A stretch of DNA of 63,795 bases, counting the filler, from Dirinaria sp. TL-2023a (Eukaryota): NCBI GenBank assembly GCA_051941275.1. It is 24 parts of 24 records of this genome, joined end to end, with 100 filler letters (N's around TTAATTAATTAA, not from the genome) between each part and the next. Parts side by side here need not be neighbours in the genome. Positions count along the whole stretch, not along the records: positions 40,169 to 42,718 come from JAVEBF010002261.1; 23 more parts are not named here. One strand, given 5' to 3'. Position 1 is the stretch's first letter, and each line of letters opens with the position of its first letter. The translations under genes and the position numbers were made by a program. This document shows positions 1 to 63,795 of the stretch, piece by piece. The notes under the pieces were generated by a model. The model was not told the DNA's origin. It saw only the letters and a program-made list of their open reading frames with translations, and did not search any database.

Positions 1-1324
1 GGGGGGAAGTATGTCGCGCTGATATATATAAATAGGGGTAGGTAGGTAAGTTATAGATGTATTGCTTGCTGGTAGCAGCAGGATCTGAGAGGGGATGATA
101 GGGATGCTAGTGTAAATGAATCAGGTTGTGGGGAGGGGGGACGGGATTATAAGTCTTAGTCATGGAAATTTTAAAAAGGGGAGGGAAGGAATGAGGGATA
201 AGCAGGAGGGAAGAATTGGTGGAGAGTGGTACTTGGTTTTTGACGACCATGGTTTCAAGAGACTGGTTTCTTATCATCTGAATGGGATAGGTGGTGTTCA
301 GGGGTTGGGGTTTGAAGATGTGATGACAGTTGTTTAGATATAGCCATATAATACAAAACCAGGATCTTCTAATGTTTTTCTCCTAGAGAGATCGTTGAAA
401 TCTATAGTCAGGCCAAATCTACCCTTCAAATCGAAAGTATAATAATACCCCAGCCAGATCGAGATGTTGATAGATCTGTTTTTGTAGCGAAAGAAAGAGC
501 TGCCTACATGAGATAGCTTCTCGGCTTCGCACATAGAACTATCATAATGGTTCCGCTTTCTCCAGTGCTATCATACATGGTGCACGTCTTAGCTCCCAGA
601 TATGAACCATTAACCGACGGCGGCGGCGTTGATTGAAAGCTGAAAATATTTTGCATCTCATACTAAAAGCCTGATCCCCTATCTTTCGTCTGTAGGGATA
701 AACTATCGGATCCAGTGCCGTATCAAGAGAAACCATAGGATGTGCAAGTCATGATATGCTGCTCGGCCGCAGACTGAATCCGGACCATGGACTTGGTAAG
801 ATGCTCGCGTGCCATAAAGTGTCACTTCACATGGACCTGGCATACAGTTAGTCTTTCGACATGAAATAAGCCGAAGACCTTTGTTCCAAATGACTGAAAG
901 AAGAGTAGGAGAGGGGATAGAACGAATATAATGAAATCGGCGACAAGGTGTCTGAAATAGATATAATTGCTATAAGCTTATGCGTCAAATAATTCGAGTA
1001 TGTGGAACATATCAGTGCGCACGACGTCGCCATATTTCTTATGGTATTCATGAAGGAGCTTGCAATTTTGAAATCTTGCCATATCCCCCGCTGAGGCAGA
1101 AGTAGGATCACGTATGGAAGAACGAAATCAATAATCGTGCTTAAAATGTGTCTAAAAGTGCCCCTTGATTGATCGAGTTGACTACTGGCTCGAGGTATAG
1201 TATCACAAGTGCTAGTCGGCCGACTGATCTTTTCAGCTGAAATCTGACTTGAATAGCTGCCGCATACTCTCATTGAAAGTGGGCACAGTCTATCGCTCCT
1301 CTGCTATGATCCCTTTTCGGTTTC

Positions 1325-2107
1325 TCACCGGTAATATGAGACGATCTCGTTTACGATCTTGACCACTTCCCCCGTTTTGGTCAGATTTGGGCAGTGACCA
1401 GTTTCAAGCTCGAACGTGTGCACCTCTTGACCGTCCGCCTTGATACGATCCACCATGGACTTCTGATAATCGAGCGGCGTTGTCATATCTTGACTTGTGT
1501 AGATGTAGGTTACCGGAATTTCTCTCCATGCGCAATGCTGCACCTCCTGGTACATGCATTTGCCATTCCAACGCACCATGGATGATATGTACGCATCAGC
1601 CTCGGAGTCATCGATTCCTGGGCCAACCAACAATGTTTTCGGATCTCGATCCACGCAGCTGTCATCATCGGCGAAGTCGAATGCGAGCGGTAGGAGATGC
1701 TCATGTCCAAATTCCTTAACCTTACCAACCATAGAGCCACCTTCCGGCAGAGCGAAGGCACACATGTAAATGAGATGAGCGACACCGCCATGTAGAGGTT
1801 TCTCGCGCTGAGCGCGTGATTTGAGACCCAGGCCATGCAGAGCGTTGGTGCCGACTTGACCACCGTAGGAATGCATAATGGCGATGACAGTGTGGCCCGC
1901 GTCGATGAGACTCTCCACGTACCCACGAACAAGCGCTGTGTCGGTGGCGAGGTCGGTGTTGGGAGGTCTAGCACCGTTCATAGAGGGAAGGGGAGGCACG
2001 TGGACTTCATACCCTTCATCCTTCAGAGAGCTTGTGAATTTCGAGTAGGTGCTAGGTGTGTGCCAGGCTCCGTGCACGAGGACAATTACAGGCGTGCTTG
2101 CGGCCAT
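1325..2107 (-). CDS. Alpha/beta-hydrolase (Abhydrolase_6 / methylesterase-like)
   Basis: Intronless 260-aa ORF with VLVHGAWH oxyanion motif, HSYGG nucleophile elbow, Asp in YTSQD and GHCP catalytic His. Confidence 0.9.
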   Translation of the reverse strand: MAASTPVIVLVHGAWHTPSTYSKFTSSLKDEGYEVHVPPLPSMNGARPPNTDLATDTALVRGYVESLIDAGHTVIAIMHSYGGQVGTNALHGLGLKSRAQREKPLHGGVAHLIYMCAFALPEGGSMVGKVKEFGHEHLLPLAFDFADDDSCVDRDPKTLLVGPGIDDSEADAYISSMVRWNGKCMYQEVQHCAWREIPVTYIYTSQDMTTPLDYQKSMVDRIKADGQEVHTFELETGHCPNLTKTGEVVKIVNEIVSYYR

Positions 2108-2613
2108 GATCGATGTAATGGCGGGTGTTCGATTACCAAAACAGATTCAATTAGTAGAAGTATAGAGGATAGAGGCACTCATTTGATGTCTCATGGTTGG
2201 CAAGGCGGCATAGTTGATAGAATATGAGGGTGAGCGTATTGATCTCCTGAAGGGACTCAGCGTCATCCTTGTCGCCGGTCCAATCTTTGATGCAATTCTC
2301 AACCTGCTGCCTACATAAGGTACCGGGACAGCTTGCTGCTAGCAGGGGATGTGCCTTCGTCTTATCCCTTCTAAGCCTACCGGTACCTAAGTGGTTGCCT
2401 TAAAGCTTACATAGGCTTTCAGCTACGTTCAACCCAAACCCCCCCCCTCCACCCCCCTTTACCTCCTCTCTTCAACCTCACGACCTGTCTCAGATTTGCA
2501 TGATCGATCGTTCGCTCTATGTTTGAACCATTCAGGAGACATAGTATCAAGACCATATTGCTGTTGCTCAAGCAATCATGATGAACGTCCGAATGTGCGC
2601 TTCCCGCAAAAAC

Positions 2614-2713
2614 NNNNNNNNNNNNNNNNNNNNNNNNNNNNNNNNNNNNNNNNNNNNTTAATTAATTAANNNNNNNNNNNNNNNNNNNNNNNNNNNNNNN
2701 NNNNNNNNNNNNN
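2614..2713. other. Artificial contig-joining spacer (N44-TTAATTAATTAA-N44), first of 23
   Basis: Identical 100-bp spacer with stops in all six frames. It recurs at 5323, 8031, 10729, 13418, 16106, 18792, 21461, 24127, 26791, 29451, 32110, 34765, 37418, 40069, 42719, 45368, 48013, 50654, 53294, 55931, 58557 and 61177. Intervening contig lengths fall monotonically. Confidence 0.98.
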
Positions 2714-3118
2714 CTCTTTCCTCCTCTCTGTTCCCTCTGCATCATCCACCGTCCGCCCGCCTCCAGATCTATTTCCCCTGGGCTGTGCCGTTGTCTGGTG
2801 TACCATCCAACTCCGTCTCCGATTCAGCTTTAACGACAGTTCAACCTGTGACAAAGCCAGTCTCCTTTATGGATGCTGGCACCCAGACACGTCACGATCG
2901 CTGTTGCTTTTCGTAGTTGAAGCTGTCGCAACACCTAGCGGTGCTGCAGCGGTTGGCTGTGATTGACCTGCGCAACAACGACAATCGACGATCAAGCGGA
3001 TAATCCAACTTTCGATGACTACATCTGTCCCTATAAGCAGCAAGATATAAGCCCTTCTGACACGTTGCATTTGTACCTGCTGTTGTGCATTATTGCGAGA
3101 AGAAAAAACAATTTGGCC

Positions 3119-5093
3119 ATGTCGGTCACTGCAGAAGTTCCCAACGAGGTGCGGGAGAACGTGCGCGTTAGTTCGTCTCCAGGCCTCTCTTCTCCCCCAA
3201 CGCCCTCATCACCGACACAAGCCAAACCATTGCAGCAATCCCCATTCCACACCAATTCCGGCTTGCAGCCCGACGATGGTCAAAATCATGCAATTAATGG
3301 TGGTGAGGAGTTCGGAGGCGCTAAAAATACCCTGGCCCCGGTAAAGAAACCGCGGAAAAAAAGGGACCCCGCAAACACCGTCAAAAAGCAGTCCGACAGC
3401 AAAAATGGCACAACTGCATCCACCGCTTCTGATGGCAAAGATCCAGCTGTCAAAACGCGGAAACCCCGAGCTGCTCCTGGTACATCGACCAGAGGACGGA
3501 AACCAAAAGCTGCCGCCACGACTCATGTTGATGTTGCCCAGGGTTCCTTCTCCGGCCAGAGCAAAATCATCGATACGCTAGCGCCCGCGCAACCACTTGC
3601 AGCCTCGCAAGGTCCGCCCACCACGCTCATGGCCCGAAACGGAAATATTGAAGCTATTCCCACCATGCCCGGTTCGAATGTCCCTACACAAAAACTTACA
3701 CCGCGCTTTAGCGGCCAGAACTACGATCCTATCCGATCTTCTGCATATGAAGTTCGATCTATTTCATCGACTCCGTCCAATCTCAAACCTCGGTTTTCTA
3801 CCCCGCCGCGCCCACCGAATTACGGAAGCGCAAGTAATTCACCCTCCATCTCAAGCCTCATCGATCCACCTGGAAACGTGCATTATCCGCAACTCAAGCG
3901 CAACAGCGAAGGCAACGACGCTTCACCGCCCAAACGCTTCCGATTGACTCCACCCGAGCAGCCTCTTCTGCTGCAGCACGTACCCGAACCTGTCCCCCAA
4001 CCCACAATACTTTCGGACGCTCTTGCCACAGCCGACAATGCACCCACTCCAATGGAGCTCGACAAAAATGAGCAGATCACTGCCAAGCCTGACCCTGTCG
4101 TCCGTAAATCAGCCACCAGCACCGGAACCTCCACCCCAGGCAACACCGCCGCCAAAGCTCGTCAGAAAGAAGCCCCCGTGGCCATCTCGTCAGGCAACGG
4201 TCTTCTTTCAAGTGCAGTCTTCAGTGGAGCGGACGGTACCAGTGGCACAGAGAAGACTGCGCCGACCATCATACTGGATGTACCGCTCAACGGCGAAAAC
4301 AATAAATACGTCAACTTCGCTCGCTTGGCCGAGGAACGCTACGGTTTCAACGCACTGCACCCTCGCCTCGCAGCCCAACGCGAGAGACTTGCCAAAGTGG
4401 CTGCCGCCGGCGCAGCGCTCGAGAATGCCGAGAAGAGGGGGGCCGGCTCCGGCATGTCAGGCGATGATATGTCCGTCGACCTTTCCGAGGGCGAAGGGGC
4501 AGGCGATGACAGCAACGCGGAAATGGGCGGCATGAGTCTGATCGAGAGAGATGTACTGGGCGTGAGACGTTCCGACGGCGACGGCAGCGAAGGGCCGGTC
4601 GTGAAGAGGAAAAAGCGCGTCATGAAAGAAGACCAGTACGACAAAGACGACCCGTTCGTCGACGACGCAGAACTGGCCTGGGAAGAGCAAGCCGCCGCCA
4701 GCAAGGACGGGTTCTTCGTGTACAGCGGTCCGTTGGTGCCAGAAGGCGAGAAGCCGAATGTTGAGAGGTATCTATACACTTTCCATCCACTCCCTCCCTC
4801 CCTCCTTACCTCGTCCCACGTCTAGATCATGTCACTAACCTCGGTCCCACCCAAAAAACAGAGCCGAAGGCCCACCCAAGCGCGGAAGAGGCGGTGGACG
4901 TGGCCGAGGCTCTACTCGAGGCACTCGAGGCGGCGGCCGCGGAGGAGCAGGAGGAGGAGGAGCAAGCGCGGCCGCCGCCGGCACGCGGAAACCCCGAATC
5001 ACGAAAGCGGAGAAGATGGAGCGGGACAAAGAGAAAGTGCAGCGCGAGAGCATGGCCCCACTGGCGGCCAAGCCGACGAATTTCCCCATCTGA
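3119..5093 (+). CDS. HPC2: HIR complex subunit Hpc2 (HUN-domain histone chaperone), 2 exons
   Basis: Long low-complexity ORF with YVNFARLAEERYG and the HUN-like DQYDKDDPFVDDAELAWEEQAAASKDGFFVYSGPL. Intron 4768-4861 (GTATCT...CACTAAC...CAG) joins an RG-rich last exon ending at TGA 5093. Confidence 0.85.
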
Positions 5094-5422
5094 AAAAAAA
5101 AAAAAGGCGAAAAAGGATCTCATGACTATGGCTTTTCTGGGCCGCGGTATCTTGATATTTTTCCTTTTCTCCCTCCTTTATGTTTTGCTGACGTGCGTGT
5201 TCGACCCGTGGGAGTATGAGGGCTGCTGAGAGACACGCCCCCTCTTAAAAAAGAACACGTCTTTGCTATTGTAATCCTGTTTGCAAAAAAAATTCATGTC
5301 AAGCTTTTTTCTTTTTTTTTTTNNNNNNNNNNNNNNNNNNNNNNNNNNNNNNNNNNNNNNNNNNNNTTAATTAATTAANNNNNNNNNNNNNNNNNNNNNN
5401 NNNNNNNNNNNNNNNNNNNNNN

Positions 5423-5919
5423 TTGCGAAGACTTTGCCGAAACTGTGCAAGGAGTCTGCGAGGTCATGCTGGTCGTTTTTGACAGTGAGGTTTCCTGCTT
5501 CGTCAAAAGCTTTCAGTCAATGGATCTTCAAAGGCATCAAGGTGCTCGGTCATTCCCTCTCAGTCGTGGCATCACGGATCGCTTCGTTCCTCCATACCGT
5601 CTTCACCGCTGTAGTATCGACTTTTCGCAACATGACTCTCACGAATATCTGGAGTGGCTTCTGCGACGTCCTGCGCGCTGTATTCGTGGATTCTCTTACC
5701 ATGATCTGGGGTTGGATCCAGGATTTTGGGGAAATGTCATACCGTGTCATGAAGACTCTTAGGGGGGCTGTTGGTGTGATGTTTTGGTCGCTTGGAGGGG
5801 TTCTTGTTGAGTTAGCTGCATATGTCCTCGAAAAATCCTGGATTATTATTTTCAGTCTTGGTGGATCGGCGGCTAAGGGTTGGCACGAGATTATAGTTTG
5901 GATCGACCCGAAGAAGTGA
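5423..5919 (+). CDS. 3' end of a hypothetical membrane protein (5' truncated)
   Basis: Open frame from the contig edge to TGA 5919, hydrophobic and Trp-rich, ending GWHEIIVWIDPKK. Confidence 0.5.
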
Positions 5920-6110
5920 GTTGATGGCTATAGGTATCCAAGCTTGACAACACAGGCCATTTCTAATTCTTACTGCCCTGTCTGAATTCTATCGCATCTC
6001 TCGGCTCATAAGTAGGGGGTGCGGGCGCCGATTATGTGTAATAGGTGAGGTGCGAGGGTTGCGAGCCTCCATGCATATATGCGTACTTTCGGGTGCGACA
6101 CAACACTATC

Positions 6111-8030
6111 TTAGGAGATAATATGCACTGGAATCGGTCTAACATCCACTGACTCACCCTCCTCATCAGTATACTCCCAATGAGTTAGGCGCTCGCTCCG
6201 CGGCAGGCCGAGCAAATCACGGAGGACTGCTCGCTTTACGGTGTCCACCTCCAGGAGCAAGTGCCACTTCGTTAGGGGCTTAAGAATCGTGAGACGATCT
6301 TCAGGTCCAACCCAGACATGGCCCCCCGGTTTGATCAAACTGCTCACGTCCCAAATACATTTCCATGACTTGCCGTCCGCTCTATGCATCCAATGCCTTT
6401 CGTCGGGGCAGCCGCGCACCTTCCGCAGCTCATTAGCCGGAGGGAGACCCTGATTGATAGAGATAGCTGTCTCCAGGATTGAAGGGCTTTCAAACCACTG
6501 TGGAGTCTGCTGCCTGCATCTTGGGCTGTCTCCCAGCTTGTCTTCAACGGCCACAGCGACTGTCATCGAGTATGTGGTGTCCTTGAGAAATTTCACCCAC
6601 GTCTGATCTTTGGATTTTAAGGTAACACGCCTCGGTTTATGGCAGTCTGGAGGAAGCCACAAAATATTGAACTCATCCCTGTCTTCGTCGTAACCCGTCT
6701 TGAATAAGGTACGCAGACAGACCAGAAGAGCCTTGCCAAGCTCATCCCTCCACAATGGTTCTGTGTCCCAGAGAACCCCCAGAGCGCGGGGATCTGAGCT
6801 TGTGACTGCTTTGAAGAATTTGAGGCGCCGGTCACTGCGACCATCCGTACGCTGATCAGTCCATTGAAAGCGGCTGAGTAGACAAAGTACGCTGTACTCG
6901 CCAAGCAACTCAACCAGACGGACACGTCGCGCATTCATTGTGCAGAGGGATACGGCAATACCCCAGAAATTTTCGAATTCCCTAGGGTCTTGAAGCTGCG
7001 GCTCGTGTTCCCAGGCTACCAACAGGCCTTTCTTCAAAGGCTCCTCTCGAATTGTCCTATAGGTTCTATTGCCGCCTACCTGAACACCATGACTGCCGAG
7101 GATCAGCGAACGCTGCTCAGAATCAACGAAACGGAAGGACTTCGAGGCTAGAATGTGATTCAGACGACCCGCCTCTTTGAGTTGCTGCTTGAGCTGATCT
7201 GCAGAACAACAACAATTGCTCCATTGAAGCCGAGGAACTGCGCCAGCGCCAATAAGCAACATCTCAGATCCACTGAAGGGCGGCGAATCCATCTCGTTCC
7301 ATACGTCTTCCTCATCATTGCTGCTGTTAGAAGTGTTATCTACATACTGTTAGCTGGCTGTGGCAGATTGCTGTGCATGAAGCGACGAAGAGCTCACAAG
7401 AATCAGTGGAGCATTGATCGCCTAGTTCCATGCTGTTTTGCCAGTGACAAAGACGCTGGTTATTTTCCAGGGCGGGATGTATAGCAGCGTCTACTGGCCA
7501 AGGGACGATAGAGCCTGCTCCAACGTTGTATCTGGCAATCATGCCATCCCCATCATTGTGCGCAATCTTCCAGACGGGTCCCCAAACATCGGAAAATGCA
7601 TTAATGTCTGTGGAGAAGTACAAATCTTGCGCAGGGACATTTTCCTCACACAACACCCAAATCTTACGATGTCTTAGCAACCCTGAAAGACACTTCAATG
7701 TCAAGGGTCTTAAACATCCTGATAAGCGTTCTCTTGCATGGTTGGAAAATCTTATCAGGCTCTTTTCTTGCAACAAGAATGAGCCCTCTAGATCTGCTGT
7801 ATGCGCGCATTCGTAGGAGAGAACAGCCAGATCTAGTCTCTCGATCGTGGAACGGCAAAATCCAAGATGGCCTATGAGGAGACGCAGATACGTGGCTTTA
7901 GAATCTTCTTTATCAGTCGGCAACCCGTATAATTCTTCAGAATAAGTAAAGTTTTTACGGTTTAGCTCTTCAGCACTTGCGGATGGAAGTAAGCACCGCA
8001 TAAGAGTGACGCAACAATTGTAAACTTGGG
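6111..8030 (-). CDS. Fungal hypothetical protein (5' truncated, 1 intron)
   Basis: ORFs 7336-8001 and 6111-7292 join in frame through intron 7340-7397 (GTGAGC...GCTAAC...TAG). No family recognised. Confidence 0.65.
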
Positions 8031-8130
8031 NNNNNNNNNNNNNNNNNNNNNNNNNNNNNNNNNNNNNNNNNNNNTTAATTAATTAANNNNNNNNNNNNNN
8101 NNNNNNNNNNNNNNNNNNNNNNNNNNNNNN

Positions 8131-8901
8131 CGGTCTCGAAAGGCCGAGTAGAACACCCAAGAAACTCCAATAGCAATAATAGCCCTGGATCGTCCAGTAG
8201 GCGCCGAACCAGACCCCGAGACTCGTCGTGATTCGCACGGAGAGATTCTCCATTGTCAACGTTCTGTGCCAGAGACGGCTGAAGACCGGAATCTGAGAGG
8301 GATCATAGAGAATGGAATTTTGAGCAGGCTGACGGTTTCCGCGGGTGAGGATGTCACTGAGGAAGTAAGCGATCGTTATGATGAGACCTTTTCGAAGAAG
8401 AAATTGAGAATGCGATGGGATGTAAGCGAGACAGGAGCGACAGTAAGGAGGCGTGTGAGGAGTTTGATGGGAAGAAGCGATGTAGCGGTCGGAGAAGGAG
8501 ATGTAGAGACCGAAACGGACGCGGCTCCATACTGTTGCTTTGAGATCATCAGGAGCGAGAGTTTCCTTCTGCTTCAATACCGGGGTTCTAGCTTCCGCTT
8601 CAGCCTTGCCGATGAAAGAAGAAGCATCGATGTCGAAACTCCACCGGTTTATCAGGACTTTCTCGAAATAATGCAGTACGCCGCCAAGCGCTTCTGCCGA
8701 AACAAAGGCTATCCATGGTGTGCGACGTATCGTTTCGTAGTATTGCGGAAGCAGATAAATGTTCCAGGCTACGAAAATGGGAAAGACTAAGATTCTGACA
8801 AAAGAAGATTTAGGTACGAAAGCGACTATCGAGGCGATTGTCATCCGCTCGAGAAGTATCAGCAAGAGAGGGTTCGAAAAGGCAGAGGGTATTAGTGCCA
8901 T
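8131..8901 (-). CDS. Membrane-bound O-acyltransferase (MBOAT_2 / wax synthase / TRI7-like), 3' truncated
   Basis: Multi-pass hydrophobic ORF with R..FGL...FS.RYI..HQTP.TPP and SQFLLRK motifs typical of fungal MBOAT_2 N-terminal halves. Confidence 0.7.
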
Positions 8902-10998
8902 AGCGATTACATACCAACTCAGTGGATTTGACCAGAATTGAGGGTGGGGAGGGCAGTTTCATGGAGGGAAAAAGAGACTGGTAAGGTAGATAAGCGGCAT
9001 GAAACGCCTAGTAATCTGCGAGCAATGTATGGAGCAGAAGTCATGCATAGTGGGGTAAGATCGGTAGGACTATCATCCGACGTTTGGTTTGCGATGCGAT
9101 ACACGAGCATTTAAAAGTACCTGAAGCTGCAGTGACTTTTCGTGCTGCCAATAATAGCTATTTGTAGGTAGTTGTAGCAAAAAAGCAGGCGACAGCAACG
9201 TGATTGAGTTTGACCTTATGCTGGATACCGCTAGCTCATCACCTCAAACAGTTAGCTCCCTCATAGCCCTCATAAAGTATGGGGTTGCCGGGACCCGATC
9301 GTTTCAAACTCTTCCTCTTGGAGGTACATATGCATGACGTGACTTCTGCTCCATACTCTGACCTCCTACAGAATCTCGGTGCGGGTAAATGCGAGACCCT
9401 GATGACGATTGAATTGACTGAATCCAAAGGTACAGTACGGAGTACGGAGTATAGTAGTTATGCTGGCGACTACTGCTGACTAATAGTGACTCTGGTGCAA
9501 TACCAAGCTCTTGGCGCTTTACGAAGGGTTGCTAATATGACTTATGCTCGTACCAACACCAGTATAGTGGCTTACCCAAGCGCTGTCCCCCTTCACAATA
9601 TAATGGCACAGTAATATCGAGGTAGCTCGTCCTAAGTCGTCTCACCGCTTTGATATCGTCTGATTTCCCTCGCCGAGTACACCGTCCTATGAACTCCTTC
9701 ACAAAGAAAATTCGATAGCAGCTTATCCCAAAATCTCTAATCGGATTGAGAACTGTTATGTTGGAATGACGTAGAAGTTAGGACAACGAAAAATTAGTGA
9801 TCGATATGGTTTTAATAATAACTAGAGACTTTCCTCAACAAAGAATCGATTGAGAGTGAGATGCGCAATGTTGGCGACAGCGAAACCACGGGACACTATA
9901 TCATCACCGAAGAGCCATATTTAAATTTAAAACTCATGAGATCATCAGCAAGCAGTAATAATGCATAGCTAATGCCTTAAACCCGATTGCATGAAAGTGT
10001 ATGTATTCTCATCAGAACCTGAAACATAAAATCCAATAAGGAAATAGATCTTTCAGAAATCTTCCCCTAGGACGTCTCGAAAGAAAGAAAAAAGAAAGCT
10101 AATAAGCTGTTCTCTAAGAGCTGAGCGATACCGAAGTACGGAGCTTGCGAAAGAGCCAGGCAACTTGCATACAGTAGCTTGACCAGGGGGAGGTATCTGG
10201 CGAGCGAGGAATGCCATGATTTGCTCGCCATTGCCCACATCAAGGTATTACGTGGTATTCCACGCTATGCATACATCTCTAGCATAGAGTTTAAATGATG
10301 CATGCAGTCTCTATGGTGATGGATCTCTCTGTTCATGATGTGTACATCCCAATCTCCTAGCGCCGGGTGCACTGCCACACCAAAAACAGGTGGGCACGCA
10401 TACAGCCTGTCGAAATCTATGATCAATATGGTTTTCTGCTAACGCAGCAATGCGCTTCGATGTATTTCTTTTTTTTTTTTTTTAAATATAAAGGAGGAAG
10501 ACAGAACGAGCGATTAATGCTGAGGAGGTATTTGCTGGATCAAAGTCCCACCAATGCAACCTTTAAACGAGCTAGCGCTTTCAAAGTGTCAATATACATG
10601 TAGACGGCCTCGGAAGGGATCCATGGCTCGTCATCTGGTATGTGACTTGCCCTAGACACACTATCTGTTACTCTCGCCGCATTCGGTGCAAAAAAAGTCT
10701 CTGAGGACTGCAAAATGAAGAATTGAAGNNNNNNNNNNNNNNNNNNNNNNNNNNNNNNNNNNNNNNNNNNNNTTAATTAATTAANNNNNNNNNNNNNNNN
10801 NNNNNNNNNNNNNNNNNNNNNNNNNNNNACCTTATCCCACTGTTAACTTGCGGACCTGAAAGCTGTTCGTCTTTTCAGCCTGACCAAGGATCGTAACCAG
10901 TGTCTGAATGTGGCCATACTATATCTTCTGCAATGTCCTCCCAGTGCAAAATCTCATGATCATTACCCCTAGGATTATCATCGAGATTGAAAAGGTTG

Positions 10999-13090
10999 CT
11001 AGCAGTCCAAAACGTCAGTGACAGTGCCCTGCCCCTTCCATGTATTCTGGCCTGATGTATTGAATGTTCTTCTTTCCCTCTGCCTTTGTAGTCCAACCTT
11101 TCTCCCCAGCTCCTCTTCCCTCTTCAATAGCACACATGTTTGCAACTTCTCTGGATTGTAAATAAAGTGCAGCACAAGCTCTCTGGACGCAAGCGCATCC
11201 TCTAGACAGTCGTGCATCCCTTCCTTGATGCATTGAACGTCGACATTCAATATCTCTTTGCACATCTTTAATCCAAAGATTTTTACGCTCGGTAGATCAA
11301 TAGCCTTTGCAGCTAGGATTGCCGAGTCTACTATTTGGGTATGAAGCATGCCCAAGACTTCAAGATCATGGTGCAATGACTGTCCAATCAAAACAGTGCT
11401 TGCATCTATATGCTGCCAAAGCTCAAAGCGTGCTTCAGCCCAACCTCGCACACTTTGGCCCCGCGCTCTCGCTTCCATCATCATTCGCTCGGTAATTCCC
11501 GTGATTTCGGTCTTCCATCTTTTAACTTTGGCTGTTGGGAGCACAAGGGTATTAAGAAGCGTTTCACCGCTCAAGGAATCTACTGCGGAAACTTTGATCA
11601 CTTCAAGCCAGAAACCATCGGCCCCTATAACGTCACGGATCTCGCAATCTAGGGTTACGGCCGGGCACTTTGGTCTTAGAGGATCTTTTTCAGGTGTCCA
11701 GCTGTATTTAAGATAACGATTCTGTTTCCGTCCGTCCATTGTTGGGAATGCATGAGAGGGAAAGATCTCGCTCATTTGATTTCCTTCTGCGCTTGTATTG
11801 TGTGCGCTCACTTGATGCTCGTTATTTTGAACCTAAGGTGGTTATAAGATGGACCTCCTTTCTTGATTGAAGAGCAACACTTACTACGCGTTTGTTTTTC
11901 TTGAGACTTGCGTTGCATGGAATTTGATGCTCCTCAATATCTCTTTGTCGCTCTAGAATGGATTAGACTGCTTGCATGAGGACACTAAAATTAGAAAGCG
12001 TACTCTTGCATCCCTTACACCTTTGCCATCTCAGCAAATCTTTAAGTGTGTACTGACGAAGGCGATAGCCATTTTTCTCAAGATCCGAAACCGGATGACA
12101 CAAGTCTCTTAACATCTTTAAAGCCAACGGCTGTTCGTATAGTGATATGTTTGGCCAGTCCTTGCCTAAGTACTTCAGTTCTTCATGTCCCATTGATCCG
12201 TAAACATTAAACAAGTTTGATAGTATTTGTAGAATTGGTGGACGTTGCGCCTGCACATCTTCTGCAAGTGAGGCTTGACTGATCAGAATCGAAGATCTCG
12301 CGAACGATACGCCGTCCTTATCCTTTCTCCGGTCAAGGTGAATTTCGAACCAGTAGCTTCCGTCGCACATTCTTTCCAGTTAATAGACGTTTCTTGACAA
12401 GGTGCAGTGATGCCACTATAGTACCTATGTCCTATGGCAAGTGGGTGAGATTGGTTTCCTCCATTTGATTGAGACGTATTCTGCTGTTTATCCTTGGCGC
12501 ATGTAGAGCGAGGTGGCTCTCATGCGTCTTCTTCACAGGGGAATTGCACGAGCATAGACTGCATTGGACCACTTTGTCAATCGAGAGAGTAGATGCGTGT
12601 CCGCCATTGAGACGCGATCTATGGTCTACTTCCTTGCCGATTGCAGACGCCATTCCCAGCGGAGCTCTCTCTTAATTTCGAGTCTGATGGTCCTTGAGGA
12701 ACACTGGTGATCTTTCAGAGCATCGTGATTTACGAAATCACAGCGGCCACAAGAATGGCAGCAAAGGATAGTCTTTCCTGGCGGTTTGAGCTTTGTTGTA
12801 TTTGCCACTGAGTGACTAGCTTTAGTGTGCGCAGCAAGTGCTCCTCGTGACAGAAAAGAGCGGCAACACTGGCTGCAGCGAAAGTCAGGTCTACCAGACC
12901 TTTTCACCTTTCTAGCAGTCGAAGGTGCAGTATTCGATGGATTCGATTTTGTTTGCGATTGATCTCTGAAGGTTGTCCCGCTAGAAGCCTTGCGCACAGC
13001 TGGTTCATTGTGGCCTTTCGCAGTCTTGTGCATCTGCAGAGCACCAGGATCCTTGAAGGAGCTGTTGCACACAGCGCAATGTACAGGCAT
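10999..13090 (-). pseudogene. C2H2 zinc-finger + DEDDh (REX/RNase T-like) 3'-5' exonuclease, apparently disrupted
   Basis: Exo motifs LDCE, GQSLHHDL, DSAIL and HDCLEDA lie in 10999-11811. CxxC...H...H fingers lie in 12432-13090. The segments sit in different frames and I could not join them by clean splicing without a stop or frameshift. Confidence 0.6.
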
Positions 13091-13517
13091 GTCTTCGGAG
13101 GTCAAATGTGAAATAGTTACCTGCTCTGAAAGGTGGCTACCTCACCCACTGCTCACCCAGCTTGTTCGGTAGAAGCGGCAATGCCCGCGGAGCTCTCGGC
13201 TGAGTGGGAGTCGATTGGAGTACATTAAGCCTTGGCACATGGCTTAGCGCGACTTATTCGATCTTCATTTCGCATAACTGAGAATACTCTTCTCCACAAA
13301 CGTACATCGCAATTGAGGTCTTTCCAATGAATCCTCGATACACGTATTGAGCGAGCGATCTATTGGAGTTCCAGGGAGACAGTGTCAACCGACGAGTAGT
13401 GGTTGCTTGTATAACAANNNNNNNNNNNNNNNNNNNNNNNNNNNNNNNNNNNNNNNNNNNNTTAATTAATTAANNNNNNNNNNNNNNNNNNNNNNNNNNN
13501 NNNNNNNNNNNNNNNNN

Positions 13518-14792
13518 CACTCGCCATTGATCCCCTGCCTTCAGGCCCACTTCTCGGATATTGCAGCCCTTATGTCCCCATTTCTCATCGTTAATCTCCG
13601 TTCCAACCTGAACTTGCATCTGTAGCGCCGTCTCGAATCCATCTGGATCGTAATAGAAAGGTTCACCCTGTCCACCTTTCTGGCGTTTCTGCCACGAGTT
13701 CCGGAAAGAGTCTGCAACTTTCTCATCCGCCATCGCTTGTAATGTTTCCTGCAACTTCTTCCAATTCTCACTTCCGCGTGTGTCTTCTTCAGCGCTGCCT
13801 CCATACGCGCTGGACGTTTCGGTGTTGTTGACGCCGCTCTCGATATCCCTCGATGCTTTCTCCTTGGGCCTTCGCCGATACAGGATTTCCAGATCATCCA
13901 ACGACTTCCCAACGTCAAAAACTTTCCCCGCGTCTGCGATAGGCGTTTTGAGCCCCTGCATCGCAATCCTGGAATGCATATCGCAATCTGTGCCGTAATA
14001 CGAGACAAAAGTGTCCCAGCCCCCTACTTCAACAAAACTCTTCGTATTCACAGCCGCAAACCAGTCATAGGAGAAGAATTGGATCGCCCAAGGTTTCTCC
14101 TTGTAATCCGGTTTTTGCGCCTCCCTCACCGTCTCCACTGCTCTCATGTACAAACTCTTGTACGGCTCGCGATCCTCCCACGACTGGGGCACTACATCCA
14201 TGTGGCCCCAGAAATAGAAATCTAGCTCGTTGTTGATCGCCTCTGAAAGATAGAAGTTCTGCAGCTGCGCAAATGTTTGCAGCGAGGGCATTGTAATAAT
14301 GTTGACCCCAAACACCTTCGTCAATCGGTGGTAATCCATGTAAAACGGGTTCTGAGATGTGAGCCGCCCGTGCCTGTTCGCATCGAATGTTCCCGTGTTC
14401 TCCACCACATAAATATCCTCGGGTGGCCATCCTCCTGTGATATAGGCGACTATCACCTGCTGCAGCAAGGGCCAGTACCTCGTGAACCCGATATACAGCC
14501 TGGTCTTCTCAGGGACATGCTCCTTGGGTGGACGATTCCACGACGGCACTGGAGGGAGATCGGCCGGTGATTTTGCCTTGGCGGCGGCGGGGAAATATTC
14601 AGGGAGAGGAGGAGGGATGTCTTTTCGTTCTTCTTTGTAGATAGGGTGAGGGCGCAATCGGGGCTTTTCAGGCCCATGGCCGAGCACATTGGTGCCATTG
14701 AAGGGGAGTCGCAAGAAAAGCAGCGCTGATATGCCTAGAGTGAGAAGAAGAGGGATTATGACGAAGGGAGACCGGGCGGATCGGAGGATCAT
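13518..14792 (-). CDS. Putative type II membrane glycosyltransferase (GT-A-like), 3' truncated
   Basis: N-terminal signal-anchor, Pro-rich stem, then WGHMDV and VGGWDTFVSYYGTDCD, resembling GT2-type catalytic segments. The family call is inference. Confidence 0.55.
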
Positions 14793-15675
14793 TGTAGGAG
14801 GCGTCGGGATGTAGAAGGGATCAGGATCTGGCCGTGGAAGCCGGCATCGAGCTCATCCGTACTGCCAAGTGGACGTCATGCAGCCGATGGAGGAAGCGAA
14901 GCGACAATACCGAATAATGGGTGCCAGAGTGACCACTTACTGTGCCGAAAGTGCAAATTTGGCTGAAATATGTCACAATCGCCATTTCTGAGCTCGCACC
15001 CTAAAAACCGGCTTGATCTAGCCGCCAAGAAGGACGTGCCGTTGCCAAGCATTTCGAAGAATTGCCCGGTCTCCTTATCTACCCTCGGCTCGACGGCTCG
15101 AGCTCGCCGAGGTGCCGTGGGTCCCATATGGATTTGGTGTCATCGCCGTTATCTATTATGCCACATATCACCATCATTTCAATTATAGAGGTTAATGGAG
15201 AAGACGATAAAGTAGAGATCAGTATTAGGTCAGTGACAAGAGATTCAGGCAGATGACAGTGCTGGCGGACAGTGAAAACGAAAACGGAAAGGACGCAATA
15301 ATGATGGGATTTTTGGTTGGAGGTCGAAGTTCTAGCCCATATGGTTTCAAATTGCTGTTCTACTCCCTCTAAGTACATATAATGCTAGACGACGGATGGA
15401 AAGAAAGACGAGCGAAGGTAAAACAAACTTCTCCTGTCTTTCGTGCTATACACATCTAGATTGTTACTCAAAAACAGAGATAGGAACGCTACGAGTAAAG
15501 TAATTATAGGAACTCTTGTCATTGTATATGAGAGTTTTCCCCCAGCATGCTTCAATCTATACTATCAAGGAGACGGTCGAGATTTCTCCTCACAGCATGA
15601 ACGCCGTAGAGTAAAGCTTCTGGGCTCTAATTGTCCATTTTAGTTGGATCGGAGAATGACTCTCCATTAGTCCAA

Positions 15676-16105
15676 TCAGAACCAGTTATCAGAGTCGCTC
15701 TCATCGGAGCCAATTCCGTCAGAATATCCGTGTCGTAGAAAATCTGCCACTTCCCGTAAAACAGAACCAGGCTCATCAGAGTCACTCCCAACAGCTTCAT
15801 CTGCAGTAGCATCACTGCCATAACAGCTATCCTCATCAGAGTCACTCCCATCAGAATCATCGTCGCCTCGAGCTAGGATATCGGCCACCTCATCCGTGAT
15901 TTTGATCATATCACCTTGCCGCCGGTCCAACCAAAGCTTCCTTATCTTTTTACCATTGGGCCAGTGCGTTGATACTGCCTTTAGCAATTTGTCCGTCATC
16001 CTGACCTCTTCACCTCTTCGTCGATCAAATATCAACGCCATTATCTTTTTACCACCCCTCCGTCTCTCTGCTACGGCCTCGAGCACCTCCTGTGTGATCT
16101 GAATC
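15676..16105 (-). CDS. C-terminal helical-repeat region of a probable NACHT/STAND (NLR-like) protein, 5' truncated
   Basis: ~36-aa repeats of the form I.IT.EVL.A.A....GKKIM.L..DRRG, followed by an acidic GSDSDE-repeat tail. Confidence 0.55.
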
Positions 16106-16205
16106 NNNNNNNNNNNNNNNNNNNNNNNNNNNNNNNNNNNNNNNNNNNNTTAATTAATTAANNNNNNNNNNNNNNNNNNNNNNNNNNNNNNNNNNNNNNN
16201 NNNNN

Positions 16206-16241
<36 letters not shown>

Positions 16242-16678
16242 ACGTCCGGCTATCATGCGTTATCACGGTGCCGCTTGCCTGTGTCCCAACGACCAGATTG
16301 TTGGGTGACGATGGCGGAAGCATGAGCCGTCCGAGATGGGATCGGCCGCACAAAGTGGAGAGTTGGTTCGTGCCTGGGTAATAATACTATTTTGAACAGT
16401 TTAAAAAAGAGAAAACATGGCGAGCGACAGCGAATGCGTTTGCAGTCCACGTTTTGCGAAATCGGATCGGCGATGATCGCTACAAGCCGAGCACAGACCG
16501 ATGATCGCCGGCAAAAGCATCGATCGCGTTTCCGCGATGCTGCAGGCTGATGTGACCCCGCAGACGGGATCGCGCCCAACGCAGACGACGGTCCAAGAAT
16601 GTCTCGGACCAGGTGCCTAACGTTGGCATCTAGCCAGGCTCTAGCCAGGCTCAAGAGCAGACGGAGCCCGAGGTCGAT

Positions 16679-18018
16679 TCAGGCCACATTGTCAGCCCAG
16701 GCAACGCCGTCGTTGATGAACGCTTCCCAGTTGCCGTCCATACCCGGCGTGCCAGCACCGCTACCCTGTGAACTGTTACCACTGGTGTAGAGCTGACCTT
16801 TCGAGAAATCGAAGGCGCTGGGATCAAAGGACATCTGGAACGGCGGTGCGGACATGGAGCCCGCCGGCGCCTGCCCATACAAAGGGAGGCCATGGTGTGG
16901 TGCCATGTCCAACGCGCTGGGCGCCAAGGTAGCACTCATACCATCGAAAGATGGATGAAAGTTACGGGTCTTCGACAGCGACGCCGATGTCGGATTATAG
17001 AACGCTTGGCCCATGTTCTCGTTGCCTGACATGAGCAACGACGTCAAAGAGTCATTTGGATCCAGAGCCGAGCTAAGCATTTGCTGCGATTCTGCAGGCA
17101 GCGAAGTGCTTAACGGACTGGGGTCTGAATAGCTGTTCGAATGAGGAAAGGTCTGAGGTCGCTGCAACGGCTGTGGTGGTGCTTGCATCGTAATGGAAGG
17201 TTTCCGGTCCTGCGGCACTTTGCAGGAGGGATTCGGTTGCTGAACCGGAGGTGCAGCTTGCACCTGTGGTGGTGTGCGAGTCGTGCTTCCAGGTGGCGAA
17301 ACCGACTTCGAGGGCGCCGAAGTGCGCCGACGCTCGACTACCGGACTCACGATCTGTGCGGGGCTGGAAGTCGGTAGGCTCTGCGAGTATCGAGGTATTT
17401 CTTGGGCTCCCGACACAGACTGAGACCGACCGTTCTGCACATGCGGAAATGTTGGAGTCGGTGGCATGGTGTAGGGTGACTGAGCATATGACTGCGGCGA
17501 CTGTTGCTGCGGCATGTTCTGGTGGATGAAAGGCGACGGATACATGTTCTGATGGTTGTGGACAAATTGAGGAGCATTGGGGTATTGTTGAGCATAAGAG
17601 TTGGTGATCGCCTGATCAAGCGCACTTCTCATGGCGACGTGGTTAGTCAGGTACGCCGATAACCGCCGATTGAAGTCCGCCGAACCGGTCTGCAGGTGGG
17701 CGGTGAGTCTCCTGTACTGCATGGGTAGGTCGTCGTCCTCCTCTTCATACATCTCTTCATTAACCACATCTTGTTCGGTCACACGCAACGAACGACCGGT
17801 ACGCCGCTTGTGGATCTCGGACGCTCGTCGTGCAGACTCAACGCGAGCCTCAAGGCTACGGTCGCTCCTGCGAGAGGCTGCGATGTAGGCTCTAGAGACT
17901 CATCAGAAATGCTAGGAGCAATGCAGGGGCCAAGGGCAATGTACCGCTCTTGATTCTCTTCGTGAGTTCGTTCGGTTTTGAGCGCCTTGGAAGGCGGTAC
18001 CGTTCGCTGCGGAGGCAT
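16679..18018 (-). CDS. Conserved Pezizomycotina protein, probable transcriptional regulator (2 exons)
   Basis: Intron 17892-17944 restores RTHEENQERAYIAASRRSDRSLEARVESARRASEIHKRRTGRSLRVTEQDV, a basic helical domain followed by a P/Q/S-rich region. Confidence 0.75.
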
Positions 18019-18891
18019 TATGGAATTGGATCAGATGCTGTTGTGGAAGGAAGCTGGATGAAGACGAGATTCCTGGAAGGGAAAGCTGAAGACTAGCTAA
18101 TACTAGTAATTTTGATACAATTCGTGTTGGGACTAGGAATCATCGAGAGTGAATAACGATGAACATGGAATGGGCGGTTGTGGTCCGCTGAAGCTGGAGT
18201 TGGGAATTGATGGAAGGAATTGTCTGATATTATTGCAGCCTGTGGAGAAATGCGTAAGAGGCGAAACCGACGTCAGGTAGAGGCGAACAAATTAACGTTT
18301 GAGTGGGGTGGCGATATTCGACCGAGTTTGTGATTTCGATTATGGAGACGAAAATCGGACTGGACGTGAATCTCGTCTCCAAATTATGATTGAATTTGTT
18401 TTTTGGCAATAATAATAATTTGTGTGAGGGTTCCGATGTACGATATTGGGTGGTCGCGATGGCGAACGCTGCGGATCCTCGGATCGATCTGGGAGATCCT
18501 TGCTTGCTTGGTGAGGCGGTTGCCGAGGTACGGAAGTAAGTACTGACGAACGGAAAGCGGCTAATAAGGCCAATTGGCAGCTGGGACACAACCAAACCAC
18601 AAAGATCAAAGAGATGATATACAGTGATCAATACCTGATGGCAGAAGACTGAAAGACAAGACCAAATACCCACGCAAGTCGGTGGCAATGGAGATGGAGG
18701 AAGAAAAATCGAACTGGGGAAGGGGAAAGGTGGGAGATGGGGAGGGTGCGGGTTGATAAGGGGAACAGGCAACGTTTGCCCGGTTCTAGCTNNNNNNNNN
18801 NNNNNNNNNNNNNNNNNNNNNNNNNNNNNNNNNNNTTAATTAATTAANNNNNNNNNNNNNNNNNNNNNNNNNNNNNNNNNNNNNNNNNNNN

Positions 18892-19195
18892 ACATCATCA
18901 CGTCCCCCTCCATCTTGAACACCACCACCCGCCCATCGTACAGGATCACGTCGCTCGTCTGCTTGTTCGTCTTCTCCAGCAGGCCCTTTTCGAACGCCTT
19001 CTGCTCTTTCACTGTCGGGTACGGGTTGCTGCCCGGTTGTCCTGCCCCACCACTACCACCGCTGATACCGTCCTTTGAAGAAGGTTGTGGGTGCTGGTGC
19101 GGCGCGCTGTAGTATTTGGCTAGGATGCGCGAGCGGTCGTCGGTTGAGAGCAGGAGGATGGCGTTTACGGAGAAGAGGGTTAGGTTTGTGGGCAT
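18892..19195 (-). CDS. RET3: Coatomer subunit zeta (3' truncated)
   Basis: LFSVNAILLL...RILAKYY...YPTVKEQKAFEKGLLEKT...DVILYD is the characteristic longin N-terminus of zeta-COP. Confidence 0.88.
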
Positions 19196-19799
19196 GGTTG
19201 ATTTGGTTGGTTGCGGGGGGAGAATTGGGAGAAATGCTGGGATTGGTGAAGAGAGAGGAGAGAAAGATGGGGATCTTGAAAGCTGGCTTGCGATTCTTGA
19301 AGTCTCAAGCCACGGAGCGGGAACTGACAATATCATACCATACCAGAATAGGAAATATCCGATCTTCGATTCCCATTCTGGGTTTCTTGTGGCTGGGGTG
19401 CTGGGTTACTTTATTTTGACATCACTACTATGGTCTTTGCACCACTAGGTTTGTCAATTGAATTGATATTCGTTCACAATGTCTCATATCACATACAATT
19501 CATGTGTAGTTAAGATCTGGGAGCTTGAGCATCTGACATTCACTCAAGGAGTAGCCGCAATAAGCGTAGCCGAGATCTGCTTTTGCAGGCGAACACGTGG
19601 TTTAGATCTGAGAGATGTGTAACTCGTTAGAGTACACAGGTTTCACTAAGAACTGACTTAAAAATTCGCAGATAGGTATCGTCCCTCGCCCTTCGTATGA
19701 CCTTCGTGCCACCACCGCCTCTGAACCCTCCTATATAAACCCTCCTATCAGCGTCTATTCCTTTACAAGGTTGATCATGACGTAGCGCTCGTAGACATA

Positions 19800-21190
19800 G
19801 GACGTATTACATGAGCGAAAATGATTTGGACGGGCGCTATGATCGTGTAGGTACTTTTTCTCTTTTCCCAATGCTGAACTCCCTATGAACGGCATCAGAA
19901 GTGATATGAAGCAAGAAAATGACGACCACGAACGAAGCGCACTGCAAGGACAAGCCACTCATGAAATGATCTGTATATAGACTGGTTTAAGGAAGCCTAG
20001 TTGCAAGAAGAGCGCGAGAAAGGGATCCAAGGATCGAATCGAAGAGCAAGCCATTGATGTTGATAGTACGATGTTCGTACTGCTCTTAAGCTATTTGAGA
20101 GGTATGGATCATGGTGTCAAGATACTGAGACATTAGATGGGCTATCTTGGAAGCAACAGTAGAGGTAAAGAATGATAAAATGCAGGTCTCAGCGACGAAT
20201 TGTTTGGTGATTTCGGTATGTAAAACATCTTTATTGTTTCAGAAGATGGGGGGTTGTGGGTGACGATTCCATCTGACTGTGGTGGAATTAAATGCTGAGA
20301 AAGAATTTGTCTTCGCCGAACATGTTGGACCAAGGACCAGATTTCTAAAATATATGCCAATTTGTCTAGGTACTTGAGTAAGGAGCAAGTTTGAGAAATG
20401 CCAGCATCAACAAAGCATGTCTTACAAGAGATCAAAGAACGAACCGACATCAGCCAGCAATAACGAAAAGACAAAAATGCCTGAGCACAACGCCAAATCT
20501 TTGATGGGTTCAAGTCCGAGGGAGAATATGATAAGACTCGACGTCAGCTTGCTCTTGTAACAGCACCATGAAAAGAATCTTGGTAGCACCGAAGGCTTAT
20601 TGATATTTGAGCCAACAAAGGATAAATGATCAGAGAAGATGACGAATTGTAGAGGATGAGGCATAATCACGTTGGAAAAGAACGGAAGCAAAAATATTGA
20701 GAGCAGGCAGAGTGTTTCGAAGCACATTGAAACTCCTATCAGCTGCGCTAATAGGAATCTTGCAACAGCTGCTTCCTCGTTCTTGAAATAGACACTGAAT
20801 CTGTCATCCGCAGGCATGCATTAACGATGAATTTGGCCGGTGATACTCGAACTGAGGAGTACATCCCTGAAGCACATGCTTCGCGGTTCGATGGAAGTTT
20901 TGAGGAGAACTTGCAGATAGGATTCGATACGGTGAGTAAGCTCTTACGCTTCTTCATCTGGCTCCACCGCCGGTCCAGAGCATCGAATCGTCAGTCTTAC
21001 TAGATTCACGAGTTAATTGCTTTTTCTCTCTCCTTTCACCGCTTCACTGGAAGCAATAAAGACAGAATGACAAAATCAAAGATAAATTGAGATTCGTGGA
21101 AGCCTTGCATTGACCTGGAATCAGGGGTTCTCGTTGCAGGCCTTACACTACCGGTAATGAAGCATGAAGATTGTGAGAAGTGTTAAACAG
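19800..21190 (+). pseudogene. Possible decayed gene of unknown family
   Basis: Purine-rich, codon-like stretches with scattered stops and frame changes, plus intron-like signals (GTGAGT at ~20932...CTTACTAG). No long ORF. Confidence 0.3.
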
Positions 21191-21560
21191 AAGATGGATC
21201 CTTCTCCTGCTCTATATGATTGATATGCATGGAATGAAGGAGTAAGAGTACTTACTCTCTACTCTTTTAAAAATTAAGGGAGGGTAAGACTGAAAATAAA
21301 AGGATAACAAGGAAACCCTACCTTCGGAGAGAAAATCAATAAATCCGAAGATTGGACCGGATCTAAACAAACCCAGGTCCGATGGCTTAACGGTCATTTG
21401 CCCTAACAACCAACCAGAAGCTCTGTGTTCGAACCTCACTGCTAACATAAATTTAACAGGNNNNNNNNNNNNNNNNNNNNNNNNNNNNNNNNNNNNNNNN
21501 NNNNTTAATTAATTAANNNNNNNNNNNNNNNNNNNNNNNNNNNNNNNNNNNNNNNNNNNN

Positions 21561-22776
21561 AGGAAATCGGTTTCGGATTCGGATTCTGATGACGGCGAGG
21601 CAGGCGCGTCTTTCATGGGTGCGTCTTCGTTTTCTGCTTCTTCTTCTTGGTTGGATGCTGCGGAAGTGGAGGTGTCTTCGCGGGTCAGTTTCGCGGTTGG
21701 CTGCTTCTTCTTCGGGGCCTGGGTTTTGGAGAAGGATTTGAAGATCGAGGAGGCTTCTTTCTTGAGGGCGGGGGGTTTTGATGACGCTTTGGGTTGGGAT
21801 GGTTTGGTTTGCGAGGGAGCGGTTGATGGTTTGGTTTCTGGTTGACGGGTGGCTGTGCTTGCAGTAGGCTGTCCGGCGGCTTTTCTCGTGTTGCTTGCCT
21901 CGTTGGATTTATTGGAGGAGGCTTGAAGGGTTTGTGCGGGCGCAGCTGCTGCTGGAGGGGGCGCTGGTGGACGGCGGCCTGTTCGTCGCTATGAGAGTGT
22001 TAGTTGAAGAAGTCGGCTTCGCAAGCATTAGGAACGTACTTGGACGCCTGAATTGAGTATTGTGCCATAGTGTTTGTTGTGCTCTAATGGATCCTCGTGA
22101 GCGTATTTAGCACGGATTTGTCGATTGCAGTCGGTGAGGACGTGGAGGTTCTGCGGTACTTAGCAGAGATCCGAAGATATTGGGCAGGAAAAAGGCGTAC
22201 TTTGATTGTGCTTGGCTCTAGGCTATAAATGTGGATGGAAAGTATATCGTCGTATTTGGCCTTAGCAGCTGCTTCGTGTCAACGACATTCCATCGCACCG
22301 TTACCACAACTATGCGATACCCTCAAGATGCTCCTCTCTAGCGAGAGTAACTAGCTTCACAGGAGGACCCTCTTGAATACTTTCCTCTTGCGGCGCAGAA
22401 CTGCTCATGAACGGACTGCTCTGCATATACGTGTCTTGCCCATCTTGCTGGCTCTTGTCTGGCTGAGCGGACTCTGCTTTTGCGATGCCATGAAGAAGGT
22501 AGGTAGCGTGCACTGAGCCGGGCTTTCGCGAATTCGAAGTCTGATGGAAATCGTATAGCATTCTGCTGTTTTCAGTACCAATACTTGAGGGAAAGAGAAG
22601 AGCTGAGCTGCACACCTCTTTGCGGCATTGACGTGGACCTTGAGCTCTCTACTCAGCATGCGATATGTCACCTGCAAATTAATCAAGACTGTGTTGTAAT
22701 TGGACTTTTGATGACGTACGATCTTGGACTCGCTCACTACTTCAGCTGCTAGCCATTGCTTATAGTCTTGAGCCAT
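21561..22776 (-). CDS. POL32: DNA polymerase delta subunit 3 (Pol32/Cdc27), multi-exon, 3' truncated
   Basis: MAQDYKQWLAAEVVSESKI/VTYRMLSRELKVHVNAAK/MLYDFH...VHATYLLHG matches the Cdc27 winged-helix N-terminus. Several short GT-AG introns are present. Confidence 0.88.
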
Positions 22777-23006
22777 ATTGTCAGCTACTCGACGGTTTGA
22801 AGCGGTCAATTGCAAGGGCTGCGATGCTGATCATTGATTGAATTGTACTCGTACTCGATACATCCCACTTTACGCGCTACGCGTGTGAATGTGGCGCGGA
22901 ATATCTCCGCTCAAAGCCAAGAATACAGTCTAACCGTGTAGTGAATATTTGAAGAAATCTAAACCTCTTTTACAACGACACCACGCTCAAGACCCTCAGC
23001 CAAGTA
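22777..23006. promoter_or_regulatory. Bidirectional promoter with MCB (ACGCGT) element
   Basis: 230 bp between divergent ATGs, with ACGCG at 22872, ACGCGT at 22879-22884 and a CGCG core at ~22895. Confidence 0.6.
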
Positions 23007-24126
23007 ATGGAGGCCTCCTTCGAAGTCAGCGACCCGTCAGATTGGTTGCAAACGTCTGTCCGACAGCTAGCTCCGCTCGAAGCCTCCCTTCGATGTCAAG
23101 TCTGTAAAGACTTCTTTGACACGCCCATGATCACTTCGTGTTCGCATACTTTTTGCTCGCTCTGTATACGGCGCTGCTTGACGAATGATGGTAAATGCCC
23201 TACATGCAGGACCGCAGACCAAGAGTTGAGGTTGAGGAGGAACTGGACGGTTGAGGAAGTGGTGCAGACATTCAAAGATGCAAGACCAGCTCTATTACAA
23301 TTCAATGAGGATCTGTTAGCGGCGAAGGAAGGGACGAGTGCGAGGGCAGGCAAACGCAAAAGGGAAGACATTGGCGACGGAGATGTTGCAGAAGATGAGG
23401 CGCATAGAAGCACCAAGAGAAAAACGAGATCGCAGACACGGAGAGACTCTGGCAGTCAGGTGGCGAGAAGATGCTCCGTAGCGGACAGTGAGGGAGACGA
23501 CGAAGACTATCAGCCAGGTAGCATCTTATTAAAGCGCTTTCCGCGTTTACTAATGTCTCTAGATGACGGCTTGACAGCATGCCCTATTTGCTCCAAGCGG
23601 ATGAAGGAGGCGGAGGTCTTCTCCCATCTCGATGTGCATAACGAACCGCAACCGAGCACAAACGGGGAACCATCGAGCTTGAGGTATAAGAACTCAATCT
23701 TGCAAGAGAAGAGGCACTGATGATATACAGAGGGACCCCGATAGAATTAGGTTCACGATCTCGCCCGCCTGCAAAACCTCTGGAACGCCTACCGCAAATA
23801 AGTTACGGCTTAATGAAAGACAATGCACTGAGAAAGAAACTTGCGGAATTAGGTATACCAAACAGTGGGCCCAGGCTTTTATTGATGAAACGCCATACGG
23901 AATGGGTCAACTTGGTAAATTCAAACTGTGATTCATCGCGTCCTCGATCAAAAAGGGAACTACTCAGTGAGCTAGATACGTGGGAACGAAGTCAGGGACG
24001 TAATATTATCAACGGACTCGGCGGTAGTGAGACGAGCTCGGTAATGAGGAAAGACTTTGACTCTGCTGCTTGGGCAGCAAATCACACCAACGACTTCCAA
24101 ACATTGATCGCAAAAGCTCGGCAAAA
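23007..24126 (+). CDS. RAD18: Post-replication repair E3 ubiquitin ligase Rad18 (UvsH/UVS-2), 3' truncated
   Basis: RING (CQVCKDFF...CSHTFCSLCI...CPTC), UBZ finger (CPIC...HLDVH) and SAP domain (LRKKLAELGI). Introns at 23518-23562 and 23684-23730. Confidence 0.93.
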
Positions 24127-24386
24127 NNNNNNNNNNNNNNNNNNNNNNNNNNNNNNNNNNNNNNNNNNNNTTAATTAATTAANNNNNNNNNNNNNNNNNN
24201 NNNNNNNNNNNNNNNNNNNNNNNNNNAAGTAATGCTCGTTCGGTTTATGAGAGAGACAATGCAGAAGATTCAAAGATCTAACGCTATTTTATATCCCAAA
24301 GAGTGCATTGAAAGAAGCAGCTAAATCAATGCTTATTTCGGTGTTTGACTTGCTCGAGAAAAAAAAACACACCAAAATGGATTTTG

Positions 24387-24534
24387 TGTTGTAAGCAAAG
24401 TGAGTAGGAAGTTGAGTTGTATTGAAGCTATGGAACTATGCTATATACCTCATAATGTCAAGAAGTCAAGAGGTATATAGCATAGTTCCATAGCTTCAAT
24501 ACAACTCAGCTTCCTACTCACTTTGCTTACAACA
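24387..24534. repeat. Near-perfect inverted repeat (65-bp arms, 18-nt loop), MITE/fold-back-like
   Basis: 24387-24451 is the reverse complement of 24470-24534 with one mismatch. A partial third copy lies at ~24802-24829. Confidence 0.9.
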
Positions 24535-25739
24535 AATTGGTAGCATCAACACGCTTACAACCAGTGCATTTGCGTACCAGTAGCACATTTAATTGCTACA
24601 CCATTTTGGTCATGTGTTCTGCATTCATCTCTTTTCATCGTTTAGTAGCACAGTCACCTCGGTGTTGCCTCTTCGTCGCCCCAGTGCCGCTGTTTCGTCA
24701 CTGCAGCTCCTTGCCACCGTCCCGTTTATCCCGCTTTGGTGGAGTATATTGCCAAACTGGATTTCAGCGAGGAGACCATCCAGTTGGCCCGCAAGATTAG
24801 TAACTTCCTACTCACTTTGGTTCGAACAATTTGGAAACTCCATTACTGAGTCCAGTTAAAGAATTCCTGGACAAGTCTATCAAATCGAGCCACGATATGA
24901 GGAATAACTTTTCCACTACTGTGCCATTGTTCCCAAGAAATTAACCATTTCGTCAATGTTCAAAATATAAAGCTGAGTAATTTCTTCAACAAGTTTCCAT
25001 CGATGAAGCCCCACTACATTAAAAGTATTAACATTGATTTAATCAAAAGCATGCAATATCGAATTCTGAGTCTTGCGTATTTTTTACTAATACTTTCATA
25101 ACCAAAGATATCAAGAACAATTTACATTAAACGAGTGTTCCAAAGGTCGCAGAGGTCGAGAACTAATGAATACTCAAGTATATAACCATCATCGATTTGA
25201 TCGAAGATATATATTCTTTCGAACTAAGCATTTATAGCTAGGAGACTGAACTGATTCTAACGGAGAGAGGGACGAAAATGGAAATTACTCTCGATTAAAT
25301 TGACAGTGTGATCCAAAAACGGAAACGCGGTGACGATATCAGCTCGCTGCTTCGCTCAACATTTGCCAAACTGCTAATCGAGCTGACACATACAGCATCA
25401 ACTCATGTAATGGGCCATAGCGTACTCGCTATATAAAATCCAATCAACTTTTCGTCATAGCAATGAAAAAAGACTCTCATCTGCGAGCAATCGTAACATC
25501 TGCTTTTATCATCAATTCTCAAGCACGCAAGTCTCAGACGCATTGCGTCTATCGCTAATACTTCTGTAATTTTCGAAAATAGTTAATGATCTGTGGCAGT
25601 TTGTATAGATCATTCTGCTTCTTCTCTCTCATATGGTTGTTCGATGCTCTCTATTCGTTCGTTACAATACTGCATGTTTTGATTTCTCCTAAAGAGTTTA
25701 TTGTCTTGATATTACTGTCGAAGAGTCTATAATAGTTAA

Positions 25740-25940
25740 AGTTGACGGGAATCAGAAGACCACCAAGACCCAGGAGGACATTTTTTTAGACTGAGAAATC
25801 ATACCAGGGGTTTTGAAGAAATAAAGAAGACTATTTTTGAGAACACTTGTTCAAGTGTAGATAAGAACCTTCAGTGGCATCTCTCTGCGGATGCCTCAAA
25901 AACCGGTGCAGGAGGGGTGCTTTTCCAGATCCGAGGGTTA
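25740..25940 (+). mobile_element. Ty3/gypsy RNase H fragment (degenerate)
   Basis: Translates EIKKTIFENTCSSVDKNLQWHLSADASKTGAGGVLFQ, which contains the DAS..G.GGVL motif of retrotransposon RNase H. Confidence 0.7.
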
Positions 25941-26890
25941 TGGCATTATGGTTTAAGATGACGATACTGTTCATCAAAGTTTTGAGAATCTTTCGGCTTC
26001 TGGCATAGGGCCTGGGCTTGCTTGTTGCACTTCAGACACAAAACGGGCGTTCTCAGCGATGATCACTAGCGCCTTCGGGAATATGATTTTTATCGCTGGT
26101 TATCGGAGCATTTTGGGGTTATATCAGAGAGTGAAGAGATACATACATGTGTTAGAGCCAATTAACAATGATACCTGGTCTATTCGCTTGAAAGGCTCAA
26201 GTTCATCCTAAAAGCAGCTATCCTTGTTATTGTTGTTGCTCGCTCAAAGCCTTTCTCATATGCCTGTATAGATGCGGACTGGAAGATGTACCGGCTGTGT
26301 AGTTTGATGACACCTGCTAGATTAATAGACGCATTATTTATGATAGTCCGTATACAAGCCATTCCCTCAGTACGTTTAATTGAGTGTACCAATCCACGAA
26401 TGCCATCAAGAAGTCTCCACCAACCTTGGACAAAGAAATGTCGATATCATAAATCTCCTATTGAATGTGCAAAAATAAAGACCTTATTCTTCTCATAGAA
26501 GAACCCCCGGCTTGAAAAAGGGGTTTATGTAGAAACATATTTTTGGTTATTGAAACTGTTGAAAGCTTAAGGGAGGAAATGAGAAAAAGACAAAAGGGGA
26601 GGTGGGGTGGATGGCGAATTTTCACCTCACAAGTAGCTAATATTTCCCTCGAATTTCAACAATATATACCAAATAGGGTCCGTTTTCATCTTGCCCACTT
26701 TGGCCAGGTGGGAGGTCGGTCTTCGGAGAGAAGCCCCTGGCCAGGGGGGCCAATCGACGGAGCTAACCCTAAGGGAGTGAGACGGCGAGGNNNNNNNNNN
26801 NNNNNNNNNNNNNNNNNNNNNNNNNNNNNNNNNNTTAATTAATTAANNNNNNNNNNNNNNNNNNNNNNNNNNNNNNNNNNNNNNNNNNNN

Positions 26891-27592
26891 CTCGGCCGAA
26901 GTGTACTAGACCAAGTCAGCGTACTCAATCAGAAGCGAAAACAGATATTCTACCATGGGCGTTTTAGCTGATGTACCGCTGCTTCCGCTCTGAGTTGCGG
27001 TATAGGTTTTCGAAAGACCAAAGTCGGCGAACAACACCCTCTTTCCTTTGATAAGTATGTTTTCGGGCTGGATGTCTCGATGCCGGATCATGGGGTCTTG
27101 GTGAATGTAATGCAAGGTGTTTGCCAGACATCCCATAATTCTTGGTAAGAATCTAGCCCTTGGGCCGCAGATTGCCTCCAAGTCATTCTTTCTCGTGCTC
27201 TCCGGCTCGGAGAGATAGTGCTTAAGGTCACAATGGGCAACCGGATGTGTGACAATAAAAAACCAATCCTGGTGAGTATAGCATCCTAAGACCCGAATAC
27301 AGTGATAGTGTTTCAGCGCACGAAGAATCTCCACTTCCTTGTGGAGTTCAACAGTGGTCTCTGGGCTGGGTTTATCCATCTCTTTGACCGCGACCTCCTC
27401 GTGTGTCTCTTTGCATTTCTTTTTATAGACGTTATTGCCAAGTTTTTTAACATGTTCCAAAGGCACGGCGTCGTCTGCTTCGCCAAATTGGAGATAGAAA
27501 CCGTCACCCTGTGTTGTCCATTGCGGTGGGGTGGCGGGCATGCGATCGCTCCAACGCTTCGTTCTCGTCGTAAGGAAAGCGACCTCCGACAT
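26891..27592 (-). CDS. Ser/Thr protein kinase-like protein, atypical, 3' truncated
   Basis: VAVK, alphaC EVEIL, HRDIQPENIL and DFGLSK motifs. An intron near 26906-26953 leads into YTSAE. The start codon is uncertain. Confidence 0.8.
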
Positions 27593-30516
27593 TGTAGTTT
27601 CGACCGGAGAGATCACAACAAGCTAAATCTGTTTGCAGGTCTAGCAACGACATATTTCGAGAGCTCAACCTCAGCATTTTATAAAGGACTCGTAGCATAG
27701 CCACTTTCCAGGCTACAAGAGACCGGTCAATGATGGGGAGAGCTCATTTCGGGCTTTGCCAACCGCTACCTTATCTAAGGTAGCCATTCAAATTGTAGAC
27801 AACCCCTGCATCACGATAACGTGTTGGTCGTACAAACGGACCTAGCTGTACATACATACCTTACGCTTGTCCAGTCACATTTAGCGGCATGCTACTTGGC
27901 CATGGATCCCTCGGCGGCCATGCACGTGCCGTGTGAAGTTGCGCCCCCGTTCATGTGGGGCACCTAGCAAGCACTTGCTGGTGCCTGTGCTTCAGTTGGA
28001 AGTGGCCAGCTGAATGACTCCGTAACACCCAGTGACTCGAGCCCAATCGTTGCTTTCCCCTTGTTTTGCAAAGTCCAGTTGAAGAGGCTCAACACGGTTC
28101 TATAGGTCAATTGCCTACAACTACCGCCACTATCACCTGCATGGCTTGTAGCTCCTTGTTCACCACGCAATTATACACTTACAGTTGCCCAATACCCCCA
28201 ATTCGTCACATGTTCTCACTTTGTAAAAAAAAAAGAGCTCAAGCGAGAACAGCGGCTCTGATACATTTTGAGATCATGCAAGTGTAAGATCGGGTGATCT
28301 TCCTTCTTGGCGGCTGTACGCCAACCTGGACATTAGACAAATAGCTGAACATATGCTCCAAAATTGAGTCATCAATATGGAGTTGCGCCAGGATTAGGAA
28401 ATGTGTAGGAGGCTATAAACCCCGGATGCGAACGCGTGCCAGGTTGAAAAAGGATGTGCTTGCCTTGGACGAACCGCGCCACAAAAGCTAAAGCCAAGAC
28501 ATCATAATCCTCTGTAAAAACGGCTGAGTTCTGGAAGCTCTCCATATCCCTGTGTCAGACCCTGGTCTGCTTTCCACGATGCTACGCTATCTGAGCCTAT
28601 GTGACCAGAAAGCTGGCTTTAGTGAGAATCCGTATGCAACACTACCCAACAGCCAGCCTTGCAAATCCTCCCTATAGGCTGACCCACCGTTTTAGGCACA
28701 CTGAATGTAAATGCGCCAGCACGGCTCACTTTGATTTACCTTGGGAAAAGACTGGTCTAAGCGACGCCGTACGAAGCGTTTGAAGATCAAACCGCCAGTA
28801 CAGAAGCAGCCGCCAGCTGAGCATTAGGCTCCCTTGCGAAAACATTCAAACATATGGGTTTTCCGAAGGATCAGTACCCCTGAGTCTTGCCAGCTCAAGC
28901 TAAATCTCGGTATAGGATACGCTGTGCAAACATTCCATGCACGCACATGAGGAAAATAAAAATCTGCCTGGGCTAATCGTCTCAGACCAGAAACGACCGA
29001 GGAGCGGGAATGCTATGCAAGCCAAAACTCGATGCTCCGCCTCTATCGGGAAGTGAGACGGTTGCATGCGAGAAAAATGAAAAGCGTCCTCGCATCATTT
29101 GGTTTCGTCTCTAATCCTTACTCTCGATCGACGAAAGGAAGCAACTCCGCCTCTCTCGCATGGACGCTGATAATGATTTCAAAAAGTTCGGAACCCACCT
29201 CTGGGTAACTTCCCCCTTCCCAGCCTTACCATTAAGCCGCAGTGTCGATGCCACGATTCTTTAATACTCAATAGAGACACGTACGAGGGTCCATCGCTGT
29301 CATACGCCGGGGGACATCGGTGGCTCGAACAGAGTTTGTCCTCTCCCGTTGGGGGGGTGAGAGATTTAATATTTCCTAATACGTCTTGGCGTCTTGGCAT
29401 TACAATACCCCTGGCAAGCATTCAGAGGCTCGGCAAAGCACAGTATCAACNNNNNNNNNNNNNNNNNNNNNNNNNNNNNNNNNNNNNNNNNNNNTTAATT
29501 AATTAANNNNNNNNNNNNNNNNNNNNNNNNNNNNNNNNNNNNNNNNNNNNGGGGGGAAGACAGCTTAAAGGCTGTGAACTTGAGTGACTCAACAATTGAA
29601 TGTGTTGAGTCGTTCGAATAAAACCTGTCGAGACAGAGAAGGACTGTATCAAGATCGAAAAGTGCTCGAAGCGTTTTCTAAAATTGTGTTCAGCGTCATA
29701 CGTCTAGTATTGCTATTCAATGCGTGCATTCGAAAAAGAAGTGAAGCTACTATATGATCAGCTTTTAGGGTGTAGCAAAGCCTGTCCGAAGATGCTAACC
29801 AGGGTCGTAGACACAAAAGCCAGTATCAAAGACCGTGATAAAACCAGCATCGAAATTCACAAGCCAGAGTAGACACATGTTGGTATTGAATCTCTTTCCT
29901 GCTAGGGAGAGAGACTAAGAATTGTGAGTTCACAATCTCTTCGATTTCCCCAATACCGGCTTAAAAGATAGCTACTCTAGAAGTTGCAGCGTCATGCCTG
30001 TCTTCAAGGTTCCCTTGCAGATTGTATGCGCGGAACAACACATCGTACCCGATCGACATGGTCTCAATTGTATTCAGAAACAATCTCAGAGAGGGGATTC
30101 GACATGACGGGGCCGCGTGCATTAAATAATATTGTTGATCGAATGAGCGTTTAGAGCACCCTCGCCATCAAATGGCAATATTCCAGCGTAGAAAAATAAC
30201 AGAAATCAATTGCTCAAAACCCACGCATTCCAAGAAAGTAGGGGATTCAAAAAAATTGTCAGTAGCCGGGTTGCATAATGCTTGAGATCATGCTGGCCTC
30301 TGTTCGTCCTATGATCATTTTTCAAGTCATTCTAAAATTAAAATTTGAAAAGTTCTGTCATAGAAGGAATAATTGCGGATCAAGAGGCTGAGCACGACTC
30401 AGTTGCAGTCTGAAAATTTACCCCACGTCCCCGAACCTTAATCGAGATCCTCTGTTCCAGCACTCTCTGATACACAAGAAAATCAACTTCTATACTCTAT
30501 TAGACAGCATCGCTAC

Positions 30517-31242
30517 ATGCCATCAGCAATGGCGCCAACCCGCGTTTGCGTCTTCTGCGGCTCCTCAACCGGCCGAACGCAAGATCATCTCAACGCAGCC
30601 CGCTCATTGGCACAGGCAATGCACGCTCATTCAATTCAACTTGTCTACGGTGGCGGCACCACAGGCATAATGGGCGAGCTGGCCGAAACACTCGTCGCAC
30701 TTAGTGGCAAGGAAAGCGTTCACGGCATCATTCCGTCATCTATGCTCAGTCTCGAGCGACCCAACAAAAGCGATCCTCAGAAACTTCCCAAGAATTGGAG
30801 ACGCCGAACAGGTCTTGGAAGTTCGAATAAGGGGAAAAAGGCCCAGCTATTGGATGAAAAGTATGGGCGAGTAACAGTAGTGAAGGACCTACAGGCGCGG
30901 AAGAAAATGATGACGGAGCTAATCATGGAAGGGGGAAAGGGCAGTGGATTTGTTGCATTAAGTGGGGGCTTTGGTACGCTGGACGAGGTGGTGGAAGCCG
31001 TATGTTGGAGGCAGATAGGAATTCATAAATGCGGAATTGTGTTCTTTAACGTGGACGGCTTTTGGGATGGCGTGGTCAGTTGGATAGATAGAGCTGTCAA
31101 CGACGGTTTCGTGAGGGAAAGGGGGAGGAACATAGTGAGAGACACGTGTGATGCAGACGATGCTATAAGATGGCTAAGACATGAAGAGAGCCATAGCAGA
31201 GACATAGGGAGGAAATGCGAAAAGAAAAAGACTGCGAGTTGA
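30517..31242 (+). CDS. LOG family (cytokinin riboside 5'-monophosphate phosphoribohydrolase-like)
   Basis: VCVFCGSS, LVYGGGTTGIMG, RKKMM, SGGFGTLDE (PGGxGTxE-like) and NVDGFWD motifs. Confidence 0.88.
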   Translation: MPSAMAPTRVCVFCGSSTGRTQDHLNAARSLAQAMHAHSIQLVYGGGTTGIMGELAETLVALSGKESVHGIIPSSMLSLERPNKSDPQKLPKNWRRRTGLGSSNKGKKAQLLDEKYGRVTVVKDLQARKKMMTELIMEGGKGSGFVALSGGFGTLDEVVEAVCWRQIGIHKCGIVFFNVDGFWDGVVSWIDRAVNDGFVRERGRNIVRDTCDADDAIRWLRHEESHSRDIGRKCEKKKTAS

Positions 31243-31619
31243 AGTCTAAAATGGTCAATAATCAACTTATTTTCAAATCTAGTCGAGTTAATTTACCATT
31301 TCAAGAGAAATTCGAAATGTATACAATGCCTGGATTCGTTTGAGCATCTATGATAATTCGCGTCGGATGCGAATGAAAAGGAAAATCCGAATTTGTAACA
31401 AGGTGCTCCGAACGAGTATGTGGTTCGCGCCATATGGGATGACATTTACCCCGAATGCAGAAAGTATCAAGCTTCGAACGAGGAGTTCTAGAATTACTTA
31501 ATTCGGATAAAAATTCCTTATTAAGTCTCTATATTTATTGAAAATTTCCACAACATCGTTTCAATCTATGTCGTTGTGAGGTGATACGATTGTGTGATAC
31601 GCAGTATAAGCAAGCTCAC

Positions 31620-31837
31620 TGTTACGAGCATGCACCTGGTATACTACCTGGGGCAACACCTCCCAGGGTTCTCAGGGGTAATGCGCTAACCCGATCGGGG
31701 TGTTTACCCCACACCCGCACACACGCATATATACCCGGGACCCCCTATTATATCTAGTTTTCGTTCTTCTTCCTTCCTTAGTGATAATATCTTAGTTAAC
31801 TATACCTGCATTGACTTGCTCTGCACCGGTCCTAACA
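31620..31837 (+). mobile_element. Short LTR (family C), TG...CA
   Basis: Starts TGTTACGAGC and ends CTGCACCGGTCCTAACA, the same termini as 60332-60580. It is a GC-rich island next to CC/GG-depleted DNA. Confidence 0.65.
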
Positions 31838-32109
31838 TCAGATTTGTTGATTTTAATCTTGTCATCGTCGTTATGTTCATTGTTGATTGAGTCGCGAGAG
31901 ATTGTTGAGTCGATGATGTTTGAAACAGAGTTACGTTGTTCTGAGACAAATATTTTTAAAGATGTTCAATGTTGTTGCGTTTTTTATTATCAATTTAGAG
32001 TTTCAGGTGTCTAATATAAGATGCTAGAGTTTGATCTGTTCGAAGAGATTCAAGTCTTAGAACAACGAGTGTCAACGTGATAAAGTTATTGTGATACTTA
32101 CTTTATCAC
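31838..32109. repeat. Hypermutated repeat, copy of ~59305-59415
   Basis: 31975-32085 aligns by eye to 59305-59415, mostly with C>T and G>A changes. Confidence 0.7.
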
Positions 32110-32209
32110 NNNNNNNNNNNNNNNNNNNNNNNNNNNNNNNNNNNNNNNNNNNNTTAATTAATTAANNNNNNNNNNNNNNNNNNNNNNNNNNNNNNNNNNN
32201 NNNNNNNNN

Positions 32210-32829
32210 GTCGTATTGTTCGTTGGGAGGACTCAAGGTTCAGTATCCGTGAATACAGGTCTTGATTGTTCTGCACCAAATCTCGGACAAGGTTCGTAAG
32301 CGTCTCGACAGAAGTTGTAGCCTGGTCGACGGAGGCACTGTATTGAGGGACAGGTCAGCTCAGACGGAGTGGTATGTAATCTCGACCTGGCGAAGATGTA
32401 CCATGTCAGGGTTGTGAGCATTAAGTTTAAAGACTGCTTCGAAGAATTTAGGCGCAAACACAGCCTCGCCAATACGGGCTCCTTCTTCATCCACGCTATT
32501 CGACTACCAAGCCGTGTGGGTGTACCATCATTCAAGGACTCGACCGTCTCTTCGAGCTCCGAAAAGGTCATCACACAGGCTGTCAGTGTCACCACGACCT
32601 GCTCCACCATGATGAGAGCAGTGCGGGATCGTGAGCCAGCTCTTGTTCCTAGAAGGAAAGCCTGTAGTTGCGCCAGACAGGCGCTGATGTCGGATACCTC
32701 CTGTAGAACGTCATTGGCGAGTTTGGGGGCATCTTTTGTGCCCCGGACGAAGGTAGTCAAGACCGACGAGACCTTTGCGGTAGCTCCGAGCAGGCCCACA
32801 ACTGACGCTGCTACTGAGAGAGGATCCAT
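32210..32829 (-). CDS. Protein with fungal STAND N-terminal (HeLo-like/SesA-type) domain, 3' truncated
   Basis: MDPLSVAASVVGLL...APKLANDVLQEV...W..KE..L.RL...K.SL.LML pattern. Intron 32338-32401 keeps the frame open. Confidence 0.75.
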
Positions 32830-34908
32830 GTAGTGAGAGGAAGTGTTGGTGCATCCTCTTGTATCCGATAAGTAATTCAATTATTCTTCTTCAGCGCGGG
32901 CGGCGGACAACCTAACGTAGTCTGGGAGTTGCAGCCAGTCGTAGCAGGACTCTATTGGACATTGTAGAGGAGAAGGGTTGAGAACCGGGATAGCGCCCCT
33001 CATGCTCGGCATACTCGGAGGTCGCCTTGTAGCGATGACGGCAGCCTTGTCCAGCAGCCTTGTCCATGATTGTGAGCTACGAGTACCTTAGCTTTAATTG
33101 GAGTAGCGTTGCAGGCTTGCAGCGGGCAGAATGCAAAATGCAATTGGGATTGGTGGGGATTGAAGTCGTTGAGGCTGAGCAGTGCTTGTAAGATAACGAT
33201 CTCCAAAGCCGACAAAAAGTCTAAGGGTTAGGGTAGGGTTCGCCCGCCGACTTTGACCTGGGGGTATCTTCTACGAGTTCCAAAGGTGGTACACTTACCC
33301 CCTCGACATTAGCTACATATCTGATTACGAAATGCTCAAATAAGTAAGTGCTTGATGAATTGGAGGCCGAGCTTTGGGTTATATGGCTAGAGCAACGACT
33401 AGAATGGCTGTGCATGCTTAAGAATCGACAGACCTAAGAAGATGCAATGTGCAGCCGGATGCATTATTTGAGCACATAAAAGCTCCTGATTCGAATTGAT
33501 AGACGCTGGAAGTGTCGGACTACGATCACCTCTTTAAGCCTGACTCTCACTTGAATCTATGCTCATTATGCTGGAGCTGTTCCAATTCACGCGCGATCTA
33601 TGTGCGATTCGGAATTATTTTTTTCTATAGACTCATTCCTTCTCTTTTCTCTTATTTTTCCGATCAAGAAACACAGGTTCAATGTTGCAATTGACGAACC
33701 GATGAAACTGCTTCCTTGGCGTGGAGTAAAGACGAAACCAATGCAAGAATGGGCAAAATCTAAGCAATAGTCATGACTAGTCGAATGGATCACTCTAGCA
33801 TCAAGAAAGTAGAAATGGAACGAAATAACCATTGACGCGTCCAGTCTATCAGAAACAAGCTCGATGAATATCTTACTACGACAAATCGAGACGATTTTTA
33901 AGAGGAAAGCAAGATTGAGAATAAGTCCACAAGATTCGACTTATAGAAATATCAAGCGCTCGAACAATGCCGCGCTACGACAAACCTTTAACAAACTCGT
34001 CGTAAAAAATTTGAATCGAGAATGATGCGAAGCGTTCGCTCAGTATCGAATCGAAATACGTCCATGCGACAGCTCCTTATATTCGATAGAAAATATCGAG
34101 TCGCTAGTTAAGAAAAAGTTCGCACATTGAATCACTTCGTCCCTTTAGAAGACGACTTTTGGATTGCAGAATGCCTTCCAAATTCCCAACCCCCCCTCCT
34201 CTCTCACCAAGCAAATGCGAGCAAAGCGAGAACAAATTCTTCATTTCCCGCCCGTACTCGTACGTGAGAATCCAATGATTCCCTACCATACCACCAAAAT
34301 CAACCAACAAGAACGCCTTCTCGTCCTACAAACACTAGTCCAAAGACAAATATCTATCCACTTCACCTCTTCCTCCATCCTAGTCTCAATCCCCATTTTC
34401 CCTACTTCAGCACTAGGGCTTTCACCCCATCCATGCCGTCCCGAATAGTACCTTTTTCTCATACACCAATCTATGAGAATTAGATTAGGGACCAAGCATC
34501 TTCCCTCAGCGAAGGAGCATTTCAAGAGAAAAAAATTCATTAATCCATGCAACGGCCTAAGTAAAAGGACGGCTTTAGGAATCATATCATAGACCAAGAG
34601 ATACAGAGCTGAAAGATTGGAAAGATTAATATATGGAAGTACATATGGGTAAGAAAGGAAGGAGTCGAGGGCGATGGAGGATATGAGATGCGATTTGTCC
34701 GCGTTATTATTGTTTTTTGGTCGGGGTTGGAGGAGAGGGCGGTCTGGGTTTTTTGGGGGGGTTTNNNNNNNNNNNNNNNNNNNNNNNNNNNNNNNNNNNN
34801 NNNNNNNNTTAATTAATTAANNNNNNNNNNNNNNNNNNNNNNNNNNNNNNNNNNNNNNNNNNNNGTTTGGTGCCAGGGGGAATGGCTAATGAGAATTTTG
34901 CTATCTAG

Positions 34909-35026
34909 GGACCGCGAATGGCAGAAATGGCCCGTTACCATCGTTACGGGGGTTTATATTGGATGGTTCCTGGGACGGTATGCGGGGGAGTACCTGTTCC
35001 GGGGGAAGAGGATCGAGTTCGATTGA
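34909..35026 (+). CDS. GPI11: Last exon of GPI biosynthesis protein Gpi11/PIG-F
   Basis: After the GCTAAT...TAG acceptor it reads DREWQKWPVTIVTGVYIGWFLG...RIEFD*, matching the PIG-F (W)DRxWQxWP motif. Confidence 0.75.
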
Positions 35027-35143
35027 AGAGGTATAACTACCCGATCTGTACGTTTGATGTGGGTCATAAATCGGTACCTGTGGAGAAAGAAGGTCGCGGG
35101 CCAGCAAGACTCAACCGCGTCTTGTTTTTGGTTTCTACCGCTG

Positions 35144-36474
35144 CTACCGTGCTTCGCCTTTCAACTCGACCGCTCGCCGGATTTGTTCGCCCGCTTTGCG
35201 GCCCCCACCAAACGACCAGCGAAATATGGCCCCGAAGACCATGATCATGAAATTGAACCACACAGCTAGCGCGAGCTGTAACCACGTCATAGACCCGAGC
35301 TTGCGATCGCCCTTCTCCCACGCATCGCAGACTTCAAGGAAGCGCTTCGGATCGTCGGTGATGACGCCGTCAACACCCTTGCTTATGCTCCACCGCATAA
35401 AGTATTCCTCGTTCACCGTCCACACATACAGCGGCCTCCTCTTCTCCTTCACATCCCTCATAAACTTGGAACCGCGGGGGCCCATGAGCGCCTTTTGCAG
35501 TATGTTGAAAGACATGTTGGGTACGTGGAGGAATTGCCGTGCGTAGGGGATCGAGAAGCCGATATTCGAGATCGCGTAGCTGGGGAGGTATTCGATGCAC
35601 AGCGGCAGGAATTTCGCAGCCCAGATCCCAAGAACGATGCGCTGACTCCAGGGTTTCGAGGGAGAGGGAGGGGCATTTTCTAGGGTGCTGCCAATGAGGC
35701 GCATGATGTCGGCGGCGTTGTTGGAGATTTTAATATCGAGCAAAAGCCATATGTGTTCCAGACCCGGTTGAGCGAGATAGTCGAGAAGGTCGCGCAGGCG
35801 AGGCATCGGTTCGTGCGGAGCTTCTTTGGTGCGCAGCGTGCTGATATAGGACCAGTCGCGGTCACGGATCCTTTCGTCGACGCCGAAACACCGGTTCAGT
35901 GACGGGTCCTTGTTTGTGGTATCGTGCGTTAGCGAAAAAAAAAAGAAAAAAAAAAAGGCTCGCCACTCAGAAAAAGGAGGATTCCTCATACATGGGACAA
36001 AACGACGACATCATCTCGCGACAGATGGACGTCCGTCTCCAGCGCGTGCGCGCCGATATCCACGGCCCCCTTGAACGCCGCGAGGGTGTTCTCGGGGTGT
36101 TTGGCTTTGTAGCCTCGATGCGCGATGGCCTGGGGCATGGTGTTTCCGCTTTTGCCCTTCTTCGCTCGCGTCCATGATGCTGTCGGCTTTCTTGTCAGCT
36201 ATCTCTCCCTTCCCCCACTTCTTCCTCTGTCCGACCCAAAAAGTGCGCCGTGGTAGTGGTGCACAAGGGAGGGTTAAAAGATGAGCGGATGGGGGGGGGC
36301 TTCTTCTGGGTTAAAAAAACGTAAGGTAATCTTACATGAGGGCGAAGTCACTACTTGTCGGTCGCCCAGCAAAGGCACCTCGGCCAATGTCTCGTAGACG
36401 TGTTCATGGATGACAAATGGTGGCAGCAGCGCTGGCGGAACGGTTCTTTGAAGGATCGGCTTCGCGATGTTCAT
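35144..36474 (-). CDS. PGC1: Glycerophosphodiester phosphodiesterase, Pgc1-like phospholipase C (multi-exon)
   Basis: The exon near 35990-36180 encodes [21 protein letters not shown]...[18 protein letters not shown]. Downstream are [19 protein letters not shown] and a C-terminal TM anchor. Confidence 0.82.
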
Positions 36475-37517
36475 ACTTCTTAATAATAATTAAAAATTAA
36501 ATCGTCCGGGGGGCGGAGTAGCAGTAGTCTGTGTAGGTAGTCTGTAGTAAGGTAGTGTGTAGGATGAATCCTACTTCCTGGCTAAGGTAGGTATTCAACT
36601 CGCTTGCTAAGGTACCTTATTACTACCTTGCTACTGTGCGGATGTATGACGATATCCGTAGGTAGGCGTATAAGCCGTTCCCCTCCCGCATCCCCCGATA
36701 TGTAGGTGGAATCTGGAATTTTTTGGTTTTTTTTTTTTTTTTTGGCAAAGCGCGGGACTGACTTGCAGATTTTACCTCACGCTTCGTTCGATGTTATATG
36801 TGTATGTGATTTGAGATACAGAAATTAAGCTTAAGCTTATTATTACCTGTTTCTGAGGTTGGTGGCGGGTCTGGGGGATGGGGAAGTAGTAAGACAAATA
36901 CTGTGCTTAGGATGGCTTGGTTTAAGGGAATCTTAGATAGGTAGGTACAGTAGTCCAAAAAGATGTAGTACGGTAATGTAGGTAGGGAAAAACATGGGAG
37001 GGCTGCGCTGGGCTGCAGCTTCGCTACCTTTACCTTACCTGGTGAGTGGTGGACTAAGGTAGCTAAGGTAAGATAGTGTAGGTATGAGGTGGCATGCAAG
37101 CGATATGAAACATTCCACAGTCCACACTTGATCTTAGGTAGGTAGACTAAGGTAAGGTAGTTCCTCTTCTAGCACTATGTAGTATGTATCTTACCTTATG
37201 TACCTTACTCCGTACCTCCCTCCCTCTCTCTTTCCCTCTCTTTTTTCTCTCGCATTATTATTGCCCACCCAGCATCCACACACCTACCTCACGCATGAAA
37301 ATTCGAACTTCTTGAAATATCGCCTATGTCTGGTGTGGACCCTGAGATCTAGATTCCCGTGCAACGCTTACAAGTGGAGGTCTGCTTACTCCATTCGGCA
37401 TGCCTTGTTACCAAAACNNNNNNNNNNNNNNNNNNNNNNNNNNNNNNNNNNNNNNNNNNNNTTAATTAATTAANNNNNNNNNNNNNNNNNNNNNNNNNNN
37501 NNNNNNNNNNNNNNNNN

Positions 37518-37625
37518 TTCTGTACTTATACTTCTTCTTCTTCTGATTCTTCCTTTTCTTCCTTATAGATAGTGTCCTAGTCTACTAGCACCCATATGCC
37601 ATTGAGCGCTGTGCAGGCCCTGACA
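37518..37625 (+). mobile_element. 3' part of LTR family B (contig edge)
   Basis: Ends GCTGTGCAGGCCCTGACA and is similar to 61606-61831 and to the reverse complement of 38994-39241. Confidence 0.7.
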
Positions 37626-38857
37626 TAGAAATGTCATCTCGTTTTATGAAAAGAAACAATACCGTGATTATAAAATAAAGACTCAGTTATCGAAAGCGTG
37701 AAACGTAATGTAAAGTCATGTTATTCGTTTTAAATGCTCAAACGATACTCTTTCGAATATGATTCATCATTTCATATTTTATTTAGAGATATTCAAAGAA
37801 TTTGCTGATCTTCGATGCTTCAAAATTAAGACACAGTCTCAGTACAGTCTTCAAATATGAAGCTCTTGTGCTTATCAAGAGAAATACATTGATCGAATTC
37901 GCGTATGACTCTGTTGAAGAGATGATGACTCTCATCGTTTTCAGTGACACGTCTCGCTTTTAACATTATGATCAAATCAGTATTCTGCGTATTCTGTAGC
38001 ATAAATATTGTATTTTCTGCAAATCGTATTTGATAGCATCGGGTGTTACTCTTTTGTACTTTTTTGAGCATAAGATAAAATTCTCATTTGCATTGAGGTT
38101 GAAAGAGATAAAATTTACAATAGACTAGCTCTATGACAAGATTGTATTATTGTAAATAAAAAAGCTTTTACGTTCAAATCAATGTAAGATTTATTAAGTC
38201 AGATCGATCTGAGTGTCTTCAGCACGTCGAGTCTTTCGTCTCACAGAAGGGAAGTATACATCTAAAGCACTTATCTTCATCAGTCAGTCATATTGCTACG
38301 AACGTCAAGATTTTGCAATTAGCCTCAATCGTAAGATTATGCATTTTTCAACTGCAAATCGATCACAACACATGCATTAGAGTAAAGCTTTCTCATGCTC
38401 AAATATGGTTTCGAAAAAGATTTCGAGACTATCTGAAATATTCGCGAGAAAAACATTAAATTTTCAAATCGACGTTGTGTCGTTTCGGAAGAGTAGTGTA
38501 ACGCTCGCAGAGAGAAGAATAATTTTAGCGACTCTCTTTAAAACACTATGTTCTCGACATTCTCATCATCAAAATTAATGTCTCAATATCTGAATAAAGC
38601 AGACTCTATCTCTGCTCGTGTTCGAAATCTTTCTTTTAACGCATTCTTCAGTTTCGCATAAAACTCTGTAACTGTTTCGTAAAATTTCAAATCGACTGCT
38701 TGAGTTTCTTTGTGATAAGTTAGCTTTTGCAGCAGATAGTCGTTCGTTCGTGTGAGCTCTTCAATACGTTTCTTTGAAGAACGAGAATGATGACGTTTTA
38801 ATATTTGAAGTTGATGAGATAGTTGCTCGTAGATAGATGTCGTTTTATCGTTTCTCG
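37626..38857 (-). pseudogene. Hypermutated multi-copy gene relic of unknown family
   Basis: CC/GG-depleted DNA with a residual coiled-coil frame EQLSHQLQILKRHH...RIEELTRTNDYLLQKL (38583-38857). Confidence 0.45.
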
Positions 38858-38989
38858 TGTCAAAGACCCAACCTTGGTTAGATAGGTTTCCCAATGGTAA
38901 AAGTCCCGGCACGGCCAAAAGACTAACTAAACCAAGTCAAAGGACTTGGTGCCTATCTTACTACTTGGTTAGTTTCCAGGGTCGTAACA
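38858..38989 (-). mobile_element. LTR family A copy (~130 bp)
   Basis: Reverse complement of the 39611 and 39939 repeats, with termini TGTTACGACC...TTTGACA. Confidence 0.85.
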
Positions 38990-38993
38990 CTAA

Positions 38994-39241
38994 TGTCAAG
39001 GCCTGCACAGCGAACATAGCATGTGGGTAATACTAGACTAGGATACTAACTATAAGGAAGAAAAGAAGAAGGAAAAGAAGAAGGAAAAGTATAAGTACAG
39101 GAGGTGCAAGCAACAAATAGGGGATCGGGTGTGCGGGTAACGGGTCTACGGATAACGCCTATAAGAATATAGTGCAAAACTCCTTAATATTAGAAGTCTC
39201 CAGGGTCCACACATAGGTGCTTCCAGGGCAGGTTCATGACA
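38994..39241 (-). mobile_element. LTR family B copy (~248 bp)
   Basis: TGTCATGAACCTG...GCAGGCCTTGACA on the minus strand, homologous to 61606-61831. Confidence 0.75.
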
Positions 39242-39608
39242 ATGCCGTCACGATTTCAACGATCAAAGGATTGAATAGAGAAGGAATTTCAGAAGCAAAT
39301 TGAGCCAAAGTCTTGAAAGCAATGTCGTATCGATCTAGTTTGAATTTTGTGTAAATTCATCGAGGTAGTATTTGAGCTGTAGTGGAAAATACAGCTTTCA
39401 AAAATTCGACATAATATCGCTTGACATTCTGGGCCCACTGTATGTGACGAATCAGGATCTTGGGGTCTGAATCGAAAGCCAGACTCTTAATTGAGAATAC
39501 ATATTCGTATCATTTCAGGAACTTCTGAAGCGTTGAACTATCAGCATGCATCGTAGTCGTGGAGAATTGCATCACACGTAACTGCACCACTGAGATGAAC
39601 TGCTCGAA
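39242..39608 (-). pseudogene. Mutated gene fragment, possibly from an OTT_1508-like deaminase-domain protein
   Basis: ~122-codon frame broken only by two TGA (plausibly TGG): ...LPR*IYTKFKLDRYDIAFKTLAQFASEIPSLFNPLIVE. The family is recalled from memory, not verified. Confidence 0.4.
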
Positions 39609-39610
39609 GA

Positions 39611-40068
39611 TGTTACGACCCTGGAACACCTAAGTAGTAAGATAGGCACCAAGTCCCTTGACTTGGTTTAGTTAGTCTTTTGGCGCTGCCGGGACTTTTA
39701 TCATTGGGAAATCTATCTAACCAAGGTTGGGTCTTTGATTTTAAACCAAGTCAACCCGGTCGCAAAGTTCTGAGTTCGATTTCGCTCGGACGCTTGAAGG
39801 GTTGTTTCGGCGAGGACTTGTGGCTGAGAGCTTATCTAAGCTCGGGGCGACTACTTAACCTTTCCACTTAAGGCGAATCTCCTACCCACACCCTGAGTGC
39901 TGAGCTTCGGGACGAAGCTCAGAAAGGGACCCGGGTAGTGTTACGACCCTGGAACACCTAAGTAGTAAGATAGGCACCAAGTCTCTTGACTTGGTTTAGT
40001 TAGTCTTTTGGCGCTGCCGGGACTTTTACCATTGGGAAACCTATCTAACCAAGGTTGGGTCTTTGACG
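39611..40068 (+). mobile_element. TRIM-like miniature LTR retroelement: LTR-A (39611-39740), ~200-bp internal region, LTR-A (39939-40068)
   Basis: Two 130-bp direct repeats with a non-coding interior. A hairpin and purine tract (TGAGCTTCGGGACGAAGCTCA GAAAGGGACCCGGGTAG) abut the 3' LTR. Confidence 0.8.
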
Positions 40069-40168
40069 NNNNNNNNNNNNNNNNNNNNNNNNNNNNNNNN
40101 NNNNNNNNNNNNTTAATTAATTAANNNNNNNNNNNNNNNNNNNNNNNNNNNNNNNNNNNNNNNNNNNN

Positions 40169-42718
40169 CAACGTTGCGTCGTTTGCTCAACGACAAACTC
40201 GTCACGAAATTCATGATGAGCTTTTTTCATGATTTCGTGACGACAAACAAAAACTTAAACTCATCATATGATTTATATCGTGACGCTTTGATGCGTTGAC
40301 AAATATTACATGATTTAACATAATCTTTCATCTGTTTTTCGCAGACGAGTCAGTAATATTTTCTCTGAATTAACTTTAGTGTTTTTTTCGCATCAAAATG
40401 ATCGATCAAAAGATCATCATGATTTTTGGAAATAAATTTCTCTTTTACAGTCTCATTCTCGAGAACATAAAGTCGACTCTCATGTTTAACTAAGTTTTTT
40501 TGATTCAAAGCTTATGTTTTGAAACGCGTACTTCGACGAGACGACGACGCAACAGAATTATCATGTCGATGATCAATCGATTGCTCGATGATGCAAAACT
40601 TTTTTGCTCATTTATTCTGTGTCTGAAGCTTCTTAATCAAGAATTTTATAACTCTCGTCGACTTTTCGTAAACGTTCTCAGATATGTCTCTGACGATTTT
40701 TCGCGAGATGACGATCTGTACATCAGCTAAATTAAAAACAGAACTCATCGTCGTGAATAATCTCTGTTTGTTCTGCGACAGCTTATTATTAAGTCAGTCG
40801 ACAGCGTTAACATCAACACCAATTATTGAAAATACGTCGATCTGTGTCGAGTTTCGTCGTTTCGACGTCGACTTTTGTCTCGTCAGTAATAACTTGTTCT
40901 GCAACGTCGACAGCAACGTGATGTTATTAATCGAGATCTTTTCATAATCGAATCGTCTCGAAAATTCATCTGCAGAATTGTTTTTCTCTGCACGATGATG
41001 AATTTCAAAATCATAAATTGTCAATTTCAACGCTTAGCGCGTTTGTCTGACGTTAAACTCGCTCTGTTTCATAAATTCTCTAAAATTATTGTGATCTGAT
41101 CATATCTCAACAGTATGCGCATTACTTTTTAAATAATGTCGTCATTGTTTAAATGCTGTTATTATGATTAACAATTCCTGATCATGTGTTTTATAATTTT
41201 GTTTCGTCGAGATCATTTTTCTCGATCAGAATGTCATCGAACGTCAATGATCATCTTCATCAGACTGACTCAAAATTTCGATCACAGCGAAATTTGATGC
41301 GTCGATTTTTATTCGAATTTTCTTTATGGAGTCAAAATGATAAAGCATCGACGCAGAGTCGAAAATCTCGCGAAGTCGTCGAAACGTCTGTTTTGCTTCA
41401 TTAGTTCATATCAATAACTCTGATTTATTATCTTCTTTACTGTCTTTTAATAAATCAGTTAAAGATTCTGCTATATTAGAATAGCGATAAATGAAGCGTC
41501 TGTAAGAATTAGCAAAATTTGAAAAAACTTGCACTTTTTTATAGATTTTCGATTTAAATCATTTCTCTATGATTTTAACTTTTTCTCGATTCATTCGTAC
41601 TCTTTCTGTGAATACAATGAATTTAATAAATTCAATTTCGCAGATGTTGAATTGACATTTTTTTTAAATTGATATACAATTGAAAAATGCGTAAACGCTG
41701 CAACATCTGTCGAATGTGACGTCAATGTTTCGTCGAATTCTCGCTGTAAATAAAAATATTATTTAGATATATTACGCAAATAACATTTACTAATTCTCGA
41801 AAAATCTTATTTATATAAACTTGAAAGATCGTTGAGATATTAATTAATTCGAATGATATTATCTGATATTCGAAATGTTCATAACGAGTGCGAAACGCTG
41901 TTTTTCACTCATCACTCTGTCTGATGCGTATTCGATGATAAGTATTCTTAAGATCTAATTTAATAAATATCTTGATTTCATTTAAACGATTTAACGTTTT
42001 CGTTATAAAAGACAAAGAATGTCGATTTTTGATTGTGACAGCATTCAAATTTCTATAGTTTACACATAAACGTAGTTCTTCATTCTTTTTAAATACAAAA
42101 AGAATAAAGATCTCTGCTGATGAAACGAAATAAGGAATTCAACTCTTTTTAAGAGCGTCATCTAAATATCGTCGAAGTTTCGTCAGTTTCGTCTGAAAAA
42201 GATTATATAATAACATAAAAAAAGATTCTTGACTCTTAATTAAATCAATGACATGATTTTCTCGATTTTGTTCGAGTAAAATTTCGATCTTTTTGTTATT
42301 AAATTGATTTCGCAATTCTAGTAATTTTTTGAGAATTGAAGATTCTGATTTCAATTCATCTGTCGTCGTCACAACGTCGACGCAGATTAGAACGTACACT
42401 CGTTGCTCGTCAGCGACATTTTCGACGAATTTGATCGATCCAGAAATTTTAAATTTTTTCGAAGCAATTTTGAATCGTTAATTGACTAATTTCAAATTTA
42501 TCAATATACTTTGATTCGCTAACATAAGCATATCTAAAATGAGATCTGAGTCAACAAAATCAACTGCGTAAAAAAGAATAATACATTCGCGATCTTGTTC
42601 TCAAAAATCAATTAGTCAATAAATGAGTTTATAAACGTCGTAATAGTAACGATCTTTCTCGGTTAAGAATCTCGACAGCGACAGAGCGACGATTATTTGC
42701 GATAGATCTCACTGAACA
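40169..42718 (-). mobile_element. Ty3/gypsy pol (protease-RT-RNase H-integrase Zn finger), heavily mutated
   Basis: Relic motifs ILFVFKKNEELRLCVNYR, DE*KTAFRTRYEHFEYQIISFEL, YLNNIFIYS and EIHHRAEKNNSADEFSR, with many stops. Confidence 0.92.
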
Positions 42719-42818
42719 NNNNNNNNNNNNNNNNNNNNNNNNNNNNNNNNNNNNNNNNNNNNTTAATTAATTAANNNNNNNNNNNNNNNNNNNNNNNNNN
42801 NNNNNNNNNNNNNNNNNN

Positions 42819-43724
42819 CCCCAGCAATCCCACGAGCTGCGCTCTCAACCCGTCCAACCCACCCTCCAAACCTCCAACCCACCTCACGCCGTCCCCATCA
42901 AACACCCTGCCCTCCACTCTCGCGCCCAACAGTATCAGTTTCTGTAGCCCGCCCTGCACATCCGTCTCATAGTACGATGGATTCGTACGGCGTTTCGGGG
43001 CCGGGAAGCTACTGGGCGAGGGGACGAGGATGCTCAATGCGGCCGCCAGATGTGCAGGGGAAACGGTGGGGAAGGAAAGTATTGCGAGCGGGCCGGAGAG
43101 GAGCGGCGAAAGCGGGTGCACGGATTTATACCTGCGGGTGGCGGCGTGCGCGTGCGTTGAGAGCCCGTGCGTGTATGTTTCGTCGTCTGGTGTGTGGGGG
43201 GATTGATTCGGGAGCTCGGCGGAGGATTGCGTGGATGGGTCTGTGGCGTGTGGGATTGAGGGGGTGGGAGATGCCGTTGGGTCGAAGTATGAGGCGACCA
43301 GGAGGGCGGAGCGGAAAATTGAGGATTGGATGATTTGCAGCTTTATGGCGTCTGCTTGAGGAATGGAGGATGTCGACGCTTCTTGTTGTTGCTCGTCGAT
43401 CTTGCGCAGAGCGGATGAGAGCTCGCGCCGGATGGACATCCATTCTATGGCTCGCAGGTTCGAGTGCTGGAATAGCAGTATCAGGGGCGTCGAGCGGAGC
43501 AGGGACGTGTATTGCCGGTGGAGCTGCGATTTGCGGTATTCAGGTGGTTTGTGAGAGGGCGGCTGCGTGAGTGGGAAGCGGGCTATGGGTGGTGGAGAGA
43601 TTGTTGTCTGGTCGAGAGACGCTGCTGGCGTGATTGCTGCGGCGGATGCGTATTGACGAGATATGCGTGGAGCGAGTGGGAGAGGGCGGAGGCATTGTGG
43701 ACAGAGGCGCTTTCGTGGAGGCAT
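42819..43724 (-). CDS. MRPL11: Mitochondrial large ribosomal subunit protein uL10m (3' truncated)
   Basis: Basic presequence, then PPSHKPPEYRKSQLHRQYTSLLRSTPLILLFQH, LLSGPLA and KLILLGARVEG...LDGLRAQLV. Confidence 0.75.
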
Positions 43725-44011
43725 ATTGGAGACTACCGTACTCGTAAATTGTATTTGTAGAAGACCTTTTGCTGTTGGAAGCCGATACTACAATGTAACC
43801 TGCAGACCTTCGTTGCTAGTGCTGATTACGTAATATAAATTTCTCATGCCACAGACCCGTACTTCGACCTCAGACCATACAAAGAATTGAGCTACACCAT
43901 GACCCTTTACCGTTTCAAACCTAGCTTTACGGGGCGGTAGCAAGCCATGACTATGGAAAGACCCATCAATCACATACTCACCGTCAGATTCCTGCCTCCT
44001 CAGCAGGCGCA

Positions 44012-45322
44012 ATGGCTTCGCTACCTCCCTCCGACTCACCACCCCACCCCACAATATCAATAACACCCCTCCTCACCTCCCTCCTTTCAAACCACCCCGT
44101 CTCACCCTCCGAAATCTCCGCCACTCTATCCCTAAGCTTTCAGAACGCGCTCTCACCGACCCAATGTGCGTCGCTCCTGACCCTACTCGCCTCCTCGAAA
44201 CTCGACCGCGACCCTCTCGTGCTGGCACAATGTGCATCCAGCATGCGCGAAGCGGCAACGCCCCTCAACGCCTCGGAGCTGCGCGCAGTGATCCGCGAAA
44301 GGGATCTGAAAGAGGGCACCTACAGAGGTGGCTTAGTGGACATAGTAGGCACAGGCGGCGACGGGCACTCGGTCTTCAACGTCTCGACCTCGGCCTCGAT
44401 CCTCTGCTCCTCCCTGCTCCTCGTCGCGAAACACGGCAACCGGGCTTCCTCCTCTACCTCCGGCTCCGCGGACCTGATCCAATCGCTCCCCTTCTCCCCC
44501 GCTCCAGACATCGAAGCGACGACGGCGGCGCGCCTGCCGAAAGTCTACACAAGATCCAACTACGCCTTCCTCTTCGCGCCCCGCTACCACACGGGCATGC
44601 GGCACGTAGCGTCGATCCGCAAAGACCTCGGCTTCCGCACAATCTTCAACCTGCTAGGCCCCCTCGCAAATCCGGCGCACGCGCACATCGAAGCCCGGAT
44701 CGTGGGTGTCGCGAGCCAGGACCTGCTCCCCGTCTTCGCGGAGGCCTTGCGCCAGAGCAAAGCCGACAAATGCCTCGTGGTCTGCGGCGCCGAGAACCTG
44801 GATGAAATCAGTTGCGCGGGGGTGACACACTGCAAATACGTAGTCAAACGCCCGAACCCACACTTCCGCGGCGCCGGAAAAGAGAAGGAAGACGACAATT
44901 CCACCACGAGCGACGACGAAGAAACAGAACCGCGTCTGCGCACGCAGATCGAAAGTTTCGAGCTCTCCCCCACCGATTTCGGCCTCGGCATCCACCCCCT
45001 CACAAGCGTCTCCCCGGGTAAACAGCCGCGCGAAAACGCAGAGCTGTTGATGAAACTACTGCGCAATGAACTCGCGCCGGATGACCCGGTCCTGGAATTC
45101 GTGCTCCTGAACGCGGCGGCGCTGTTCGCCGTCAGCGGCGTTTGCGAAGCGGAGGGATTCCCCCAGCAATATGGTGATGGTGAGGCAGCAGCAGCGGTGA
45201 TCAAGGAACGGGGTCCGGGCGGGCTGAGATGGAAAGAAGGCGTCCGACGCGCGAGGTGGAGTATCGCGAGCGGCGCGGCGCTGAGGGCTTTGGAGGCTTT
45301 TGTGAGCTGCACGAGGATATAG
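44012..45322 (+). CDS. TRP4: Anthranilate phosphoribosyltransferase
   Basis: DIVGTGGDG..FNVST, KHGNRASSSTSGSAD, RKDLGFRTIFNLLGPLANP and LDEIS motifs. Intronless, 436 aa. Confidence 0.95.
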   Translation: MASLPPSDSPPHPTISITPLLTSLLSNHPVSPSEISATLSLSFQNALSPTQCASLLTLLASSKLDRDPLVLAQCASSMREAATPLNASELRAVIRERDLKEGTYRGGLVDIVGTGGDGHSVFNVSTSASILCSSLLLVAKHGNRASSSTSGSADLIQSLPFSPAPDIEATTAARLPKVYTRSNYAFLFAPRYHTGMRHVASIRKDLGFRTIFNLLGPLANPAHAHIEARIVGVASQDLLPVFAEALRQSKADKCLVVCGAENLDEISCAGVTHCKYVVKRPNPHFRGAGKEKEDDNSTTSDDEETEPRLRTQIESFELSPTDFGLGIHPLTSVSPGKQPRENAELLMKLLRNELAPDDPVLEFVLLNAAALFAVSGVCEAEGFPQQYGDGEAAAAVIKERGPGGLRWKEGVRRARWSIASGAALRALEAFVSCTRI

Positions 45323-45986
45323 AAAAGAATATAGAATAGAAAAAAAAAGGGATTGATGGATATATCCNNNNNNNNNNNNNNNNNNNNNNNNNNNNNNNNN
45401 NNNNNNNNNNNTTAATTAATTAANNNNNNNNNNNNNNNNNNNNNNNNNNNNNNNNNNNNNNNNNNNNCCTATATCTATTATCCATTACCTATTACTCTGA
45501 GCACTAGCGTTTCCGAGGACTGCCATCTTGCGGAGGCTAACCGTTTTCGTCAACTTATACTTTCCACATTCTTGGTGGTGAACCGGTCCACCCGGTCCCG
45601 GTTTTACAGAATATGATGGAACTTATTTCTCCTCAATCTTCTCGAAAATGGAGAAGAGGAGAGGAAAGACAAAGAGAAGGGGCCGAAGGGAAGAGAGGAG
45701 GAAAGGGTGTCAGACAGAAGCCGCGCGGTGTGCTGTGGAGGGGGGGATGTGCAAATTAGAAGAGAAGGGAATAAGGGAGGCGGTGGATACGGCCTAAAGT
45801 AAGAATAGTATGAAGAGAGAAGGTGGACCAGATTCCGACAAGAGGTTTGGTAGACCAGACACCTGCTTTTCCTAATGTGGTGAGCATGACACTGGCGGGC
45901 AGTATGGCAGGTAACCCACAGATACTCGACAAACTTACGAAAGAACCCTCAATTAGGCATAGTTTGCGCACACACCAAGGTTTGAG

Positions 45987-47250
45987 ATGGCGACCCTTCT
46001 AGACTCTGATAAAGTGGAATTATTGGACAGCGAAAGCCTTTCAATTATTGCACATTCAGCAGCTATGTCCACCGAGTCAAGCTTGCCAAGCGTCATTAGC
46101 AGTCCCATAGTTCTAGACGAGAAATCCATTTATGCAAGCGTGCAAGATGGCTACAGCTGGGCGGCTAAAGGCAACGATGGCAACTATGGTCACACTGTCG
46201 CTTCGGCGTTTGGCTATTCCAAGGAAGAGCTTACACATGTTCCAATAGAGTCGAACTTGGGATTGAGCTGTGGAAATCCTTTCGCGGTAGCCAACATTCG
46301 GGAAGGAGAGACGGTCATAGACCTTGGCAGCGGCGCCGGCTTCGATGTCTTTCAAGCCGCAACCAAAGTTGGTCCGTCGGGCAAAGTGATTGGCACCGAT
46401 ATGAATAGAGTAGATAATCTTTTCCTTCCTCTTTTCTTTTTTGCTTCTTCTTCTTCTTCTTCTTTTTTTTTTTTTTTTTTTTTTTGCACAACTGTATTTC
46501 AGCTAAGGACGGTTGGGAATTTTGCACTGATCTCAAGTTCAGGATATGGTTGCGCGAGCTGAGAAAATCAAAGAAAAAATCAAGGCCAGCAACACTTCGT
46601 TCATCCAGTCGCGCATCACTAAAATCAATCTGCCCGATGCGACGGCAGACTGCATCATCAGTAATTGTGTCATCAACCTGATCCCGACCGGAGACAAGCA
46701 GTCTTCATTCCACGAGATGTTTCGATTACTGAAGCCACATGGCCGTGTAGCCATTAGCGATATTCTTCTGAAACAAGATCTGCCGAACGAGCTGAAAAGC
46801 AACATGGCACTGTATGTCGGCTGCATCGCCGGCGCTAGCCGGGTAGAGGAATACGAAAATTACTTAAAGGAAGCAGGATTCAAAGGTGCTGATGTGGCTG
46901 GCGTGCTACCTGTGAAGTACAGGCTGATTCGAATTGATGATTTGCAGATATCCTCATCATCGCTGATCAGAGTGATCTGAACGTGTATAAAACGGCGAAC
47001 AAGGATGACACGAAGAACAGCACGAGACCTGGATGCTGCGGTGGCGGAAACGAAGACAAGTCGCCTTGTTGCGGCAGTGTTGATGCGGTGGTAAAAGACG
47101 ATGGAAAGTGGAGGGATGTCGATTTCAATGAGTGGGCTGGTGAGTTACTGCATCTGTCAAAGAAATGCGGCGCGATTTGGAGCTCATATCGCATCAGGCT
47201 CGTTCAAAATATACGCGATCAAGCCAGACGTTCTTCAATCGTGCTCCTGA
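45987..47250 (+). CDS. Arsenite S-adenosylmethionine methyltransferase (ArsM/AS3MT-like), 4 exons
   Basis: [36 protein letters not shown] and YVGCIAGA motifs. Introns 46410-46542, 46886-46947 and 47140-47197. Ends [10 protein letters not shown]...TGA 47250. Confidence 0.88.
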
Positions 47251-48576
47251 GGCATTCATTTCTTAACTCAAAAAGTCAGATAAATGGGAGGTTCTATAAT
47301 CGAGCATGTTCTGCAACTATGGCGCAACTCTTTTTCCAAAAAAAAAAAAAAAAAAGCTAATACCGATCACCAATCAACCCCCTCCCCTCCCCTAATCAAA
47401 AAATTCCTCAATCTTCAATTCACTCCTCTCCCTAAATACCAACTCCCCATTCCCAACATCCCCAACATCCTTCCCCAAACCACACATCAAAGAAAACCCC
47501 TCGCACTTCCCATTTCCTCGGCAAAATTCAAATCATCTCATTTTTAACACGCGGTTTGGAGCACTACAGTAGAAATAATTATGGAGAAAGAGAGGAAAGT
47601 GAACGGAATAATTAACAGATATCACAAGACAGCAGTGTCGAGAAAGCAGCTTTTTAGATAATTACAGTAGTAGTACTAACGCAAAGTTCTACCTACTCCC
47701 CACCAAAACCCACCACCTTCCAAGACCTTACCACATCTTTCCCAATAAACCAAATTTCTTACCTCTCCCCAAAATGACAAAGCTAAATAAATTCCAATTT
47801 CTCATCAATTCAAAATCTCAATTATTATATCCTGGATACGGCAACTAAAATAGGGCATGCAATAACTGTATATATTATTCCAACCAAAAAATAAACATGC
47901 TAATAGCAATTAGCTACATGTAACCAATTTCTATATACCCAATCGATCCAATCCAAAAAAAAAAAAAAAAACATGCCTGTACTAACAATCCCAACCCTCC
48001 TTATTCTAATACNNNNNNNNNNNNNNNNNNNNNNNNNNNNNNNNNNNNNNNNNNNNTTAATTAATTAANNNNNNNNNNNNNNNNNNNNNNNNNNNNNNNN
48101 NNNNNNNNNNNNTATCAGCAAGTAATATTAATGTGTGTGAGGGACACAAAAAAGAAAAGGTGGATTGGATGATTTTGATGGTTGGTTGGCTTTCCCCCGG
48201 GGCTTTGTTTGTGTGTATGTAGATAATGTATGTATGTAGATAGCTATGGAAACATGTTGATTCTCCGCTGAGATTACATCGTTTTTTTCTTCTTCTCTAC
48301 GCGGTTGTGGGACAGACAGATAATTTCCTGGATTTTGCCTCGATCTAATCACGCACGCGCTCGTACTCCCCTTAGCATGTACAAAGTAGACATAAAGGAG
48401 CCTACAAGCGGCTTTCAGCTAGATGTGGTACGAAATATGTAGAATAATGGGTGCTAAATTTTCTGGTTCCCTTCAGGACACCACCCCAGACGAGACATAT
48501 CTACATAATCCTTCCCTTTCCCACTGAATCCGGATCAAGGCATACATAATCCTTCCTTTCACACGGGTGATCCAAA

Positions 48577-50653
48577 TCAAGGATGCTCCTCATTCCACCG
48601 CCTGTACCACTCCAAACAGTCAGCGTTCGCGACACTGGCGCTCGTCTTCACATTGAGGCCGCACAGGATCTGCTTGACCGCGACCTCGACCTTCTTGCCG
48701 TTGGTCGTGGCGGGGATTTCCGGGCACTCGTCCACCACGCCGGGGACGTGCCGCGCGCTCAACTCGGTCCTGACGACCTTCTGGATGCGTGCCGCCAGTT
48801 CCTGGCTAAAGGAGTTCCGGCGCACCAGCTTCACGAACAGCACCACCGTTTCGTCGGCATCCTGTTCCCGGCGGCGACCGATGCACAGTGCGTCCTCGAT
48901 CTCCGGGAAATACTTCAGGAGGACGTTGTAGATCTCAGCGCTGCCGAAGCGCACGCCCGCCGGCTTGAGCACGCCGTCGCTGCGCCCGAGCATGACCATC
49001 CCCCCCGTGGACGGGTTGAAGCGGACGAAATCGCCGTGGTGCCAGACGGCGGGGCCGAAGGTGTCGAAATAGCTTTTGCGGTACTTCTCGGCCCCGTCCG
49101 TGCCCCAGAACTTCACGGGCTGGCAGGGGAACGGCTTCACGCAGACCAGGTCGCCCGCTTCGCCCGTGTCTGTGATGTCCTTGCCGGAGTAGTCCCAGGC
49201 TTCGACTGCCATGCCCAGACCGCGGACTTGGATTTCGCCGGCATAGACTGGGGATAGTTGGCTTGGTGCACCGAACAGGGAAACGATGTCTGTACCACCG
49301 GTTATGCTGGCGAGATTCACAGGTCCGAAGGCACGGTAGACGTAATGAAACGTTGACGGCGCCAGAGGGGAACCGGTGCTGTAGATCGCTTTGAGAGAGG
49401 TTAGGGCGATGCCGTGTTCTTTGGGGAGGGCGTTCTTCTGTTCGAGGATGGAGAGGTACTTGGCCGACGTGCCAAAGTGGGTGATTGCCAGTTCATCAAT
49501 AAGCCGCGGCATTGCCAATTCACCTGCTCCGGAAGAGTCGAGGGGTCGGAATGGAGAGCCATCGTAGAGAACTAGTGTTGCGCCTGTAGCGAGACCAGAT
49601 ACAAGCCAATGCCACATCATCCAGGTGCACGTTGTGAAATAGAAGAGACGGTTACCAGGGCGAATGGAGCATTGGATATCATGCTCTTTCTTGTGCTGAA
49701 TGAGTGTTCCAATGGCGCCGTGAACGATTGCTTTCGGCTTGCCGGTTGTGCCTGAGGAGTAAAGTATGTATATGGGGTGGTCGGGATCAAGTTGGGCGAA
49801 GTCAAGTGTTGCATCAGGAGGCGCTTGGGCGAGGAATGTCGAGTACATTATTGCCCTTCCCGAAGGTACACTGATGTCTTTAAGATTTGAATCGTGGTCC
49901 TTTACTGTCTCGAAGACAACGACTACCTGCAGCTTTGGAACTTCGCTCGCAATGTCCCTCAATTTGTCCTGCAGGTCATGGGTCTTACCATTGTACTGGA
50001 CGGCATTATCCGCGAAAAGGAGCACAGGCTCGATCTGCGAGATTCGGTCGAGGACCCCGTGTACACCAGTATCAGGAGAAACCGATGTCCACATAGCGCC
50101 GATGGAAGTGCTTGCCAGCATAGCAACGAGCGCGTTCACATGATTCGCAACGTAGCCTGCAATACGGTCCCCTTCTTTAACGCCAATGCTTCGCATAGCG
50201 GCAGCACACCGCCGCACCTTTTCACGAAGTTCATTCCAGGTGACATGCTCACGTGAGTCTTCGTTTGCTGCAATGATGGCCACAGAATCTGGTTCAGGGT
50301 CGCATTGCGGAAAGAGAAGATTCTCTGCGAAATTTAACTTAGATCCTCGGAAAAAGGAAGGACGTGGGAACATGGGAGCGTCCTCATCAACAACCTATCT
50401 GTTATCAGCCCAGACTTACATCTCCACATCAGCATGCAGCAATCAATTCAGATTTTGCAATAGCATTGGAAGGGTCTGCGATGATCAGCACAGCACATAG
50501 TCGGCCTCACATCTGTTCTGTGCGATTGTCCGGGCATTTGCAAGATGGGTTGTCGGAATACCAGCTGCTATTCAGCCCATTGAATAATACTACGAGTATT
50601 CAAGCCAACGACGATGAAAATGTAGAAAGGGTACCACTAGGGTGCCCAAGATT
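48577..50653 (-). CDS. Acetoacetyl-CoA synthetase (AMP-binding), 5' truncated
   Basis: LNFAENLL, YILYSSGTTGKPK, WMMWHWL, SITGGTDI and GRSDGVLKPAGVRFGSAEIY motifs. Upstream exons run toward the contig edge. Confidence 0.92.
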
Positions 50654-51131
50654 NNNNNNNNNNNNNNNNNNNNNNNNNNNNNNNNNNNNNNNNNNNNTTA
50701 ATTAATTAANNNNNNNNNNNNNNNNNNNNNNNNNNNNNNNNNNNNNNNNNNNNCCATTCCATTGTCAAACTAGAGAAAGAAAGACTTTTCTCCTATAAGC
50801 CTCGCTGGGCGAGAGAGGTTCTGGCGCCATGAAGGCCGCTATCTGACAATCTCACATTGCTATTTCATTTTGTATGAGTGACTAGATCTATAAAAATACC
50901 CGAGGCGTGCCCTCGGATCGATCTCAGTTCTCCAAGATTAGATTAGATAGCCGCGGCAATCTCCAAGCGCCGCCCAATCAGAGTGCAGGGGAAATGATAT
51001 CCGTCATAAGTATAGTAGGTACCAGTACGTGCAGCGAACTTCATCTGAAGCTCTTCATTTGCCGCGGAGCCTTTGGAGTACAATCAGTACCTCGTTTTCA
51101 ACTCCTCCCTTTCCCATTGCCATCGGCCACA

Positions 51132-52780
51132 ATGGCAGCCGCCTTCACACGTCTGGCCTCGCATAGCGCGAAGCGCCTCTGTCTCCGACCCTCCGCCACC
51201 CCACGCTCGAAGCCCGTCCCACTGTCACAGGCTGTCAGATGCCTCTCAACCACCGTGCGTCGGCCAATGGCCGAAGTTGCAGAGACGGAAGGCACCAAGA
51301 TGATCCCCGTTGACGAAAAATTCGGGCACCCAATCAACCCTGACGAGCCACAACATATGAACCAACCCAGCGATGAGGGCGAATCAACAGAGAACCGCAA
51401 AATCAGACATTACACCGTCAATTTCGGACCACAGCATCCTGCTGCGCACGGCGTATTGCGGTTGATACTCGAGCTGAACGGGGAAGAGATTGTGCGCGCA
51501 GACCCGCATGTTGGCCTCCTGCACCGAGGCACGGAGAAATTGATCGAGTACAAGACGTATTTGCAAGCGCTGCCGTATTTCGACCGGTTGGATTATGTGT
51601 CGATGATGACCAACGAGCAATGCTTTTCGCTGGCGGTGGAGAAGCTATTGAATATCGAGATACCGACGCGGGCGAAATGGATCCGGACATTGTTTGGCGA
51701 GATCACGAGGATATTGAACCATTTGATGAGTGTGCTCAGCCACGCCATGGACGTTGGAGCATTGACCCCGTTCCTGTGGGGTTTCGAGGAAAGAGAAAAA
51801 CTTATGGTATACCCCTCCCTTCTTCCCCTCCCCCCAACCAATCACTTGCCCCGGACACCGCCTGGCTTATTTCACTACATGGAAGCTCACACCCAACCAG
51901 GAATTCTACGAGCGCGTCTCAGGCGCCCGGCTGCACGCTGCCTACGTCCGACCGGGTGGCGTACACTCCGATCTCCCCCTCGGCCTACTCGACGACATCT
52001 ACCAATGGGCAACTCAATTCGGGGACCGGATCGACGAAACCGAAGAGCTGCTAACGGACAACCGAATCTGGAAGGGACGAACGCAGGGTATAGGCGTCGT
52101 GTCGGCGGCCGACGCGCTCAACTACTCCTTCTCGGGCGTCATGCTGCGCGGCAGCGGGGTGCCGTGGGACGTGCGGAAATCGCAGCCCTACGACGCCTAC
52201 GACCAGGTGGAGTTCGACGTGCCGGTGGGCATCAACGGCGACTGCTACGACCGGTACCTGTGCCGGATGGAGGAGTTCCGGCAATCGCTGCGCATCATCC
52301 ACCAGTGCCTGAACAAGATGCCGCCGGGCCCCGTGCGCGTCGAAGACTACAAGGTGTCCCCCCCGCCCCGCGCCGCCATGAAGGAAAACATGGAGGCCCT
52401 GATCCACCATTTCTTGCTGTTTACAAAGGGCTACACGGTCCCGCCGGGCGAAACGTATTCCGCGATCGAGGCGCCGAAGGGGGAGATGGGCGTTTTCGTC
52501 GTCAGCGACGGCAGCGAGAGGCCCTACCGGTGCAAGATCCGCGCGCCAGGGTTCGCGCATCTGGGCAGCTTCGATCAGATCTCGCGCGGGCATTTGCTGG
52601 CGGATGCGGTGGCCATTATTGGGACTATGGATCTTGGTATGCCTTTTCTTCTTCCCCCTACCTCTTCCAACACCAATCACCCCCGTTCTATCACTTCCTC
52701 ATTAAAATAAAAAAAAAAAAACAATCATGCTAATACATTCCCCCGGTTTTATTGCAGTATTCGGAGAAGTAGATCGATGA
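51132..52780 (+). CDS. NDUFS2: NADH:ubiquinone oxidoreductase 49-kDa subunit (complex I), 3 exons
   Basis: [15 protein letters not shown] and LHRGTEKL...YFDRLDY motifs. Introns 51807-51900 and 52637-52757. Ends GTMDLVFGEVDR*. Confidence 0.96.
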
Positions 52781-53720
52781 TGATAGCATAGTGTCAGAAA
52801 GAAAAGGCCATACCGTCCAGGCAACCCCACAGGAGGCCATTTTGTATATACAATATCATCTCTTTCAATCTTTCAATCTAAAGAAAAATAAAAAAACAAC
52901 CCACTTCCCCCCCTTCTTCATCTTCTTCATCTTCCCTCTTCTCTGTTCTGTAGAAACGCAGTCAGCCCGATACCAGTATCAAAATCCTGTGTTAATCGGG
53001 CTGATATGCTAATATAGCGGTGAAAAGAGCGAAAAAGAGAGGGAGAGAAAGATGCTGCAACTCCTAGCTACTAGCACATAGAGATGTATGCATCTTAAGA
53101 GAGAAAAAAAAGAAATATGAAATATCAATTTTTCGCACACCACGAACCCCGTAGTCTGGTGATCTCAAGTATCTTACAACAATCTCAAAACGCTATGCAC
53201 TGTATGTATGTATGATGTATGTGTGTGAGAGCCTTATCAACAACAAAAACGAGGCGATCGATACCCTTCCACACCCCCGCCCCCCCACCCCCCNNNNNNN
53301 NNNNNNNNNNNNNNNNNNNNNNNNNNNNNNNNNNNNNTTAATTAATTAANNNNNNNNNNNNNNNNNNNNNNNNNNNNNNNNNNNNNNNNNNNNGATGGTT
53401 GGGGGGGAGGGATGAGAAGGACATTCTGTAGACTCTATTGCATGTCTTCTGAGCTTGTTCTGCAAAGTTTACGTATGTTGGTGTATTCATACCTTACACA
53501 GATAAGGCAAAGTAGTAGCCGAAAGCCCCCCTCATTTTGAGAGTAAACGAATACCCAAAAAAATAAACAAAAACAAAAAGCAACGCTGACCGCCCAAGAA
53601 CAAGATAAGATATATCGCTATTCATCGTACAAGATTAAAAACAAAAGAAAGATCGAGACGCCAAAAGCCCCCCTCCTCGCCAGAAAAAAAAAGCGACGAG
53701 CCCGAATTAAAAAACCGTCA

Positions 53721-55531
53721 TCACGCCATGGGGAAGTAATGCATGAACGGAGGCGTGGAGTACGCGCTCGACGCGGACGAGGAGGTCGAACTCAGCCGCT
53801 TTTCGGCATCCACGGCGAGCTGACGGCCATCGGGGTGCGGCGGCATCTTCAGATCCAGCGTCTGGATGATCGACGACGCGATGCCCGGCAGCGTCTCCTG
53901 GATCTTGGCAATCACCAGCGGCATGTAGCGGGACTCGCCGCTGCGCAGGGTCGAGATGAGCCGGATCAGCTGCGTCAGGTAGTCGAGGGGCCCGATCTCG
54001 AAGTTGGTCGCGTCGATGGGCACGCACGACATCACGTCGATGAGCGTGCAGGTCACGTCGAAGACTTTTTCTATCTTTTTTGGGACGGTTAGAAGGGGGG
54101 ATTTTTTTTTTTTTGGGAAGGGAAGAAAGTAAGAAGTTGTGAGAAAGACTTACGAGTCCTATGCCATGGATCTCCATCGATTGCTGGGAGAATTGGCTAG
54201 TGACCGCTACGAGGTCCTTGGCGATTTGGATGGGGTACGTGAAGGTCATGGAAGCATCGGGGGAAGAGGATGATAGATGGCCGTTGGCTATACAAAGCTG
54301 CCAGACTATTGTTCGGAGCCACTGCTGCGACGTCCGCAGATCGGCCGCCTGACTCTCCCTGGTGTCCAGATAGCCGGGGAGTGCCTCGTTCAGCTGCTGC
54401 TGCATCTGAGACAGCCAAAACGTCGAGCAGTCAGAGCGCGTCTTGTTCCACAGGCCGACGAATACATCATCAAACGGCCTGTAGAGGTTGACCAGGTGGC
54501 AGAAGCCAGCGATCGGGTTCGAAGGCTCCAAGTCGTGGATTGGGAGAACAATCGTCGCGTGGAGCGTGAGTGGCCGGTGTTTCTGGAGCGCGTATGCCCT
54601 GCCAAGATTACTGGTTTTAGCGAGTCCCGGCGTTGCCTTGATATATATATACTTGATGTAGAAGCACAAGGCATTGAGCAAAGCCACACGAGATGGTCAT
54701 CATACCTCTCGGTCACGAAGAGTAGCCAGAAAAGTCTTCTCTTCAATTCATTCTCCATAGGATCCCCGCTCGCATAGGTGCTCTCCTCTTGCATACCAAG
54801 TAATTGAGCCAATGCTGTCGCGTCCCGAAGATGGAGCCAAGCTGTATTGTGCTTGTTAAGACCGAAGCAGCATCCGAACAAGAAGAATGACGTGATGACG
54901 GCAGCAACCGTAGGATTCTCTACATAATCGATCCTTTTCCGGACCCGGACAGCCTCCTCCATGAACAACACGCCGAGAGCTGGGTTCGTAGACGGGCTGG
55001 GCGATCTGTTGCCGCTTCGGTATGGTTCCTGGTTGATCCCAGGTTGGATCATCATGAATGCTGACAGAGCAGAGAGCAGGCAGTATGCCTCGAAAGATCT
55101 GTCGACGTCGGCCCATCTTTGATCCACCTGTTTGCGATCCAGAACAGGCATGGTAGGGTACATATGGGCGAAGAAGAACTCGATACATTGGTTTGTGGTG
55201 TCGTGGGACAAGAGACCCGGGGTCCTGGGATTCTTGGGCGAGCTCGGCGGGCTGGCGTAGCTCTGGCTGGCCTGCTCGGCCTGCTTCTGAGTCTCACGAA
55301 GCTGTGAGATGACTTTGGCTCTGCTGCCTTTCGGGCCTTTTTTCTGTGGCACGGCGTCATAGGTACATACAAGGCCCGCCTGGCTGCAATTCTCGCAGGG
55401 CTGCCGGCTATTGCACCGCACCTGACAGATGATCAACGTTCGTTCTAGAAGAAACGCCGGAACTGATAGGCTGATACCTTACGACGGTGGCAGGCATCAC
55501 AGGCACGCTTCGACGCCGCATTTGAACTCAT
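53721..55531 (-). CDS. col-26: Zn(II)2Cys6 transcription factor, COL-26/BglR/AmyR-like, 4 exons
   Basis: KRACDACHRRK|VRC...PQKKGPKGSRAKVISQLRE and RRLFWLLFVTER|AYA. Introns 55422-55477, 54599-54705 and 54075-54153. Confidence 0.8.
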
Positions 55532-56030
55532 GTTACGAGGGGGTGGGAACAGTCGTCGGAGGTTCACACGAGGCACAAGGAAACATGAGTAGTACAGACA
55601 TGACCTTTCGGCAATTTGTAAAGGGTTTTGGCTTCTCTATAACCACCCAGCTCTCACCCTTTTTCTTGTTTGATAATGAGTAATTACGACTCCGAGGCGT
55701 CTGGTTGTGTAGGCTTGCATTGGCAGTACGCGAATAGGACTACTTGATAACACTAGATCGGACATCGCAGCCTTGCTGGGCTTGGGACGATGGAATGACA
55801 GGCATTCTATTATTTGTAAAAGGCGATGCATGAAAATGAGCGGAAATTTTTCATAGGCGTTGCTTGGGGTGTAGCAGTAGGGGGCCAATAATGGAGGAGG
55901 CAAACGAGAATGCATCGGACTGCGCTCGGCNNNNNNNNNNNNNNNNNNNNNNNNNNNNNNNNNNNNNNNNNNNNTTAATTAATTAANNNNNNNNNNNNNN
56001 NNNNNNNNNNNNNNNNNNNNNNNNNNNNNN

Positions 56031-56823
56031 TTGGTATCGCCCCACCCTTAAGGCTGCTGCCTGCAGCTCCACCGACAATACTATGAAGCCTGCAGATAAC
56101 TCAACCGGGAATTTTTATCAAGGCATTCCAAACGGCGCCGACGACGTGGCAGATTCAATTTCCGTCGTAGCATTGCTAACCGAAGCTGGCCAAGTGCACG
56201 TATCGTCAGATAGCAACAGCAAATTCTTCAATGATCAGTCTGAGACCAATGCATGGGCTGTAGATATGGGTACGGGAAAACAGACATTCAGCTTGACCCG
56301 GAGCGGGACCACTGTGCTCAGGGGCGCCAGTTTGAAGGACATCAGCGCACACTGCATATGCGGGATTTACAATTTCAACGCCTATGTTGGATCATTACCC
56401 GCCACTCAACCAGATTCCTTGCAGTCGCCGGATGGCTTTCAGGGGTTTAGCTCTGGCCTCTCACGGGGTATCTGTCAGCCTACACCCTCGCTGGGTACTG
56501 CTTCAGCTGTTGGCACAGCACCTACTGGTAAAGAGACTGCTAGTAATTCTTCATCTAATCCACCCTCCAATGCCCCGGTTTCGCATTCAGCATCTCAAAG
56601 CTCCCATCCAGTAACCCGTACTCAATCTTCAGCTAAATACCCAGCAACATCTCAAGTAGTCAATGCTACTGCTCCATCATCGGCCATCATATCGGCAAGC
56701 CCCCTATCCACGTTAGCATCACCCCCATCGAAAACCACGATTAACCCTGACACAGGTGGTACTAAAATCACAGCGCTAAGCCAACTTTATCCAACAAATT
56801 GCATGAGACCGAGTCAGATCTAG
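56031..56823 (+). CDS. GH71 alpha-1,3-glucanase (mutanase), C-terminal part (5' truncated)
   Basis: WYRP..., G.PNG....DS..VVALL, G.Q.F.L.R.G and CICGIYNFNAYVG, followed by a Ser/Thr/Pro linker. Confidence 0.85.
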
Positions 56824-58359
56824 GCTGGACCAGCTGAAGCTGATCCTTCAGCTCGGTGTGCTAGCACATGATGAGGTCTGGATTCAGGGACTTGCGAGTG
56901 ATCTACCAATCTACTCTCAATTGTACATACTTATTAGGTCTACTGAAATATACATCGTTAATCTGATCTCACGTTCTACATTTAGAATAGGTGAGTCTTT
57001 CAATCGAAAGATCATTCTTTGATACTGCATCACCAATTCGCTCAACCCACCCATTAAAAAAAACACAACCCCCCCTTTCCCTCCCCAAAGCCTCCTCTCT
57101 ATCAATAATCCAGAAATCATACCCCCATCAATCAAAACACTTTCGAGGCCGCATATCTGTCATTTCGCAGAGTTCTCTAGATACCTTTGCTACACAACCC
57201 GTCAAGGCATCAGCAGTAATAGACATGTGAGCCCTCTTTTGAAGCCCAAAACTCTATTTCAAAACAAGCAGTAACCTCATCCGAGCTTAAAACACAAATT
57301 TAAGTATAGTAAGCATATGTAGATAGAAAGAGAGTCACCAATACGAAATTAGCCTCTTCTTCTTATAACAGCCACCCAATGAAATCCCATAACCAGACGT
57401 TTTTTCGGAGTACAGAGTAATAGTAATATATGTGACAAATTCAGAAGGAATTTCTATTTTTTTTTTTTTCAAAAAAAAAAAAATAAGTATATATATATAT
57501 ATCTCTCTCCTGTAACGCAAAGCATAGATAGCTACAGCAATGTCCCGGCTACCCTATACAGTGGCTGATTTTTATCTCTCGTATCTCGTCGACTAAGACC
57601 GAGTTGGAATTCTGAAGAGGCGACGCTTCTTGATTGGGCTTTTTGTAAGGTTGGTTTTGGTTGTGCTTTTTCTTTTCTTTTTTTCCCTTAGTTTATAAAA
57701 AAAAACTTTCAATCTTTTTCTTTCGATAATAGCGTATAGATTAAATTGTAGAAATCTGGCTAGTGGAATAAGAGCATGTGGAAATGGGGTTTTTCCGTGG
57801 ATGGATATTCTGATGAATAAGTCATGTGTGAGCGGTATAGCTAGCTCATAGGTTTATGATTATTTTTGCAAGACTTTTAGATATTCGAAGGAAAAAAATT
57901 TTTTGGGGGGGGGGGGAAGGAATGGATGCTTAGCGTTCTTATCAGTGTAAAAGAAAAGGTAAAACAGCTCAATGATCAAAAAAGAAAACCTTCGAAAGAA
58001 ATATATCTCTTATCACTAGATCAAAAAAGGATAAAAAAAAAATCACAATCATACAGCATCCCTGTTCTAAACCCGATCCCAATCCCAGCAAAACCCCACG
58101 AAAAAAAAAAAAAAAATCAAAGAATCAGCTCCGCTGCTACGAGTCGTTCCGTGAGAATGAATTCCTAATCTATATCCAGCGTAGTCAGCAGCTTTCGGTT
58201 TTCTCTGTCTGGATATCTTCTATTCATACTTTAGAGTAGACTTATATTTGCATTCTTTATAAGTATATCTAAAGAGATACAAAGCTCAGCCAAATCACTT
58301 TCAAAAAAAAAAAAAAAAAGTGGACTTCCTTGACCAACCGCACCCCTTTTATTCAAACT

Positions 58360-58556
58360 TGTAACAACGATACTTGATATGTTGGTATATTGGGATATAT
58401 TGACCAACAGAGCCTAGCGCCGCCTGAGCGCCGACGCAGCCCGGGGATAAACACCCCTGAGTGCGGGTATAACTAGCGCCGCCGAAGATTCGGCGCTAGG
58501 AAAGTCAAGATCTTCATCTGAGCATAGGCCAAAAAGAAGTCTGCGCATATAAGTAT
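58360..58556 (+). mobile_element. 5' part of LTR family D (contig edge)
   Basis: TGTAACAACGATACTTGATA...TATATTGACCAA...CTAGCGCCGC matches the reverse complement of ~59100-59249. Confidence 0.65.
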
Positions 58557-58656
58557 NNNNNNNNNNNNNNNNNNNNNNNNNNNNNNNNNNNNNNNNNNNN
58601 TTAATTAATTAANNNNNNNNNNNNNNNNNNNNNNNNNNNNNNNNNNNNNNNNNNNN

Positions 58657-59249
58657 ATATTCGAGCTGTTGTTTGACTCAGCGTCGTTTGATAAAGTCGC
58701 GGCGACGAGAAACGAGCGATCGCTCGAAACGATTTCAAAATCGTCTTTCGATTGTTGAGACTCTGACATTTCACGCGAAAACGTCATCACTATTACACTT
58801 CGAGTCTTTTTCTTCAAAAGATTGAAGTGATTAGAACTGTAAGATCGTATGCGTCGATTACTCGTCGACGCAGTACTTGTGTGAAAGACGTGATAGTGTA
58901 ATAAATTATATGACTATCTGATACTGCAGTTTCTGCTAGAATTAATCACTAAGAACTCTTTTCGAAAGAGTGAGTGATTCTCTATACTTAATCGCGAGCG
59001 TTAACATTATCTCATCATGACGAGTCTCGCGCTGACGAGTCACGAGCGCTCGTAGACACAATGCTCTATAAGCGTCAATCGTTCACTGACTTCTAGTTAG
59101 TCTCGGGATTCAACCTTCCGACGCTGACTTCTAGACGGCGCTAGCCATGCTTCAGACCCCGAAGGATTGCCCCTGGGCACCCCCGGCTGCCAAGCGGCGC
59201 TAGCCTGCATTGGTCAATATATACCAATGTATCAGGTATCACTGTTACA
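58657..59249 (-). mobile_element. LTR family D (~58880-59249) plus start of the mutated internal region
   Basis: Minus strand begins TGTAACAGTGATACCTGATAC. The outer part is GC-rich and the inner part is CC/GG-depleted. Confidence 0.6.
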
Positions 59250-59539
59250 CTAGACTAGCTAGCTTTTCTGATATATAGACGGTCCTTCTGGATCTGGGCA
59301 ACTGTTGCGTCTTCTACTATCAACCTAGGTTTCCAGGTATCTAATAAGAGATGCTAGGGTTTGATCTGTTGGAGAGGTCCAGTCCAGGAGCAACGGGTGT
59401 CAACGTGATAGGGCAAGTATCACACAAGATAGGTACTTAGTACTTGTAACAGTAGTAGACAAGTTAACTGAGATTGAACACGATGTCAGAAGAGCGTCGT
59501 GTTAGAGATCTATATAGTAGTCCTCCTGCGCTAAATGCT

Positions 59540-59627
59540 CAAGATGTTCAAGTATCAGGTCCTCTTGAACTACTTGGACTGATCAAGATGTTTAAGCATC
59601 AGGTCCCCTTGAACTACTTAAACTGAT
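59540..59627. repeat. Tandem repeat, 2 x 44 bp, inside a probable further LTR starting TGTAACA at ~59445
   Basis: CAAGATGTTCAAGTATCAGGTCCTCTTGAACTACTTGGACTGAT / CAAGATGTTTAAGCATCAGGTCCCCTTGAACTACTTAAACTGAT. Confidence 0.8.
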
Positions 59628-60331
59628 CACGTGATCATCAAGTCCAAGCGCCAAGAAGATGCGCCTCCTTGATCATGGTGCGTCCCTGTTCCTCAGGCTA
59701 TCGCATAAAGATAGGTCATAGCATAGGGTCGCAGCAGCAACTCAGACTTTTACACACTCATTTGCTCACTTTTTTGGACGTTGCTCATTGACACGCAACA
59801 TTATCAGTGACTCAGTTCTGAAAATAATTGACAAATTTTTGAGATTGTGCTCTCTGCGTATTTTTAGTAATTTGATTTCTCGATATGAGTGATCGCAACG
59901 TCGTTGACACGATATTGTAAATGAAGACTCGAGCGTTTTCGATAAAAATGATTGTGTCGATGACGTTTATAAAATCGTTGATTTGATGAGTCTTTTGAAT
60001 TATCTCTCTTGATAAATTCGACGATGACGTCAGCTTGAACAGCTCTCGAGACAGTGTAAAGTAAGTGAGTGAGTGATTAAAAAACGAAGATTTGTCGATC
60101 GAACAAAACGAATTGAGAATTGAGAGAGATAATCGAGCTGAATCGTTTGCACGATTTGAAAAAATAGAACGTTTACACGATCTATCAAGTTAATAACAAA
60201 AACAGAGCTGAGAATGATGATTGATATGCGAGTCGATGAATATCATCGTCTTGTTAATACTATTATCTATTGAGAAAATCATGATGTGAAAGAAAGATAA
60301 TTTTCATTTGATGAGACAATTGTTCTCTAAG

Positions 60332-60580
60332 TGTTACGAGCCTGGCTCTCACTGTTGTTACCCGGGTCATTTTCTACAAGGTTTTTATGTGTGGTGTTGA
60401 GTTTTGACCTGATCGGGGTTAGCGCATCCGGAGTGGTGGTCGGTCCGGCCGATCAGGGTCCAACGCCCACACATCCATATTATGCCTGGTTCCAGTTCAT
60501 AGATTTCTTTTCTTCTTCATGCTTTGTGTATTTAGTTGATAGCATCTGCATAGATCATACATTCTGCACCGGTCCTGACA
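60332..60580 (+). mobile_element. Short LTR (family C) within mutated TE DNA
   Basis: TGTTACGAGC...CTGCACCGGTCCTGACA, a GC-rich island flanked by CC/GG-free sequence. Confidence 0.7.
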
Positions 60581-61176
60581 GCAAGTGTGCAAAAAGAAGA
60601 ATCGATCGATATTCAATTAGTTAATGCGATCGCATTCAATATGCTCTCACAAAGAGAACGCCGCAATAAGAAAGATCTCAAACTATTCTTTCTTACTATG
60701 TCACAGTTAGATCGAGAACTTCGTCGTCGCTTCAACATCGCGAAGAAAGATAATGTCGAGTCGTCAATATCATCAATGACGATGAAGAATATCATTAAAC
60801 TGATTCTCTCGAAGTATAAAGATTTAGCTGAAGCATTCGATTCTAAAAAAGTAAAGAAGCTATCTTCTCATAAACTCTATGATCACAAAATCGAGCTCAT
60901 CGATGATTTCAATCAACTATCTAAGAGTCGAGTCTATTCTATTTCGAACTACAAGCTTCAGAAGTTAAAGAAGTATCTGAATGAAAATCTCAAAAAGAGC
61001 TTCATCAGTTCGAGTTATGCTTCTTATGCTTTCTCGATATTGTTTGTCGTCAAGTCTAATGAAGAACTACGAGTTTGCGTTGACTATCGCAGACTGAATG
61101 CAATTATCAGAAGAAATCGATATTCTATATCTCTTATTAAGAAGACTCTTGTCAAAGTCATAGAATGTAAGTATAT
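60581..61176 (+). mobile_element. Ty3/gypsy reverse transcriptase N-terminal region, hypermutated
   Basis: HKLYDHKIEL...LKKYLNENLKKSFISSS...AFSILFVVKSNEELRVCVDYRRLNAIIRRNRYSISLI. Confidence 0.9.
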
Positions 61177-61605
61177 NNNNNNNNNNNNNNNNNNNNNNNN
61201 NNNNNNNNNNNNNNNNNNNNTTAATTAATTAANNNNNNNNNNNNNNNNNNNNNNNNNNNNNNNNNNNNNNNNNNNNCTGGAAATCTCTGCCATAGCATTT
61301 TCCTCCTTTCAATGCCAAAATTACTATCCCATTAGTTGTCTCCCACTGCATATATTCCAATATGAAGGCTGCTATAACGACTGCTTGGGTTATTGGCTCC
61401 TTCATAGCTAAGATCTATGAGTGTTTAGATGAATTACATGCAAGAATCCTGTCTGCGGTCTGTTTGTGGAGTTCATAGTAAGAGATTTTGTCATCCTCTT
61501 TGTATAGCTTAGTTACGTTTCGGCCAAGCGAAAAAGATAAGATGAAAGATCGGCCGAAATCGCGGCCATTGCACTTTATGCTCGAAGAAGATAGCCAGCT
61601 ATTAG

Positions 61606-61988
61606 TGTCATGAACCTGAACTGAAAGCACCTTTGTGAAGGACCCTGAGGACCCTGGTTTTTTGGCACTATCCCCGTTTAGGCGTGTTTACTCGCAGTGC
61701 CGCCGGACCCCCTATTTGTTTGCACCTCCTGTACTTGGATTTCTTCTTCTTTTCCTTCTTTTTCTTCCTTAGATTTAGTCTCCTAGTCTACTATTACCCA
61801 CATGCCTATGTTTGCTGTGCAGGCCATGACATTAATATCACGATCCTGGAACACTAAGTAGTAGAATAGGCAACCAAGTCGCTGACTTGGTCTAGTTGGT
61901 CTTTTGGTAACTACCTTACTTTGGTTGGGTCTTTTCCTGGGACGCTAACTATGGGAAACCTATTCAACTGTAGTTTGGGGTCTTGACA
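61606..61988 (+). mobile_element. Composite solo LTR (family B 61606-61831 + TTAA + family A-like 61836-61988) with ATTAG target-site duplication
   Basis: ATTAG at 61601-61605 and 61989-61993, TG...CA termini, and halves homologous to 38994-39241 and 38858-38989. Confidence 0.75.
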
Positions 61989-62621
61989 ATTAGTTTGAAG
62001 CCTGCGATGACTCAACGCGTTGGGTGTGATATCGATGAAGCTTTGATGATGGTTTGATTCTGTAAGAGGGTTTGTAGACTTAAATAACATACTTAGCTTT
62101 AGGCCATGCATCTGGCAAAGTCACGCTCTTTGAGTTCAACTTTCTTGAAATGAACAAATAACAATCTTATTACTTTGCAGCAGAGATGTCAGAGGTGGGT
62201 AGAATTTATGAAGATTGTAACTTCCCGTTAACTGTGCTAAACATTTTCGAGGCATTACGAAGCCTTAGAGAAAACTCTTAGATATTACGGGACTCTTCTT
62301 GACTTGATCTAGAACATTGCATCATTCTGAGTTTCAAAACAGGTTTTGCTTTGAATTTAAGTACTATCTCCGATCTGAATTTCGATCGTTTGAAGAGATT
62401 CAGCATATGTTTTAATATTAGGTCGATACGTCGAAGATACACTTGATATTATCACATGAATGATCTGACAGCATGTGAATCTATGTGTCATATTCGACTT
62501 GTTATTGTGAGCTGTCTAATATATCAATCAGTATTAAAGATACGATCAAGATCAGTTCTCTAACTGCTACATAATAACAGGTCGCGAAGCTCACGCGATT
62601 CCAACTCAGGAGACGGGAATA

Positions 62622-63795
62622 TCATAGTATCCGCGCCGTCGGCGCCTTTTGTACTGATATATCTGTCTCTAGCTTCCGGCTACGTTTTTCTTTGCCCGCG
62701 CTGGCTTTCTCTTTTACAGCACGCTTTGCCTGTGCCTCCTCAATATCCTCATAGCTCATCACCTTCGCCCTCCCGACGACTACTGACTTGAATGACCTGC
62801 GAACTTTGACTTCGTTATTCGTTTTAAACAGGAATCGAGTTTGATCTCGAAGTAGAGCACGTTCAGCAAAGAATATGTGAGCGGCGTTGACAAGCTTCTG
62901 TATATGCCTCTGTATGCGCTGTTTGCTCGTCTCATCAAGCGCATGAGTACATTGTGTGATCAGACTGTGGAGCGACGTAAGAGCATCTGATGTCGCTGAA
63001 GTCGCTGACGTCATTGAGATCTGAAATACTCCGTCTTGTGAAAATGAACCCACCTTCAATTCATAGGTTTTGAGACTGATCAGTGAGATCGATTTCGAGA
63101 TGTTGCTGAGCACTCTATTTGAGTTGAACGAAAACAACCCGCTTGCAGCCCACGATATCTACACCTCCTCGATACAGTTGTTCAATCTTGTCGCGATAGG
63201 CTGCCTTGAGTGAGCCGAACACTTCAATGTTATAGAGCTGAAGCTTATGAAAGGCGTGAGAGGATAGACTACATAGGATGATGTTGTTTTCGAAAAAGTA
63301 TTCTAAGATTTCGAGGGTCTCGTGTGTCTCGAAATCGTCGCAGATTAGTACACGTGGATTTCGATTAGTCAGTGCTTTGGTTTGAGAATCAAATACTCGT
63401 TTAATTTATTTTAAGCTGATCTTAAGAGTCCTTGTATCCAGTTTCGAAGTGCGCGTAGTGCCATTCAAGAGTGGTATACGTGATTCAGTTGGCTCGATGG
63501 GTTCTGACTGACCAGATTATCATAGATGACAAATACCTACTGTCTGCAGATACACACTCGATCGCAGTGACCATTGTTCGCTTGACACCCGCGCTTCTAT
63601 AGTCTCGCGAGTCGTTCTTATCTGTAAGTACCTTAACAGAGCCGAGCATGCTTAACATGACTTCCGTCTCGTTCATGTTGTAGACATTCTCCGGCAGAAT
63701 GCCTCGGTCTTGTAATATTTTTCTCATCACCTCGAGCCAGTGCGTAATCCTGTCGTAGATATTGTTTCGTGCCGACCCTAGTCTATCCCCTTTAC
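62622..63795 (-). mobile_element. Tc1/mariner pogo-Fot1 DDE transposase pseudogene
   Basis: ENVYNMNET, VTAIECVSAD, RVLICDDFETH, LSSHAFHKLQ.....F..LK.AY and the C-terminal AKVMSYEDIEEAQAKR, with stops and frameshifts. Confidence 0.9.

Follow-up and report, generated by a model that had tools for sequence, protein, structure and literature searches.

Probable RIP-type C-to-T hypermutation with CpC as the first target in transposon relics of Dirinaria sp. TL-2023a

RIP is a textbook genome defence of fungi and is detected in genomes by its CpA signature. The flanking base that is preferred varies between lineages, with precedents in the CpT-biased RIP-like signatures of Magnaporthe and Botrytis and in the CpG-biased ones of Aspergillus, Tuber and Microbotryum. 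Outside the fungi, APOBEC3G acts on a single cDNA strand, where it edits the second C of CC. For the recognition of RIP, thresholds of at least 0.89 for TpA/ApT and of at most 1.03 for (CpA+TpG)/(ApC+GpT) are quoted in a section of PMC3897900. The RIPCAL paper (PMC2621366), in its available portions, gives the index definitions and presents CpC as the context that is least used by canonical RIP in RIPCAL analyses. CpA, CpT and CpG signatures were described by Amselem et al. 2015 (PMC4352252), and the term CpC is absent from the available portions of that text. According to the available part of a 2025 survey of 1,239 fungi, CpA preference is common to RIP-like defences (PMC12543289). For Cladonia, Xanthoria and other lichenised fungi, RIP has been deduced from GC content or from the standard indices, and the available portions of these papers do not give the contexts. 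No report of a CpC-dominant RIP-like signature was found in the full-text literature that is open without subscription.

The window analysed here is a stretch of 63,795 nucleotides from Dirinaria sp. TL-2023a (GCA_051941275.1), composed of joined parts with filler between them; parts that lie side by side in the window need not be neighbours in the genome. On the minus strand at 40169-42718 (JAVEBF010002261.1) it holds a Ty3/gypsy pol relic that is stripped of CC and GG. According to the original prediction, made by eye from the letters of the window, this relic had undergone C>T change at the 5′ C of CpC on both strands. The relic was examined by composition, by its frames and stops, by phmmer and by a codon test, and the results were compared with those for the rest of the window and for related elements from metagenomes.

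Composition of the gypsy relic and of the rest of the window

The start and the end of the gypsy relic were placed at the flanks of N stretches (44 N each, in pairs that recur about every 2,650 b), and because both ends sit in such stretches the true edges are hidden. The relic is 2,550 b long with a GC content of 0.32. About seven CC or GG dinucleotides had been predicted, and 3 CC and 4 GG were counted (observed/expected, O/E, 0.04 and 0.07), against about 130 expected. Mononucleotide shuffles gave a CC+GG count of 129.6 ± 9.7 with a minimum of 101 among 2,000, as compared with the real count of 7; a repeat run gave z = −12.1, and the observed count was matched in 0 of 1,000 shuffles. TC and GA were in excess (O/E 1.57 and 1.53), with CT at 0.88 and AG at 0.74. 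CpA, CpG and TpA were untouched (CA 1.04, TG 1.02, CG 2.28, TA 0.59), and CA/TG and CG are thus as abundant as had been claimed.

Two translated frames were recovered on the minus strand: the RT frame at 41578-42477 and a frame with RNaseH and the integrase N-terminus at 40170-41663. The RNaseH-integrase piece matched 378 proteins at E ≤ 1e-30 in phmmer, its top full-length matches being gypsy pol proteins with 33-41% identity. The RT motif that had been quoted for the relic, SDE*KTAFRTRYEHFEYQIISFEL, is present in the minus-strand frame. Together the two coding pieces contain 17 in-frame stops, namely 14 TGA, 3 TAA and 0 TAG.

The standard RIP indices do not separate the relic from genes: TpA/ApT was 0.59 in the relic vs 0.56 in genes, and (CpA+TpG)/(ApC+GpT) was 1.16 vs 1.23. 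With these two values (0.59 and 1.16) the relic lacks the canonical CpA>TpA pattern, and the indices are blind to it as foreseen. The little-used RIPCAL index (CpC+GpG)/(TpC+GpA) was 0.016 in the relic vs 1.03 in genes.

CC and GG were then mapped along the window in steps of 500 b and 100 b. In these maps, loss was seen only at 37518-38858, 40169-42718, 58657-59000, 59700-61176 and, more weakly, 62000-63795. Within the main relic there were 0-1 CC/GG per 100 b, and 12-24 per 100 b beyond the N stretches on either side. The signature was found within the window in five transposon relics, and the genes and AT-rich spacers were normal. The four further regions with loss agree with those named in the original prediction. 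The relic at 37518-38858 (unstranded), which belongs to no recognised class, has a CC+GG count of 18 vs a shuffle mean of 78.8 (z = −8.2), and the stretch 37626-38857 has TC and GA O/E of 1.62 and 1.32. Pfam searches in six frames at E ≤ 0.01 returned no family for 37626-38857, and searches in all frames returned none for 58657-59555 or 59699-61176. An LTR-retrotransposon fragment at 58657-59000 (unstranded) is stripped of CC and GG, with a count of 1 vs 26.8 in shuffles, and its segment 58790-58917 aligns at 74-77% with the 5′ part of three of the metagenome gypsy loci described below (L001, L005, L021). On the plus strand at 59700-61176, translation revealed a second gypsy relic that runs from the protease to the start of RT and is partly mutated (37 vs 100.5, z = −7.5); RYSISLI was read in its translation, in line with the proposed change RYPLPLI > RYSISLI. 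The last relic, a partly mutated pogo/Fot1 DNA transposon on the minus strand at 62640-63766, was recognised by Pfam DDE_1 (E = 3.8e-07) and by tblastn in three frames, and its count of 64 vs 113.6 (z = −5.8) fits the weaker effect that had been noted there.

Several stretches of the window served as controls. A short unmutated element at 38859-40067 (unstranded) with inverted terminal repeats of ~134 b (38859-38992 / 40067-39936, 93% identity, with an extra copy at 39611-39738) has a CC+GG count of 137 vs 121 expected (z = +1.9); being flanked by two mutated relics, this 1.2-kb element is an internal negative control. The ordinary genes at 42771-45322 comprise an ORF on the minus strand (42771-43787) and an anthranilate phosphoribosyltransferase gene (TRP4; Pfam Glycos_transf_3) on the plus strand, both of normal composition, and CC+GG amounts to 16-24 per 100 b from 42800 onward, on the gene side of the N stretch. 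The TRP4 product is 58-63% identical to proteins of many lichen-forming Lecanoromycetes (among them Heterodermia, Xylographa, Lambiella and Varicellaria) and 84-85% identical to two further sequences. It was assigned to the Ascomycota, and the organism is to this extent an ascomycete with lichen-forming fungi as its closest named kin. In the background (n = 109 windows of 500 b) the CC/GG O/E was 0.94 ± 0.16 with a minimum of 0.59, and the signature is absent from genes as stated beforehand. Equal depletion in non-repeat DNA, which would speak against a repeat-directed effect, was looked for in the AT-rich non-repeat windows starting at 47501, 48001, 57001, 57501 and 58001, and none was seen (O/E 1.13-1.30); low GC alone is therefore not the cause of the loss.

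The low GC content is also the single feature that would be expected if no mutator were involved and the pattern reflected the native composition of the element, an artefact of assembly or dipyrimidine damage by sunlight. Native composition is at odds with frames that are broken where Trp, Pro and Gly are conserved (see the codon test below); UV would deplete TC, which is enriched here; and an artefact would have to spare normal genes that begin within about 100 b, past the N stretch, and to recur in independent assemblies that show the same signature. An origin of this kind is barely credible, being contradicted by the ruined conserved codons and by the normal genes close by, and native composition and UV damage were rejected.

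Direction and context of the changes

For the codon test, both frames of the gypsy relic were compared with 40 intact gypsy pols, and columns with at least 60% agreement (n = 278) were scored, the ancestral codons being taken from homologues that are only about 35% identical. A change was found in 111 of the 278 conserved columns; C>T/G>A alone explains 92 of these and does not explain the other 19. Pro was kept at 0 of 25 positions (now Ser 15, Phe 5, Leu 4, Val 1), Gly at 0 of 15 (now Glu, Asp, Asn, Lys, Ser or Arg) and Trp at 0 of 7, all of the latter being stops (6 TGA and 1 TAA). Gln (5/5), Cys (4/4), Asn (8/8), Arg (20/21) and His (8/11) were kept. The 105 inferred single changes fell into CC/GG (64), CT/AG (33), CA/TG (7) and CG (1) contexts. 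Codons for Asp, Glu, Val and Ala begin with G, and at conserved positions this G was scored by the base before it. It was changed in 15 of 16 cases after G and in 14 of 21 after A; the figures after C and T were 1 of 7 and 3 of 14, respectively. The codons that replaced Pro are CTC or CTT for Leu and TTT for Phe, which fits runs of C that were converted in either order, together with some CpT activity.

The 5′ C of CpC was identified as the changed base, as originally predicted, because TC and GA have risen without CT and AG, because of the fates of Pro, Gly and Trp, because G following G was changed in 15 of 16 cases, and because the two strands are affected about equally, as follows from the 3 CC and 4 GG that remain. 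An in silico removal of all CpC from the genes of the window gave GC 0.41, CG 1.87, TC 1.80 and GA 1.78, and GC fell to 0.29 when the removal of CpT was added; the gypsy relic (GC 0.32, CT 0.88, AG 0.74) is intermediate between these two models. The changes are C:G to T:A transitions. In the gypsy relic conversion of the 5′ C in CpC has almost reached saturation on both strands, that of CpT is partial, CpA and CpG are spared, and it is the 3′ neighbour that determines which C mutates. The partial secondary CpT target did not form part of the original prediction.

The pogo/Fot1 relic was subjected to the same test at 302 conserved columns, the reference being 45 intact homologues that share about 65% identity with it. 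Pro was kept at 2 of 18 positions (Ser at 11), Gly at 9 of 19 and Trp at 3 of 5; His (7/7), Tyr (7/7) and Gln (10/11) were kept. The CC/GG context accounted for 32 of 48 inferred changes. C>T/G>A fails to explain 38 of the 85 changed columns, so this relic also bears ordinary divergence. The loss of 16 of 18 Pro codons vs 12 of 24 Gly and Trp codons amounts to a strand bias in this partly mutated copy. Since a DNA transposon shows the signature in part, reverse transcription is not required. The target is duplex DNA; both strands are changed, and elements of the gypsy and the pogo/Fot1 classes are affected.

These results bear directly on the idea that retrotransposon cDNA was edited, in the manner of APOBEC, while it was being reverse transcribed. 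LTR retrotransposons do provide the strongest cases, as such editing would predict, but CC and GG are equally lost (3 and 4 left), LTRs, which are non-coding, are hit on either strand, the DNA-transposon relic bears the signature, and the 5′ C is the one that changed, with Pro turned into Ser and not mainly into Leu and with stops that are TGA and not TAG. We regard cDNA editing as very improbable. It was rejected for the symmetry of the strands and the affected DNA transposon; AID/APOBEC-type editing in general was rejected for the same two reasons and because the 3′ neighbour decides.

Within the window, a second copy was sought for each relic and none was found. Mismatches between short repeats inside the window were distributed over CT (27), CC (25), CA (19) and CG (3) contexts, numbers that are too small for judging context. 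No clear preference was seen for the base before or after surviving CC in the partly mutated relics of the window.

Related elements in metagenomes

Five short metagenome ORFs (P0028, P0039, P0120, P0137, P0148) are 54-65% identical to the gypsy relic. They contain 0% Pro and 0-0.6% Gly, and their Trp residues stand exactly at the TGA sites of the window relic; it is probable that TGA was translated as Trp when these ORFs were predicted. Where a gene caller permits TGA=Trp, dead elements of this kind can be listed as open reading frames, since their Trp codons have become TGA.

An alignment of sequences of this type was used in a metagenome scan, which yielded 80 gypsy loci. CC/GG O/E was below 0.25 in 45 of the 80, spread over 16 contig-name prefixes, a share that is no measure of prevalence because the search patterns were derived from mutated sequences and the sample is biased accordingly. 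CA/TG was at least 1 in 24 loci with CC/GG below 0.25, and CpA loss accompanied CC/GG below 0.25 in 21. A further 21 of the 80 showed the canonical RIP pattern (CA/TG 0.02-0.6, TA > 1, CC/GG 0.9-2.0), 11 were unmutated and 3 were intermediate. Two loci of the CpC type (L004 and L014) contain no CC/GG at all across 17 bins of 500 b (8.5 kb), with GC of about 0.32. Related gypsy families are multi-copy under single contig-name prefixes, and relics of the CpC type and of the canonical CpA type share such prefixes. Flanks of normal composition were found in 2 of the 45 CpC-type loci, and the flank of L066 is another transposon-like ORF and not a housekeeping gene.

Stops and residues of the loci were compared by tblastn with an intact pol (P0005). 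In CpC-type loci TGA made up 22/27, 26/33, 25/27, 15/15 and 18/20 of the stops, and in one of them (L004) Pro was kept at 0 of 51 positions and Gly at 0 of 50, with no Gln converted to a stop. In the canonical-type loci L055 and L064 the stops were TAA or TAG in 52 of 52 and 47 of 48 cases, and L055 kept Gln at 0 of 30, His at 0 of 31 and Pro at 18 of 50 positions. The unmutated L041 kept Pro at 39 of 54.

The prediction had suggested that copies be aligned and C>T be tabulated by 3′ neighbour, and this was carried out with the metagenome relatives. By deRIP-type counts, which are crude in that flanks are counted, each C/T column is scored as a C>T change and sites at saturation go unseen, the mutated share in four CpC-type families was highest for CpC (0.63-0.74), with CpA at 0.07-0.55 and not dominant, and with CpG at 0.25-0.49 in F1, F2 and F4; in a canonical family CpA had the highest share (0.69). 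A cleaner test is offered by the LTR pairs, which are identical at insertion, and a terminal pair was present in 14 of 25 loci examined. Over 3,942 aligned columns, the 14 pairs differed by 429 transitions vs 14 transversions (0.36%), and the LTRs of these elements contain 0-11 CC/GG. Among visible ancestral C sites, the proportion altered in one LTR was, for the 8 elements of the CpC-only class, 0.89 for CpC (17 changed, 2 kept), 0.33 for CpG, 0.19 for CpT and 0.09 for CpA; for the second class, with 6 elements, it was 0.76 for CpC, 0.50 for CpA, 0.40 for CpT and 0.23 for CpG. Since transversions are so rare and almost no CC is left, the CpC rate in these relatives, as distinct from the genome of the window, must lie orders of magnitude above background, which favours an enzymatic burst and opposes slow decay.

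Slow decay would be at work if heterochromatin directed a CpC-biased cytosine methylation and 5-methylcytosine then deaminated spontaneously, with no dedicated repeat-induced mutator. The limitation to transposons and the involvement of both strands are compatible with such a course, and class A loci of the metagenome set do show secondary CpG loss together with CA/TG gain. CC/GG is nearly gone, however, from LTR pairs with 14 transversions in 3,942 columns, and we know of no case in which spontaneous deamination reaches a CpC rate orders of magnitude over background. In the window relic, moreover, CpG is undepleted (O/E 2.28) and CA/TG stands at 1.03, so that the CpG loss and TpG/CpA gain of CpG decay, a secondary trait in class A, are not seen there, and most residues whose codons lack CC/GG have been retained. 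Methylation followed by decay is considered unlikely.

The secondary target differs by set: it is CpT for the window, whereas classes A and B have CpG and CpA, respectively. Two or more processes may be at work. A rival candidate for the source of the changes is a repeat-targeted deaminase unrelated to RID/DIM-2, for example a double-strand DNA cytidine deaminase. It would account for a target that canonical RIP uses least in RIPCAL analyses, for an erasure so nearly total that 8.5 kb hold 0 CC/GG, and for the occurrence of CpC-type relics beside canonical CpA-type ones under common contig-name prefixes, although shared prefixes may reflect several fungi within one metagenome. In known deaminases of the AID/APOBEC and DddA types it is the 5′ neighbour that is read; here the base that sets the context stands 3′ of the changed C, which is also the case in RIP. 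We rate a deaminase of this sort as quite improbable.

Proposed mechanism and comparison with known systems

The pattern in the window is probably the result of a RIP-type, repeat-limited C-to-T hypermutation with CpC as its first and CpT as its second target. This hypermutation would be an enzymatic conversion of double-stranded transposon DNA that acts as a genome defence, with CpC -> TpC (GpG -> GpA on the other strand) as the preferred site, a weaker activity on CpT, and CpA and CpG spared in the window. By analogy with RIP, targeting may proceed through the recognition of repeated DNA before meiosis; the dependence on homology rests on that analogy, because no relic has a second copy inside the window. 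The enzyme would be a DNA methyltransferase-like protein of the RID/Masc1 type (or of the DIM-2 type) with an altered flanking-base preference.

The proposed defence of the RIP kind, with such a different target, leaves kilobases without any CC/GG while the classic RIP indices are negative. Because the standard indices miss mutation of the CpC type, surveys of RIP, especially those of lichen-forming fungi, may undercount it. The system offers a natural comparison for locating the part of RID/DIM-2, or of another enzyme, that sets the flanking-base preference. A broader reading is doubtful: that a lichen-type ascomycete lineage possesses a genome defence which deletes essentially all CpC from its repeats, by means of either a RID-family enzyme whose flank recognition has been re-specified or a double-strand DNA deaminase of unrelated origin. 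If it were true, the lineage would harbour a natural CC-context DNA editor, and index-based surveys would have scored such fungi as RIP-free or RIP-poor.

Among the described systems, the hypermutation proposed here resembles APOBEC3G in that a CC dinucleotide is targeted and retroelements are inactivated through C>T (G>A). It differs from APOBEC3G in that the 5′ C is changed, in that both strands are hit and in that a DNA transposon is also affected. With the CpT bias of Magnaporthe and Botrytis it shares the partial CpT component seen in the window; in neither of these, nor in Aspergillus, Tuber or Microbotryum, is CpC the leading context, and CpG, preferred in the latter three, is spared here. 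The closest likeness is to RIP as it is known from Neurospora crassa and other Pezizomycotina, where it depends on RID or DIM-2: C:G to T:A transitions are produced, within the window transposon relics alone are affected, with sharp edges (which here fall in N stretches), both strands and both retro- and DNA transposons are changed, the base 3′ of C decides, and the mutation load ruins every reading frame. What sets the window apart from canonical RIP is that CpC and then CpT are preferred in place of CpA, with no gain of TpA, no loss of CpA/TpG, and stops that are TGA in place of TAA and TAG.

Metagenome gypsy loci and the secondary target

The gypsy loci collected from metagenome contigs (80 in all, L-numbers) included two, L004 and L014, in which neither CC nor GG was found over the entire locus, that is, across 17 successive 500 b bins, at a GC content of about 0.32. 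In class A loci (CC/GG loss with CA/TG of at least 1; for example, L009-L011, L013, L059, and L076), loss of CpC was accompanied by loss of CpG (observed/expected ratio, O/E, 0.46-0.61) and by a CA/TG excess of 1.41-1.55. In the window, CpG was spared in the Ty3/gypsy pol relic at 40169-42718 (-), with an O/E of 2.28. Because CpG is lost in class A loci but spared in the window relic, the secondary target varies by source.

Relics of canonical, CpA-type RIP (L034, L040, L055, L057, and L064) gave CA/TG values of 0.02-0.07 and CC/GG values of 1.7-2.0. The contig-name prefixes JAABUK, JAABUS, and JAABUW were common to these relics and to the CpC-type relics with which they were compared (L016, L023, L026, L027, and L076), which reflects either several fungi per metagenome or two mutational histories in one genome.

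At 201-422 (-), L066 contains an ORF similar to the DNA-binding N-terminus of a pogo-type transposase. This ORF is of normal composition, adjoins fully mutated gypsy sequence, and may be a younger insertion.

Metagenome ORFs with tryptophan at TGA sites

Five short metagenome ORFs homologous to the gypsy relic (P0028, P0039, P0120, P0137, and P0148) contained 0% Pro and 0-0.6% Gly, and their Trp residues coincided exactly with the TGA positions of the window relic. Judged from these sequences, gene calling with TGA read as Trp seems to make dead elements look like ORFs.

Relic edges and smaller elements in the window

Between 2614 and 61276, runs of 44 N's occur in pairs, separated by 12 bases and spaced about 2,650 b apart. 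Since such pairs fall at 40069-40168 and 42719-42818, both edges of the main relic are masked, and the start and end reported for it are those of the masks' flanks. Moderate CC/GG loss (O/E 0.15-0.58) was recorded in three patches (25301-25700, 31801-32100, and 33801-34100), which may be small relic fragments; 31973-32082 matches 59303-59410 at 80%.

A short element at 38859-40067 carries inverted terminal repeats (about 134 b, 93% identity), with a third repeat copy at 39611-39738 and related pieces within the window at 61606-61907 and 37520-37626 (76-84%). Despite this repeated status its CC/GG is at a normal level, which is compatible with two readings: the element inserted once the mutation had taken place, or it is too short or too diverged for targeting.

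Strand bias in the pogo/Fot1 relic

The partly mutated pogo/Fot1 relic, a DDE_1 DNA transposon remnant at 62640-63766 (-), showed loss in 16 of 18 Pro codons versus 12 of 24 Gly and Trp codons. This inequality is a bias between strands inside a single copy. In Neurospora, single RIP events are known to be biased to one strand.
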